A DNA stretch of 63,854 nt, the filler included. It is 4 parts of 4 records of this genome, joined end to end, with 100 filler letters (N's around TTAATTAATTAA, not from the genome) between each part and the next. Parts side by side here need not be neighbours in the genome. Positions count along the whole stretch, not along the records: positions 22,189 to 30,087 come from SRR20825019_2220; 3 more parts are not named here. The stretch is one strand, 5' to 3'. Under the pieces are notes generated by a model. That model was not told the DNA's origin and did not search any database. It worked only from the letters and a program-made list of their open reading frames with translations. Position 1 is the stretch's first letter; each line of letters begins with the position of its first letter. The position numbers were made by a program, and so were the translations under genes. Positions 1 to 63,854 of this stretch are shown piece by piece.

Positions 1-475
1 GCTGACCATGTCGGACCGCATTGCCGTCATCAATCACGGCCGGCTGATGCAGCTGGACACACCGCGCACGATCTACGAGCGGCCGGCCAACCGTTTCATC
101 GCCGAGTTCATCGGCGAGTCCACCTTTCTGCAGGTTGAGCGCGATGGGGACCGGGTAAGCTTTTCCGGATCGGAACTGAAAACGGGCGCGCTCCCTGCAG
201 CCGGCAAACTGTCTCTGGTCGTCCGGCCGGAGCGGCTCAGCATTCTGGACGGCCCATCTCCGCCGGATACGAACGTTTTCACGGGGACCGTCCGCGAGAT
301 GGTCTATCAGGGCGATACGGTGCTGGCTTATGTCACACTTGCCGATGGTACGGATTTGACCGTCAGGGCGGGAACCCGGACCGGCGAGCCGATCGAGAAA
401 GCCTCCGTTGGAGACCGGGTGGAGCTTGGCCTGAAGAGTGCCGACGCCGTCCTCATTCCGCGTGAGGAGGGCTGA
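1..475 (+). CDS. ABC transporter ATP-binding protein, PotA-like (C-terminal part, truncated at window edge)
   Basis: MSDRIAVINHGRLMQLDTPRTIYERPANRFIAEFIG followed by a TOBE-like tail; directly upstream of two permeases. Confidence 0.85.
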   Translation, partial: LTMSDRIAVINHGRLMQLDTPRTIYERPANRFIAEFIGESTFLQVERDGDRVSFSGSELKTGALPAAGKLSLVVRPERLSILDGPSPPDTNVFTGTVREMVYQGDTVLAYVTLADGTDLTVRAGTRTGEPIEKASVGDRVELGLKSADAVLIPREEG

Positions 476-480
476 ACCCG

Positions 481-1383
481 ATGAGCGAGATGAGCATCGG
501 ATCGGAAGCCCGCGCCAATGAAACAAAGCTGCTGAAGCAGTCCAGGCGGGAGGAATGGGCCCTGCTCGGTCTTGCATCTCCCGCGATCCTGACTGTTCTG
601 ATTGTCATGGTGCTCCCGGTCGGCTGGCTCTTCTATCTGTCTTTCCTGGCGGATGACGGCAGCTTCTCGCTCGAACATTACAACCGGATGCTGGAGAGCA
701 AGGCCTATGGCCGGATCTTCATGACGACATTCGAGGTCAGCTTTATGACCACGGGCCTCTGCATCCTGATCGGCTATCCGCTTGCCTATTTTCTGTCGCA
801 GCTTTCCCCTCGGATGGCGGCGCTTTGTATGCTGACCGTGTTACTGCCGTTCTGGACCTCGCTTCTGGTCCGGACCTACGCCTGGCTGGTCCTGCTGCAA
901 CGCAAGGGGTTGATCAACAGCTGGGCTATTGACCTTGGGCTCTGGGATGAGCCTCTGAAGCTGGTTCATAATCTGAACGGTACGCTGATCGGCATGGTGC
1001 ATATCATGCTGCCGTTCCTGGTGCTGCCGCTCTACGGTTCCATGAAAGCCATCAGTGCCGATTATCTGAAAGCCTCGTCCAATCTCGGTGCGGGGCCAAG
1101 CCAGACATTCTGGAATATCTTCTTCCCGCTATCGCTGCCAGGCCTGTTCGCCGGTGCACTGATCGTCTTTGTGCTTTGTCTCGGCTTCTTCGTGACGCCG
1201 GCTGTGCTTGGGGGCGGCAAGGTGATCATGGTCTCCATGCAGATCACCAGCAATATCGAGCTGTTCTTCAACTGGGGTGCCGCCAGTGCGCTCGGTGTCG
1301 TCTTGCTGGTCATCACACTGGCTATCCTGCTCGCGGCGTCCCGCTTGCTGAAGCTGGATAGCGTGCTTGGGGGAGGTCACTGA
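481..1383 (+). CDS. ABC transporter permease, PotB-like
   Basis: Six TM segments; LPFWTSLLVRTYAW; EAA-like loop ASSNLGA; NWGAASAL. Confidence 0.9.
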   Translation: MSEMSIGSEARANETKLLKQSRREEWALLGLASPAILTVLIVMVLPVGWLFYLSFLADDGSFSLEHYNRMLESKAYGRIFMTTFEVSFMTTGLCILIGYPLAYFLSQLSPRMAALCMLTVLLPFWTSLLVRTYAWLVLLQRKGLINSWAIDLGLWDEPLKLVHNLNGTLIGMVHIMLPFLVLPLYGSMKAISADYLKASSNLGAGPSQTFWNIFFPLSLPGLFAGALIVFVLCLGFFVTPAVLGGGKVIMVSMQITSNIELFFNWGAASALGVVLLVITLAILLAASRLLKLDSVLGGGH

Positions 1384-2198
1384 TGAGCTGGCTCAATCGT
1401 CCCGCGTCCGAAACTCAGATCACCCACGGCCAACGTCTCTGGCTCTACATTCTGGCGACGGTGATCATGATTCTGCTGGTCGCGCCGACCATCATCGTGA
1501 TCCCGATGTCCTTCTCTGCCTCGCAGTATCTTGAGTTTCCGCCGCGGGAATGGTCGCTGCGCTGGTATGAGCATTATCTCAACTCGCCGGAATGGATCCA
1601 GGCGACCTGGACGTCGCTGAAGGCCGGGTTCTTCACCATGTGTCTGGCAACGCCGATCGGCACCGCTGCGGCCTATGGCCTGTTCGTCACAAAACACCCG
1701 CTCAGCCGGATGTTCTATGTATTACTAATCACGCCGATCATGATTCCGGTGATCCTGATCGCCATCGCGGCTTTCTACGTCTTCGTTCAGATCAAGATGG
1801 TCAACAGCATGTTCGGGCTGGTGATCGCGCATTCCATTCTGGCGCTGCCGCTGGTTCTGATCGTGATCAGCGCGGCCCTGAAGAGCTTTGACATGAATTT
1901 GGAGATGGCGGCGCGCAGCCTGGGGGCCTCGCGCTTCACGGCCTTTATGGATGTGACCCTGCCGCAGATCCGGTTTTCCGTCATGACGGCGGCTCTGCTG
2001 TCGTTCCTGACATCTTTCGACGAAGTGATCGTCGCCATGTTCGTCTCCGGCGGTGAAAACTCGACCCTGACCCGGAACATGTTCAACGCGCTGAGGGATC
2101 AGATCGATCCGACCATCGCGTCGATCTCGACCATCATGATCGTGATCTCTTCCTCGCTTCTTATCCTGACCCAGCTTTTCAGAAAATCGGGCGACTGA
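1383..2198 (+). CDS. ABC transporter permease, PotC-like
   Basis: LEMAARSLGA EAA loop; FLTSFDEV; TGATG stop/start overlap with the upstream gene. Confidence 0.9.
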   Translation: MSWLNRPASETQITHGQRLWLYILATVIMILLVAPTIIVIPMSFSASQYLEFPPREWSLRWYEHYLNSPEWIQATWTSLKAGFFTMCLATPIGTAAAYGLFVTKHPLSRMFYVLLITPIMIPVILIAIAAFYVFVQIKMVNSMFGLVIAHSILALPLVLIVISAALKSFDMNLEMAARSLGASRFTAFMDVTLPQIRFSVMTAALLSFLTSFDEVIVAMFVSGGENSTLTRNMFNALRDQIDPTIASISTIMIVISSSLLILTQLFRKSGD

Positions 2199-2282
2199 AG
2201 TGCCAGACCGGCGTCTTTCGGTAGCGGCTGTCAGGGCCTAGTCTGGCCGCTGCATATTGATCGTTGCCGGAGTACTCTTCTG

Positions 2283-3515
2283 ATGCCGCTATTTCGCGGA
2301 GCGGGCGCCATTTTGGTTGGCGCCCTCGGTGTTCTTGCCCTGTGTCTCGGCATGACGGCGCTGGGCCGGGGAGCAGGGGAGAGTTACGCCGTCTTTCTGC
2401 TTCCGCTCTCCGCCGAATTTGGCTGGGACCGGTCTTCGGCGACGTCGGTTTATTCCCTCTTCATGGCCGCGACCGGATTTTTCGCCCCTCTGGCCGGTCA
2501 CTTGTTCGACCGGTTCGGCGGCCGTCTGGTTTATGCGATCGGTCTCGGCTCGCTCGCCATTGGCTATTATGCCGCCGGGTCACTGTCCGATCTCTGGCAA
2601 TTCCAGATCGCCATTGGCGGGTTCTGCGGTTTTGGCGCGGCGCTGATCGGCCTGGCACCGGCCCAGGCCGTGGTCAGCCGCTGGTTCGACAAGGGGCTGG
2701 CGACGGCGCTTGCTATGACGTATGGCGGGCTCGGTATCGGCACCCTGATCATGGCGCCGCTGGCGGAATACCTGATCTCCCGGCAAGGCTGGCGAGATGC
2801 CTATGGCTGGTATGCTCTGGTTTTCGCGGTGCTCTGTGTTTTCGTGCTGTTTCTGCCCTGGGGCCGTATCGCGGAAGGCGCACCCGGCAATCCGCGCCGT
2901 TATAACCGGCAGTCCGGGCAGTCCGGGCCGACCTTGATGGTTGCGCTGAAGACCCTGGAGTTCTGGGCCTTCTTCGTCATCTTCTTCGTTACGGCGGTAT
3001 CAATTTACGGCATCAGCCTGCAATCGGTTGCCTATCTGGTCAGCGGAGGGATGAGCGAGCAGCAGGCCGCTTTCGCATTCGGTATGGCGGGCATGCTGTC
3101 TTTCTTCGGTATGACGGCGACAGGCATGGCGGCGGACCGGTTTGGGCATCGGATCGTCGCGACCGGTAGTTACGGGCTTACGGTGATCGCCATCGGTGCG
3201 CTGGCTCTGGTCCCGGCTGATAGTACGGGCATTTTGCTGGTCGTCTATATCGTCTGTTTCGGTCTCAGCATGGGCGCGCGCGGGCCGATCATCACGACGT
3301 TGATGGCGCGCCGGTTCTCCGGCTCTGGCATCGGAGCGATCCTCGGTGCGGCGAATTTCGGGCAAGGGCTTGGTGCGGCGTCGGGCGCGTTCTTTTCCGG
3401 TCTGCTGTTTGACCTGACCGATGGCTACACCGCCGCCTTCATTGGCTGCACGCTGGCGGCATTGATCGGGGCGGGCCTGTTCTGGACAGTCGGCACCGCA
3501 CCCGATCCTGAGTGA
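2283..3515 (+). CDS. MFS transporter
   Basis: About 12 TM segments; motif A in both halves (GHLFDRFGGR, GMAADRFGHR). Confidence 0.9.
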   Translation: MPLFRGAGAILVGALGVLALCLGMTALGRGAGESYAVFLLPLSAEFGWDRSSATSVYSLFMAATGFFAPLAGHLFDRFGGRLVYAIGLGSLAIGYYAAGSLSDLWQFQIAIGGFCGFGAALIGLAPAQAVVSRWFDKGLATALAMTYGGLGIGTLIMAPLAEYLISRQGWRDAYGWYALVFAVLCVFVLFLPWGRIAEGAPGNPRRYNRQSGQSGPTLMVALKTLEFWAFFVIFFVTAVSIYGISLQSVAYLVSGGMSEQQAAFAFGMAGMLSFFGMTATGMAADRFGHRIVATGSYGLTVIAIGALALVPADSTGILLVVYIVCFGLSMGARGPIITTLMARRFSGSGIGAILGAANFGQGLGAASGAFFSGLLFDLTDGYTAAFIGCTLAALIGAGLFWTVGTAPDPE

Positions 3516-3520
3516 CGCCC

Positions 3521-5944
3521 TTATTTTTGCCGGACTTCCACGAGGAATTCCTCAACCTGACGATTGAGGTTCTGGATTTGCGTTGTCAGTTCACGGGCCC
3601 GTCCGCTGACGGCATCGGCGGCACCACCCGAGATTTCGGCGCTTGAATTCACGCCTTCGATATTGCGGGCGACATCATCGGCGCTGACGCTGGCTTCCTC
3701 GATGTTGCGGGCAATTTCCTGGGTCGCGGACGTCTGCTCTTCCATGGCGGCCGCGATGCTGGCGGAGATTTCACCGAGCTCCTCGATGACTTTCGAGACG
3801 GACTCCATATTCAGGGACGCGCTGTCGGTTTCCTGCTGAATAGCGGCCACACGTTCGGAAACACGTTCCGTTGCCTGAGCTGTCTGCGTTGCCAGGTTCT
3901 TCACTTCGGAGGCGACAACGGCGAAACCTTTGCCGGCATCGCCTGCGCGGGCGGCTTCGATGGTCGCGTTCAGGGCCAGGAGATTGGTTTGCTCTGCGAT
4001 TTCCTGAATCAATTGCACGACTTCGGTGATTTCGCCGACCGCCTTGCGCAGATTTCCCATCAAAGCAACAGAATGCTCCGCACGCTGCGAGGCATCACGC
4101 GATTTGTCATTCGAAATGGCGATTTGCCGGCTGATTTCCTGAATGGAGGCGGTCAGCTCCGACGTTGCCGCAGCCACGGTCTGGACATTCGCGCTGGCTT
4201 GAGTCGACGCGGCGGCTACCGCGGCGGCCTGGTCGTGGGTTTTGGCAATTGCCTCACTCACTTCGCCCGCAGACCCTTCCATGGTGCCTCCGGCATCGGC
4301 GACACGTTGCGCAATGGATTTTACGGAGCTTTCGAAATTGTCCGCAAGCTCCGCCATTTGCCGGCGCTTTTCTTCCGCCGTGCGGCGCTCGGATTCTTCC
4401 TGCTGATGCTCCATGCGCTTCATTTCGTTCGCATTGTCCTTGAAGACCTGAACCGCGCGGGCCATTTCGGCGATCTCGTCCTTGCGGTTGGTCATCGGGA
4501 TTTCGCTTTCAAGATCGCCGCCGGCGAGACCGTTCATCGACCCCGTGATTGCGGATATCGGCCTGACGATGCTACGGGCAATGAGGAAGGCGAGAATGAA
4601 GCCGATTGCAACACCGCCTCCGGTGCCAAGCAGGATCGACTGAACGGATTGCTCTTTCAGGTCTTTCAGGTCTGCGAGCTTGTCGCTCTTGAAAGCGCTG
4701 GTGAGTTCTTCGTTTTGTGATTCGACCCTACGCATTTCGGCTTCGATTTCGGCTTGCTTCGCCAATGCCTCGTCGACTGTATCGACACGGTTGCGAAAGC
4801 TCTTGGCGGCCTTTGCTGCTTCGATGGCGATCTTTCCGAATTCTTCCGGAAGCGCTTTTTTCACGACAAGCGCTTTCGAGAAAACTCTGGAAACTTCGGC
4901 ACTGATTGCGGCTTTTCCTGCCTCGCGATCCGTCTCTTCCGTGCTGACGATATAGCTTTGTGTTTCGGTCGCCATGTTATCTGCCGCGATAACCATCTCA
5001 AGAGCAGCTATACGGGCATTTGTAGCCTCGGACCCCTGATCTTTCGCCTGGGCATATTGTTCATTTGCTTCGGTGAGAGCGGCCGCGCGGTCCTTGAGAA
5101 TGTCTTGTGCTGTCTGCGTCAGGGCCTTGCTCGTTTCGGATAGTTCAGCGAACAGGGTCAGAGCCTGGGAGCCGCCGTCCGCGATATCTTCCACAAGAGC
5201 CGAGAAGAGCTTGCGATAGGCCACGGTAAGTTGCGCAACTTTACCTGCCGCCGGTTCGGCTGCCGTACCCTTGGCCGATTTTCGAAGAGAGAGTGCGTCG
5301 AGAAACAAACGTTTGGTGCCGTTCTCGAGCTCTGATTTGTTCTCATCGGTGCGTTCCAGCCGGTACGCCGCTTCGGCAGCCCGGATTGCATTGCCGTTTG
5401 CGAGGAGCGTATTCGAGGCATTCATGACCGCGATGCTGCTTTCACGATTTTCTGCTGCGGTTTCCTCCGCCGCTCGGCTTGCCTCGAATGTGTCGGTTGC
5501 TGCGGCGCTTAGCTTTGCCGCGCTTCCCTTGATCTCGTCGGCTTCGGCGGCCATGGAGGCAGTGATGGCCTTGGTTTCGGTATTGACGGAGTGCAGTTCC
5601 TCAAGCTTGGCCTGATAGGAGCCGACTTCCTCGTTCATCATGGCGATCGCTGGATCCGTTTCGCCACTGGAGACGATCCTTGAGAGTCTCTCGTTTGTTG
5701 TCTGGGTGCCTGTGATGGCCTGATCGAAATATTGTTGCTCACGGCTGAATGCATAAAGGTCGGCCTGGGCATTCGCCCCTCTGAAAGTGTCTACGGCGTC
5801 CAGGAGGTGAAGGGTAAGTGTGATGTCGCGGTCATATCGAGTAAGCCCGAAATAACCGATTAATCCCACACCTCCGGCAATCAGCAGGGTTACGGTGAAA
5901 CCAGAAGCAATCCGAAATCCAATGCGCATGGCGAGCCCTGACAT
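3521..5944 (-). CDS. Methyl-accepting chemotaxis protein with large helical periplasmic domain
   Basis: Two TMs, HAMP, signalling hairpin [37 protein letters not shown]. Confidence 0.95.
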
Positions 5945-5991
5945 TACTGACTATCGAAACAATATATTATCAGATAAATAACAATCACAAT

Positions 5992-6006
5992 TTAATAAGG
6001 TATTAA
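5992..6006. promoter_or_regulatory. Putative CtrA box (TTAA-N7-TTAA) in the divergent MCP / periplasmic-protein promoter
   Basis: TTAA taaggta TTAA; CtrA commonly controls alphaproteobacterial chemotaxis genes, but the region is AT-rich. Confidence 0.55.
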
Positions 6007-6091
6007 TGAAGTTGCACGCAATATCGTTAATCATGTGTTCACATGATTGCTTTCCTATACGGGAAGGCAGATTGAGGAGGAGGAGACACTC

Positions 6092-6664
6092 ATGAAAAAA
6101 ATGCTGAACGGACTTGCCGCACTTGCCTTGACCATGATTTTCGCCATGCCGGCAGCGGCCAATGACTTCGAGCCGCAGATCAAGGAATTCTACAACAGTA
6201 CAGTGAAGGCATGGCTTACCGATCCGGCGGTGATTGACGCAATCAAGGCTCAGAACGCGGAAACGGCCGGTTTTGATGCGGCGAAGATTGATGCGCTCGA
6301 CAAACAGTGGCGCGCCGAAGCAAAGGCGGGTAGCGGTGATCTTGTGAACAAGGTCTCCGGAAATCCGCTTTCCGCATGGCTGAAGACAAAGAAGGAAGAA
6401 GCCGGCGGCAAGATTGCCGAAGCGTTCGTTATGGACGCGAAAGGTCTCAATGTCGGCCTTAGTGACCTGACGTCCGACTACATGCAGGGCGATGAAGGCA
6501 AGCACCAGAAGACTTTCGGTGCAGGTCCCGATGCTGTTTTCATTGACGAGGTTGAGTTCGATGAGAGCTCCGGGGCCTTTCAGTCCCAACTGTCCGCTAC
6601 CATCAGTGACGGCGGAACCCCTATCGGGGCTATCACCATCGGTGTGAACGTCGAAAAGCTCTGA
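6092..6664 (+). CDS. Secreted stand-alone Cache/PDC-like sensor protein
   Basis: GAGGAGGAG RBS, signal peptide MKKMLNG...PAAA, AFVMDAKGLNV...SDYMQGDE...IGAITIGV pattern. Confidence 0.7.
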   Translation: MKKMLNGLAALALTMIFAMPAAANDFEPQIKEFYNSTVKAWLTDPAVIDAIKAQNAETAGFDAAKIDALDKQWRAEAKAGSGDLVNKVSGNPLSAWLKTKKEEAGGKIAEAFVMDAKGLNVGLSDLTSDYMQGDEGKHQKTFGAGPDAVFIDEVEFDESSGAFQSQLSATISDGGTPIGAITIGVNVEKL

Positions 6665-6694
6665 ACGACTGCGTCAGCAAAAATCTGATCTGAG

Positions 6695-6718
6695 AGGCCG
6701 CCTTCGGGCGGCCTTTTC
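6695..6718 (+). terminator. Rho-independent terminator
   Basis: AGGCCGCC-TTCG-GGCGGCCT-TTTC between convergent genes. Confidence 0.85.
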
Positions 6719-6733
6719 AGTTTGTCGGGCTGT

Positions 6734-7927
6734 TTAGCGCCTCAGCGGGTTCATGACCGGATGCCGGTCGGCTGTCTTGAAGCCGAGTGCGTCTTCCGCG
6801 ATCAGGATGCGTTGCACATTCGGAGTGCCTTCGCCAACGGTCAGCATGTTCACATAGGCTGACAGTGTGTTGATCGGATATTCCTCCGCAAGGGCATAGG
6901 CGGCGAACGTGTCTCGTGCAGTCTGTGCGGCTTTCTGGGCGACTTCGGATGCCAGGTACTTTGCCCGTGCTGCGGCCCGGGTCGAGCGTTCTCCCTGATC
7001 CATCAGCCAGGCCATGCGACGCATCATGAGCCGTGCCGCATCGATGCCCACGGCAACATCGGCAATCGGTTGCTGCACCATTTGATACGCGCCGATTTTT
7101 TGTCCTCCAACTTCCCGTTCCTGTGCATAGCGCAAGGTTTCGTCGAAGCAGGCCTGCGCCAGACCGATCAGACGTCCGGAGACAGTCAGGCGTCCATATT
7201 CCAGTGCATTCAAAGCGACTTTCAGGCCTTCTCCCTCCTTGCCAAGCAGGTTCTCTGCGGGCACCCGGAAATCTTCCAGAAAAACCTCACAGGAGCGCAG
7301 GCAATTGGAGAGCGGCCGCATTTCAATCGCCCGGGCAGTGAACCCGGGCGTCTTCTTCGGCTCGACAATGAATGCGGAAATCCCGCGTTTCCCGGCGTCC
7401 GGGTCTGTTTTCGCGAAGAGCACACCGACATCGGCGGCATTTGAGAAGGTGATCCAGATCTTGGAGCCGTTCAGCACATAGCTGTCGCCATCGCGCTTCG
7501 CCACGGTCCGCATCGCGCCGCCAGGGTCGGAGCCGCCGCCGGGCTCAGTCAGGGCGAACATGCCGATCTTCCGGCCCGAGATGAGTTCCGGAACGAAATG
7601 CCGAGCCTGTTCAGGCGTGCCCCAATTGAGAATGGTGAACGGACAGGTCATGGCCTGCATGTTCATGGCATAGCCAAAACCTGGTGAGAGACGTGAGATC
7701 TCTTCGGCAATCGTACCGACCGCCGCAAAGCCCAGTGCGGTTCCGCCCATCTCTTCGGGAAAGGCCGCGCCGAACAAACCTGCATCGCCCATGGCCTGGA
7801 TGATCTCGTAAGGAAAATCGCCTGAGGCTTCGTATGCCGCAATTTTAGGCGCAATCTCGGCTTCATAGACCCGCCCGACCGTATCGCGCACGGCCTCGAT
7901 GACTGGATCCTCGCTGAAATCCATCAC
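6734..7927 (-). CDS. Acyl-CoA dehydrogenase
   Basis: FALTEPGGGSD, YVLNGSKIWIT, EGTPNVQR. Confidence 0.93.
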   Translation of the reverse strand: MMDFSEDPVIEAVRDTVGRVYEAEIAPKIAAYEASGDFPYEIIQAMGDAGLFGAAFPEEMGGTALGFAAVGTIAEEISRLSPGFGYAMNMQAMTCPFTILNWGTPEQARHFVPELISGRKIGMFALTEPGGGSDPGGAMRTVAKRDGDSYVLNGSKIWITFSNAADVGVLFAKTDPDAGKRGISAFIVEPKKTPGFTARAIEMRPLSNCLRSCEVFLEDFRVPAENLLGKEGEGLKVALNALEYGRLTVSGRLIGLAQACFDETLRYAQEREVGGQKIGAYQMVQQPIADVAVGIDAARLMMRRMAWLMDQGERSTRAAARAKYLASEVAQKAAQTARDTFAAYALAEEYPINTLSAYVNMLTVGEGTPNVQRILIAEDALGFKTADRHPVMNPLRR

Positions 7928-7979
7928 GTTTTCTCCCTAGTGTTCTTTTTGTGTTTTCCGTGCCTCTGAGTGGACGCCC

Positions 7980-9581
7980 TTAAGCCCGGTTGTCTTCCAG
8001 GATCATTGCCGAAGCTTTTTCGCCGATCATCATCGCCGGCGCGTTGGTGTTGCCGGAAACCACGGTCGGCATGATCGAGCAGTCGGCGATGCGCAATCCG
8101 GCAATACCGTGCACGCGCAGCCGGGCATCGACTACGGCTTTCGGATCGGATCCCATGCGGCAGGTGCTGGTCGGATGGAAGATGGTGCCGCCTTTCTCGC
8201 GGGCATAGGACAGCAGACCCTCATCGTCCGCACGGTCCAGGCCCGGTTCATACTCGTTCTTCAGGTGTTTGCTGAAGGCCGGGGACTGGGAAATTTTCCT
8301 GCTCAGTTTCATGCCGTCGATGATGGTGCGTCGGTCTCCCTCGGTGGAGAGGTAGTTCGGTTTAATGCTCGGATAGTCGCGCGGGTCTCCGGATTTTACC
8401 ATGATGGTGCCCCGGCTTTCCGGGCGGAGCTGACAGATCGAGGAAGTGACGCCGGGGAAGGGGTGCAGCAGCTGGCCCGGCTTATCCGCGCTGAACGGGA
8501 TGAAGTGGAACTGGATGTCTGGCGTTTCCAGCTCTGCGCGCGTCTTGGTGAAGACATAAACCTGACCGGCACTGATGGTCAGCGGACCTTTCCGGGTAAG
8601 GGCATATTGCAGGCCCATGGCGATCCGTTTCAGCGGATTGCCGACATCGGTGTTAAGGGATTCGAGTCCGTCCAGCTCATAAATCGCCCGGACCTGGAAA
8701 TGGTCCTGCAGGTCGTCGCCGACACCGGGAAGATCATGCTGGACCGGGATGCCGACGCTACGCAGATGATCCGCCGGGCCGATGCCAGAGAGCTGCAGCA
8801 ATTGCGGGGAATTGATGGCCCCGCCGCAAAGCACGATCTCGCGGGAGGCTTCAGCTCTATATTCGATACCGTCGCGCAGATAGGTAATGCCGCTCGCGCG
8901 CCCGTCCGTCATTTCCAGCTTCGAGGCGAGGGCACGGGTTTCGATATGCAGGTTCTTCCGGCTTTTGACCGGGTTCAGGTAAGCGACGGCGGCGCTGCAG
9001 CGGCGGCCGTTCCGGCTGGTGGTCTGGTAGTATCCTGCGCCGTCCTGGACCGCGCCGTTATAATCCTCGTTCCGCGGAATGCCTACTTCCTCGCAGGCAT
9101 CGAGGAAGGCCTCGCAGACCGGGCGCCGGTCGGCAATGTCGGAGACCGAAAGCGGGCCGTCGCCGCCACGGTAATCATTCCCGCCGCGTTCGTAGCTTTC
9201 AGATTTCTTGAAGAAGGGGAGCACGTCGTCCCAGCCCCAGCCCTCGTTGCCGAGCTGGCGCCAGTGATCGTAATCCTGATGCTGACCGCGCACATAGAGC
9301 AGGCCGTTGATGGAGCTGGAGCCGCCGAGCACGCGTCCACGCGGCCAGACCATCACCCGGTCGTTCACACCGGCATCCGGTTCCGTTTCGTAACCCCATG
9401 AAATATCGGGGTGATACATGGTTTTGTAATAACCGACAGGGACGTGAATCCAGGGATTGCGATCCTTGCCGCCGGCTTCCAGCAACAGCACCCGGTTTTT
9501 CGGATCCGCCGACAGCCGGTTAGCAACCACGCAGCCTGCCGAGCCCGCGCCGACCACAATATAGTCGTAAACTTCGCTCAC
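7980..9581 (-). CDS. GMC family oxidoreductase (choline dehydrogenase-like)
   Basis: YDYIVVGAGSAGC, GRVLGGSSSING, FHPTSTCRMG, SGNTNAP. Confidence 0.93.
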   Translation of the reverse strand: MSEVYDYIVVGAGSAGCVVANRLSADPKNRVLLLEAGGKDRNPWIHVPVGYYKTMYHPDISWGYETEPDAGVNDRVMVWPRGRVLGGSSSINGLLYVRGQHQDYDHWRQLGNEGWGWDDVLPFFKKSESYERGGNDYRGGDGPLSVSDIADRRPVCEAFLDACEEVGIPRNEDYNGAVQDGAGYYQTTSRNGRRCSAAVAYLNPVKSRKNLHIETRALASKLEMTDGRASGITYLRDGIEYRAEASREIVLCGGAINSPQLLQLSGIGPADHLRSVGIPVQHDLPGVGDDLQDHFQVRAIYELDGLESLNTDVGNPLKRIAMGLQYALTRKGPLTISAGQVYVFTKTRAELETPDIQFHFIPFSADKPGQLLHPFPGVTSSICQLRPESRGTIMVKSGDPRDYPSIKPNYLSTEGDRRTIIDGMKLSRKISQSPAFSKHLKNEYEPGLDRADDEGLLSYAREKGGTIFHPTSTCRMGSDPKAVVDARLRVHGIAGLRIADCSIMPTVVSGNTNAPAMMIGEKASAMILEDNRA

Positions 9582-9749
9582 CCCGTTACTCCCTTGTTCT
9601 TTTAGTCACTTCTTTTGCGGGGAGAATATGCGTCCGGCGGGTGGCCGTCGATGGATTTACACCCACCTGCATGGGAAACGATGTCATGACGGGTTGCCGC
9701 TTTATTCCGGCCACTGTTCGCGTAGGATGCGGGAAACATTCTGGGAGGA

Positions 9750-10571
9750 ATGATTATGGATGCCATCCGGCTCGACCTTGAAGGGTTGGCTGCACGGCTG
9801 AGTGACGGCGCGAAAATCGCTTTGCCGCCGGATTACTCTTACTGCGCCATGGCGCTGGTGCGCGCGATCATCGCCCGCAATGTCCGGGATCTTCATCTGG
9901 TCGGTGTTCCCGCCCTTGGTTTTCAGGCGGATCAGCTGATCGGCGCCGGCTGCGTCAGCACCGTGGAGACGGCGGCGGTCACGCTTGGTGAGTTCGGCTT
10001 GGCGCCCCGGTTCAGCGCCTCCATCAAGGCCGCCAGCATCCGTATGCTGGATGCGACCTGCCCCGCGATCCATGCCGGTCTGCAGGCATCGGAGAAGGGT
10101 GTGCCCTTCATGCCGCTGCGCGGTGTTATCGGCTCCGACGTCGAGAAGCGCCGGGATGATTGGATGATCGGCCAGAACCCGTTCGCCGAGAACGACCCTA
10201 TCCTGATGGTAAAGGCGATCCAGCCCGATTTCGCCGTGTTTCATGCCCCGTTGGCGGACCGGTTCGGCAATGTCTGGGTCGGCGTCCGGCGCGAGCTGAT
10301 GCTGATGGCGCATGCCGCGAAATCCTGCCTTGTCACAGCGGAGAAGATCGTCGACGGGAACCTGCTGGATGATCCGGTGCGGGCCGCGGGAACGATCCCG
10401 GGGCTCTATGTTGGTGCCATTGCAGAAGCGGAGCAGGGCGCCTGGCCGCTCGGCATTCCGGGCGGTTATGACGCGGATCAGGATGAGCTGGCGCGGTATG
10501 TCGACATGGCGCGCACCGAAGAAGGTTTTGCCGCCTATATGGCCGGCACCAAGGCCGTGGCGGCGGAGTGA
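9750..10571 (+). CDS. Family I CoA-transferase subunit A (GctA-like)
   Basis: GVPFMPLRGVIGSD, PDFAVFHAPLADRFGN, LVTAEKIV. Confidence 0.8.
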   Translation: MIMDAIRLDLEGLAARLSDGAKIALPPDYSYCAMALVRAIIARNVRDLHLVGVPALGFQADQLIGAGCVSTVETAAVTLGEFGLAPRFSASIKAASIRMLDATCPAIHAGLQASEKGVPFMPLRGVIGSDVEKRRDDWMIGQNPFAENDPILMVKAIQPDFAVFHAPLADRFGNVWVGVRRELMLMAHAAKSCLVTAEKIVDGNLLDDPVRAAGTIPGLYVGAIAEAEQGAWPLGIPGGYDADQDELARYVDMARTEEGFAAYMAGTKAVAAE

Positions 10572-10575
10572 TACG

Positions 10576-11328
10576 GTGACAACATTGAATGACGGCGTCC
10601 GCGCCGAGGAAATCCTGATCGCCTCCATCGCCGATATGCTGGACGGGCTGAGTCATATCGCGGTCGGCGCGTCCTCACCTGTCCCCGGAGCGGCGGCCAT
10701 GCTGGCCCGGGCGCGGCATCCGGACAGGACACGGGTTTCGGTGCTTGGCAGCGAGGACAACAACTTCTTCACCGATGGTGGCAAGGAGCTGTTCGATTGC
10801 GCCGGCCAGGGTCGCATCGATGCGTTCTTCCTTGGTGGCGCGCAAATCGACGGGCAGGCGAACATCAATCTCGTCTCGGTCGGCGATCCGGACAAGCCGA
10901 AGGTCCGGTTTCCGGGCTCCTTCGGCTCTTCCTACATGTATTTCACCGTGCCGCGCGTGATCCTGTTCCGGCTGGAGCACACGCCGCGGACCCTGGTGGA
11001 GAAAGTCGATTTCATCAGCGCTCCCGGAACTTCCGAGCCGAATGTCTACCGGCCGGGCGGGCCTTATGCCCTGATCACGGACCGCTGCCTCTTCCATTTT
11101 GACCGGACGAAAGGCCGCTTCAGCCTGGCGAGCGTCCATCCGGGACATACGGTCGAGGAGATCAGGGAGCAGACCGGATTCGAGTATGACGAGCCGGCCG
11201 ATGTTCCGGAAACCCTGCTGCCGGATGCCAAAACCCTTGAGACCATTCGGGGGCCGGTTGCCGCGCAGATCGCTGAAATCTATCCGGGCTTTGCCGCCGA
11301 GGTTTTCGGGATAGAAAAGGCAGCCTGA
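10576..11328 (+). CDS. Family I CoA-transferase subunit B (GctB-like); start reassigned to GTG at 10576
   Basis: FFLGGAQIDGQANIN, RFPGSFGS, VDFISAPG, SVHPGHTVEEIREQTGF. Confidence 0.8.
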   Translation: MTTLNDGVRAEEILIASIADMLDGLSHIAVGASSPVPGAAAMLARARHPDRTRVSVLGSEDNNFFTDGGKELFDCAGQGRIDAFFLGGAQIDGQANINLVSVGDPDKPKVRFPGSFGSSYMYFTVPRVILFRLEHTPRTLVEKVDFISAPGTSEPNVYRPGGPYALITDRCLFHFDRTKGRFSLASVHPGHTVEEIREQTGFEYDEPADVPETLLPDAKTLETIRGPVAAQIAEIYPGFAAEVFGIEKAA

Positions 11329-11411
11329 TAATTGACCCGGGATCACCGGGTTTCCAGAATGACCGGATCGTTTTTGACCGGTTCCAGCCTTGAGAATTGA
11401 GGAGTAACGGA

Positions 11412-12626
11412 ATGAGTGGCACTGCGGCATCCGCCGGCGCCCTCCAGGGGATCAAGATTGTCGATTGCACGCGTGTGCTCGGCGGTCCGTACTGCACCCA
11501 GATGCTTGGGGATCACGGCGCGGAGATCATCAAGATCGAGCCGCCGCAGGGCGACGAGGTGCGGGACTGGGGCCCGCCATTCCATGAAGGCGATGCCTCC
11601 TATTTCATCGGCGTGAACCGGAACAAGAAATCCCTCGGCCTCGACCTTTCGAAGGAAGAGGGCAAGCAGGTGCTGTTGCGTCTGCTTGAAGACGCGGATG
11701 TTCTGGTCGAGAACTACAAGCCCGGCTCGATGGAGAAATGGGGCCTCGGCTATGAGGATGTGCTGAAGGAGAAATTCCCGAAGCTGGTGCATTGCCGGAT
11801 TTCCGGCTTTGGTTCCGACGGTCCTTATGGCGGCTTTCCGGGCTATGACGGCATCATCCAGGCCATGACGGGCTGGTTTTCGGTCAACGGCTCCTCGCCG
11901 TCCGAGCAGACCCGTGTCGGCATTCCTATGGTCGATATGGGAACCGGGCTTTATGCCGCGAACGCGATCATGATGGCGTTGTTCGAGCGGCACAGCTCCG
12001 GCCTTGGCCAATATGTGGACATGACGCTGTACGATTGCGGCCTGTCGCTGATGCATCCGCACGTCGCGAATTACGAGCTGTCGGGCAAGGTGCCGGGGAT
12101 CACCGGCAACCAGCATCCAAATATCAGCCCCTATGACAAGTTCTCGACCCAGACCGGGGATATCTTTGTCGCGGGCGGCAATGATCGGGCCTGGCAGCGC
12201 ATGACGGCGGAGCTCGGCAAGCCGGAGCTCGGCACCGATCCACGGTTCTCCAGCAATGCGGACCGGGTAACGAACCGTGACGCCCTCAGGGCGGAGCTTG
12301 AAGTTCTGTTGCAGGACAAGGACGGTAACGAGATCTGTGACCGCCTGCTGCGGGCCGGTGTGCCTGTCGGGCCGATCCGGAACACAGCGGACGTCATGGA
12401 GCATGAGCACACCAAGCACCGGGACATGGCGGTCGAACTTGACTGGTACAAGTCCTGGGGCATCCCGGTGAAACTTTCCCGCACACCGGGTTCGGTGAAG
12501 TCGGTACCGCCGAAATTCGGCGAGCATGGCCGCGCCATTCTTGCCGAGCATGGCTTCAGCGAAGCGGAAATCCAGGTCCTTGCCGATCAGGACGTGCTGG
12601 TCGAGACGCGCCGTAAAGGGAAGTAA
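11412..12626 (+). CDS. Family III CoA-transferase (CaiB/BaiF)
   Basis: LGGPYCTQMLGDHGAEIIKIE, NRNKKS, ADVLVENYKPG, PGYD catalytic Asp. Confidence 0.93.
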   Translation: MSGTAASAGALQGIKIVDCTRVLGGPYCTQMLGDHGAEIIKIEPPQGDEVRDWGPPFHEGDASYFIGVNRNKKSLGLDLSKEEGKQVLLRLLEDADVLVENYKPGSMEKWGLGYEDVLKEKFPKLVHCRISGFGSDGPYGGFPGYDGIIQAMTGWFSVNGSSPSEQTRVGIPMVDMGTGLYAANAIMMALFERHSSGLGQYVDMTLYDCGLSLMHPHVANYELSGKVPGITGNQHPNISPYDKFSTQTGDIFVAGGNDRAWQRMTAELGKPELGTDPRFSSNADRVTNRDALRAELEVLLQDKDGNEICDRLLRAGVPVGPIRNTADVMEHEHTKHRDMAVELDWYKSWGIPVKLSRTPGSVKSVPPKFGEHGRAILAEHGFSEAEIQVLADQDVLVETRRKGK

Positions 12627-12686
12627 CGGATTGGGTGCGATTGCCTTGCCCGGCGAGGTGTCGCACCCAATCTCTGCATCGGAGCA

Positions 12687-13100
12687 ATGACGGAGAGTCT
12701 GATGGACAAGATCAAGAAAACCGATGCCGAGTGGCGCGCGCAGCTCACCGACGAGCAGTTCCAGGTGACCCGCAAGCATGGGACGGAACGCCCTTTTACG
12801 GGCAAGTATGCCGAAACAACGGATCCGGGGACCTATGCCTGTGTCTGCTGTGGTGAGCCGCTGTTTGAAAGCGAGACGAAGTTTGACGCCGGGTGTGGTT
12901 GGCCGAGCTTCTATCAGCCGATCGAGGGGGCAAATATCGAGAGCACGACGGATCGCAGCCATTTCATGGTCCGGACCGAGGTGCATTGCGCGAAGTGCGA
13001 AGCCCATCTCGGGCATGTGTTTCCGGACGGACCGCAGCCGACAGGTTTGCGGTACTGCATCAATTCGGCGTCGCTCGATCTGAAGCAGAAAGACGAATAA
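12687..13100 (+). CDS. msrB: Peptide-methionine (R)-S-oxide reductase
   Basis: [31 protein letters not shown]. Confidence 0.97.
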
Positions 13101-13105
13101 GAACG

Positions 13106-13148
13106 CCGTGAAACGGATAAAAATATCCGTGAAACAAATAATTATAAT
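13106..13148 (+). promoter_or_regulatory. Direct-repeat operator candidate plus TATAAT upstream of the dehydrogenase
   Basis: CCGTGAAAC at 13106 and 13127; TATAAT at 13143. Confidence 0.45.
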
Positions 13149-13174
13149 AAATAACTGAAGTGACAGGTGAGGAA

Positions 13175-14128
13175 ATGCCGAAGATCGCGATTCTGGATGA
13201 CTATGCGAATGTATCCCTGCGTATGGCCGATTGGGGAAGCTTGCCGGAGGGGTACGAGCCGGTCGTCTTTACCGACAATCTGGTGGAGCATGACGCGCTC
13301 GTCGACCGCTTGAAGGATTTCGAGATCGTCTGCGCCATGCGGGAGCGGACGCCGTTTCCGGCGGAGATTTTTCAACGCCTGCCGAACCTGAAACTGTTCG
13401 TGACCAGCGGCATGCGGAATAACGCGGTCGATTTCCCAGCGGCGCGCGCCTGCGGCATTCCGGTGTGCGGCACTGCGACCAGCGGGAACACGACGAAGGA
13501 ACATACCTGGGCCATGCTGATGGCGCTGGCCCGGCAGGTCGCGCATGACGACCGGATGATGCGGGAAGGCAAGTGGCAGACCCGTATCGGTGTCGACCTG
13601 AAGGGCAGGACTCTGGGTGTCATCGGGCTCGGCAAACTCGGTAGCCAGGTTTCCGAGATCGCCAAGCTTTTCGGCATGGATGTCGTTGCCTGGTCACAGA
13701 ACCTGACCGACGAACGCTGTGCCGAAGTCGGCGTGCGGAAGGCGGCGAGCAAGGAAGCGCTTCTGCGCGAGGCGGATATCGTCACCCTCCATATTGTCTT
13801 GAGCGACCGTTCCCGCGGCACGATCGATGCGGCCGCTCTGGCGGAGATGAAGCCGACGGCGCTGCTGGTGAATACCTCGCGCGGTCCGATCGTGGATGAG
13901 GATGCGCTGATCGACGCGCTGAAGAACAACCGGATCGCAGGCGCTGCTGTGGACGTTTTCGAGCCGGAACCTCTCCCGGCCGATCATCCGATCCGCACGC
14001 TGGATAATATCCTGCTCACGCCGCATATGGGCTACGTGACCGAGGAAACCTACAAGCTGTTCTATGGCGAGATGGTCGAGGACATCAAAGCCTGGCACGC
14101 GGGAGAGCCGATCCGGGTCCTGAACTGA
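13175..14128 (+). CDS. D-2-hydroxyacid dehydrogenase family protein
   Basis: GVIGLGKLG, LVNTSRGPIVDE, DVFEPEPLP, LTPHMGY. Confidence 0.93.
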   Translation: MPKIAILDDYANVSLRMADWGSLPEGYEPVVFTDNLVEHDALVDRLKDFEIVCAMRERTPFPAEIFQRLPNLKLFVTSGMRNNAVDFPAARACGIPVCGTATSGNTTKEHTWAMLMALARQVAHDDRMMREGKWQTRIGVDLKGRTLGVIGLGKLGSQVSEIAKLFGMDVVAWSQNLTDERCAEVGVRKAASKEALLREADIVTLHIVLSDRSRGTIDAAALAEMKPTALLVNTSRGPIVDEDALIDALKNNRIAGAAVDVFEPEPLPADHPIRTLDNILLTPHMGYVTEETYKLFYGEMVEDIKAWHAGEPIRVLN

Positions 14129-14146
14129 GTTCATTAGCGTTCCTGA

Positions 14147-14172
14147 GCGTCTGGGACTTCGGTCTCAGACGC
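14147..14172 (+). terminator. Stable hairpin with cUUCGg tetraloop after the dehydrogenase gene
   Basis: GCGTCTGGGAC-TTCG-GTCTCAGACGC; no U-tract. Confidence 0.45.
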
Positions 14173-14375
14173 AACGATTGGCGTCAGGTGCTTCCGGTGT
14201 GGGGCTAATCGGTGTAACAGTCCCCGCAAGATGAACTGTTACCGGGAGTAAATATGGTCGGTGCCATGTTGATCCCGATTCAAGGAAATAAGCGGGTTGG
14301 CCTGCCGGATCAATGATCGCCGGGGCGTCACGCTTGAAGTTGTGACCAGCGTGTCCGGGATCAGGGAATAAATTC

Positions 14376-16070
14376 GTGTCAGAGACTCTTACCCCCGTTT
14401 CGATCTATGTGGGCAGTTCCACAGGGGTCAGCGTCGGAGCTAACCCGTTCGGTAAGGACATCGCGAATGTTGGCCTGTTCAAGGCGATCGCAAAATACTC
14501 AGCGCATCCGGGGCAACTGAATTTTCTCAATCTGGGAACACTCGATCAGGCTACGCTCTCATCCCAGATATTTCCGGGTGAAACACCTTGCCGTAATCTC
14601 GGCTCTGTTTCGATCTTCAATCAGGATCTGATTGCGGAATCCGGGTGCCTCTTGCGCGGCAGTGCAGATATAGCGGATTTGGCCTGGAAGCGTCGTGGCA
14701 AGGGGGATCGCAGCTACAGCATCGCGGGGCTGGTACACACGCTCGCGCCGCCGGCCATTCGACAATATATATCCCACTGTCTGACATCTCCCATACAGCC
14801 TTGGGACGCGCTGATATGTACCTCGCTCTCGGTAAAACAAGGGCTGGAGCAGATGTTTGGCGAGCTCGGCCAGTTCATTGCTGATCGCGCAGGGGCGACT
14901 GCACCGGTTCTGCCAATGCCACATCTTCCGGTTATCCCGCTAGGCGTCGACGTGCCAGCCATCGAGGGCCGGATTAAATCTGCCGGTGGTCGTGATGGCG
15001 CACGGGCAGGGCTGGGGATTGCCGAAGACGAAATCCTGGTGCTCTGGCTCGGGCGTCTGTCTTTCTATGAGAAGGCCCGGCCGACGCCGATGTTTCAGGC
15101 CGTCGAATCCGCAGCCAAGAAATCAGGCAAGCGCATCCGCTTCGTTATGGCTGGCTGGTTCCCGAACGCGGGTGTGGATCGCCCACTATACGAGGAAGCG
15201 GCCAGGGTTCATGCACCGTCAGTGCGTGTAGAGTTCGCGGACGGGAACAACAGTGATGTGGTTTCTCGCTATTGGGCCGGATCGGATATCTTTCTGTCCC
15301 TGGTCGATAATATCCAGGAGACCTTCGGTATCACACCGGTCGAGGCCATGGCCGCGGGCATTCCGATCGTGCTCAGCGATTGGGATGGTTACCGCTCGAC
15401 GGTCAGGGACGGCGTTGACGGCATTCATATTCCGACAATGCTGCCACCTGCTGGTGACGGCAACCTTATGGCTGAACGCAATGTCCTGGGGCTGGATAAT
15501 TACCTCCAGTATGTCTCGAATGTCGGTCAGCACACGGCAGTGAATGTGGATGCGGCGGCGGCGGCCATTAGCGCTCTTGCGTCCGATCCGGAGCTACGGG
15601 CGCGGATGGGGCATGCTGGACAAGTGCGCGCGCGTGAGCGTTTTGACTGGCCGGTTATCGTCTCTGAACTGGATTTTTTGTGGGACGATCTGGCTGAAAA
15701 GCGAAAAGTGGCCGGGGCTTTTGGGGCTGGCACGGGCACGAAGACTCTACGGGATCCCGTGAAGGGCGATCCTTTTCATGCCTTTAGTCATTTTCCAACA
15801 TGGTCACTGAGCGGAGATGTTTTGCTTTCCGCCGGTTATTCCGCTTCATCGAGGCTTGAGAAGGCCGAAAGTGTCAATCTCGATAAGCGTCTGCCGCACT
15901 GGCGGGCTCCGGTCGCACATCAGGTGCTATCATTTGTGCTGGAAAATGAAGCCGTACGATTTAGCGAAATAGAAGAGCACTTTCAGGAGCATCGTGGGGT
16001 ACGGCTGAACCTTTTGGTCACCTGGATGTGCAAGTACGGGGTGCTGAATTTCTCGAGTCCCGCCTCTTAA
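14376..16070 (+). CDS. Glycosyltransferase family 4 protein
   Basis: ETFGITPVEAMAAGIPIV (E-x7-E), VIPLGVD, RARMGHAGQVRARERFDW. Confidence 0.88.
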   Translation: MSETLTPVSIYVGSSTGVSVGANPFGKDIANVGLFKAIAKYSAHPGQLNFLNLGTLDQATLSSQIFPGETPCRNLGSVSIFNQDLIAESGCLLRGSADIADLAWKRRGKGDRSYSIAGLVHTLAPPAIRQYISHCLTSPIQPWDALICTSLSVKQGLEQMFGELGQFIADRAGATAPVLPMPHLPVIPLGVDVPAIEGRIKSAGGRDGARAGLGIAEDEILVLWLGRLSFYEKARPTPMFQAVESAAKKSGKRIRFVMAGWFPNAGVDRPLYEEAARVHAPSVRVEFADGNNSDVVSRYWAGSDIFLSLVDNIQETFGITPVEAMAAGIPIVLSDWDGYRSTVRDGVDGIHIPTMLPPAGDGNLMAERNVLGLDNYLQYVSNVGQHTAVNVDAAAAAISALASDPELRARMGHAGQVRARERFDWPVIVSELDFLWDDLAEKRKVAGAFGAGTGTKTLRDPVKGDPFHAFSHFPTWSLSGDVLLSAGYSASSRLEKAESVNLDKRLPHWRAPVAHQVLSFVLENEAVRFSEIEEHFQEHRGVRLNLLVTWMCKYGVLNFSSPAS

Positions 16071-16414
16071 AGAATCTTCAGCACATCTTCCGGCGGGCGC
16101 CCAATGGCGGCCTTGCCGTTGGCGATGACAATCGGGCGCTCGATCAGAACCGGATTGTCATGCATCGCCTGGACGAGCGTTGCACGATCCTTTGAGCTGT
16201 TATCAAGGCCGAGTTCCTTGAAGGGAGCTTCCTTGCGCCGCATCAGATCCACCGGTTCCATGCCGAGCAGACCGAGCACTTCCTCTATCTCCGAGGGGCT
16301 CGGCGGGGATTTCAGATATTCCCGGATCTCCGGCTCGACGCCCTTGCTCCGCAGCAGCTCCAGCGTCTGCCGTGATTTGGAGCAGCGCGGATTGTGATAG
16401 ATGACGGTGCTCAT
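16067..16414 (-). CDS. arsC: Arsenate reductase, glutaredoxin type
   Basis: IYHNPRCSKSR, LIERPIV, IGRPPE; start reassigned to 16414. Confidence 0.9.
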   Translation of the reverse strand: MSTVIYHNPRCSKSRQTLELLRSKGVEPEIREYLKSPPSPSEIEEVLGLLGMEPVDLMRRKEAPFKELGLDNSSKDRATLVQAMHDNPVLIERPIVIANGKAAIGRPPEDVLKIL

Positions 16415-16428
16415 CGGGTTGCTCCGCT

Positions 16429-17220
16429 CTATTTGCCCTGGAAGTTCGGCGCGCGTTTTTCGAGGAAGCTGGCGATGCCTTCCTGATAATCGTCCGTATA
16501 ACCGCACTGACGTTGAAACTCGGCTTCAAGGTCGAGCTGTTCCGCCAGTCCGTTATCGAGCGAGGCGCGCATGATCTTCTTGATTCCGGCGAGTGCCAGC
16601 GGAGCTTTTGCGGCCATGGTCTTTGCCAGCGCCTCGGCTTCATCGAGCAGCGTCTCGTCTTCGATCGATGACCAGATCAGGCCCCAGTCGGCGGCCTGTT
16701 TGCCGGTTACCGGGGCGCCGATCAGCGTCATGCCGAGGGCACGTGCGAGGCCGACACGGCGGGGCAGCACGTAGGTGCCGCCGGCATCGGGCACGAGGCC
16801 GATATTGACGAAGGCCTGCACGAACTTGGTGTTGTGGCCGGCCAGTACGATATCGGCGGCGAGCGCCAGACTGGCACCGGCGCCGGCGGCGACGCCGTTC
16901 ACGGCGGAGATAATCGGGATCGGCAGGGCGGCCATACGTTTGATCAGTGGATTGTAGTTCTGCTGGATCGATTGGCTGAGATCGCGCCGCTCGTCCGTAC
17001 TTGAGGCTTTGCGGTCGGCGAGATCCTGCCCCGAGCAGAAACCGCGCCCGGCGCCGGTGATGATCACGCAGCGGGCGGAGCCGGGCTTTTCCAGCTGTGT
17101 GAAGACGTCTCGCAACTCTTCATGCATCACGGCCGTGACCGCATTGATCCGCTCCGGCCGGTTCAGGGTGATGCGGGCTATATTGTCTTCGATTGAGAAG
17201 AGCAAGGTTTCGTATGTCAT
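16429..17220 (-). CDS. Enoyl-CoA hydratase/isomerase, PaaG-like
   Basis: TGAGRGFCSGQDL, VNGVAAGAGASLALAAD, GLVPDAGGT. Confidence 0.88.
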   Translation of the reverse strand: MTYETLLFSIEDNIARITLNRPERINAVTAVMHEELRDVFTQLEKPGSARCVIITGAGRGFCSGQDLADRKASSTDERRDLSQSIQQNYNPLIKRMAALPIPIISAVNGVAAGAGASLALAADIVLAGHNTKFVQAFVNIGLVPDAGGTYVLPRRVGLARALGMTLIGAPVTGKQAADWGLIWSSIEDETLLDEAEALAKTMAAKAPLALAGIKKIMRASLDNGLAEQLDLEAEFQRQCGYTDDYQEGIASFLEKRAPNFQGK

Positions 17221-17224
17221 TGGA

Positions 17225-17860
17225 TTAACCTGATTTCGTCAAAATAAGGCGAGTGAAGGAAACGCGGTCGCGTTCCAGTTCATCCCGGTTTTCCTTGCGA
17301 TAAATGGGGGTAAGGCCGCGCGCTTCGGCGAGAGTCAGGAAGGGCTCTGTGTCGGACTCATACATCGGGCGGTCCGCGGGCGCCGGACCGTGCCGCAGCA
17401 GCACCGAGAAACGGCCGCCGGGAGCGAGAAGCGCGGCCAAGGATGCCATGCCCTGGTCCCGCAAGTCCGGCGGCAGATGCATCCAGACCGAGTTCATCAG
17501 CATGAAGTCGAATTTGCGGCCGAGCGCATGCACCTTGGCAAGGTCAGGTAAGCGGTCGTCAAGCCAGGTCGCCGGGGAGTTAGGATAGAGTGTCCTGGCT
17601 TCCGCGCGCATGCCTGCGGCGGGTTCGACTGCAACCACAGTCAGTCCCCGTTCCTCAAGCCCATGTACATGGGCCCCGTATCCGGCGCCAATATCCAGCG
17701 CATGCCCCCCATTTTTTGGAAGGTAGGGGGTATGAAAATCGATGAATTTGTCGCTGTGGGTCGCGGAATCCGCACCTGCGGACCATTCCGTCCGCAGGCG
17801 TCGGGCATCACGGTCATAAACCGCGATCAGGGCGTCATTGTCGGGAGCGGTTACACTCAC
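17225..17860 (-). CDS. Class I SAM-dependent methyltransferase
   Basis: ALDIGAGYG, VAVEP, SVWMHL; GTGA overlap with the upstream stop. Confidence 0.85.
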   Translation of the reverse strand: MSVTAPDNDALIAVYDRDARRLRTEWSAGADSATHSDKFIDFHTPYLPKNGGHALDIGAGYGAHVHGLEERGLTVVAVEPAAGMRAEARTLYPNSPATWLDDRLPDLAKVHALGRKFDFMLMNSVWMHLPPDLRDQGMASLAALLAPGGRFSVLLRHGPAPADRPMYESDTEPFLTLAEARGLTPIYRKENRDELERDRVSFTRLILTKSG

Positions 17861-18582
17861 GCTTCGGCGTCCCGCTTCTTCTGCCATTCCACATAGCGGG
17901 CCTTGGTCGCCTCGTCCGGCGGATAGGTGCCGCGCAGAGGCTTGCCGCTTGCGACTTCTTCCGCGATGAAGACTTCCATCTTCTCCTGCTCGAAGGATTG
18001 CTCTGCAATTTCCTCGGCAAGATGGGCCGGCAGAACCACAAGACCTTCCGCGTCGCCGACCAGCACATCGTCCGGATAGACCGCGACACCGCCGCAGGCG
18101 ATGGGGGTGTTCAGCTCGGCAACCGCATGGTGCTTGATCAGGCTGGTCGGGGCGGAGGGGCCACCGACATAGCAGGGAATGTCATATTCCGCGATCTCGT
18201 AGGAATCGCGAATACCGCCGTCGGAAACGAACCCGCCAACGCCGCGCACCTGCAAGCGTGTCAGCAGGATATTGCCGGCCGAGGCAGCGCTGGCATCCTG
18301 GCGGCAGTCGATTACCAGGATCTTGCCTGCGGGAACGGTCTCGATCGCCTTGCGTTGGGGGTGATCGTAATCGTCATAGGCGCTGATACCGTCGATATCC
18401 TCACGCGCCGGGATGTTCCGCAGGGTGAAGGCCTCGCCGACCATGTTGCGGTCATGGGTTGTCAGGCGGCTGACTCCCTGGAGACACTGGTTGCGCAACC
18501 CGCGCTTCAGAAGCTGCGTGGTCAGTGTCGCGGTGCTGACATGCGCCAGCTTTTCCCGTGCGGTATCGCTCAGTCCGGTCAT
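17857..18582 (-). CDS. RraA / HMG aldolase family protein
   Basis: VSTATLT, GFVSDGGIRD, GGVAVYPDDVLVGDAEG. Confidence 0.85.
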   Translation of the reverse strand: MTGLSDTAREKLAHVSTATLTTQLLKRGLRNQCLQGVSRLTTHDRNMVGEAFTLRNIPAREDIDGISAYDDYDHPQRKAIETVPAGKILVIDCRQDASAASAGNILLTRLQVRGVGGFVSDGGIRDSYEIAEYDIPCYVGGPSAPTSLIKHHAVAELNTPIACGGVAVYPDDVLVGDAEGLVVLPAHLAEEIAEQSFEQEKMEVFIAEEVASGKPLRGTYPPDEATKARYVEWQKKRDAEA

Positions 18583-18736
18583 TGAAGGCCCTCCCGGTGC
18601 CGGTTTTTCATTGGAATGCATCAGAGCACGGGGACTTCGCGATCCTCAAGTGCGGTCATCACCCATCCCGGCTATTCTGTCATTCCGGAACCGCACCTGA
18701 CGCAATCAGGGAGCGTAACCAAGGGGGAGGAAAGTC

Positions 18737-19750
18737 ATGGAATACCGCAATCTCGGCCGCTCCGGCCTAAAGGTCTCTAAACTGTGTCTCGGTGCCATGA
18801 TGTTCGGCGGGCCGACGAGCGAGGCCGATTCTCACGAAATTATCGCCGAGGCGCGGGATTTCGGGGTCAATTTCATCGACACCGCCGACGCCTATCACAA
18901 CGGTAATTCGGAACGGGTGGTCGGTCGTGGCATTGCCGCCGAACGGGATTACTGGGTGTTGGCGACCAAGCTCGGCAACCCGATGGGCGAAGGCGATCCG
19001 AACGCGCGCGGTCTCTCCCGGAAATGGGTTTTGCAGGCCTGCGAGGAATCGCTGGAGCGACTCGATACCGAATATATCGATATCTACTACCTGCATAAGG
19101 AAGACCACACGACGCCGCTGGAAGAAACCGTGAACGCCATGGCGGATCTGGTCCATGCCGGCATGATCCGGTATTTCGGCGTCTCCAACCACCGTTCCTG
19201 GCGGGTGGCCGAGATCTGCCATCTCTGCGATGCGGCGGGCATCGATCGCCCGGTCGTCAGCCAGCCCTATTACAACGCCATGAACCGGATGCCGGAGACC
19301 GAACATCTGGCGGCTTGCGATTATTACGGCCTTGGCGTCGTGCCCTACAGCCCGCTCGCCCGCGGCGTGCTCTCCGGCAAGTACAAGCCGGGCGCCGAAC
19401 CGGCAGAAGGCAGCCGCGCCGCCCGCGCCGACACCCGCATGATGCAGACCGAATGGCGCGAGGAAAGCCTGGTGATCGCCGAGAAGATCAAGAAGCATGC
19501 CGAAGCCAAGGGCGCGACCATCATCGACCTCGCCGTCGGCTGGGTGCTGAATAACGGCCTCATCACCGGCACCATTGCCGGGCCGCGCACCATGGAGCAG
19601 TGGAAAGCCTATGCGAAGGCGCTGGAATATGACTTCACGGAAGAAGACGAAGCGCTGATCAACAGCCTGGTGCCGGAAGGTCATCCCTCGACGCCGGGCT
19701 ATAACGATCCGGCCTATCCGTTGGAGGGACGCGTCGCGCTGACGGGGTAG
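18737..19750 (+). CDS. Aldo/keto reductase
   Basis: LGRSGLKVSKLCLG, NFIDTADAY, IDIYYLH, YSPLARG. Confidence 0.95.
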   Translation: MEYRNLGRSGLKVSKLCLGAMMFGGPTSEADSHEIIAEARDFGVNFIDTADAYHNGNSERVVGRGIAAERDYWVLATKLGNPMGEGDPNARGLSRKWVLQACEESLERLDTEYIDIYYLHKEDHTTPLEETVNAMADLVHAGMIRYFGVSNHRSWRVAEICHLCDAAGIDRPVVSQPYYNAMNRMPETEHLAACDYYGLGVVPYSPLARGVLSGKYKPGAEPAEGSRAARADTRMMQTEWREESLVIAEKIKKHAEAKGATIIDLAVGWVLNNGLITGTIAGPRTMEQWKAYAKALEYDFTEEDEALINSLVPEGHPSTPGYNDPAYPLEGRVALTG

Positions 19751-19762
19751 GGGGAGCCGGCC

Positions 19763-20218
19763 TTACTTCGCGACGCCTTGCTCGAAGAAATCGCCGAGGC
19801 TGTGATTAGGTTCAAACGCTTCCTGAATCTGATCGCGGCTGGCGTTCTTGTAGTTCTTCATGATGAATTTGTAGGCCTGATCGAGTTTGTGGGCCTGATT
19901 GAGGATGATCATCTTCGGCAGTTTTCCGCATCGCGCGATATCGGCACGGATCCTGTCCGCGCGGACGCGGGCGTAGGAGCCACTGCTGAAGCCGATCAGG
20001 GTGCCAACATAGGGGCGCTTCAGGATGGCCGAGCTTTCGCCGAGGAGGGAGCCGCGCTTGAAGGTTGTGACCTTGCCGTCCAGCTCAATATACAGGCCCG
20101 GGCTGTGTTCCATCGCGATCTCGCCGCTGAGAACATACATGACGTAGTCTGATGGTTCTCCATGCTCGCAGATGATGTCGCCGGACTCGAATGTGATGCG
20201 GTCTGATTCGGGAACCAT
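19763..20218 (-). CDS. Stand-alone cyclic nucleotide-binding domain protein
   Basis: FESGDIICEHGE, YVLSGEI, GSLLGESS; no HTH. Confidence 0.75.
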   Translation of the reverse strand: MVPESDRITFESGDIICEHGEPSDYVMYVLSGEIAMEHSPGLYIELDGKVTTFKRGSLLGESSAILKRPYVGTLIGFSSGSYARVRADRIRADIARCGKLPKMIILNQAHKLDQAYKFIMKNYKNASRDQIQEAFEPNHSLGDFFEQGVAK

Positions 20219-20267
20219 AGATGTATCTTTTGTGATTAAGGAATTAGTTAATGGGCATAAATTTGAA

Positions 20268-20282
20268 TTAAATAATCTTTAA
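20268..20282. promoter_or_regulatory. Putative CtrA box upstream of the cNMP-binding gene
   Basis: TTAA ataatct TTAA in an AT-rich spacer. Confidence 0.45.
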
Positions 20283-20319
20283 TGGCAACCTTCATGATGT
20301 GGGTTTTTGGCTATTTTCC

Positions 20320-20679
20320 TTAATTGCGTTTTCGTTTTTTCTTAGGTTTATATGCCTTGAGGGCCGCGTCTATGGCGGCGCGTGCCCATTCCAGAAACAA
20401 CTCTGGGTCCTCCAGTATGTCCGTCGGGACCTCCCAGTAACTGCCGACGGTGACCTCGCCTTTCTTCGTGCTGTAGCTGAACGGCGCGCTGCCGCGTTCC
20501 TCGAAAGCCGGTCGATTCCGGTCGTCCACGCGGAAATAGGGCAGGTCTCCAAGCAGCAGGGCGAAATTCACCTCACCGTATTTGATGCCATAGCCGCCGA
20601 ACATGCGGTGCGCGCGTATGTCGCCCAGCGGCTCCAGCATCCCAGTGATGAAGTCCGCGAACTCTTTCGATGCGGCCAT
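20320..20679 (-). CDS. TfoX/Sxy N-terminal domain protein
   Basis: RMFGGYGI, PFSY, SYWEVPTDILED, EWARAA. Confidence 0.88.
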   Translation of the reverse strand: MAASKEFADFITGMLEPLGDIRAHRMFGGYGIKYGEVNFALLLGDLPYFRVDDRNRPAFEERGSAPFSYSTKKGEVTVGSYWEVPTDILEDPELFLEWARAAIDAALKAYKPKKKRKRN

Positions 20680-20957
20680 GTCTGCTTCCTGTTTTTTTTG
20701 TTCCCTTATTGTTCTTGTTTGTGGAGGTGTTGGCAAGACCGGACGACATCATATTCAGGTGAGATGCCAAGCGGGTCTTCAAGCGGGATGCAGCCATGCA
20801 ATCCAGCGCTTGTTTCGCGCTGCAATATAAGTATGTTAGCGCCGAGTCATTTTGACACTGCCGGGCCTGAACCGCCCTGGGCTAAATCAACGCAGATTTG
20901 CACGCCTGGCACCGCGCCGTAATAGCGGCGCGCGGCGGACCTGTTCGGAGTCGTTCC

Positions 20958-22088
<1,131 letters not shown>

Positions 22089-22188
22089 NNNNNNNNNNNN
22101 NNNNNNNNNNNNNNNNNNNNNNNNNNNNNNNNTTAATTAATTAANNNNNNNNNNNNNNNNNNNNNNNNNNNNNNNNNNNNNNNNNNNN
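22089..22188. other. Artificial contig linker
   Basis: N-run + TTAATTAATTAA (stops in all six frames) + N-run. Confidence 0.98.
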
Positions 22189-22920
22189 CGCCGGTCACCC
22201 GGACCCAGGTCTGAAACAGGCCGCCGCCCGGCCGGCACCGGGCTCCCCCGGGCCGGCGCGGACGTCCGTCAGTTGGCGCACTACCAACCCCCGAATGGGG
22301 AGCACAATACTCCACACAAACTGAAAAAACTTCGGTCCGGCTTGGAAGTGCGGCGGAGTCCGGCGAGCCCGCGAGGCGATCGTCGAAGGACCTCCGGCTC
22401 GTCGATCGCAGGCTGACCGTGACGCGCGGTCCGCCGGGCCGTATGATGCAGTCCGGCGAGGCGCCGGCGGGCGGTCGCCAGCGGGGCGCGCCCCTCAAGA
22501 ACAGCCGAGTCGTCCTCCTCGCAGTCGCCGACGGCGCGGCCCTCCGTCGGTCAGGCTGTGGGCCACCTCACCACCTGCGCCGCGGCATCCGACCATCCAG
22601 TCGTGTGTGCCGAGAACCGTGGATCGCCGGCGCATCGCGGCCGGCCCCCGGCCAGTCGCCCGGCCGAGTCAGTGGCGGGGGCTCAGCTCCCTCATTGGCC
22701 TAGCCACCAGTGTGCGCACCAGCACTGCAAAACAAACACGACTCACAAACTTGCGCAGCCCGGTCGTCCCAGCCTGGACCGAAAAGAGTCGGCTTTCTCC
22801 TGAGCCAATACACCAGCGAAAAGAAGCGATTCTTGCGGTTATGCAGCAATGGTCTCGCCACACAACACAACGAAATGACTTATATATCCCACTACCAGCT
22901 TTTACATAACAGCCAGCAAA

Positions 22921-23731
22921 ATGTTGTCAAACATCTCCGCTCTTGCCCGCGGCGTCGTGGCCGCCCCCGCTCGCCAGGTGAAGTTCACGACTTGATTTCT
23001 TCTTGAGTGGCTGACTTATTGAATTTTGTCTGAAGGCTGCTCGCGCCAGCTCTGTGCGTCTCATGAGTGACGACCCTCTCGCCGGCACTCAGACCCACGA
23101 GAATCTTCGCTCTGCTTTCTCTGGCGAATCCATGGTACGACGGTTCTGTTTTTCTGCTTTCTGTGCTAAGTTGCTCAACAGGCCAACCGCCGCTACCTTT
23201 ACTACGCCCTCAAGGCCGACGTCGAGGGATACAACGATGTCGCTGCTGTCTTCCGCTCCACTGCTGAGGGCGAGACCGGACACGCCCACGGCCACATGGT
23301 GCGATGATTCCCTGTTTCCAAATAATTTCTGCTCATTGTTTTTTCTCTTTTCTATACCTTTTTGCTTTGATATGCCAGGAGTTCCTTGAGGATGTCGGTG
23401 ACCCCGCCACTGGCCAGCCATTCTCCACTACCGAGGACTGCCTCCGTTCCTCTATTGAGGGCGAGACCTACGAGTATGCTTGCACCGTAACTTCAAAGTC
23501 TGTTGGTGTCTGACGGCCGTGCAGGTATACCGAAATGTACCCTGGCATGGCCAAGACCGCCCGCGAGGAGGGCTTCGATGATATTGCTGACTGGTTTGAT
23601 ACTCTCGCTAAGGTATTTTTAATTGGTCTTATATGAGTACATTGACTGAACCGGCGCTCTCTCTGTCTCTCCAGGCTGAGAAGTCCCATGCCAACCGTTT
23701 CAAGAAGGCCCTGGACAACCTCGACGCCTAA
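22921..23731 (+). CDS. Eukaryotic spliced short-chain rubrerythrin (170 aa) with N-terminal presequence; exons 22921-22977, 23036-23134, 23182-23298, 23379-23473, 23525-23612, 23675-23731
   Basis: Five GT-AG introns of 47-80 nt; spliced product contains [56 protein letters not shown]. Confidence 0.9.
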
Positions 23732-23806
23732 GCGTACTCAGGTTTGTGTGACGACACAGCAATAAAATATGCGCATCAGCACCACTCGCGGTGTCTCTTG
23801 GACCAG

Positions 23807-26800
23807 TCAAGTTCCTTCAAGCTGCTTCTCAACATAGTTCATCTGTAGCCCTAACCTTTTCAACTCGTTCAGGATCTCCCCTAGTGCCTTGGTCTTGTCG
23901 CCTACGTCCATCTTCACAAACCACATATTAGCACGACAACCTTAGGGCACACCTCCCCTCTTACCGCATCGACAACTGACTCAGCTTGCTTGGGATTCAT
24001 CTTGATAAGGCTAGAAACCATTTCCGAGTATTCCCCTTGCCCCTTCCCGGTGGCGGAACGCGATCCCGAAGACAGTTGCCTCAATTCTGTCTGCACCCGT
24101 TCAATCACAGTTAACAGCCCGTGCCGATAGTCAATATTGCTAACAAACCTGCGCGTATTTCAAGTCATTTGTGACAGACTGTTCGGGGGCTTTGTTCAAC
24201 ATGTCACAAGCAAGTACACCTTCCAGCGACATCCGTTCTTTCGGGTCATAACTTGAACAAGTATGTTTCAGCACATGCTTCATCACGCCGAAAAAGCAGG
24301 CTCACCTCAATAACGACACAACCACGTCAACCAGCTCCTTGCTCCACATCTTCTTCATGCCTCGCTCCTCGAGAAGTTTCGGCACTGCCTTCTTACGATG
24401 TTTCTGGGTCCAAGAAGGCATATGAGCATTTCGGTGGAGTAAAAGTGCAGTATTACTGATACCTCTACGCGCTGATACATGTATGGTGATATGCTATAAA
24501 GCGGAAGCTGCAATAACATCTCCAAGACAATACATCCCAAGGCCCACACATCCGTTGCCGCCGAGAAATCTTGAGGATCTGTCAGCACCTTCCATCATCC
24601 ATGCCACATTGTACAGACCTTCCCCTTGCACAAGTTCGGGAGCCCAATATGCTATGGTACCACCAACTGCCTTCTGATCCGAGTCACGCAGGAGCCTGGC
24701 AAGTCCAAAATCCCCAAGCTTGACTGCTCTCTGTGTCATCAGGACGTTCAACGACTTCAAATCCCGATGGAGAATGCCCTGTAATCACTTAAATTAGACC
24801 TTCGTGCCAGACGCAACAACCATGATCATGACCTTCTTGTGACAATGGTCCAGTGCGCTGGCAAGCTGCTTGGTCCAAACCAAGACTTCTGTTTCCAGGG
24901 GCCGGTGTGTCAATGAAGCCAAATACGCCTTAAGACTGGTGCCCTCGCAATACTCGGTCACTGAGGGAGAACGATATAAATTGTGTCCGTTGGCACCAGT
25001 AGCGTCCTTACCAATGTTGACGTAGTAGCATTCGTTCACCTGGTGGATAAATGACTTCATCACACGCAAAACATACGGGTGCTCCAGACGATACAAGGAC
25101 ACTGCCTCATCGTTGGCCTAGGCGGTAATCGGTCAGCGATTCACAGTCATCACAACCCCATTTTCCTACATGATTCACTGCTTGCACATCATCACAGCGA
25201 ATCTGCTTCAAAGCGCAGATCATGTTCCTGCGGTCTTTCACCTGCACGAAGAAATTTTCAATAAGCAATAGAAGGGACCACCCCATGAACGACATCGCAA
25301 CTAACCTGATAGACCTGACCTTGGCCTCCCCTACCCAGTACCTTAATAACAGTGTAACCTCCCACTTTTTCTCCATTGCCGAGCTCTCCAACTCGCCCCG
25401 ATGACCCCTGCGCGCTCATACCGCTAATCCGCTCTCGTACCTGGAAACAGTCAGAACATACATCACCAGAAACTCAGCAATTACCTCAGTCATAATGATG
25501 ATTGCGGCACCAGGGGGTACACCGGCTTCCTTCAGAACGTTTTCATCAATGTGTGGTAGAGCACTGTCCCGAATCTCAGCAGTTTTGAACTTCCTCATAT
25601 GCTGTTTCATGTTTGTTCTCCGTAAAATATCTTCGACTTCTCTATATTCTTTAGACCCGGAGCTCGAAAGCAATGACGTGCTCGATTTCCGTGATTTCGG
25701 TGAAAGTTTGGGCGACCGTGATACATTGCTCCTAGGTGAATCCATAGAGGTTTCTCCTATCCCAGGTCGCAAACCCAGTAAATACTTATTTCACGGTATT
25801 AGTAGAACTACTCACCCTCTGCCGCCCCGGCTGGTGTCTCGGGCTCATCATAGTCGCCCCACCACTTCTTGGCTTCATCGATTGCATCAATCCATGCATT
25901 TCGCCCAGTAGAGGTCGTGTCACTCAAAACAAATATCTTCTGCTTGGATACAACCTTAAAAAGAAACCTTTTCAACATGTCAGAATGGTCTCTATGCCGG
26001 CATGACGTTGGGATGAGTATACCTATTTGCACTTGATCCTAGTTGCTGGCAGCGACATTGTCGAGCATCAATGTGCAGCTTCGGCTCCATATCCTCATTT
26101 GATCTATAGTAATCAAAATGACCACTACAAATAAAAAAGTACCGCATGTTCCACTTCCAAACACGATGCTTGCTCTTCTTGAGTAGAAAGCCGGACCGAA
26201 TCACATCATTTGTCATCATTTCACCTTTAGGCGGGGAATCTTGTCCGACACTGAGAGAGATTAAGGCATTTGGTTTAGGAGGCTTGGCCACCTGATTGTT
26301 CTTCCCCGTGGCTACCGTAGGATACACCTTTGTGGCACCTTCTTCACCTTGTCTATTTGGTCCAAAATTTCCCTTTTCAGTCTTTAACATTGGACTGGGC
26401 AACCAAGATGCTTTCATTTTTGAGTCACCATAATAAGTGGACACGCTTTCACCGTCATTTTGACCTACAAAAGAAGGAATGATTAAATGAGCCAAATAGC
26501 CGGCAGGAGGAATCTTACTATATTGAGAAAGGTGAAGGCCCATTTGCTTCGCAGACTTAGCGGAGGCCACGTTTGTGTTTGCGGCCTTTGCGTTACTCGA
26601 TATGGGCACTGGTCGGGAAGGACTCTCGGTCATAAGTAGGTTGAGACCTGACGGGCTTTGAGTGACAGGAGTGCTGGGAAGGGATGATGCCGCGCCAGCT
26701 CTCGACTTGGACGAAGGGCGGTCGGCCAGAGGCGAGGCCGTTGATGCAAACGGCGGCCTCGATGTCGACCCGCCCCCCATGCTGAATCTTTTTGACGTTG

Positions 26801-28029
26801 TATGTGGCCGCGAATACATCTGGAAAACTTTCGTAAGCATTCTCAAAGCTACGGGGGCTATCCAACCAATACACATACAGCGACATCCTCACTGTCTCCC
26901 TTCTCATCCACATTGGACTGAATCCTCCGATGCCATAAAGATTCTGCAGAGCCTGCGCGCATATCTGTGCTTAGACCAGGCGGGTTCGCCTTTTTCTTCC
27001 CCTTGGCATTTCTCAAATTATCTGCAGACCCGTGCCTCATGAGGTCAAACTCCGAGCTGATATAACCTTGAGACAGACGCCCCATCTTCATATTCATTCA
27101 CATTCACCTTGCTTTCAGAACAGGCCCCTCGGGCATAGGAGCCTTCATTTTGTTCTTTTTCTTCTCTAAACGCTTTTGCTGACGAGTTAACGGTGGTGCC
27201 TTATCCCCATCCATCCACTTTGCTAATGCATGGGCAGCTTTCATATTCAACCTCGACTGTAGCAAAGTTAGAAATCCTATCCGGCGAGTGCATGAACACA
27301 CGGACCTGCGCAATCTGCCGTGGGGTTCTGCCATCTCGTGTGAGAACATCGCCCTCAGCTCCACGGAAGAGCAGGTATTGCACAAGGTCGGCCTTTCCAC
27401 AGTACGCGGCTTCGTGCAGGGGGGTCATGCCCATTTCTAAGATATAACATTAGCAACAGCTCTAACACGGCACTTGGACTTCCCACCATCATCCTTCTGG
27501 CGGTGGTCGGCGCCATAATCCACCAGCAACTGCAATGTATCGACATTACCCTGTTTTGAGCAGGCATGATGCAAAACTCCACGGCCTATTCCATCAGTGG
27601 ACATCACGTCTGCCCCGTGACCTAACAGCACCTTGCAAGCTTCGAGCCGGCCACTCCCTGCTGCCCAAGCCAGTGGCGACGCGCCAAACTAGGGGAAGCC
27701 AATGGTTATCTAACAAAGCAAGACACTACATAACGAAGGAGCGCACCTGATCTCGCGCATCTGGAAAGGCTCCTTTTTCCAGTAGGATGGTGCACAGCTT
27801 GGAGTTTCCTCGCTTTGCCGCCCAGTGAAGAGCAGTGCATCCATCCTAAAATGGGATAAGTCAGCTGTGGCGCAAAAGCTAACCGCAGCAGGCTTACCAC
27901 AGAATGGTTGGGGTCAGCACCACGCTCTAGTGCACTCTTCGCCCAGGTGACGTCCCCAATGCGAGAAGCATAGTTCAACTCGGTATGTTTGTCAACGGTA
28001 TTCTTGCCGTCTGGATTCTGCCCGGACAT
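23807..28029 (-). CDS. Eukaryotic spliced multidomain Ser/Thr kinase: ankyrin repeats, low-complexity linker, PH, SAM-like, NEK-like kinase (about 20 exons; internal boundaries partly approximate)
   Basis: Ankyrin DGCTALHWAAKRG, GASPLAWAA, GMTPLHEAA; PH RSGFLLKK...RNAWIDAI; kinase VLGRGGQG, ALKQI, HRDLKSLN, DFG, APE, DVWALGC, joined by GT-AG introns. Confidence 0.85.
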
Positions 28030-29010
28030 TGCAACAAATAACACCCTAGGACACTAGATGGCCATGTCTCCTTCAGTTAACACGTGCAGGCAGTGGCGAT
28101 GGCGATACAAATACCTCAAAAACCACCTCGAGTTCCTGTCCGGCCCCCGAAAGAGGATGTCTAAAGTTGTTTGCTTTGTGTGCGACGGCCGCCGTGACGC
28201 CGATCTTCAGTCCCAATTAGCGGACGAGCGTCCGGTCCGGTCTTGGTACGGCGCGATGACCTGAAGTCAGCCGCGACCGCACCGTCACGCGGGCCGCCGG
28301 GTCACGCGCAGTCCGGGGCCGAGGGTGACTCTCTGAGGGCCGTTCCCCCGGTGCTCCGCCACTAACAAGGCCCGGGTTGTGGGGGTGGCTCGCCTCCCCA
28401 GCCGCCCGGCCGCCGGCCAGCTGCCGAGCCAGGCCGGGAGGCCGCGCGACCTGACCGGCCGCCCAGACCCGGCGGCCGGGCCGGGGCCGGGGCGGCGCCG
28501 GGCGCCGGCCGGGGCGCCCGCTCACCGCGTGTCCCGGAGCCGCACTCGTCACTCCGGACCCGCCGGCACGCGGCCCTGCCGGACGTCACGGCCGGGCCGG
28601 TCGTCCCCAAGGGGCCGCGCCGCGCCCGGCCGGGCCCCCGGCGCCGCCGCCGCCGGGCCGGCTGGCCGGCGGGCGGCCGCGGCGCGCGCCGGCCCTCAGA
28701 CGGTGACTCGGAATCAATGAATCCGATCAGAAATCCATCCCGGGGCCGTGTGACGGCAGTGCCGCAGCTCGGGAGGACGGGCGTGATGCTAGTGACTGAA
28801 AGTCGTGTGATGCAGTGGCATTTGGTCCGCACTGAGGGCCGGCTCCGTGCCAGCAACCCCGCCCGCCCGGCGCCTCGGCGTTTTACGATCCCCGATGCGC
28901 TTCCGGCCAGCAGCAGACAAAACAGTACAGTGACGGCTATGCGTATTTATTTTTGATCTCTATCCCAACATCCCTATTACAATAAACTACATGATATGTG
29001 TCGCACATGC

Positions 29011-29964
29011 TTATTCGGTCTTCTTGACAGACTTCTTAGAACCCGAGTAGTTCTCCAAGTAGAACTTAACGAAAAGGACCAAGAAGGACAAATACACCGT
29101 GAAGTTGGCACCAAGAGTCCACGGAGCAGAGAAGAAGCCATTCACATAGGTGATGTAAGAGGCATGGCAGAAGATAACAACAAACTGCATGATCTGAGTG
29201 GTGGTTACCAGGTGCTTGACAGAAGACTTGCGGCCAGTGGCGGCGTAGGCGTAGTAGGCGTACTGTCATTCATATTAATATCAAAACAAAATACCGGAAA
29301 AGAATAGCAGTTACCATGATAACGTGAACAAAGCTATTGTAAGCGGCAGTGGTCGAGAACAAAACAGTATCCTCAAAGGGGAGGATGGCCGTCATAAGAG
29401 GAACAGTGGCATGGTGCCAATAGTGCAAGAAAATAATCTTGAGTCCGGGTGTCAGCAACAGTACATAACCACAACTTCAAGTTGACATACATTATGGCCA
29501 CGGAGCATGATGAAGGCAGTGTCCACAAACTCATAGTACTTGGAAACAACAAACACCCAGATCCAGAAACCACTTGAGCCGACAAGGCGGGGAGGAGCCT
29601 TAACGAGACACTCCGAGCCAGTTTCCATGCACACTTCAATCCAGGGAGCAAGGATACCAACGCACATGAAGAGAGAGAGGATGGACAAGAACGAGCTGTG
29701 GATAACAGTCAACCACTTCAACCAAGCCTGGCGAGAGGCATCAGTCTTGGCAGGAGCCATGTTCAACTGCAGTGACTATGAGAAAACGCAAAACTACCGG
29801 GCATGATCACCTACATAAGGCCTGATCGACAAGTAGACCTGAACAAACACCACGTAAATGGTAGAGGCCATAACTGCAAGCCTAGGGTCGGCAAAACCGA
29901 CGTAGGGCTCGTCCAACATGTTGAAGTTGTTGAGGAATGTACGGAACTGCGCGACGGTCTCCAT
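29011..29964 (-). CDS. Eukaryotic spliced ELO/GNS1-SUR4 fatty-acid elongase (266 aa); exons 29964-29815, 29766-29491, 29437-29315, 29262-29011
   Basis: KYYEFVDT, LHYWHH, NSFVHVIMYAYY, TTTQIMQ motifs; C-terminal KKTE ER-retrieval signal; three introns of 48-53 nt. Confidence 0.92.
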
Positions 29965-30087
29965 TACTAAAAGGATTGAAAACTAAAGTGTTCTGATTAC
30001 ACTCTCGCAGTGAGATCACCAACATATAACGTGAGAACCACAACCAACGATGTTAGGGGTGGGAGGGGGGCGGGGGGGGGGGGGGGG

Positions 30088-30187
30088 NNNNNNNNNNNNN
30101 NNNNNNNNNNNNNNNNNNNNNNNNNNNNNNNTTAATTAATTAANNNNNNNNNNNNNNNNNNNNNNNNNNNNNNNNNNNNNNNNNNNN
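30088..30187. other. Artificial contig linker
   Basis: Same N + TTAATTAATTAA + N spacer. Confidence 0.98.
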
Positions 30188-30775
30188 GAGATGCACTTCC
30201 TGCCGGATGTTTATGTGCAGTGTGACCAGTGCAAAGGCAAGCGATACAATCGTGAAACTCTAGAAATTCGCTTTAAAGACAAATCGATATCTGATGTTCT
30301 TGATATGACAGTTGAGGAAGGCGTTGACTTTTTCAAGGCTGTGCCTGCTATCCGCAACAAGCTTGAAATGCTGGATAAGGTTGGCCTGAGTTATATCCGC
30401 GTGGGCCAGCAGGCCACTACCCTTTCAGGCGGTGAAGCCCAGCGGGTGAAACTGGCCAAAGAGCTGTCAAAGCGCTCAACCGGCAAGACGCTCTATATCC
30501 TTGATGAACCCACCACGGGCCTGCACTTCGAGGATGTACGCAAGCTGATGGAAGTGCTGCAAGCACTGGTGGATCAAGGAAATACGGTAGTGGTGATCGA
30601 ACATAACCTGGAGGTTATCAAAACCGCAGACTGGATTTTGGACCTCGGCCCCGAAGGTGGCGATGGCGGCGGCGAGATTGTCGCCACCGGCACGCCCGAG
30701 GATGTTGCCAAGGAACCACGAAGCTACACAGGGCATTATCTTGCTCCTGTGCTGAAACGTCAGGCGGCGGAATAA
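30188..30775 (+). CDS. uvrA: Excinuclease ABC subunit A (C-terminal fragment)
   Basis: [46 protein letters not shown]. Confidence 0.97.
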
Positions 30776-30783
30776 GCCCAATG

Positions 30784-30857
30784 CTGTCACTCCCGCGAAA
30801 GCGGGAGTCCAGCATTGGTGGCAGCGGCTGGATGCCCGCCTACGCGGGGCATGACAG
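30784..30857. repeat. REP-like palindromic element, copy 1
   Basis: GTCACTCCCGCGAAAGCGGGAGTCCAG ... CTGGATGCCCGCCTACGCGGGGCATGAC; matches the copy at 41102. Confidence 0.85.
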
Positions 30858-30865
30858 AAGTTTCT

Positions 30866-32332
30866 CTATTGCCCCTCTCCTATTGTTGGGGGCGGCGAAA
30901 GGTCAGGCAACTCAAGCGTGATTACGCTTTTAGGCTGCGGCTTGCCTTCCATAAAGTGGTTGATCGCTTCCTGCACCTCATCTGATGACATAAAGAGGTT
31001 ATGCCCAGCGTTTTCAACGATCACACGGGTCAGGTTTGAGAGGCCTTCTGTGGCTTCCTCCTGCCCTTCGAGATAGGTGCGGCCATCAAGCGTACCGCTG
31101 AACAATAAAACAGGCACATCGCTAACCGGGCCCGCACGGAAGTCATCCCCAAGGTCCAGCTCAGGTGCAATACCATCATAGTGGTAAGTAAAGTTAAGCC
31201 AATCCGCCAGAAGCGCGTCTTTCGCCTGTGTTTTCACCAGATTCCGACGCATATCACTCATGCCAGACGCTACATCCATCAGGTTTGACATGGCATCCAG
31301 TTTGATCGGCTCACCGGGGATAAACCACTGGCCAAGCACCGCCTCAAATGGGGCGACGACACCGTTGTCCATGGCCAGATACATTGCCAGCAGGCGCTTT
31401 ACCCCCCAAGGATCAGAAACAAAAACAGATGCAAGGCGCTGCATGTCCCGCCGGTGGAACAGATAATCCGTCGTGGCACCATCCTCTAGCGTCACATGCA
31501 ACAATACAGGCTCAGCCTCCAGCTTGGCATGAACCCGCCGCATCAGCCCCTTGATATCACCATATACGGCACTGAGGCCCGGTTGCTGGTCCACTACAGC
31601 CTGCAAACGGTCGAAATACCTGTCGGTAAGCGCGGGCAGTTTGATGGTCTGGTCCAGCCCTTCGGCACTTGAAAGCACAACCTTTTCAATCTGGTCACCC
31701 ATTTGTTTGAGTGCTGCAAACGCCAGATGGCTGCCGTAGGATGTGCCCCAAAGCACCACCTTGTCTGCGCCAAGATGCTGCCGAAGTGCATCAATATCCC
31801 AGGCGTTCTCCACCGTGTTATAGCCTTCAACGTCAACACCTTCGGCTTTCCAGAAAGCAAAGCACTCGTCAAATGCCGCGCGTTCTATGGCGATATACTC
31901 AGCGTCAGATATCTTTTTGGTGGGTGGTACAATCTGGCTGGACGTACATTCCGGCAATATGTTCGAAGCCCCGGTGCCGCGCTGGTCAAGCGCGATCACG
32001 TCGCCATAAGCCCGCATGGCCATGAACATCTTGAAGCGGCGATATTTAGCCGTCGCCACGCCAGAGCCACCAGGCCCACCGGCCAGATAGATGATCGGTG
32101 GACCATCATGCTCCCCCGTAGCCGGGAACCGTACATAACTTACCGGGATCATGCGACTATCCGGGTTGTTGCGGTTCTCCTGCACCTGAATACTGCCGCG
32201 GTAGGCGTCAACCGTCGCCCCACCCCTCTCTTCAAACACAAAAGCTTCCTCGCCCGGTGCCGCAATTGCCGTGTTGCCAAGCATAGTAAGGCCCAGCGCT
32301 GCCGTGATCATTTTTTTCATGTCATTCTCCAC
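30866..32332 (-). CDS. Secreted alpha/beta hydrolase (tripeptidyl aminopeptidase/TAP-like); start may be 32320
   Basis: Signal peptide, GGPGGSG, DQRGTG, GTSYG nucleophile, DGRT, AGHN. Confidence 0.88.
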   Translation of the reverse strand: MENDMKKMITAALGLTMLGNTAIAAPGEEAFVFEERGGATVDAYRGSIQVQENRNNPDSRMIPVSYVRFPATGEHDGPPIIYLAGGPGGSGVATAKYRRFKMFMAMRAYGDVIALDQRGTGASNILPECTSSQIVPPTKKISDAEYIAIERAAFDECFAFWKAEGVDVEGYNTVENAWDIDALRQHLGADKVVLWGTSYGSHLAFAALKQMGDQIEKVVLSSAEGLDQTIKLPALTDRYFDRLQAVVDQQPGLSAVYGDIKGLMRRVHAKLEAEPVLLHVTLEDGATTDYLFHRRDMQRLASVFVSDPWGVKRLLAMYLAMDNGVVAPFEAVLGQWFIPGEPIKLDAMSNLMDVASGMSDMRRNLVKTQAKDALLADWLNFTYHYDGIAPELDLGDDFRAGPVSDVPVLLFSGTLDGRTYLEGQEEATEGLSNLTRVIVENAGHNLFMSSDEVQEAINHFMEGKPQPKSVITLELPDLSPPPTIGEGQ

Positions 32333-32387
32333 ATTAAACAGTAACTGAACCCAACATGGAAAATTTCATTCATGTTTTCATGCGCTT

Positions 32388-32421
32388 ATCGGTGAACGGT
32401 CGTGACTGATCTGTCAGCGGT
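32388..32421. promoter_or_regulatory. Putative LytTR operator: imperfect 13-bp direct repeat with 21-bp period
   Basis: ATCGGTGAACGGT (32388) and ATCTGTCAGCGGT (32409), 10 of 13 identical. Confidence 0.65.
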
Positions 32422-32457
32422 ATTGATTTACACGGCTGAAAAGGGGAAAGCTGGGGC

Positions 32458-33966
32458 ATGAAAAAACATCAGCTGATATTGATAACGTGGCTTGCCTTGC
32501 TCATCGGCAGCCTGCGCCCTGCGGCCGCGCAGGAAGTTGCGCATGTCAATATTGGTGCCATGATCGTTTGCGAACTAGCCTCTTCCACCAACATACCGCC
32601 AAGCTTCAGCGGGGATGGCTGCACCACCATGAATGGCCGTCTTGTCAGCCCCCACAAGCGGGCGATATGGCTACGTATGACAGTGGATATACCTGAGACG
32701 ATGGCGCATAGCCCGCGTCCGCTCGGCCTCTTTATATCCGCCAAGGCAGCGAGCCGTGCCTGGGTCAATGGCCAGCTTATAGGCAATAATGGTGAACCTG
32801 CGCACAATGCTGAAGCGGAGGTGCCCGGACGCATGGACGCAGTGTTCCCTGTGCCTCACGGCCTGCTTCATGCGGGCGAAAACACCGTTATCATCCAGAT
32901 GTCTGGCCATCATGGGTATATAGGCCTGGTGTCACCTATCCATTTCATCGCTATCGCGGCCTATGCCGCCCCCTCAGACACCATCTTGCGGGAATACATG
33001 CCATCCCTACTGCCGCTGGGTGTCCTGGTGCTGGGCGCGCTTTATTTCGGCGTTCTGGCTATTCGGCGCAGGGACTATGGCCCGCGCCTCCTCATACCAC
33101 TTACGGCGCTTTTTTCTGCGGCACAGCTTCTGGCCGAGGTGTCCCGGGGCTTCACCCCCTATCTGTACCCGTTTCACGATATCAGGCTTGTCCTCATTCT
33201 TGCTTTTGCCGTCGCCACCGGCGTTTCACTATTTCTTCACGTGTTAACCCGTTTTCTTGGCAAACACCGCTGGCTTATCGCAGGCATTTCGCTTGTGATT
33301 TATGCCGCGCTGCTTCTGTTTGCGGACGGATTCGACCGCAAAAGCTCCCTCGCACTTTTATTGCCCAGCTTGTATGCCATGATGATCGCGGTTTATGCGA
33401 GCACACGCGGTGCCAAACTTGCGGGTGGTTACGCGGCCGCACTGTTTCTGTTCTCAGGCCTTATCTTTTTCACGCCAACCCAGTTTCTTGATACCTATTT
33501 CTACTATTGTGTTGCCGGGCTTCTGCTCTTTCTCTTCATCGGCGAGATCCGGGATCACCAGCGGGAGCGGCGCTTGCGGGAGCGCGAGAAAGCCCGCGCA
33601 GACAAATTGCAGGTTATTCTGGACGAAAGCCGGGAACGGGAAAGCCCCACCAACATCAAGATCACCAGCGCTGGCAAGGTGGAATTTATCCCCACAAGCG
33701 ATATCGCCTTTTGCAAAGGAGCCGGGGATTATGTCGAGCTTACGGTGAAAGGCCGTGCCCCCGTGCTGCACAGCCAAAGCCTGAACGACATGGAAACTGA
33801 GCTACCGGGCACCTTTCTGCGTGTGCACCGGTCTTATCTCGTGAACACGGCTTTTATCAGGGCGCTTGAGCGTGAAGCTTCTGGCGCTCAGCTCATTCTC
33901 ACCACCGGTGAAACCGTGCCGGTAAGCCGCCGTATCCTGCCAAGTGTGCGCAAGGCCCTCACCTGA
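32458..33966 (+). CDS. Membrane-bound one-component regulator: periplasmic beta domain + multi-TM + LytTR DNA-binding domain
   Basis: Signal peptide, about 6-7 TMs, C-terminal GDYVEL...FLRVHRSYLVN...VPVSRR; no receiver domain. Confidence 0.88.
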   Translation: MKKHQLILITWLALLIGSLRPAAAQEVAHVNIGAMIVCELASSTNIPPSFSGDGCTTMNGRLVSPHKRAIWLRMTVDIPETMAHSPRPLGLFISAKAASRAWVNGQLIGNNGEPAHNAEAEVPGRMDAVFPVPHGLLHAGENTVIIQMSGHHGYIGLVSPIHFIAIAAYAAPSDTILREYMPSLLPLGVLVLGALYFGVLAIRRRDYGPRLLIPLTALFSAAQLLAEVSRGFTPYLYPFHDIRLVLILAFAVATGVSLFLHVLTRFLGKHRWLIAGISLVIYAALLLFADGFDRKSSLALLLPSLYAMMIAVYASTRGAKLAGGYAAALFLFSGLIFFTPTQFLDTYFYYCVAGLLLFLFIGEIRDHQRERRLREREKARADKLQVILDESRERESPTNIKITSAGKVEFIPTSDIAFCKGAGDYVELTVKGRAPVLHSQSLNDMETELPGTFLRVHRSYLVNTAFIRALEREASGAQLILTTGETVPVSRRILPSVRKALT

Positions 33967-34127
33967 TTGGCCCATCTTCCCACCTATCACTGCCCCCATG
34001 GCCGCCATGAAGTTAACATGATTATATGCTTCATCTGTCATTCAGGTGCCTTCAGGCATTCAGGTGAGAACAGGACGATCCCGAAATTCAGATTTCTCGG
34101 GACAAAACACCAACCAATGGGGTGATT

Positions 34128-35735
34128 ATGAAACCGCAACTCTCTGTGCTTCCATTTCTTGCAATTTTTGCTGTGCCAGCTGCTGAGGCGGATGACTTCA
34201 CGCTCACCGCCCCGATCGAGGCAGTCACGGTCTACCAAACCGGTGGTGCTGTTGTGCGCCGTGGGGGTGAGCTTACCTTGCCGCCGGGTGAACACACGAT
34301 CACCCTGATGGGCCTGACATCACGCCTTGACGAGAATTACGGCATCCACGCTTTTGCTGATGGTATCGAGGTTGGTGGCGTGCGCAACAAGCTGAGCTTC
34401 ATGCCGCGGAACTATACCGGCGCGCAAGCCGCACTTGTGGAACGCCTGAAAGCGGCGCGCGCGGAACTCAACGCCACCGACAATAAAATCAAGGCCATCG
34501 ACATGCGCCTCGCCTACCTGAACGGCATTGGCGGTAACAACAATGCGTCCGGCGACCCAAAATCATGGCAGGCCGCTCTCGAGTTTATCGGCGACACCGG
34601 TGCGAAGCTGATGAGCGACAAGGAAGCACTTAATATCACTCGCATAGACCAGGCCGAGCTGGTGCAGGCGCTTGAGCGTGAGTTCAATGCGCTTGGTAGC
34701 GGTAATGACCAGAGCTATGACGCGGTGATCACGGTGAATGTGCCCAAAAGCGGCGATTATACTTTTGATGTCAGCTACCTTGTTGGCAACGCCCGGTGGG
34801 GTATCACCACGGAAGCAGACCTTGATAGTGAGGCCAAACAGGCCGGCATCACGCTTAAGGCAGATGTGATGCAGTCAAGCGGTGAAGCGTGGGACGATGT
34901 AACCCTGAGCCTTTCAACCGCTCGTCCGTCATGGACTATTGCAGCGCCTGAGATGGTGCCTGAGTTCCTGCGCCCCCGCGAGCGGGAGGAATATTACGCC
35001 GCAGACCAGATGGAGATGGCGGCCCCTGCCCCCGCCGCTGCCCGTCAGCTCAACGACATGAAGATGGAGAGTGCGCGATACGGCGCCAGCCAAAGCGCCA
35101 CGACCTATGATATGGAGTTCACCATCAACACCCCGGCGGATGTACCAACCTCCGGCACACCGCAGCAGTTCAAGATGGATGAAGTCAGCCTGAATGCCGA
35201 TATCATAACCCGTGTGACCCCCCGGTTTGATGCCAGACACGCTTATGTTTATGCCGACGTGACACTTGAAGGTCTGCCAAGGCTCGATAACGTCACTGCG
35301 CGGCTGAGCCGGGACGGCTTCTATGCCGGTAAAGGGAGTTGGCCACAGTTGGTGCCTGGCGAAGAAACGTCACTTCCCTTTGGGGCTGACAGTGGCATCA
35401 AGGTGGAAACCATAACCGTACCGTCCCACGACGGTGACACTGGCTTCATTTCCAAAAAAAATGTGGTGGAAAAAAAAGTGATCTACCGCATCACTAATCA
35501 ACGTAAGAAGGCAGCAATCGTTGAAGTGACAGACCGCATGCCTGTTTCTGCCCACGAAGATGTGAAGGTTGAGCTTTTGCAAGGCGCGACACCTGCGAGC
35601 ATTACCGACAAAGACGGTAAAGCTGGCGTCATTGTGTGGCAGAAGGAACTAAAGCCCGGTGAAGTATGGGAGATCCAACATGAGTATCGGATCACCTATC
35701 CGAGCGGAAAAATATTGAACCGCTCATCTTCTTGA
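34128..35735 (+). CDS. DUF4139 / MuiA-like secreted protein
   Basis: IEAVTVY..GAVVRRGG, coiled coil, QSSGEAWDDVTLSLSTARP, VEVTDRMPVS. Confidence 0.8.
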   Translation: MKPQLSVLPFLAIFAVPAAEADDFTLTAPIEAVTVYQTGGAVVRRGGELTLPPGEHTITLMGLTSRLDENYGIHAFADGIEVGGVRNKLSFMPRNYTGAQAALVERLKAARAELNATDNKIKAIDMRLAYLNGIGGNNNASGDPKSWQAALEFIGDTGAKLMSDKEALNITRIDQAELVQALEREFNALGSGNDQSYDAVITVNVPKSGDYTFDVSYLVGNARWGITTEADLDSEAKQAGITLKADVMQSSGEAWDDVTLSLSTARPSWTIAAPEMVPEFLRPREREEYYAADQMEMAAPAPAAARQLNDMKMESARYGASQSATTYDMEFTINTPADVPTSGTPQQFKMDEVSLNADIITRVTPRFDARHAYVYADVTLEGLPRLDNVTARLSRDGFYAGKGSWPQLVPGEETSLPFGADSGIKVETITVPSHDGDTGFISKKNVVEKKVIYRITNQRKKAAIVEVTDRMPVSAHEDVKVELLQGATPASITDKDGKAGVIVWQKELKPGEVWEIQHEYRITYPSGKILNRSSS

Positions 35736-35946
35736 TACTAACGGGTAAACCAGGTCCAAAATCCGATAATGCTGACTGACAGCGTTGTCGGATTTTTCCC
35801 CTGTCTGCGTTTCAACGCTTGTGGAAATTAGCTTATCTGCCTAGATTGCGGGTAGGACTTTATTTACTTAACCCTGTCATGATGCGGGGTGTTTTAAGTT
35901 TAAGGCCCGCAAAGGCGGCCGTAGTTACACAGGGAAAGACAAAACC

Positions 35947-36780
35947 TTGACGCCGCTGTTTAGTAGAAAATCTATAATCCCTGATACAATCAAAGCTATA
36001 TTTTCTGCGACCATAGCGTTTTCTTTGGGCGGCACAGCCCATGCGCAACCCCAGTCGCGACCGATTCCTGAGAAAATCATCCGTGTCGCCACACGGCATT
36101 TCCTTCCGCCTTATGTTTATGAAAATGCGGAGTCAGGGATCGAGATTGATCTCGTGAAGGCTGTCTTCAAGGAAAGTAACTTTGGCATTGAATTTGTTCA
36201 ACTGCCGCGCATTCGCATGATCTCCTCGTTTGAAGATAACCAGCTTGACGGCATCCTGACCCAGAATGTGAAAGCTTCAAACGTCGGCTGCGCCACCAAA
36301 TGGTATATCGAGCACCAGAATGTTGCACTCACGGTCGGCTCTCGGCAGCTGAAAGTCGACACACTCAACGATCTTTCGAACTTTGCGGTGATTTCCTTCT
36401 CTGGTGCCACGCGTTACCTGGGAAAAACGTTCTCGGATGCAGTACAACTCTCCCGCCGCTATACGGAAAGCGGTGATCAGGGCACGCATATCTCCCTGCT
36501 CTATAAAGGACGGTTTGACGTGGCTGTGGGTGATAACTGGATTTTGCGTCTAGCGCAAAAGCGCCACCTTGACCAGACGGGGGAATATATGGCGCTTGAT
36601 ACCCACAAGGTCATGCCCGCAAGCCACTATGTCGCCCGCTTCCATGATCAGGAAATGTGCGACGCGTTTGATACGGCGCTTGATAAAATCCGCGATAATG
36701 GCGCCTATAACGAGATATGGGCCAGCTACCGTGCCCGCATCTATGTTGAAGCGGGCATGAAGCCAGCACCTTTGCCTTAA
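35947..36780 (+). CDS. Periplasmic substrate-binding protein, family 3 (start uncertain)
   Basis: PPYVY..SGIEIDLV, LYKGRFDVAVGD, FDTALDKIRDNGAY. Confidence 0.8.
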   Translation: MTPLFSRKSIIPDTIKAIFSATIAFSLGGTAHAQPQSRPIPEKIIRVATRHFLPPYVYENAESGIEIDLVKAVFKESNFGIEFVQLPRIRMISSFEDNQLDGILTQNVKASNVGCATKWYIEHQNVALTVGSRQLKVDTLNDLSNFAVISFSGATRYLGKTFSDAVQLSRRYTESGDQGTHISLLYKGRFDVAVGDNWILRLAQKRHLDQTGEYMALDTHKVMPASHYVARFHDQEMCDAFDTALDKIRDNGAYNEIWASYRARIYVEAGMKPAPLP

Positions 36781-36789
36781 TTAAGTTTT

Positions 36790-37329
36790 TTAAAAACTGC
36801 TACCGGGCTTTTTCAGGAACTCGACTTCTTCCGGCGTACTTTTACGGCCCAGAATGTCATTCCGGTGCGGGTAACGGCCAAACCGGTCAATGATCGCCTT
36901 ATGCCGGTGCGCAAAATCCAGGTTATTCTCAAGCCCCGGCCCCTCAAACAGCTTGATGCAGTCTTCCTGCACTTTGGCACTCTCGCTATGCATATAGGGC
37001 ATGAACAGGAAGGCGCGCCACGAGGCGGGCCAATTCTCATAACCGCCTGCGCGCACCGCTTCCTGGCTTAGCATAAGCGCGAGGGCGTCGGCTTGGAACG
37101 CGCGCGCGTCATCACGGAACATATTGCGCGGAAACTGGTCGAGCACAATGATCTCCGCCAACCGGCCACGGATCGTGTCCCGCCAATGCGCAAGTTCACC
37201 CCGCACCGCGGCTTCATATACCCCAAGGAACCGCCTGCGGATCACATCATCAAAGCTTTTGGACTTTTCCCACCAGCTTTTCTCACTGATCTCATTAAAC
37301 CAGAAATTCAAGATATCCTCTGCACGCAT
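36790..37329 (-). CDS. DUF924 family protein
   Basis: IIVLDQFPRNMFR, FLFMPYMHSE, IIDRFGRYPHRN.ILGR.ST. Confidence 0.92.
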   Translation of the reverse strand: MRAEDILNFWFNEISEKSWWEKSKSFDDVIRRRFLGVYEAAVRGELAHWRDTIRGRLAEIIVLDQFPRNMFRDDARAFQADALALMLSQEAVRAGGYENWPASWRAFLFMPYMHSESAKVQEDCIKLFEGPGLENNLDFAHRHKAIIDRFGRYPHRNDILGRKSTPEEVEFLKKPGSSF

Positions 37330-37348
37330 ATTGTCGTCTCCTTATAGT

Positions 37349-38509
37349 TTATCGTTTTGGCAGTGTGCGGATAATCGCTTCGCCAAAAGCGACCGCTTCA
37401 TCCATCACATCCAGGTCAAGATGTTCCGCCCTGTCTTCCATGGTGTGGATATACGGCATCATGCCGTTTTCATCATAGGCCGCGATGGTGAGCGATGAGA
37501 TACCGTCCCGGCAGAACCACACGCTGTCAAAATCACCCACATGGTGTTTGGCTTCCTTCACACCAGCAAAGCGCTTGTTTAATTTGGTTAGCGCGTGGGC
37601 CGCGTGCGGCAGGGCTCCATCATAATACACCGGCGTAAAGCCGCCACTCTCCAGCACAAACGAGAGCTGGCCAAAGCCGACCGTATCGAAATTCAGCACA
37701 TGGGTATCGCGTGCTTTCAGCTCCTCATGGTGCTGTTCCCAATAGTGCTGCGCGCCCAGCATGCCCGCTTCTTCCGCCGTGGTGATCACAAGCCTCACCT
37801 CAGCGCCCTCCGGCATTTTGGCCCACAGGCGGGAGGCAACTTCCGTGGCCGCCGCAACACCCGTCAGGTTATCGTTCGCCCCCGGCGTATAGCCAAAACG
37901 CCAGAAATCCAGGCTTGCCATCACCACTTGTGCGATGGTGAGCAGGATAATGGGTGCTTTGATGAACCACGGCACGTCAAGGCCCGAAAGGGACGCCAGC
38001 GGCACCAGAAACCCGAGCGATATGATGCCGGTGCTCAGGTATACCGATGTTTTGAAATGCGGCACCTGCTCAGGCCGATAGGCAAAAGAGGCTGGCGCGC
38101 TGTCGATATGCGCCATCAAGATGATCAGCCGTCGTCCCGCACCCTTTTTCGCCACCAAATTAGCCGTTGTGGTGCGCGCCAGCAGCCAAATGGGCCGTGT
38201 CACCCGCCAGTCAAAAAAGCGCATATGGCTGATAAGGACCATTAGGCCACCAGCGGCCATAACCAACGAGCCATAACCACTGAAGGCGATGAAAAAACAC
38301 TGGCTGAGGGCAATAGCCCAAAAGAACGGCAGGTAGGAACGCGGGGTGAAAAAACCCTCTTCCGCCACCTCAACGCCAATCTCGCCGGTGAGGTGCGCCA
38401 TCAGCATCTCGCGCGCTTCCATCTCCTCGTCCGAGCCCACACCGCGGTGCGGCCATTCGCTCAACAGCGTCAATATCTGCCGTGCCTTAAGCGCCACCTT
38501 TGCCCTCAC
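37349..38509 (-). CDS. M28 family metallopeptidase with inserted TM hairpins
   Basis: [30 protein letters not shown]; four hydrophobic segments. Confidence 0.85.
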
Positions 38510-38610
38510 CCTTCATCTGCTTACACATCCCGCATCTTTTCCCTTACATCTTGGCGCCAAGTCCAGTAAATAAGCCCGCAATGAGACAAGCTAATGTAAG
38601 GTGTAGCGGC

Positions 38611-39948
38611 ATGGCAAACGAGTTTAAGGAAATCCATATCATCGGCGGCGGCCTCGCGGGCTCAGAGGCCGCATGGCAGGCGGCAGAGATGGGCGTGCCC
38701 GTTATCCTGCATGAAATGCGCCCTGTGCGTAAAACCGACGCGCACCACACAGATGGCCTGGCCGAGCTTGTATGCTCCAACTCTTTCCGTTCAGACGATG
38801 CTGTCAATAACGCGGTTGGCCTGTTGCACGAGGAAATGCGCAAGCTGAACTCCCTTATCATGACAGCGGCTGAGAAACACAAGGTGCCAGCGGGCTCGGC
38901 TCTGGCGGTAGACCGTGACGGTTTCTCGGAAGAAGTTACTGGCATTTTAAACAATCACCCCCTCATCACCATTGAGCGCGGCGAAATTGAAGGCCTGCCC
39001 CCTAAGGATTGGGACAATGTGATCATCGCCACCGGCCCGCTCACAAGCCCAGCGCTCTCAAGTGCGGTGCTGGAGCTGTGCGGTGAAGACAGCCTCGCGT
39101 TTTTTGATGCCATTGCCCCGATTATCGACAAGGAAAGCATCAACTTCGATATCGCATGGTATCAAAGCCGGTATGACAAGGGTGACGGCGCAGATTATAT
39201 CAACCTGCCGATGACCAAAGCCCAGTATGAAGAGTTCATTCATGACCTCAACACCGGCGAGAAGACAGATTTCAAACAGTGGGAGAAAGACACCCCCTAT
39301 TTTGAAGGCTGCATGCCCATTGAAGTGATGGCGGAACGTGGGCCGGAAACGCTGCGCTTTGGCCCGATGAAACCGGTGGGCCTAACCTGCCCGCATTGGG
39401 ACGAAAAACCCTATGCCGTGGTGCAGCTTCGGCAGGATAACAAGCTCGGCACGCTCTACAATATGGTCGGCTTCCAAACCAAGCTGAAGTATGGCGAGCA
39501 ACAGCGTATTTTCAAGAAGATCCCGGGGCTTGAGAATGCCACCTTCTTCCGCCTTGGCGGCTTGCACCGCAATACCTTCCTCAACAGCCCCAAGGTGCTG
39601 GACGGTATGATGCGCATGAAAGCAGACCCCCGCCTCCGGTTCGCGGGGCAAGTGACTGGCGTTGAAGGTTATGTGGAATCAGCCGCCATGGGCCTGATGG
39701 CGGGCCGCATGGCCGCGACAGAGCGCAAGGGCGGTACACCCACCACCCCGCCTGAAACCACGGCTTTTGGTGCGCTTATCAGCCACATCACTGGCGGTGC
39801 GGATGCCAAAACCTTCCAGCCCATGAATGTGAATTTCGGCCTGTTTCCGCCGCTTGAAGGCAAAGTGTATAAGAAAGAACGCAAACCGGCCATGAGCCGC
39901 CGCGCCCTTGAAGCCCTTGAGGCATGGAAGGCTGAGATAGAAAGATAA
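38611..39948 (+). CDS. trmFO: tRNA (uracil-5)-methyltransferase TrmFO
   Basis: [48 protein letters not shown]. Confidence 0.96.
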
Positions 39949-39954
39949 ATCGAA

Positions 39955-40554
39955 ATGAAATTATCGACAGAGTGGCTGGTTATAGGAGGGGTAGGGTTCT
40001 TCATAGGAACCGGCTGGGGCATATTTGTAGCCGAGAGAGCTATTTCTTTTAGCAAAGAAGATTGGGAAATTGCCGCAACGTTAGCCACACTCGCAATGGT
40101 ATTCATAAGCTTCTATTCCATATTCATCACACCCAAAAAAGGAGCCTATAATATCTTTGGGGCTCTGGTGGTTGAGCTCGCAATTACACGTAAATTAATA
40201 GAAGAAATTAGAAGTATCCCAAGAGAAAACCATCTACCAACGCTCCGCAAGTTAACTTGTGACTCGTATGATCTGGCGCTACCTCATCTAGGGCTCCTAG
40301 GCAACGACGCGGTGGAGTTTATCGACTGCTATAAACAGATTCAGAGAACTCAACAGAATTGGGAACAAATATACGCTGCGATAATCGCTGCCTCAGATCA
40401 ATTAGGTGCCAAGTATAAAGAATCTGAGGCAAAAGAACATTATGATGAACAGCTAGGCCAAGTGCTGGACCGGGGGCTAAAAATTGCGAACGCCTCTGCG
40501 CTTACATGTATAAAAATTTTAAATCGCAATGGCGCATTTACCCGCAAGCGTTAG
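39955..40554 (+). CDS. Hypothetical membrane protein, AT-rich
   Basis: 199-aa ORF 6 nt after trmFO; two N-terminal TMs; markedly lower GC than neighbours. Confidence 0.6.
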   Translation: MKLSTEWLVIGGVGFFIGTGWGIFVAERAISFSKEDWEIAATLATLAMVFISFYSIFITPKKGAYNIFGALVVELAITRKLIEEIRSIPRENHLPTLRKLTCDSYDLALPHLGLLGNDAVEFIDCYKQIQRTQQNWEQIYAAIIAASDQLGAKYKESEAKEHYDEQLGQVLDRGLKIANASALTCIKILNRNGAFTRKR

Positions 40555-40643
40555 TTCCATTAACACGCATATATTGCCGGTACTTTGAGGGGGCTCGCTT
40601 TCCTTGTTTCCCCTATCGACAATCCCTAGAAAGCCATGATGCC

Positions 40644-41012
40644 TCAGCTTTGATAGAGCGCGAAATGGCAGCCTGCCGGGTCTCTCACGATGGCCATGGT
40701 GCCGCCGCCAGCGCCGCGTGGGCCGTCCACTATGGTGCCGCCCGCCGCTTCCGCTGTTTTCAGCGCATCATCCATTGAAGCTATAGTGAAATACGGCATC
40801 CAGCCCGGCGGTACGCCCTTGTTAGCCCCGCGTGCGTGGCAAATGCCGCCCACGGCTTCGCCTGCGCTGTCCATCATCACATAGTCGTCATAGTCGCCCA
40901 TGCTGGCGGCCTCAACGCCCCAGCCCACCACATCTTTATAGAAACCCTTCAGCCCCGATGCATCATCCACCGTGATATCCAGCCACCCAACCTTACCCAA
41001 AGCATCCGCCAT
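40644..41012 (-). CDS. VOC / glyoxalase family protein
   Basis: GWLDITV, FYKDVVGW, WMPYF, VRDPAGCHFAL. Confidence 0.9.
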   Translation of the reverse strand: MADALGKVGWLDITVDDASGLKGFYKDVVGWGVEAASMGDYDDYVMMDSAGEAVGGICHARGANKGVPPGWMPYFTIASMDDALKTAEAAGGTIVDGPRGAGGGTMAIVRDPAGCHFALYQS

Positions 41013-41101
41013 GATGATCCTCCCTATCGTCTACTAGTTGCCGTGTACTTTAACCCTATCGCTGGCCGAACGGTAGAAATTGTGTTTCCCCATCCCTCAC
41101 C

Positions 41102-41192
41102 CCGTCACTCCCGCGCAGGCGGGAGTCCAGCAACCGTTCGCAGCTCGCTTGTTATCAACCATTCTGGATGCCCGTCTGCACGGGCATGACGG
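41102..41192. repeat. REP-like palindromic element, copy 2
   Basis: GTCACTCCCGCGCAGGCGGGAGTCCAG ... CTGGATGCCCGTCTGCACGGGCATGAC. Confidence 0.85.
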
Positions 41193-41321
41193 TGGATGTA
41201 CGCCGGGTGATAACAGCCTCGTGATCAGGGCGCCATCTTGACCATGCCCTCATTCCGCGCCACTCTCCGCGCCGGGGTTCAAAAAGACAATTGATTTAAA
41301 CGGGAACGATTGAGGACAGAC

Positions 41322-42734
41322 ATGCCAGTGAAATCGAGATTAGCCGGTGCCGCCGTTGCGGCGCTGATGGCTTCAGCTATAGGCGCACACGCTTTTGCGG
41401 CTGAGATCACGCCACTCTCCGACGAGACGGTAGAAACCGCCAAAGCTATCCGCGACAAGGCGCTTGAAAGCGATGAAGCCTATGAAATCCTTGCCTCCCT
41501 CACCACTGAAGTGGGCGCGCGGCTGGCCGCAAGCCCCAAGGAAGTGGAGGCGCAAGCATGGGCCGTGGCCAAGTTCAAGGAACTGGGTTTCGACAGGGTG
41601 TGGAAAGAACCGGTCATGGTACCGAAGTGGACGCGCGTCAGCGAAAGCGCATCCGTGATCGCGCCGTTCGCGCAGCCCTTGGTGATCACCGCCCTTGGTA
41701 AATCAGTCGCGACACCTGAAGGTGGTGTTGAAGCCGAGATCGCGCATTTTGCCACCTATGCAGACCTTGAGGCCGCTGAGCCGGAGGCCGTTGAAGGCAA
41801 GATTGTTTTCATCTCCAACCGTATGGAACGCTTCAGGACCGGCGCGGGCTATGGCCCTGCGGTGAAAGCACGCAGCGCAGGCGCGAGTATGGCAGCCAGC
41901 AAGGGCGCGCTTGCGATCATCATTCGCTCCATCGGCACAGATACGCACCGCCTACCGCACACCGGCGGCGTAACCTATGACGAGGCTCAGCCAAAAATTG
42001 CCGCTGCCGCACTTTCCAACCCGGATGCCGACCAGCTTGTGCGCATGTTGGGGTACGGGGAAGCGGTAACGGTGCACGTGGATATCCAGACCACGATGGA
42101 AGAGCCTGTTGAGATGTTCAACGTGATCGGTGAGATCACCGGCCGCACGAAGCCGGACGAGGCCATTATCCTTGGTTCTCACCTTGATAGCTGGGACCTT
42201 GGCACCGGCGCGATTGATGACGGCGCAGGCGTTGCCATCACCATGGCCGCCGCCAACCTTATTCAGGACTTCTCCGACCAGCGCCCCTACCGCAGCATCC
42301 GTGTGGTGGCCTTTGCGGCAGAAGAGCTGGGCCTGATTGGTGCCCGCCAATATGCAGAAGCCCACAAGGACAAGGATATGGACCTGCATATCATTGGCGC
42401 GGAATCTGATTTTGGCGCGGGGCCTGTGTGGGCGCTGGCGTCAAACGTAAACCCGGCTTCGCTGCATGTGGTGGATAAAATGGCCGCTGTTATGGGCCCC
42501 CTTGGTGTTGTGCGCTCAGACCGCAAAGCGGGCGGCGGGCCCGATGTGGGGCAACTGGCCCGCGCAGGTATGCCGGTGATGGACCTGATGCAGGACGGCA
42601 CTGACTATTTTGACCTGCATCACACGGCAGACGATACGCTGGACAAGGTTGACCCGGTGGCGCTTCGCCAGAATGTGGCGGCGTGGGTAAGCTTCGCTTA
42701 TATCGCGGCGGAGTGGCCCGGCTATTTCCGCTAA
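41322..42734 (+). CDS. Secreted M28 peptidase (carboxypeptidase Q-like)
   Basis: Signal peptide, PA domain, GSHLDSWD, GAIDDGAG, AEELG, HHTADD. Confidence 0.92.
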   Translation: MPVKSRLAGAAVAALMASAIGAHAFAAEITPLSDETVETAKAIRDKALESDEAYEILASLTTEVGARLAASPKEVEAQAWAVAKFKELGFDRVWKEPVMVPKWTRVSESASVIAPFAQPLVITALGKSVATPEGGVEAEIAHFATYADLEAAEPEAVEGKIVFISNRMERFRTGAGYGPAVKARSAGASMAASKGALAIIIRSIGTDTHRLPHTGGVTYDEAQPKIAAAALSNPDADQLVRMLGYGEAVTVHVDIQTTMEEPVEMFNVIGEITGRTKPDEAIILGSHLDSWDLGTGAIDDGAGVAITMAAANLIQDFSDQRPYRSIRVVAFAAEELGLIGARQYAEAHKDKDMDLHIIGAESDFGAGPVWALASNVNPASLHVVDKMAAVMGPLGVVRSDRKAGGGPDVGQLARAGMPVMDLMQDGTDYFDLHHTADDTLDKVDPVALRQNVAAWVSFAYIAAEWPGYFR

Positions 42735-42757
42735 GCATAGGCAGCAAAACATAATCG

Positions 42758-42789
42758 AACGGCCCGGACGATGTTCCGGGTCGTTTTTT
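42758..42789 (+). terminator. Rho-independent terminator
   Basis: AACGGCCCGGA-loop-TCCGGGTCGTT followed by a T-run. Confidence 0.75.
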
Positions 42790-42852
42790 GTGGGGATATA
42801 GCGCGTGCGCTGCTATCGTAGCGCGTATAGACCGCATAGAACCGGGGCATTT

Positions 42853-43452
42853 ATGAACACCCTCCCCCCAGACTGGCCGCCCATCTCAAGCCAGTTGATG
42901 CATTTTTATAGAATCTGGCAATCCCTGCGGGATGGGCCTGATGTGCCCTATCGCCGTCAGCTCAGCCTACGGCACATCAAAAGCCTGGCGGCGTGGCTCG
43001 TGATCCTCGATATACCCGCGCCTGGCAGGCTCAAGGTGAAGGTAAGCGGCTCCAACGTTGATGCGGTGTTTGGCAAACCGCTCACCAAGGTTAACCTTAA
43101 GGATATAACCGTGCCAGAGGCCAGCAAACCCATTGTTGCCTTCCATGAAGCGCTGATGACCCACCCGTGCGGCGGTTATGCCCATGATGTGATGACCATG
43201 GAGAACGGCAAACGGCTTGATGCGCGCTATTTGATGCTGCCGCTCAGGAATGATGATGGCGGTCATACCATGTGCGCGTCCCTTTGGGATGCCACGGCCG
43301 AGGGGTTTGCCGAGCCCCCGGTGGATCACAGGACCCGCATGACCCATAGTGAGCTTCAATACGCCTGCCACCTTGATGTCGGGTTTGGTCTGCCGAAATT
43401 TCCGGACTTTGAAGGCTACTTGCGCTCCAGAAGTTTCCCGGAGGACTATTAG
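42853..43452 (+). CDS. Stand-alone PAS_5/DUF1457-like protein, copy 1
   Basis: W.SLR....P.RR.L, VSGSNVD, LMLPL pattern; paralogous to the next gene. Confidence 0.75.
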   Translation: MNTLPPDWPPISSQLMHFYRIWQSLRDGPDVPYRRQLSLRHIKSLAAWLVILDIPAPGRLKVKVSGSNVDAVFGKPLTKVNLKDITVPEASKPIVAFHEALMTHPCGGYAHDVMTMENGKRLDARYLMLPLRNDDGGHTMCASLWDATAEGFAEPPVDHRTRMTHSELQYACHLDVGFGLPKFPDFEGYLRSRSFPEDY

Positions 43453-43546
43453 CCTATTTTGGGTGGGACGTTTTAGGGTGCAATTTGGCCCTATGGTGCT
43501 ACCCTTACTTGCAGATATCCTTAATATACGGTGATGAATATAGTTT

Positions 43547-44140
43547 ATGGTTGAAATGCCCAAAAGCTGGCCGGTCCTCCCCAAAAACCTGACCACTTTC
43601 TATCAGGTATGGCAGAATGCGCGCGTCAAAAACGGCGGTAATATCCCTCGTCGGCAGGATTTGAGCCTCATGGATCTGCGCGCCCTTACTCCCATGCTTA
43701 CAATCCTCAAGCTCGACGGCCCAGGTAAGATGCATGTGCGCATGAGCGGCACCGCCATGGATGCGATGTTTGACCAAAACCTGACCGGCCTGAACGTGGC
43801 GGATGTTTCAGAACCTGCCGCGGCAAAAGCCATGGTCTCCTTCCATGAAGCACTGCTTGCGCACCCTTCTGCCGGTTGGGCCAAAGACCTGCTGGTGTCT
43901 GAACGCGGCAAGCGCATCAGCGCGGAATATCTTTTCCTGCCGCTTCTGGACCGGGATGGAAACAGGGTTCTTTGTGCGTCGCTTTGTGACGCGGAAACCA
44001 CCGGTTTCGGCCTGCCTTCCGGTGATATGGGCACCCGAATAAACCATAAGGAATTCATGGGTGCCAAACACCTTGATATCGGTTTCGGGGTGCCTGACTA
44101 TAGCTTCAGCGTGCCGACTGTCGGCGCGAGCGTATCCTGA
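43547..44140 (+). CDS. Stand-alone PAS_5/DUF1457-like protein, copy 2
   Basis: Shares FHEAL, HP, G, LPL and HLD.GFG.P with copy 1. Confidence 0.75.
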   Translation: MVEMPKSWPVLPKNLTTFYQVWQNARVKNGGNIPRRQDLSLMDLRALTPMLTILKLDGPGKMHVRMSGTAMDAMFDQNLTGLNVADVSEPAAAKAMVSFHEALLAHPSAGWAKDLLVSERGKRISAEYLFLPLLDRDGNRVLCASLCDAETTGFGLPSGDMGTRINHKEFMGAKHLDIGFGVPDYSFSVPTVGASVS

Positions 44141-44171
44141 GAAGGATCATTCGAATGGCGGGGAAAGTTTG

Positions 44172-44615
44172 GTGACATTTAAAATAATCGCAGCAGGGCT
44201 TGTCAGTGCGGCCGTTACCCTGCCCGCCTTCGCGCGGGACTGTGACGACCTGCGGGGTGAATGGACCACAAACCTGAAGGCTACCGTTAGCTTCGATAAT
44301 GTTGATGACTTAACCGGCCAGATAACGGGCCGCTATTTCCCTGCTTCCATGCCAGAACGCGCTTTCCCGCTCACGGGCTTTGTAAACGCAAACGGCAAGG
44401 TTGAAGGCGACCGGCATTATGCGGTTGCGCTTACCTTTGCTGTCAGCTTTCAGGAGTTTGGCGGCATCACGTCATGGAGCGGTATTTGCCGTATGGCCAG
44501 GGGCGAAAACGGGGATGCGCCGGTAATCGACACCGAAGACCTGATCATCGCACCGATGGCAGATTATGTCTGGTCCCACGTGATCGATAACCACGATACA
44601 TTAATGCCAAAATAA
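44172..44615 (+). CDS. Secreted avidin/streptavidin-family protein (divergent)
   Basis: Signal peptide ending AFA; LRGEW, GQITGRY, FPLTG, TSWSG, HDT align by eye to streptavidin. Confidence 0.8.
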   Translation: MTFKIIAAGLVSAAVTLPAFARDCDDLRGEWTTNLKATVSFDNVDDLTGQITGRYFPASMPERAFPLTGFVNANGKVEGDRHYAVALTFAVSFQEFGGITSWSGICRMARGENGDAPVIDTEDLIIAPMADYVWSHVIDNHDTLMPK

Positions 44616-44757
44616 TCGATCAGGTCGGTTTATGAGGCAAAGCTGATGTGTGGCGTGATTTACGCCACACCTATATGCCACACTGGCGCCACAAAAAGGC
44701 GCACACTTTCGCCACACCCTTATAAGAAAAACCTGAACGACGGTGGCCTTCAGACAT

Positions 44758-44786
44758 GAAAAAGGCGCCAAAAAGCGCCTTCTTTT
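44758..44786. terminator. Bidirectional terminator
   Basis: AAAAAGGCGC-CAAAAA-GCGCCTTCTTTT between convergent genes. Confidence 0.75.
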
Positions 44787-44801
44787 GAAACTAATGCGGG
44801 C

Positions 44802-45284
44802 TTAGCCTTCCGTATGGGCGCCGGCGTCCGCTTTTCTTGCACTGAACTCTTCAATCGCAGAAGCGACTGTATCCAGTTCCTCGCAGCCCTCTGTGCACAG
44901 GCTGGCAAGCTTGTCACGGTTGCTTTCCGCGCGCGCCCTCAGGTTCCGCTTCAGGAAGGCAAGCGCCTGATACTCAAGGGCATTTTTGTCGTTCGGTTCA
45001 AGCTCAAGCGCTTTGCGGTAATACTTCAGCCCGCTGCCAACCCGGCCCTGAGCTTCATGCGCTTTACCAAGGCCGATCAGCGCGTCGATGTTCGCGGGGT
45101 TCGCAACAAGGGCACGCTCATAGAGTGCCTGGGCCTCTTTTGCTTGCTCTGACGTCATTGCACCAGACGCTTCAGCCACCAGTTGCTCAGATAATTCCTG
45201 ATATTTTTCAGCGGTTTGAGCAAATGATGGGCTTGCAAGAACACCCGCCAGTGCTGTTGCAACAAGCAAATTCCGGATACGCAT
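44802..45284 (-). CDS. Secreted TPR protein
   Basis: Signal peptide; YERALVANPAN and YRKALELEPND TPR signatures. Confidence 0.85.
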   Translation of the reverse strand: MRIRNLLVATALAGVLASPSFAQTAEKYQELSEQLVAEASGAMTSEQAKEAQALYERALVANPANIDALIGLGKAHEAQGRVGSGLKYYRKALELEPNDKNALEYQALAFLKRNLRARAESNRDKLASLCTEGCEELDTVASAIEEFSARKADAGAHTEG

Positions 45285-45432
45285 ATTTTACCTCACTTCT
45301 ATCAATTTGTTGGACGATAACGCGCAAAAAGCCGCCTGTCTTCTTTTTTAGATAAGGCGTGCATCAAGCACGACCAGCCCCTTGAGCAAACTTTAGGGCA
45401 AGAAAACAAACAATTGGTAAAGGAAGCTGCGT

Positions 45433-46761
45433 TTATGCGCGGCGCTCAAGAATGGCGACAAAAAAGCCGTCTGTGCCGTGGCTATGCGGGGCAAGCTGAA
45501 GGAAGGCGGAATTCAGCGCAAGTGATTGAGGGCATTCACTTTTCAGCGCTTCAGCCCACACAGACCGGTAGTCAACCGCCGTCCAGCGATCACCAGAGTT
45601 CGCGAGGAAATTTTCAACAATTTCTTCGTTCTCGGCTGGCAGAACAGAGCATGTCATATAGATCAGGCGACCGCCTGGCTTTATAAGCCCTGCTCCTTCG
45701 CGCAGCAAACCCGCCTGTACTTCGTTGAGATTTTTGAGGCCCTCAGCGTCAAAACGCCAGCGCTGATCCGGGCTTCTGCGCCATGTGCCACTGCCAGAAC
45801 AAGGTACATCCAGCATCACCCGGTCTGCCTTGCCCGCAAGCGGCGCGAGCGCTAAAGCGCGGCCATCACCCTCTGCTGCCAGTCGGGTTACCTGAATATT
45901 GCGACACCCTGCACGTTGCAGACGAACCCGCAACTCTTTGAGCCGCCCACCGGAAATGTCAAACGCATGTATCTGGCCCTTGTTTTTCATATCAGGGGCC
46001 ACGGCGAGGCTTTTACCGCCTGCGCCAGCGCACAGGTCAACCACCTGCATGCCGGGTGCTGCCGCCACAAGGCTTGCCGCCACCTGCGCCGCCTCGTCCT
46101 GCACCTCAACCAGCCCTGATTGATAAGCCTTTTCGTTGGCCAGGTTAACACGAGAACTTGACCGATATCCATCACTTGAAAACACATGTTTTTCAAATAG
46201 TTCTGAGGAATTACTAAGAATATTATTTAATGTATCATCCGGGCGTTTCAACCGGTTGATGCGCACGTCAAGCGGTGCTGTCTCATTAAGCGCGTTTACA
46301 GCTTCAATCAGTTCACTCCCGAAACGCTTTTCAAACCCGGCATGTGTCCACTTGGGCACATTGACCTGTATATTTACCGGTGCCTTATCCCAATCAAGCG
46401 TCGCTGCGGCCTTTATGAGCGCGGCCTCATGTTCGTCCAGCGCATCAGGGGCATGGGTATTGCCCTCTTCGCCAAAAAGGCCAAGCTGGTCTGGCGCTTC
46501 CTGTTGCAGGTAAAGAATAAAAAGCGCTCGAGCCGTCACCGGATGCGACAGGCTACCCAGCGCCCACAGGAGCCGCTCCCGCATACGCAGGATGGCATAT
46601 ATGGCTTCAGTGACCGCCCTGCGGTCTTTTGACCCCGCATACCGGCGCGCCCTGAAGTAGTCAGCCACGAGCCTGTCTGCTGGCGCGCCGCCGCATTCTA
46701 TAGCTTCTTCAATCTGGGAAAGAAGTTCTATTCCCGCAGCGATGCGCGCCGATGGCTGCAT
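45433..46761 (-). CDS. RsmB/NOP family RNA methyltransferase
   Basis: EVQDE, VDLCAGAGGKS, DVPCSGSG, YMTCS, DGFF. Confidence 0.92.
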   Translation of the reverse strand: MQPSARIAAGIELLSQIEEAIECGGAPADRLVADYFRARRYAGSKDRRAVTEAIYAILRMRERLLWALGSLSHPVTARALFILYLQQEAPDQLGLFGEEGNTHAPDALDEHEAALIKAAATLDWDKAPVNIQVNVPKWTHAGFEKRFGSELIEAVNALNETAPLDVRINRLKRPDDTLNNILSNSSELFEKHVFSSDGYRSSSRVNLANEKAYQSGLVEVQDEAAQVAASLVAAAPGMQVVDLCAGAGGKSLAVAPDMKNKGQIHAFDISGGRLKELRVRLQRAGCRNIQVTRLAAEGDGRALALAPLAGKADRVMLDVPCSGSGTWRRSPDQRWRFDAEGLKNLNEVQAGLLREGAGLIKPGGRLIYMTCSVLPAENEEIVENFLANSGDRWTAVDYRSVWAEALKSECPQSLALNSAFLQLAPHSHGTDGFFVAILERRA

Positions 46762-46770
46762 GTTTGTCCC

Positions 46771-48255
<1,485 letters not shown>

Positions 48256-48406
48256 TCAGTGTGGCGCTTGGCGAGCGCATGCCCCTGCCAACCTCACGTC
48301 TGCAGGGACGACCCTGTTTAAGATATTCGCCGTTCAATACCCTTAAGCCGTTACAAAAATCAAACGGATTCTTGCTTTCTGGCAAAACTAATCTGAGAGG
48401 TTGGTA

Positions 48407-49138
48407 TCAGGCCTCGTTTTCAGGCTCACCGTCACCGTCGGTTTTGTGCCGGCGGAAGCCTTGTGCGACAACAAACCATTCCTTGCTGTCCTGCCTGCTG
48501 GCTGGTGGCTTGGCGTGCTTGACGGTGCGGAAGTGTTTGCGCATCCGGTCCATCAACACGTTATCAGAGCCGCCTTGCAGCACTTTGGCCGCGAAAGTGC
48601 CGCCTTCGGCCAAAACGCGGATCGCAAAATCAAGCGCCGCTTCACAAAGTGCCATGGTGCGCACCTGGTCGGTCTGCCTGTGGCCGGTGGCTGAGTTCGC
48701 CATATCTGAAAGCACGACATCGGCCGGGCCATCAAGCGCAGCCATCAGTTTTTCTTCTGCACCTTCAGCCAGAAAGTCCATCACCCAGATATCCGCGCCG
48801 GGGATAGGCTCCACTTCCTGCAGGTCAATCGCTATAACCTGCGCGCCGTTCGGGCACCGCTCGGTAATCACCTGTGTCCAACCTCCTGGCGCACAGCCAA
48901 GATCAACAATGCGCATAGCACCTTTGATAATCTCGTAACGTTCATCCAGTTCCAGAAGCTTGAAAGCGGCCCGGCTTCTATAACCAAGGCGCTGGGCTTC
49001 CGCCACGTAAGGGTCATTGAGCTGCCGCTGCAACCACCGGGTTGACGACGACTTGCGGCCACGGGCAGTTTTCACCCGCACCTTGGCGCCACGAGCACGG
49101 CTTCTTGTATTTGATTGAGTATTCCAGCCCTTAGCCAT
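48407..49138 (-). CDS. rlmE: 23S rRNA Um2552 methyltransferase
   Basis: YRSRAAFKL, DLGCAPGGW, VLSDMA, KPPASR. Confidence 0.95.
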   Translation of the reverse strand: MAKGWNTQSNTRSRARGAKVRVKTARGRKSSSTRWLQRQLNDPYVAEAQRLGYRSRAAFKLLELDERYEIIKGAMRIVDLGCAPGGWTQVITERCPNGAQVIAIDLQEVEPIPGADIWVMDFLAEGAEEKLMAALDGPADVVLSDMANSATGHRQTDQVRTMALCEAALDFAIRVLAEGGTFAAKVLQGGSDNVLMDRMRKHFRTVKHAKPPASRQDSKEWFVVAQGFRRHKTDGDGEPENEA

Positions 49139-50474
49139 GCGTCTTCACCTTATTTGGTCTGCCCCCGGGGTTTCTCCCGCGGCGGCGCGGTCCTTGTCGT
49201 ACCGGCATATTCTCTAACTGCATCATACCACGCAAAATGCCTTCGCGTATGCCCCGGTCTGCGACGCGCAGGCTCGGCACATTCCACATGCCCAAAATAG
49301 CCTCCAGAATGGCACACCCGGCTACCACGAGATCTGCGCGCTCAGGCCCGATACACGGCTGGGCAGAACGTTCCTCATGGGTCATCTCAGCCACGCTACG
49401 CGATAGTGCATGAATATCTTTGGATTTCATCCAGGCACCATCAACCTTCTCGCGGATATAGCGCGGCAGATTGAGGTGCAGGCTCGCGAGTGTTGTAACA
49501 GTACCTGACGTGCCCAGAAACTGGGTCTGGCGCTTCTTGACAACGGCCGAGACGCTGTGAGCGTCTTCAAATGCTTGCAGATGATCCACAACAATATTGA
49601 CCATCTTATTATATTCGTCCCGTGGCACCGTGGTGCCCGAGATACCATAGTGCTCCGACAGGTTGACCACCCCCCAGGGAATAGACATCCAGCCGCTGAT
49701 CTCTGTGCGGCCGCCCGGCAGCACCCTTACCCAGATAAGCTCTGTGCTACCGCCACCAATATCAAATACGAGCGCATGCCTGTTGCCGGGCGCGATAAGC
49801 GACTGGCAGCCCATGACCGCAAGGCGTGCTTCTTCACCCGCCGAGATAACATCGAGGTTCAAGCCGGTTTCGCGCTTCACGCGCGCAATAAACTCTGCGG
49901 AGTTATCGGCCACGCGGCAGGCTTCTGTCGCCACGTGGCGCATGCAGGTCACGTTGCGGCGGGCGATTTTCTCTGCGCAAACTTTCAGCGCTTCAATGGT
50001 ACGGTCCATCGCAGCGTCCGATAGCATATTGCCGTTGGATACCCCCTCACCCAGACGAACGATGCGGGAAAAGGCATCGATCACGCGGAAACCACCACGG
50101 GTGGGGCGAGCGATCAGCAGCCGGCAATTATTGGTGCCAAGATCGATCGCACTATACACCGTGCGCACCGGCGGCAATGGCGGCCGGTTGCCGGGCCCTG
50201 CGCCTTGACGCTCAGCATTGGGCTTGCGCGCGCCCGGTTGAGCGGGCCTGGGTGATGGCCCCTTGACAGCCGCATCGGCTACAGCTTGTTCTGTTGTGGT
50301 GGAAGCGCCTGTTTGCGAAGGTGTGGTGCCTTGGACCTCACTCTTGTGGTTTGAGGCACGGCGGCGCGGCCGTCTCCTCTTTCTGCGTGAGGCACTTTCC
50401 TTGGAGCCAGGTCTGTTTTGACCACTTCCCTCAGATGCCTCCCCTGCGGGGCGATCCCGTGGGTCTAGCGACAT
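49131..50474 (-). CDS. Ppx/GppA family phosphatase with long basic N-terminal extension
   Basis: AIDLGTNNCRL, ATEACR, DIGGGSTE, DRGIREG. Confidence 0.92.
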   Translation of the reverse strand: MSLDPRDRPAGEASEGSGQNRPGSKESASRRKRRRPRRRASNHKSEVQGTTPSQTGASTTTEQAVADAAVKGPSPRPAQPGARKPNAERQGAGPGNRPPLPPVRTVYSAIDLGTNNCRLLIARPTRGGFRVIDAFSRIVRLGEGVSNGNMLSDAAMDRTIEALKVCAEKIARRNVTCMRHVATEACRVADNSAEFIARVKRETGLNLDVISAGEEARLAVMGCQSLIAPGNRHALVFDIGGGSTELIWVRVLPGGRTEISGWMSIPWGVVNLSEHYGISGTTVPRDEYNKMVNIVVDHLQAFEDAHSVSAVVKKRQTQFLGTSGTVTTLASLHLNLPRYIREKVDGAWMKSKDIHALSRSVAEMTHEERSAQPCIGPERADLVVAGCAILEAILGMWNVPSLRVADRGIREGILRGMMQLENMPVRQGPRRRGRNPGGRPNKVKTHG

Positions 50475-50603
50475 AACTCATCTCTTTTTCATTTTTGTTT
50501 TTATTCGCGGGATTATGCCCGCTCACTTACCTCCTCTTTAGCACCGATCAGAAGTTCAGCGCAATATAATTACTCACCTCGAAGAACCACCTTTATACGA
50601 TAT

Positions 50604-50661
50604 GTTCTACTTTTGTTCTTGACCGGCACCTCAACCACCCCTATAAGAACAAAAAAGGAAC
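50604..50661 (+). promoter_or_regulatory. Sigma70 promoter flanked by two alphaproteobacterial LexA boxes
   Basis: GTTC-N7-GTTC (50604-50618), TTGACC (50619), 17-bp spacer, TATAAG (50642), GAAC-N7-GAAC (50647-50661). Confidence 0.85.
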
Positions 50662-50674
50662 AGGAGCGGCAAAC

Positions 50675-50848
50675 ATGGCTTTTTCACATATCTTCATTCT
50701 GATGATGTTTATTATGATTGGTGCGATTGGCATGGCCTCCATGCAGGACGGCATGGCACTTGTGCTCAAACGCCTTTGCACTCTTCTCAGGAAGCCATCA
50801 TGGGCCGTTGACGTGAAGCCATCCTTTGGCCGCAAACTCACGTTCTAA
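50675..50848 (+). CDS. Unannotated 57-aa single-TM small protein, predicted SOS-inducible
   Basis: AGGAG RBS; MAFSHIFILMMFIMIGAIGMASMQDGMALVLKRLCTLLRKPSWAVDVKPSFGRKLTF; below the ORF-track size cutoff. Confidence 0.75.
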   Translation: MAFSHIFILMMFIMIGAIGMASMQDGMALVLKRLCTLLRKPSWAVDVKPSFGRKLTF

Positions 50849-50931
50849 GGTTAAGCCCACCTCACAGGTATCACCTGCGATGTTTTGTCATATTGCTGAC
50901 ACAAGGATGTGAGAGATAGGGTGAGATAGCG

Positions 50932-51110
50932 AAAGGCGCGGCGAACAACCTATATGGGTCGTAGCACCGCGCCTAATCCGAGCGAACCCCCAGGTATGCC
51001 CGGCCTTCGTAGCTCAGTGGCTGCCATTGCTGGCGCCCAGATGATCGCACCTCCCCAAGTTGATCATCTACGACTGAGTGTGTCGAAGGTTGGAGCATCC
51101 GACAAGATTT
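50932..51110. ncRNA. Candidate structured sRNA (hairpin + three-way junction)
   Basis: Nested complementary segments CCGGCCTTCG/CGAAGGTTGG, CTCAGT/ACTGAG, AGATGATC/GATCATCT, plus AGGCGCGG/CCGCGCCT. Confidence 0.55.
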
Positions 51111-51177
51111 GTCGCTCTCTGTCAAGAGGGCTTTCCCCATCCGCTGTTATTTATTTAAATTTTTGCCAATTAGACAC

Positions 51178-51206
51178 AAAAAAAGGGCCCGGAGGCCCTG
51201 TTTTCT
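51178..51206. terminator. Terminator of the SPOR gene, probably bidirectional
   Basis: A-run-AGGGCC-CGGA-GGCCCT-GTTTTC. Confidence 0.75.
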
Positions 51207-51222
51207 GACACTTTGGTCAGGT

Positions 51223-52059
51223 TTATTCTGCCGGTGCTGGCTCAGGCAGCGGTTCGCCTTGGTATTCAGATACCCTGCAGTATTGTTCACCTCCGGTGGC
51301 ACGAATACTGTCACAAAGGGCTGCTGCCTGCCCTTCGTTCTCCATCGGGCCAACAATAAGGCGAAGGAACGTACCAATACCCTCCTGGCTCTGTGTGTAA
51401 ACACGAGGCTCAAGCCCCTGGAGCTGATTTGAGAAGGCATTAAAGAGACTGCGCCAGCCGGATGCCACCTGATCCTGCGACCGGTAAGACGCCAAATGTG
51501 CACCATAAAATGTCTGGCTGCGCATCGCAGGGCGGTTATCCACCGGCGTTGCTGCGGCGGCACCAGCGTTGGCCGCAGGTTCCGGATCAGCACCCGTTTG
51601 GGATGTGCCCGTGGGCGCAGTATCAGTTTTTGGCGTGAAAGCCGCCGCCTGACGGTCCATTACCTCAACGGAATACACTCTGTTCTCAAGTGTCTTCATG
51701 TCCTTGCGCATAGCGCCAAGGTCGTTTTTCACCCTTGTCAGGCTTGCCGCCAGTTCAGGGTCTTTCTGGAAATTGGCAAGTTGCTGCTCTATCGCCTTGA
51801 GTTGGTCGCTCTGGGTGCGCAAACCGCGAACCAAATCCACATAAAGGCGCTCGAGCGCATTAAAGCGGTCTTTCAGTTCCCGGTGGTTTTCATTCACCGA
51901 GCCAACACTGCGTTCCAGCGTGGTCTGGCGCGCCTCAACCAAAACTTCTTCACCCTGCCAGAGGTTGCTGGACTGACAGCCCCCCAATACAAGCGCTGCA
52001 CAGGCAAGTTTTGCCCCATGTGCCAGAAACGAACCCATTTTTAAACGTGCGGCAATCAT
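51223..52059 (-). CDS. Lipoprotein with coiled coil and C-terminal SPOR domain (start 52059 or 52038)
   Basis: Lipobox LGGC; HLASYRS....W, LRLIVGP, ALC....C. Confidence 0.8.
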   Translation of the reverse strand: MIAARLKMGSFLAHGAKLACAALVLGGCQSSNLWQGEEVLVEARQTTLERSVGSVNENHRELKDRFNALERLYVDLVRGLRTQSDQLKAIEQQLANFQKDPELAASLTRVKNDLGAMRKDMKTLENRVYSVEVMDRQAAAFTPKTDTAPTGTSQTGADPEPAANAGAAAATPVDNRPAMRSQTFYGAHLASYRSQDQVASGWRSLFNAFSNQLQGLEPRVYTQSQEGIGTFLRLIVGPMENEGQAAALCDSIRATGGEQYCRVSEYQGEPLPEPAPAE

Positions 52060-52262
52060 GATCAAACCTTTCGTATGTCGGCCAACCACCTAAAAACACG
52101 GAGAAATATCGCACTCCGAAGGCTTGGCGCCACATTATCTGCAATCGTATAAGCAATTAGGATGCCAACATATGCGCAATTTTTTATCCCCTGCATCTTT
52201 ACTTTCGAGCGAAATTCCCCAACTGATATATCTCAGCACGATATAAAGGCAGCGAAGTACTT

Positions 52263-52802
52263 ATGGATATCCGCACCCTGTGCCTCGGCATTCTCAGCCT
52301 GGGCGACACCACCGGCTACGACATCAAGAAGATGGTTGCAGAAGGCGCTTTCAGCTTCTTCTCCGAAGCCAGCTATGGCTCCATCTACCCTGCCCTGACG
52401 AAGCTCACCGAAGAAGGCCTGGTGAATTGCCGCACCGAGGCGCAGGAAAGCAGGCCAGACCGCAAGGTCTACAGCTTGACGGCTGAAGGCCGCACCACGC
52501 TGGAGACGGCGCTGGCGCATTCTCCCAAGCCAGACAAGAACAGGTCTGAGTTCCTTGCGGCTCTTCTTTTTGCCGAGGCTGTTGCCCCAAGCCGCATTGA
52601 TGTGCTGATCAGCGACAGGATCACCCATCACCATAAACAGATCGCGCTTCTACAAGCTTTGCTTGAGAATGAAGAAGGCGATGCCGCCCGCTTTGTGCTC
52701 CAGTATGGTATTACAATGCAGCAGGCCGCCACACGCTTCCTCGAAGAAAACAGGTTTGCGTTGAACACGGAAGCCCCGGCCCAGGCAGGCAGTCTAGAAT
52801 AG
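52263..52802 (+). CDS. PadR family transcriptional regulator
   Basis: TGYDIKK, GSIYPALTKL.EEGLV, RKVYSLTAEG. Confidence 0.93.
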   Translation: MDIRTLCLGILSLGDTTGYDIKKMVAEGAFSFFSEASYGSIYPALTKLTEEGLVNCRTEAQESRPDRKVYSLTAEGRTTLETALAHSPKPDKNRSEFLAALLFAEAVAPSRIDVLISDRITHHHKQIALLQALLENEEGDAARFVLQYGITMQQAATRFLEENRFALNTEAPAQAGSLE

Positions 52803-52803
52803 C

Positions 52804-53568
52804 CTAGTCCATCCGCTTCTGCTTGCGCCGCTTCTCATAAGCGAAATATGACCACGGCATGCTGATCACATAGATCGTGCCGATCAGGATCATCACCAGC
52901 CAGGTGCGTACAAACAGCCCGGCAATCACGACACCAATCACCAGCATTAACGGCACAAAGAAGTCTCGCCGGATGCGAAGCGCCTTCAACGACACCGTCG
53001 GGAAGGTTGAGATGATAAGAACGGCCACGCCGACGGCATAGGCCGCCACCACCAGGCCCCACTTCTGCATTACAGACGCCTCAAAGGCGAAATCGACCAT
53101 CAACGGGATAAGAAGAAGGCTGGCACCCATTGGGGCCGGAACGCCGGTGAGGAAACCAAGGCGCTTGCGAGGCTCTTCCTCGTCGTCCATACGGGCATTG
53201 AACCGGGCGAGCCTAAGCGCCATGGCTGTGGCGTAAATAAGCGCCACGGCCCATCCAAGCCGGTCAAGAGACTGCAGGCCCCAGAGATATAGCACAACAG
53301 CGGGTGCAACACCGAACGAGACAACATCCGAGAGCGAATCCAGCTCCGCGCCAAAGCGGCTCGTACTTTTGAGAAGGCGCGCAACCGTACCGTCAAGGCC
53401 GTCAAACACACCCGCCAACAGGATCGCAAAAACCGCCATCTCCCACTTGCCCGCGAGGGCAAATCGGATAGAGGTCAGCCCCGCCATAAAGGCAAACAGC
53501 GTCACAACGTTCGGCAAAATTGTACGAATAGAGAACGCCCGAAAGAGCAGTGCTTTTTCTTTAGCCAT
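52804..53568 (-). CDS. pssA: CDP-diacylglycerol--serine O-phosphatidyltransferase
   Basis: DGLDG.VAR....SRFGAELDSLSD; RLARFN; next to psd. Confidence 0.92.
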   Translation of the reverse strand: MAKEKALLFRAFSIRTILPNVVTLFAFMAGLTSIRFALAGKWEMAVFAILLAGVFDGLDGTVARLLKSTSRFGAELDSLSDVVSFGVAPAVVLYLWGLQSLDRLGWAVALIYATAMALRLARFNARMDDEEEPRKRLGFLTGVPAPMGASLLLIPLMVDFAFEASVMQKWGLVVAAYAVGVAVLIISTFPTVSLKALRIRRDFFVPLMLVIGVVIAGLFVRTWLVMILIGTIYVISMPWSYFAYEKRRKQKRMD

Positions 53569-53600
53569 TAAGCTGCCTTCCCTGTTCCCTGCGCTGCCAG

Positions 53601-54263
53601 CTATTCGGCTGACGCTGCAATCACGGTTTCGCCACCAATCATGGTTTGACCCACGCTGACCTTGGGCGCGAGTTTTTTGTCAAGGTAGATATCTGTACGG
53701 CTACCAAACCGGATAAGACCAAAACGTTCACCGCGGCCATGGTTGTCACCGATATGGAGATCACATAGAATACGGCGCGCCACAAGGCCTGCCACTTGTG
53801 CAAACGCGATGTCATGACCGTCTTCTGTGGTCATACGGATCAACTGACGTTCGTTCTCGTCGCTCGCCTCGCTTGCCGCAGCATTCAGGTATTTACCCGG
53901 CACATAAGCCATGCCCGTAATCTCGCCCGCCGCTGGCAAACGGTTCACGTGCACATTAAAGACAGAAAGAAAAATGGAGATACGCGTGCAGGGCTCGTCG
54001 CCCATGCCAAGCTCCGCAGGCGGTGCAGCTTCGGTGATCGCGCAGACAGTGCCGTCCGCAGGGCTCACGAGAATACCCGCGTCCTGGGGCACAACCCGCT
54101 CAGGGTCACGGAAGAAATAAAGACACCACGCAGTCAGAATCAACCCAACCCAACCAAGAGGTTCAGCAAGGAAAAACAAGCCTATCGATACGGCGAAAAA
54201 AATCACCACAAAGACATGCCCTTCCTTGTGGATTGGCGTCATTACTACGTCCATTGCCTTCAT
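53601..54263 (-). CDS. psd: Phosphatidylserine decarboxylase
   Basis: FFRDPER, VSPADG, FNVHVNR, IRFGSRTD cleavage motif. Confidence 0.95.
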   Translation of the reverse strand: MKAMDVVMTPIHKEGHVFVVIFFAVSIGLFFLAEPLGWVGLILTAWCLYFFRDPERVVPQDAGILVSPADGTVCAITEAAPPAELGMGDEPCTRISIFLSVFNVHVNRLPAAGEITGMAYVPGKYLNAAASEASDENERQLIRMTTEDGHDIAFAQVAGLVARRILCDLHIGDNHGRGERFGLIRFGSRTDIYLDKKLAPKVSVGQTMIGGETVIAASAE

Positions 54264-54417
54264 GTACTTGCCCTTCAGGTAACTTAAATTTGGCACACAC
54301 TGGCGATTTGCTGTGCGCCAGTCAAGTCCAAGTCAAGTCGCACGGTCTTGCGCTCGCCTTTTTTTAACATAATGCTTGCGCGTTCCCCTAACAATCGTCC
54401 AAAACGGAGGCACGGCA

Positions 54418-54432
54418 TTAACGCTTGTTTAA
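54418..54432. promoter_or_regulatory. Putative CtrA box
   Basis: TTAA cgcttgt TTAA about 65 bp upstream of the 54497 ORF. Confidence 0.5.
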
Positions 54433-54496
54433 ACAGAAAGCGCGATGCTTACATACAAAGCGGTGGCAGCTGTTGTAACGAGGGAAATGGGGCTCC

Positions 54497-54910
54497 ATGA
54501 AACTTCATGAAACGCTCGACAAGGTCCAGGGGCACCTGGATAGCCTGGAAGACCAATATTTCGATCAGATAGACTTTGAGTGGGAAGGCATTCGTTTCCA
54601 CGCGACCGCGGATGCCACAAGCGATAAAGCAGGCAAGATACAGCTATCTGCAAAGCTTGGCCGGCTTTATTTTACCGTGGAAGACGCTGCACAGCGCACC
54701 ATGGCGATTGAGCGCGTATATGCCACAAACCGGGGCATTGACGGCGCTTACCGTATTGAAAAAAATGGTGACGTCAGCTTTCAGAGCGTGACTGAAACAG
54801 ACCAGCAACTCACCGGCTCAGCCCTCATGAGCGCTCTCACGCTTATACTGCTGGAATCAGAGACCCACCTGCGAGCCCTGCGCTCGCACCTCAAGCCGGT
54901 TGAGGCCTGA
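54497..54910 (+). CDS. Hypothetical protein
   Basis: 137-aa ORF filling the gap with normal codon usage; no recognised motif. Confidence 0.7.
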   Translation: MKLHETLDKVQGHLDSLEDQYFDQIDFEWEGIRFHATADATSDKAGKIQLSAKLGRLYFTVEDAAQRTMAIERVYATNRGIDGAYRIEKNGDVSFQSVTETDQQLTGSALMSALTLILLESETHLRALRSHLKPVEA

Positions 54911-54912
54911 GA

Positions 54913-55947
54913 TTATTCTTTTTCCTGAGACGATCTGCTGGGTAGACGGAAAATCTGCCCGGGGAAAATCATGTCCGGGTCCCTGATCTGCTCGCTATTC
55001 TCCCGGAAGATAACCGTATAGCGCACGCCAGAGCCGTATAGCTGACGGGCAATTTGCCACAGCGTATTGCCCGGCTTCACAAATACACCGCCTTCAGCCA
55101 CGGAAGGGTCGATGGCCTCGCCCGCTTCAAACGGCTGTTCGATACGAAGCTGGACCTGACCATCCCCGATTGTCTGGTCAACCCGGATCATGTGCTGACC
55201 GGGTGCTAGGGTGCTACCTTCCAGTGGAATGGTCCAGCGGCCGCTGTCGCTCGCGCGCACGTTGCCAACAAACTCACCGTCCAGATAAAGCCTTACATCC
55301 ACTCGCGGCAGTGAACGGCCTGCAAAAATCGCAGCGCCACCGTCGCCATAGTCAATGGTATCAACGCTCAGGCTTTCACCTACTTCGCCAAAGGCCGCAA
55401 CACCCGGTTTCTGGAGTACCGTGCTGGCCCCGTCCCCGCTTTTGGGGGTAAGAACTGCAACCACGCCATTTTGCTCGCGCTCAATAAAGCGGCTGTCGTC
55501 ACGCTCGGGCACTGAAACCACAACAACATTGTCTGCTTCCGCGACCTTGCCGTCGCTTTTTCCAACAGCCTTGAGGTTCAATTCAACCGAGCCAGCTTCA
55601 AGCGGCTCCTGCAAAATCATTACCCATTCGCCGTCATCATTCGCGACAACTTCCGAGACTTTTTTGCCGTTAGCATACAGTTCAACACGCGCACCCGGCG
55701 CCATGCGGCCCGCGATAACACCGGTTCCCCCGCGCGAAATACGCACAAGGTCAAACTCAGGGATAAGCTCTTTCGCGACTTCCTCACCGGCAGATTGACC
55801 GGGGGCCTGCGTACTGACTTCCGGAGACGGCGGCGCCGCTTCATCGTCAAGCACGACATAAAGCACAGCCGCAAGGCCAATCGCTGCGGTTACCGCACCG
55901 ATCACTATCTTACGCATGTCATCGCTTCTGCTTTCAAGTGGGCCCAT
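54913..55947 (-). CDS. Membrane-anchored Ig-like + LysM domain protein (start may be 55917)
   Basis: FDLVRI...G..VIAGR; C-terminal VKPGNTLWQIARQLYGSG...IRDPDMIFPGQ. Confidence 0.88.
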   Translation of the reverse strand: MGPLESRSDDMRKIVIGAVTAAIGLAAVLYVVLDDEAAPPSPEVSTQAPGQSAGEEVAKELIPEFDLVRISRGGTGVIAGRMAPGARVELYANGKKVSEVVANDDGEWVMILQEPLEAGSVELNLKAVGKSDGKVAEADNVVVVSVPERDDSRFIEREQNGVVAVLTPKSGDGASTVLQKPGVAAFGEVGESLSVDTIDYGDGGAAIFAGRSLPRVDVRLYLDGEFVGNVRASDSGRWTIPLEGSTLAPGQHMIRVDQTIGDGQVQLRIEQPFEAGEAIDPSVAEGGVFVKPGNTLWQIARQLYGSGVRYTVIFRENSEQIRDPDMIFPGQIFRLPSRSSQEKE

Positions 55948-56118
55948 TTCACACCATACTAGCTGTTCAACAAAGCCTTAACAATCGGGCCTTTATAATG
56001 GAAGATGATTTTACTACAAACATGTCAAAACTTTGACCTAACTCACATCTTCTATCCCATATGTGCAAAGGATCCCATAGTGCAACCTCTCTCCAGCTCA
56101 AAGCCGGGAAAACTTTCT

Positions 56119-56697
56119 GTGATCAAGAATGTCTGTGTATATTGCGGTTCTCGCATGGGAAACCGCCCCGATTTTGAAAAACTTGCCCATGAGCTGGGGG
56201 TTTTGATTGCCAAGAATGACATGGGCCTGGTTTACGGCGCAGGCAGTATTGGCTTGATGGGTGTGGTGGCTCGTGCAGCGCGCGATGCTGGCGCCCCGGT
56301 GATTGGCATCATCCCCGAACATCTTGATGCGGTTGAAATAACCCAGGATGGCCTAACGGAACTGCACATCACCCAGAATATGCACGAACGTAAGAAGATG
56401 ATGTTTGACCGGTCAGACGCCTTTGTTGTGTTACCTGGCGGGCTTGGCACGCTGGATGAAACGCTTGAGATCATGACCTGGGCGCAACTGAGCTTGCACA
56501 AAAAGCCGATCATCCTACTTAATCATAACGACTATTGGTCACCGCTTATCGAGCTGATTGACCACGTGGTCGAGGGCGGTTTCGCGGCAAAAGAAAATGC
56601 CGAGCTTTTGCAGGTAGTGGAAACAGCAGAAGGCGCAATCGAGCTTCTGAACGCTTCATACACACCACAAGAGCCCGCTAAAACCGAACTGATCTGA
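56119..56697 (+). CDS. LOG family (TIGR00730-type) protein; start uncertain
   Basis: VCVYCGS, LVYGAG..GLMG, MHERK, PGGLGTLDE. Confidence 0.92.
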   Translation: MIKNVCVYCGSRMGNRPDFEKLAHELGVLIAKNDMGLVYGAGSIGLMGVVARAARDAGAPVIGIIPEHLDAVEITQDGLTELHITQNMHERKKMMFDRSDAFVVLPGGLGTLDETLEIMTWAQLSLHKKPIILLNHNDYWSPLIELIDHVVEGGFAAKENAELLQVVETAEGAIELLNASYTPQEPAKTELI

Positions 56698-56851
56698 CGA
56701 AAATGGGGCGAAGATGCGTCCAACACTAAAAATAGCGGACGTTCGCTCTTCAACTTATTGAATTCTGGTGATAGGGTGCGCGCAAATTCAGCGCCTATGT
56801 TGCAAGGGCGCACTATATTACCCTTTGGGACAAAACTAGTTTGAGGGACCA

Positions 56852-57727
56852 ATGAGCAAAATTACCGTAAAAAATCCGATCGTTGAAATCGACGGCGACG
56901 AAATGACCAGGATCATCTGGCAGTGGATCCGTGAACGTTTGATCCAGCCATACCTTAATGTTGATCTTCTTTATTATGATCTCTCTGTCACCAAGCGCGA
57001 TGAAACCGATGACCAGATCACCGTTGACGCAGCCAATGCCATCAAAGAACATGGCGTAGGTGTAAAATGTGCGACGATCACACCGGACGAGCAGCGCGTT
57101 GAGGAATTTGACCTCAAGAAAATGTGGCGTAGCCCGAACGGCACGATCCGTAACATTCTCGGCGGGACCGTGTTCCGTGAGCCGATCATCATGAAAAACG
57201 TACCTCGCCTCGTTCCAGGCTGGACCAAACCGATCGTTATCGGTCGTCATGCTTTTGGTGACCAGTACCGTGCGACAGACTTCCTTGTTCCCGGCGCCGG
57301 TAAACTCACCATGAAGTTTGAGCCATCAGACGGTGGTGCTGCGATTGAACGTGAAGTTTACGAGTTTGAAGAAGCTGGCGTTGCCATGGGCATGTATAAC
57401 GTGGATGCCAGCATCCGCGATTTCGCCCGCGCCTGCATGAACTACGGCCTCAACCGCCAGTGGCCGGTTTACCTTTCCACAAAGAACACGATTTTGAAGG
57501 CCTATGATGGCCGCTTCAAAGACCTGTTCATGGAAGTGTATGAAAACGAATTTGCTGACAAGTTCAAGGACGCCGGCATCACATACGAACACCGCCTGAT
57601 CGATGATATGGTTGCGTGCGCGATGAAATGGGCTGGTGGTTTTGTTTGGGCCTGTAAGAACTATGACGGTGACGTGCAATCTGACACCGTGGCCCAAGGC
57701 TTTGGCTCGCTTGGTCTGATGACCTCG
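56852..57727 (+). CDS. icd: NADP-dependent isocitrate dehydrogenase (truncated)
   Basis: [37 protein letters not shown]. Confidence 0.97.
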
Positions 57728-57827
57728 NNNNNNNNNNNNNNNNNNNNNNNNNNNNNNNNNNNNNNNNNNNNTTAATTAATTAANNNNNNNNNNNNNNNNN
57801 NNNNNNNNNNNNNNNNNNNNNNNNNNN
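57728..57827. other. Artificial contig linker
   Basis: Same N + TTAATTAATTAA + N spacer. Confidence 0.98.
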
Positions 57828-58248
57828 GCTGATGCATATGCAGGGCGAACCGGGCACGATGCAGGAAAACCCGCAATATGATTGTGCGGTTCTGGATGTG
57901 TATGACTATCTGCTGGACCGGATCGAAAGTTGCGAACGGGCTGGGATTGCGCGCGATCGTATCTGTGTCGATCCGGGCATTGGTTTTGGCAAGTCGCTGT
58001 CGCACAATCTGGAACTGCTATCACGTCTGGCGATTTTCCATGGGTTGGGCTGCCCGGTGTTGCTGGGCACGTCGCGCAAATCATTTATTGGCAAGATTGA
58101 TCCGGCAGCATCCCCGAAAGAGCGGCTGGGCGGATCGATTGCATCGGCGGTCAATGGATGGCGGCACGGTGTTCAGATGATCCGGGTGCATGATGTTCAT
58201 GACACGGTTCAGTCGATTTCGGTCGCGACTGCGACATCGATGGTATAG
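57828..58248 (+). CDS. folP: Dihydropteroate synthase (C-terminal fragment)
   Basis: MHMQG.P.TMQ, DPGIGFGK, GTSRKSFIG, RVHDV. Confidence 0.96.
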
Positions 58249-58509
58249 CCATTTTCGACTATCAATCTATGGATGTATAGGTTGACCGGTTTGAACAACG
58301 AATTATAAAAGGCCCGCCGTTCTGGTGCATTTTCGGGTGCCAGAATTGCGGGTCTTTTTTGGTCCGGTGAATCTGGCAATTTCTGACAGATCGTGCTTGG
58401 GGCTTGCGGATTTTACCCAATCGCCACATACCATTAAAGATAAAGAGAATTGCGATCAGGAAGATCGCGCAAATGGTTGGTTTCGTGCAAACAGCGAAGG
58501 CGAAGTTGA

Positions 58510-59295
58510 ATGAATGGATACAGCGCGCACGCGCGCGTTGAACAGCCGGAAAAGGCTGCGGGTCAGGAAACGATGGCGACTTGTGTTTTCGTGGTCGAGG
58601 ACAATGCCGATCTTAATCGGGATTTGTGCGAATACCTCGAGATGTGCGGTTTTGATGTTGTCGGTTGTGAAACTGGCGCAGCGTTTCATCGCGCGCTGAA
58701 ATCCAAAACACCTGCGGCGATCATTTTCGATATCATGCTGCCGGATGCCGATGGCTATGAATTGGCCAAATATGCGCGCGCCAACCTTGATTGCGGCATC
58801 ATGATGCTGACATCCCTTGCGGGGATGGATCATCATCTTACGGGGTATAAATCCGGTGCGGATGTTTACCTGACGAAAGACAGCCCGCTTTCGGTGATCG
58901 AGGCGGCCTTGCGCCCGTTGTTGCGCCGGGTTGGCAAAAAAGATGACGATGCGGTTGAAGACCCGGAAAAAGACGGGACCTGGACCCTTGATATGCTGAA
59001 CTGGACGCTGAGCAATTCGAGCGGCGGTTCTTCGACTTTGACCGCGACGGAACGCACCATCGTGCAATTGCTGGTCGAAGCAAACGGGGCGTGGCTGACA
59101 CGCCCGGAAATCGTCATGGCGCTGGGCAAGGCCGATACGGCCGAAAATTGCCGTAACCTTGATACGGCGATCCGGCGCGTTCGTCAGAAAGTCCTGCGCG
59201 AAACGGGCGATGAATTGCCGGTTCGGACCGCATATGGGCGGGGCTATGCCTTTACTTCGCCCGGTATCATTTTGGGTGCTGGCGAAACCGCCTGA
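58510..59295 (+). CDS. OmpR-family response regulator (start may be 58573)
   Basis: VVEDN, FDIMLPDADG, GADVYLTK; winged helix LDTAIRRVRQK...RTAYGRGY. Confidence 0.9.
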   Translation: MNGYSAHARVEQPEKAAGQETMATCVFVVEDNADLNRDLCEYLEMCGFDVVGCETGAAFHRALKSKTPAAIIFDIMLPDADGYELAKYARANLDCGIMMLTSLAGMDHHLTGYKSGADVYLTKDSPLSVIEAALRPLLRRVGKKDDDAVEDPEKDGTWTLDMLNWTLSNSSGGSSTLTATERTIVQLLVEANGAWLTRPEIVMALGKADTAENCRNLDTAIRRVRQKVLRETGDELPVRTAYGRGYAFTSPGIILGAGETA

Positions 59296-59310
59296 TTGAC
59301 TGTTATCCGT

Positions 59311-61302
59311 TCAGATGTCGAACGACCCGGTGCTGTCTTCGCATGGCAGCAACAGGCATAGCTCGATCCCGTCGGTGCCCTTGTCACGCAATTTGATTGA
59401 TCCGCCATGTGCATCAACGATGCGCTGCGAGATATGAAGCCCCAGCGCATTCTGCATTGCGGTTGGCCCGATATCCTGGCGGAAGAGGGCGTCACTGATG
59501 CGCAGAATTTCCTGGCTGTTCAAATCTTTGCCGTGGCAGGGAATATCGATTTCCACCAGCCATTCGCCATTGCGACGGACGGTGATATGGATTGGAGCTC
59601 CTTGAGCGTAGCGCCGTGCGGTTTCAATCAGGTTGGTGATCGCAAGCCCGACCAGTGTGGCATCGACATAGGTTTCAAGCTGTTCGGTTCCGACGCATTC
59701 CAGAGTGATTTCGGCATCGGCGCGCGATGTATCTGCGACAAAGTCCGTCAGCAGACGATTGACCGGCACCAGTTCGCAGGCCAGCGCAAAGTCACCGTCA
59801 TCGATGCCATCCTTGTTGAGGAAAATATCCACCAGACGCGATAGTTTGCGTGCCTGATCCTGAATGCGCTGCAGGCGGTCGGTGACGTCGCTGCGGGCAT
59901 CGCGCAGCCGAAGCAGCAGCATTTCGGAAGACCGTTGAATAACCGCAAGCGGTGTGCGGAATTCGTGCGAGAGCATGGAAATCAGTTTTCGCTGTTCCCC
60001 GACAAGCGAGGTTGTTGCCGCGGTGACCCTGAGCATGTTCATGCGTTCCTTTTCGATCTGCGAAAGGCGGAACCCCATGAGGATGCCCATCGCGCACATA
60101 TGGAAAAACAGCGTGAACTGATGCAAGCCAAGCCGGAACGGCGTGGCGGCAATCAATCCGGCATGGGTCAGTTGCAACAGCACGGCCCCGCCGATCGGGA
60201 TCACAATGACAACCAGATAGATCCACAAAAGCCACTGCCTTGGTGCCCGGATGATCCGGTAGGCAACAATCAGGGACAGTGTCGTGAGTAACGCGGCATG
60301 CAGCGGCACGACATATGTGCCGTAAAGCGCATAAAAATCGGTGGTCACGGTTAGAGCGCAGGCAACCGAAAGCCCGCAATAGACTTTAGCGATCCGCGCG
60401 ATCACAACATTCTGTTTGCCAAGATCAAGAATATAGAACCAGAGAAAAATGGAGGCAGCCGAGCCGACGACATTGGTCACCCCGACAATCAGGTCATTGG
60501 CATAGGGCCATTCGGGTTGAATGACCGCGAGCACAAGCCCGTTGACCGCGGATGCCAGTGTGCCAATCAAAATAACGCAGACACCATATGTCGCAATCGC
60601 ACGATCCCGGACGAGAGAGCCCAGAACCGTGTAAACCACGCCGAGCATCAGGATGACACCGAAATAGATGCTCATTGCCCCGTCGCGGAGCGTCAGACTG
60701 GAAATAAGCTGATCGGTTGGCCAAAGTTTGGCGATCAATAACTGGGTGCTGTTCGATTTGGTGCGGATGAAAAGAGTATAATCACCCGGTTCGAGTGGCG
60801 GGAAGCGGTCGACATGCTGACTGCCGCGGGTGGGGCGCAGGCCTGCCGGGACATGATCGCCCATATGGCTTTGCCACAGATGGCGCGATGTTCCCTGCCT
60901 GATCAGATAAGCATCGATGAAATTCATGTAGTTTGGCTGAATTTCAAGTTGCAGGGATTGTGTCTGGCCCTGCGGAACAGACAGTTGCAGCCGGTACCAG
61001 ACGCTATCGCCCGTATAGCCAAAACTTGGCACGCCGGTACTTGGGGTGAAATCATCGATTGGCAGGTTCAAAACGTCATTGAGTGTCAGATCGTTTGTCC
61101 GGTCTTCAAGCCACAGAACGTGATCATGCAAATTCACAGGGGCCGCGATGTCCGGCAGAAGGGTCAGTTTGCCGACTTCCGTTGCCGTTGCCGTTGCCGT
61201 TGCTGTGGCCGGGGACAGCGGGGCCGTGACCGACAGCATGGTCAGTAGCGCCAGCAGGAGCCGGAAACAGAAAAGCATCGGTCTGTTTTTCGGATGGCTC
61301 AT
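59311..61302 (-). CDS. 7TM-DISM-type sensor histidine kinase with degenerate ATPase domain
   Basis: WLED, SFGYT...WYRL periplasmic domain; 7 TMs; H-box SHEFRTPL; altered N, G1 and G2 boxes. Confidence 0.85.
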   Translation of the reverse strand: MSHPKNRPMLFCFRLLLALLTMLSVTAPLSPATATATATATEVGKLTLLPDIAAPVNLHDHVLWLEDRTNDLTLNDVLNLPIDDFTPSTGVPSFGYTGDSVWYRLQLSVPQGQTQSLQLEIQPNYMNFIDAYLIRQGTSRHLWQSHMGDHVPAGLRPTRGSQHVDRFPPLEPGDYTLFIRTKSNSTQLLIAKLWPTDQLISSLTLRDGAMSIYFGVILMLGVVYTVLGSLVRDRAIATYGVCVILIGTLASAVNGLVLAVIQPEWPYANDLIVGVTNVVGSAASIFLWFYILDLGKQNVVIARIAKVYCGLSVACALTVTTDFYALYGTYVVPLHAALLTTLSLIVAYRIIRAPRQWLLWIYLVVIVIPIGGAVLLQLTHAGLIAATPFRLGLHQFTLFFHMCAMGILMGFRLSQIEKERMNMLRVTAATTSLVGEQRKLISMLSHEFRTPLAVIQRSSEMLLLRLRDARSDVTDRLQRIQDQARKLSRLVDIFLNKDGIDDGDFALACELVPVNRLLTDFVADTSRADAEITLECVGTEQLETYVDATLVGLAITNLIETARRYAQGAPIHITVRRNGEWLVEIDIPCHGKDLNSQEILRISDALFRQDIGPTAMQNALGLHISQRIVDAHGGSIKLRDKGTDGIELCLLLPCEDSTGSFDI
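61181..61210. repeat. In-frame hexamer tandem repeat (GTTGCC)n encoding poly(Ala-Thr)
   Basis: GTTGCC x3, GTTGCT, GTGGCC. Confidence 0.8.
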
Positions 61303-63350
61303 GACGCATTTTCCGGGTCGGAGGCAGGTACCGTCGGGGGATCAAGATTGGCGGTGCGCGCCGCTTCAATGTTGTTTTTGGTCAGTTCGCGGTCATAGGG
61401 CAGGCGGATCAGGATGGTGGTGCCACCGTTTTCGCCGACGCTGACTGTCATGCGACCCATATGCCCGATGATGATCCGGTTGGTGATATGCAGACCCAGA
61501 CCGACGCCATGGGTGCTGCCCGATCTGTTGCCACGGTAAAATGCGTCGGCAACAAGCGACAGATCATCGGGCGAAATTCCCGGCCCATTGTCGGTGACGC
61601 GGATATAGACATTTCCATCGCTGCGGTGGGTGAATCCGATGCGAACACTGGCATCCGGGGCATATTTAAGCGCGTTTTCAATCAGATTGCATATCGCGCG
61701 TTCGATCAGGGTTCTGTCGATGCTTGCGACGGTAAAATCCACCTCTTCCAGCTCAATGTCATGATCGGGCGTCTCGCGCTGACGTCGGAGGACAAGGTCG
61801 CGCAGGAACGGTGCCAGAACGGTTGGTCTGGGGGAAATACGGAAATTGGTGCTATCAAGTGTTTCCTTTGTCAGGAACACATTCACCAGTTCAGACAGTT
61901 GGGTCGCATTTCTGCGAATGGTTGCGATCCGGCTGGTTATGGCTTCCGGGGCGTCGCGAACATGAAGCGAAACCATTTCGGCGGCGCGCTGTATAATCGC
62001 CAGTGGTGTTCGGAATTCATGGGATAGCATGGTGATGAATTCGCGCTGCTCGTCGGCGAGCTGATTGGCGCGCGTGCTGTTTTGAACGGCTGTGACGCGC
62101 TGGCTGGCAAGTGCGTATGTTCGGCCTGCCATGGCAATGCCGAGCAATAGCAGGTGCACAAGTGATGCCACCTGATAGCAGTTGCTGGTAAATCTGTTGG
62201 CCGGAACAAGGCCCATCAGCATCAGCAGATGCACGATAGCCGCAGCGGCGGGCAATCCCAATGCGACGAAATAGATCCGAAGCTTTCGCGCATCGGGCTT
62301 GGTCGCACCAAAATAGAACAGATAGCCATAGAGGATCAGCAGCACACCGATATGGAACAGGAAAAAGCTGCGCGCAAAATGGATGTACAGGTCGCTGACC
62401 GATGTCAGGGAACACAGGCTTGCAAGTGCCGCGTAAACCGCAAGAGCGGTGAATACGGTGCGCTTGTATTTGTCCAGTTCAATGATGTAGGCCCACATCA
62501 TCACACTGGTCGCAAGCGAGAAGGCCGTGCCGGCACCGGTGATGGCATCACTGGCAAATTGCCATGTGCCGGACAGAAGAAGCTGGGCATAGCCAGAAAT
62601 GCCCGCCGTTCCGGCAAACAGGGCCAGAACATAAAGCCCGTACCAGACAATCGCCCGGTCGCGGATCAGCAGACCCAGCGTGAAATAGACCATGAAGCCG
62701 ATTAAAAGGATGCCAAGATAAAGCCCGTACAGAAACGTATCCTGCACGTTTTCGGTGATCAGGGATGTATCGGATTTTATAGACGCATTCAAAAGCTGGG
62801 CGCTGTTGCTTGAAACGCCGATCACCAGCCAGTATTTTCCTGCCGGAAGGTTGGGCCATTCGCTTAGATGCTGGCGACCCCGGGCTTCGGATGGGTTCGG
62901 GGGGATATGATCCCCAACGACATCGTTCCAGACGGTTATCCGTGTATCGGCATCAAGGATCGCAAGCCTTATCCGGTTCAGATAAGGCGGTGAAATTTCA
63001 AGATAGCGTTTGAGTTCAAGCGGTTTTTCACCGTCTTTTGTGACAAGAATCTGCATCCGGTACCAGACGGCTTCAAGCGTGTAACCGGGGCCGGTTGATC
63101 CCATAAGCGGTGTGAAATTGTCTGCCGGGAGCATGGCGACATCGGCGGCTGTTCGAACCTGCCGTTTGGTTGACAGACGTTCGATCAGCGGTGCGAGGTC
63201 AATATCATCCTGATCGGCGGAATAGGATCCGATGACAAGTTCAAGAGGGCCCATATTGGCAAGGGCAGGGCGGGTCATGAAAATCATCGCGATGATGACC
63301 TGCACTATGATCCCTGTGATATAACCCTTGCGGCAACCGGTTTTCCGCAA
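61299..63350 (-). CDS. 7TM-DISM-type sensor histidine kinase, canonical
   Basis: GYT..AVWYR periplasmic domain, 7 TMs, SHEFRTPL, NLIENALKY, DNGPG, FYRG, GVGLGL. Confidence 0.9.
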   Translation of the reverse strand: MRKTGCRKGYITGIIVQVIIAMIFMTRPALANMGPLELVIGSYSADQDDIDLAPLIERLSTKRQVRTAADVAMLPADNFTPLMGSTGPGYTLEAVWYRMQILVTKDGEKPLELKRYLEISPPYLNRIRLAILDADTRITVWNDVVGDHIPPNPSEARGRQHLSEWPNLPAGKYWLVIGVSSNSAQLLNASIKSDTSLITENVQDTFLYGLYLGILLIGFMVYFTLGLLIRDRAIVWYGLYVLALFAGTAGISGYAQLLLSGTWQFASDAITGAGTAFSLATSVMMWAYIIELDKYKRTVFTALAVYAALASLCSLTSVSDLYIHFARSFFLFHIGVLLILYGYLFYFGATKPDARKLRIYFVALGLPAAAAIVHLLMLMGLVPANRFTSNCYQVASLVHLLLLGIAMAGRTYALASQRVTAVQNSTRANQLADEQREFITMLSHEFRTPLAIIQRAAEMVSLHVRDAPEAITSRIATIRRNATQLSELVNVFLTKETLDSTNFRISPRPTVLAPFLRDLVLRRQRETPDHDIELEEVDFTVASIDRTLIERAICNLIENALKYAPDASVRIGFTHRSDGNVYIRVTDNGPGISPDDLSLVADAFYRGNRSGSTHGVGLGLHITNRIIIGHMGRMTVSVGENGGTTILIRLPYDRELTKNNIEAARTANLDPPTVPASDPENAS

Positions 63351-63584
63351 AATGCCCCCGATTTCGGAATATTCAAACGCTTCGTATCCTAGATACCGGG
63401 TTTTAAAAGCAAGGTCATGGCTTTTATAAGCGAAGGGTAAAGGACGCGATTAACGGATCGGTTGCTTATGAGAGGTATAATCGGTCACTTGCCGGTAGCA
63501 TTGCGCGGACACTTTGATATAACCGGCAGTCAGGAAAAATAACCCGCACGCCGATGTGCCGGGATGGAAGCAGAGAAGACGAGC

Positions 63585-63854
63585 ATGAGCCGTAAATATT
63601 TCGGGACCGACGGTATTCGCGGAACCGCCAACACCGCCCCCATGACAGCCGAAGTTGCGCTTAAGGTCGGGATGGCCGCTGGCCATTATTTCACCCGTGG
63701 CGATCATCGTCATCGTGTGGTGATTGGCAAGGATACCCGTCTGTCGGGCTATATGCTTGAACCGGCCCTTGTTGCCGGTTTTACGTCGATGGGGATGGAT
63801 GTGATGCTGGTCGGGCCGATGCCGACCCCGGCCGTTGCCATGCTGACCAAATCG
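63585..63854 (+). CDS. glmM: Phosphoglucosamine mutase (N-terminal part; absent from the ORF track)
   Basis: [37 protein letters not shown]. Confidence 0.95.

Follow-up and report, generated by a model that had tools for sequence, protein, structure and literature searches.

A eukaryotic contig within the window (the whole stretch of DNA analysed, 63,854 bases) carries a real, spliced nuclear gene of a microbial eukaryote (22921-23731, + strand). Its product is, judged by sequence, a rubredoxin-less 'aerobic-type' rubrerythrin, as Cardenas et al. 2016 (PMC5114695) use the term, behind an N-terminal extension that probably targets the protein to the mitochondrion. This is an already described kind of protein: mitochondrion-targeted aerobic-type rubrerythrins have been reported from many protists since 2020 (Gray et al. 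2020, BMC Biol 18:22; PMC7050145). In the reading we favour, and regard as likely, the gene encodes a matrix-targeted peroxide scavenger with RFO (Fe-S oxidoreductase) and DUF3501 as electron donors, and is a nuclear-encoded member of the ancestral system described in that paper.

The window is made up of four unrelated contigs joined by three spacers (22089-22188, 30088-30187 and 57728-57827), each consisting of 44 N, TTAATTAATTAA and a further 44 N. The 7.9 kb contig with the rubrerythrin gene (22189-30087) has spacers at both ends and the adjoining contigs are bacterial and unrelated to it. By Pfam content, the contig at 1-22088 (~60% G+C) encodes a chemotaxis receptor, a glycosyltransferase, an aldo-keto reductase and an EF-Tu that is cut by the contig end, and the contig at 57828-63854 carries two-component genes, a response regulator and two 7TMR-DISM histidine kinases. 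The remaining contig (30188-57727, 27.5 kb) is cut within an ABC-transporter gene at its start and within an isocitrate/isopropylmalate dehydrogenase gene at its end. It matches a complete 4.2 Mb bacterial genome (G001, positions 130180-157719) with 100% identity, so that this bacterium was present alongside the eukaryote in the assembly. The other two bacterial contigs are distinct from G001, with local matches of 67-81% only. A Pfam search of the G001 genome gave no match to PF02915 (Rubrerythrin). ORF lists for the window cross the N runs and contain spurious long ORFs (for example 20898-22136). Because the contigs are mixed, the 'same bin' context invoked in the first-pass annotation of this DNA needs caution, and the usable context is 22189-30087 only.

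The rubrerythrin gene consists of six exons that splice to a frame of 513 bases (170 codons and a stop) and are separated by five introns of 58, 47, 80, 51 and 62 bases, all GT..AG; the annotation had described six exons splicing cleanly into 170 aa, and the joined frame is indeed open. Exon 1 (22921-22977) encodes residues 1-19, the first part of the presequence, and is followed by intron 1 (22978-23035; joint 22975/23034, cut +2). Exon 2 (23036-23134, residues 20-52) holds the end of the presequence (23036-23077, to residue ~29-33) and the start of helix A with Glu50. Intron 2 (23135-23181) leads to exon 3 (23182-23298, residues 53-91), which contains the first ExxH motif (Glu83, His86), and intron 3 (23299-23378) to exon 4 (23379-23473), which runs from residue 92 to the second base of codon 123 and covers a loop and the first part of helix C, where Glu120 and Glu123 lie. 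Intron 4 (23474-23524) lies inside this codon, after the second base; an alternative donor for it at 23487 was rejected, as it breaks the frame. Exon 5 (23525-23612) encodes residues 123-152, and beyond intron 5 (23613-23674) exon 6 (23675-23731, residues 153-170) supplies the second ExxH motif (Glu154, His157) and the TAA stop (23729-23731). On the same + strand, an AATAAA 30 bases past the stop (23761-23766) is, from its letters, a candidate poly(A) signal. The G+C content is 60% in the exons and 42% in the introns, with a GC3 of 0.71.

The splicing was followed in the sole public run that contains the stretch (X1, 44% of sampled words), whose Logan contigs were aligned to the eukaryotic contig. 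One 515-letter, cDNA-like contig skips exactly the five predicted introns, so the transcript data bear out the junctions, a check that the annotation had proposed. X1 possibly comes from the same material as the assembly and is independent support for the splicing, not for the sequence. Directly before 22915 the X1 contig carries a loose end, TATCAACGCAGAGTACATGGGG, which we take to be a SMART-type template-switch oligo; loose ends in the X1 contigs look like such an oligo and a Nextera adaptor. X1 is read as a cDNA library on account of the spliced contigs and these adaptor remnants. The mRNA thus starts ~6 bases 5' of the ATG at 22921 (5' UTR 22915-22920, + strand), which makes an upstream ATG impossible; the ATG at 22921 has A at -3.

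Two further genes, both on the minus strand, share the contig. The first (23687-28078, loose end at 28078) has many exons with CT..AC joints, is convergent with the rubrerythrin gene, stops near 23808 and encodes a PH - SAM - protein kinase protein (Pfam PH, SAM_2 and Pkinase). The second (29004-29994; four exons, three joints, loose end at 29994) encodes a GNS1/SUR4 (ELO) fatty-acid elongase of ~266 residues with an HxxHH box (PF01151, E = 1.2e-14 with one exon). Ten further joints listed for X1, all CT..AC, remove introns of 48-59 bases from these two neighbours, and X1 has 12 more joints besides. As the stop codons of the rubrerythrin and kinase genes are ~77 bases apart, their 3' UTRs overlap; so do the transcript contigs, the kinase one reaching into exon 6 of the rubrerythrin gene. 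With many introns of 47-62 bases and a rubrerythrin 5' UTR of ~6 bases, the nuclear genome is apparently very compact. At the contig's left end a low-depth X1 contig (over 22189-22452) continues at 22218 into 255 letters unlike the window, which may be a splice to an exon beyond the contig or a variant join.

The elongase gene gives a hint as to the source organism. A word search with an ELO exon returned 72 candidates, none significant, and a HMMER search of 1.84 billion representative proteins returned 87 matches at E ≤ 0.001, none below 1e-10 (best 46% identity, E = 2e-10). These searches hint at an organism outside the densely sequenced groups, although one fast-evolving paralogue could look alike. 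A fungal origin had been a first impression from intron size and branch-point-like motifs; no result backs it.

Exon 3 alone matches PF02915 with 30.5 bits (cut-off 22.8, E = 5.4e-07); exon 5 reaches 18 bits, below the cut-off, and exons 2 and 4, each searched alone, match no Pfam family. Against the PDB, exon 3 is closest to Burkholderia pseudomallei rubrerythrin (BpRbr; 9ONM/4DI0, E ~3e-21), followed by sulerythrin (1J30, ~7e-15) and, at a distance, the classical rubrerythrins (1RYT/1B71, 3e-4), and the closest bacterial homologue ranks the structures in the same order. The ExxH motifs are at residues 83-86 and 154-157. With Cys112 as its only cysteine the protein has no CxxC pair, hence no rubredoxin domain, and its C-terminus (residue 170) coincides with that of the bacterial proteins of 137-141 residues. 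E50, E83, H86, E120, E123, E154 and H157 are conserved, the identical residue occurring in 174-176 of the 176 distinct prokaryotic homologues in the alignment. At an offset of 30, six of these residues (E50, E83, H86, E120, E154 and H157) align with E20, E53, H56, E90, E124 and H127 of BpRbr, the ligands named in PMC12154734. Residues 34-170 share 74-78% identity with the best-scoring prokaryotic proteins, which are proteobacterial and ~139 residues long. This identity, the ranking of the structures, the kept ligands and the absence of rubredoxin are the grounds for the aerobic-type assignment, and they agree with the annotation, which had seen a short rubrerythrin of bacterial type with both ExxH motifs and no CxxC rubredoxin.

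The database search with exon 3 scored 8000 candidates out of 5.8 billion clusters. Every one of the 120 matches listed is of bacterial type or without a name; identity across them has a median of 73.5% (range 59-77%), and exon 3 itself shares 85-95% identity with most bacterial rubrerythrins in the list. For 119 loci of named prokaryote genomes (GTDB) the median is 73% and the best value 78%. Six of the top-scoring matches, with 207-228 residues (P0005, P0007, P0008, P0012, P0015 and P0018), contain an internal partial duplication, and one has an adaptor-like translated tail; they may reflect misassembly on short contigs instead of real tandem-domain proteins.

Among proteins of known structure, BpRbr (4DI0, 9ONM; PMC12154734) resembles the rubrerythrin here in length class, in its lack of rubredoxin and in the six named ligands, and the solved form is a domain-swapped dimer (PMC12154734). 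It differs in being bacterial, without presequence and without introns, and bacterial genomes usually show its gene linked with those of DUF3501 and RFO (PMC5114695). Sulerythrin of Sulfolobus tokodaii (1J30, 7O8D) is likewise an aerobic-type, rubredoxin-less diiron four-helix protein, with catalase and peroxidase activity as cited in PMC12154734, but comes from an archaeon and is less close to the protein here than the proteobacterial ones are. Classical rubrerythrins (Desulfovibrio vulgaris 1RYT/1B71, Pyrococcus furiosus 1NNQ and those of anaerobic protists) share the PF02915 diiron four-helix domain; unlike the protein here they carry their own C-terminal rubredoxin with CxxC pairs, and their match to exon 3 is far weaker.

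The N-terminal extension is ~31 residues long (about 29-33). Bacterial homologues (137-141 residues) begin at about residue 29-32, with Met29 corresponding to the bacterial start, and none of the 176 aligned prokaryotic homologues has residues opposite positions 1-28. Residues 1-29 comprise 4 Arg, 8 Ala and 4 Ser/Thr with no Asp or Glu, and the extension is without the hydrophobic core of a signal peptide; the annotation's description of an Arg/Ala/Ser-rich segment that is free of acidic residues and similar in composition to a mitochondrial presequence is upheld. Arg27 is located two to three residues N-terminal of the start of the conserved domain, a position that agrees with what we take to be the usual arginine rule of the matrix processing peptidase. 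In a simple test the helical hydrophobic moment of the presequence was not above that of shuffled sequences, 657 of 2000 shuffles reaching the observed value. The composition of the extension, the position of the mRNA start and the literature on homologues together indicate that the predicted presequence probably directs the protein to the mitochondrion.

That literature begins with Andalucia godoyi, whose aerobic-type rubrerythrin carries a mitochondrial presequence by the prediction of Gray et al. (PMC7050145). The same paper names as further holders Amoebozoa, Mantamonas, Rigifila, Diphylleia, malawimonads, Heterolobosea (including Naegleria gruberi), jakobids, Tsukubamonas and hemimastigotes, as well as Ancoracysta, a haptophyte, centrohelids, cryptists, red algae, glaucophytes, a stramenopile and a rhizarian; Opisthokonta, Chloroplastida, Alveolata, Euglenozoa and Metamonada are listed without rubrerythrin, the Opisthokonta lacking all three genes of the system. 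Nearly all the eukaryotic homologues were predicted to be mitochondrial by three programs (PMC7050145, Table S3C). Rubrerythrin usually occurs alongside homologues of DUF3501 and RFO, yet according to Table S3C red algae, a haptophyte, centrohelids and Guillardia have rubrerythrin without either, so that the electron donor of the protein here may be something other than RFO/DUF3501. In the view of Gray et al. the system goes back to the mitochondrial ancestor and is no recent lateral transfer. Their trees of RFO and DUF3501 place the eukaryotes with the alphaproteobacteria; rubrerythrin itself they considered too short for a feasible tree (PMC7050145). Two subsequent publications refer to the system as an ancestral trait of mitochondria (PMC8134430; PMC12699882). 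A literature search on aerobic-type rubrerythrin and on rubrerythrin with DUF3501 and mitochondria found no functional study in a eukaryote, and, as far as PMC7050145 and PMC12154734 say, no measured peroxidase activity is known for any eukaryotic member.

The closest known counterparts of the gene here are those of Andalucia godoyi (ANDGO_07785) and Naegleria gruberi (EFC50160.1), which are likewise nuclear, encode a domain of ~137 residues without a rubredoxin part and, as described for the system, have an N-terminal extension of ~27-33 residues rich in Arg, Ala and Ser (PMC7050145). The Andalucia protein has 164 residues including its presequence, compared with 170 here, and its gene is without introns according to the supplement of PMC7050145, whereas five are present here. 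A further difference is that the published system usually includes DUF3501 and RFO genes, whereas the 7.9 kb contig here otherwise holds only the kinase and ELO genes. The Andalucia protein aligns without gaps to the rubrerythrin here, with 99 of 137 residues identical (72%, counted by hand), compared with up to 78% for bacterial proteins; this comparison involves one eukaryotic sequence. The two proteins also share a helix-A signature (Gly-Glu-Ser-Met before Ala-Asn-Arg-Arg-Tyr), in which Met replaces Gln after the first ligand Glu. Met occurs at this site in 0 of the 120 matches listed from the exon-3 search. The signature was considered as a eukaryotic marker and discarded, since Gly-Glu-Ser-Met turned up in at least 120 loci (L021-L140) when GTDB, with one genome for each prokaryote species, was scanned for the pattern; the variant is thus widespread in prokaryotes, its carriers including Rhodanobacter, Thioalkalivibrio, Tepidimonas, Acidobacteriota, several alphaproteobacterial bins, a Rickettsiales bin and archaea such as Vulcanisaeta and Halorubrum. 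Because the signature has this spread and the Andalucia protein is no closer than the bacterial ones, membership of a single eukaryotic clade does not follow from the sequence. A search with exon 2 (presequence and helix A) returned six candidates, none significant, and no eukaryotic relative.

The annotation had called for a phylogeny of the spliced protein. A quick maximum-likelihood tree was made of the rubrerythrin here and 72 prokaryotic proteins (rows of 130-175 residues were kept, 47 of 119 being omitted). The protein has no supported (starred) sister among these 72 rows, and its end branch measures 0.8 changes per column where the median is 0.048; the nearest rows are a mix of gamma- and alphaproteobacteria. 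No donor above 78% identity was found among the 8000 candidates scored from 5.8 billion clusters or among the 119 GTDB loci. With a best identity of 78%, a long end branch and no supported sister, these comparisons give no sign of a recent bacterial donor. Five introns and the compositional fit of the gene argue for a long residence in the eukaryotic nucleus. Descent from the mitochondrial ancestor, as we infer it, is drawn from the published interpretation of the system (PMC7050145). The annotation had offered lateral acquisition as its new point, which is not supported as written, given that interpretation, the lack of a close donor in these searches and the long end branch. It had also set against its own reading a placement within an already described, vertically inherited eukaryotic clade; the literature and the likeness to its members point to such a placement, while the tree here contains prokaryotes only.

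If our favoured reading is correct, the product would be a ferritin-like four-helix diiron protein of ~140 residues behind a cleavable targeting peptide of ~29-33 residues, which most likely directs it to the mitochondrial matrix. There it would probably form a domain-swapped dimer, as do its solved bacterial and archaeal relatives, and its predicted role is to remove hydrogen peroxide, as a diiron peroxidase or in a catalase-like manner. Electrons would most likely come from RFO and DUF3501, its companions in bacteria and in other protists. By suggesting a link to DUF3501 and an Fe-S oxidoreductase the annotation had followed the right lead, the trio being reported in protists (PMC7050145) and linked in bacterial genomes (PMC5114695); the unknown electron donor that it put forward as new is not supported as written, as PMC7050145 already pairs rubrerythrin with DUF3501 and RFO.

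A lineage-specific lateral transfer from a proteobacterium, independent of the other eukaryotes and followed by the gain of introns and presequence, is in our view unlikely. It would account for a protein that is slightly closer to proteobacterial sequences than to Andalucia, and for an exon 3 so similar to most of the listed bacterial proteins; the rubrerythrin tree lacks resolution at this point, and PMC7050145 judges the protein too short for a feasible one. The transferred gene would, however, have had to acquire five spliceosomal introns in 513 coding bases and to adapt its exon G+C and third codon positions, and the best candidate for a donor reaches no more than 78% in either search. 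The long end branch without a starred sister speaks against such a transfer as well, as does the occurrence of rubrerythrin with a presequence across many eukaryotic supergroups, together with the RFO and DUF3501 trees that unite eukaryotes with the alphaproteobacteria (PMC7050145).

The same protein might instead act elsewhere, in a plastid or, through initiation at Met29, in the cytosol, the N-terminal stretch then being no mitochondrial signal. We consider this improbable. Met29 is placed exactly at the start of the bacterial protein, the amphipathicity of the presequence does not exceed that of shuffled sequences and rubrerythrin relatives are found in glaucophyte plastids (PMC7050145); against these points, the mRNA starts 6 bases before a Met1 that has A at -3, the short extension contains Arg and Ala but neither an acidic residue nor a hydrophobic signal-peptide core, and the three programs place nearly all eukaryotic homologues in the mitochondrion (PMC7050145). 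That the gene is non-functional, whether as an assembly artefact, a contaminant chimera or a decaying copy, is very improbable. Such a suspicion arises from a window that joins contigs of several organisms and from a run that possibly shares its material with the assembly, but a single contig holds the whole gene, splicing yields an open frame, every ligand position is kept and spliced transcript-like contigs cover both it and its two neighbours; the bacterium that was co-assembled, G001, has no PF02915 match that could have contributed it.

A matrix-targeted member of the published ancestral system remains our preferred explanation, and under it the rubrerythrin gene leaves existing knowledge unchanged and is filed as a further member of the eukaryotic type described in PMC7050145. 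More would follow if the contig came from a lineage in which no aerobic-type rubrerythrin has been reported, either a fungus-like or other opisthokont relative or a deep, unsampled protist group. We regard this as rather unlikely; the opisthokont candidate would be notable since Gray et al. list Opisthokonta without all three genes (PMC7050145), and if the contig did come from such a lineage and the organism also lacked DUF3501 and RFO, a different mitochondrial reductant would be needed for rubrerythrin. As it stands, the gene is a further genomic example, with confirmed introns, of the bacterial-style rubrerythrin that protists retain in a patchy fashion, probably in the mitochondrion. For the eukaryotic proteins the substrate and the donor roles of RFO and DUF3501 are predicted ones throughout the family, and because their biochemistry is still at the stage of prediction the intact, expressible sequence described here is of some practical use.
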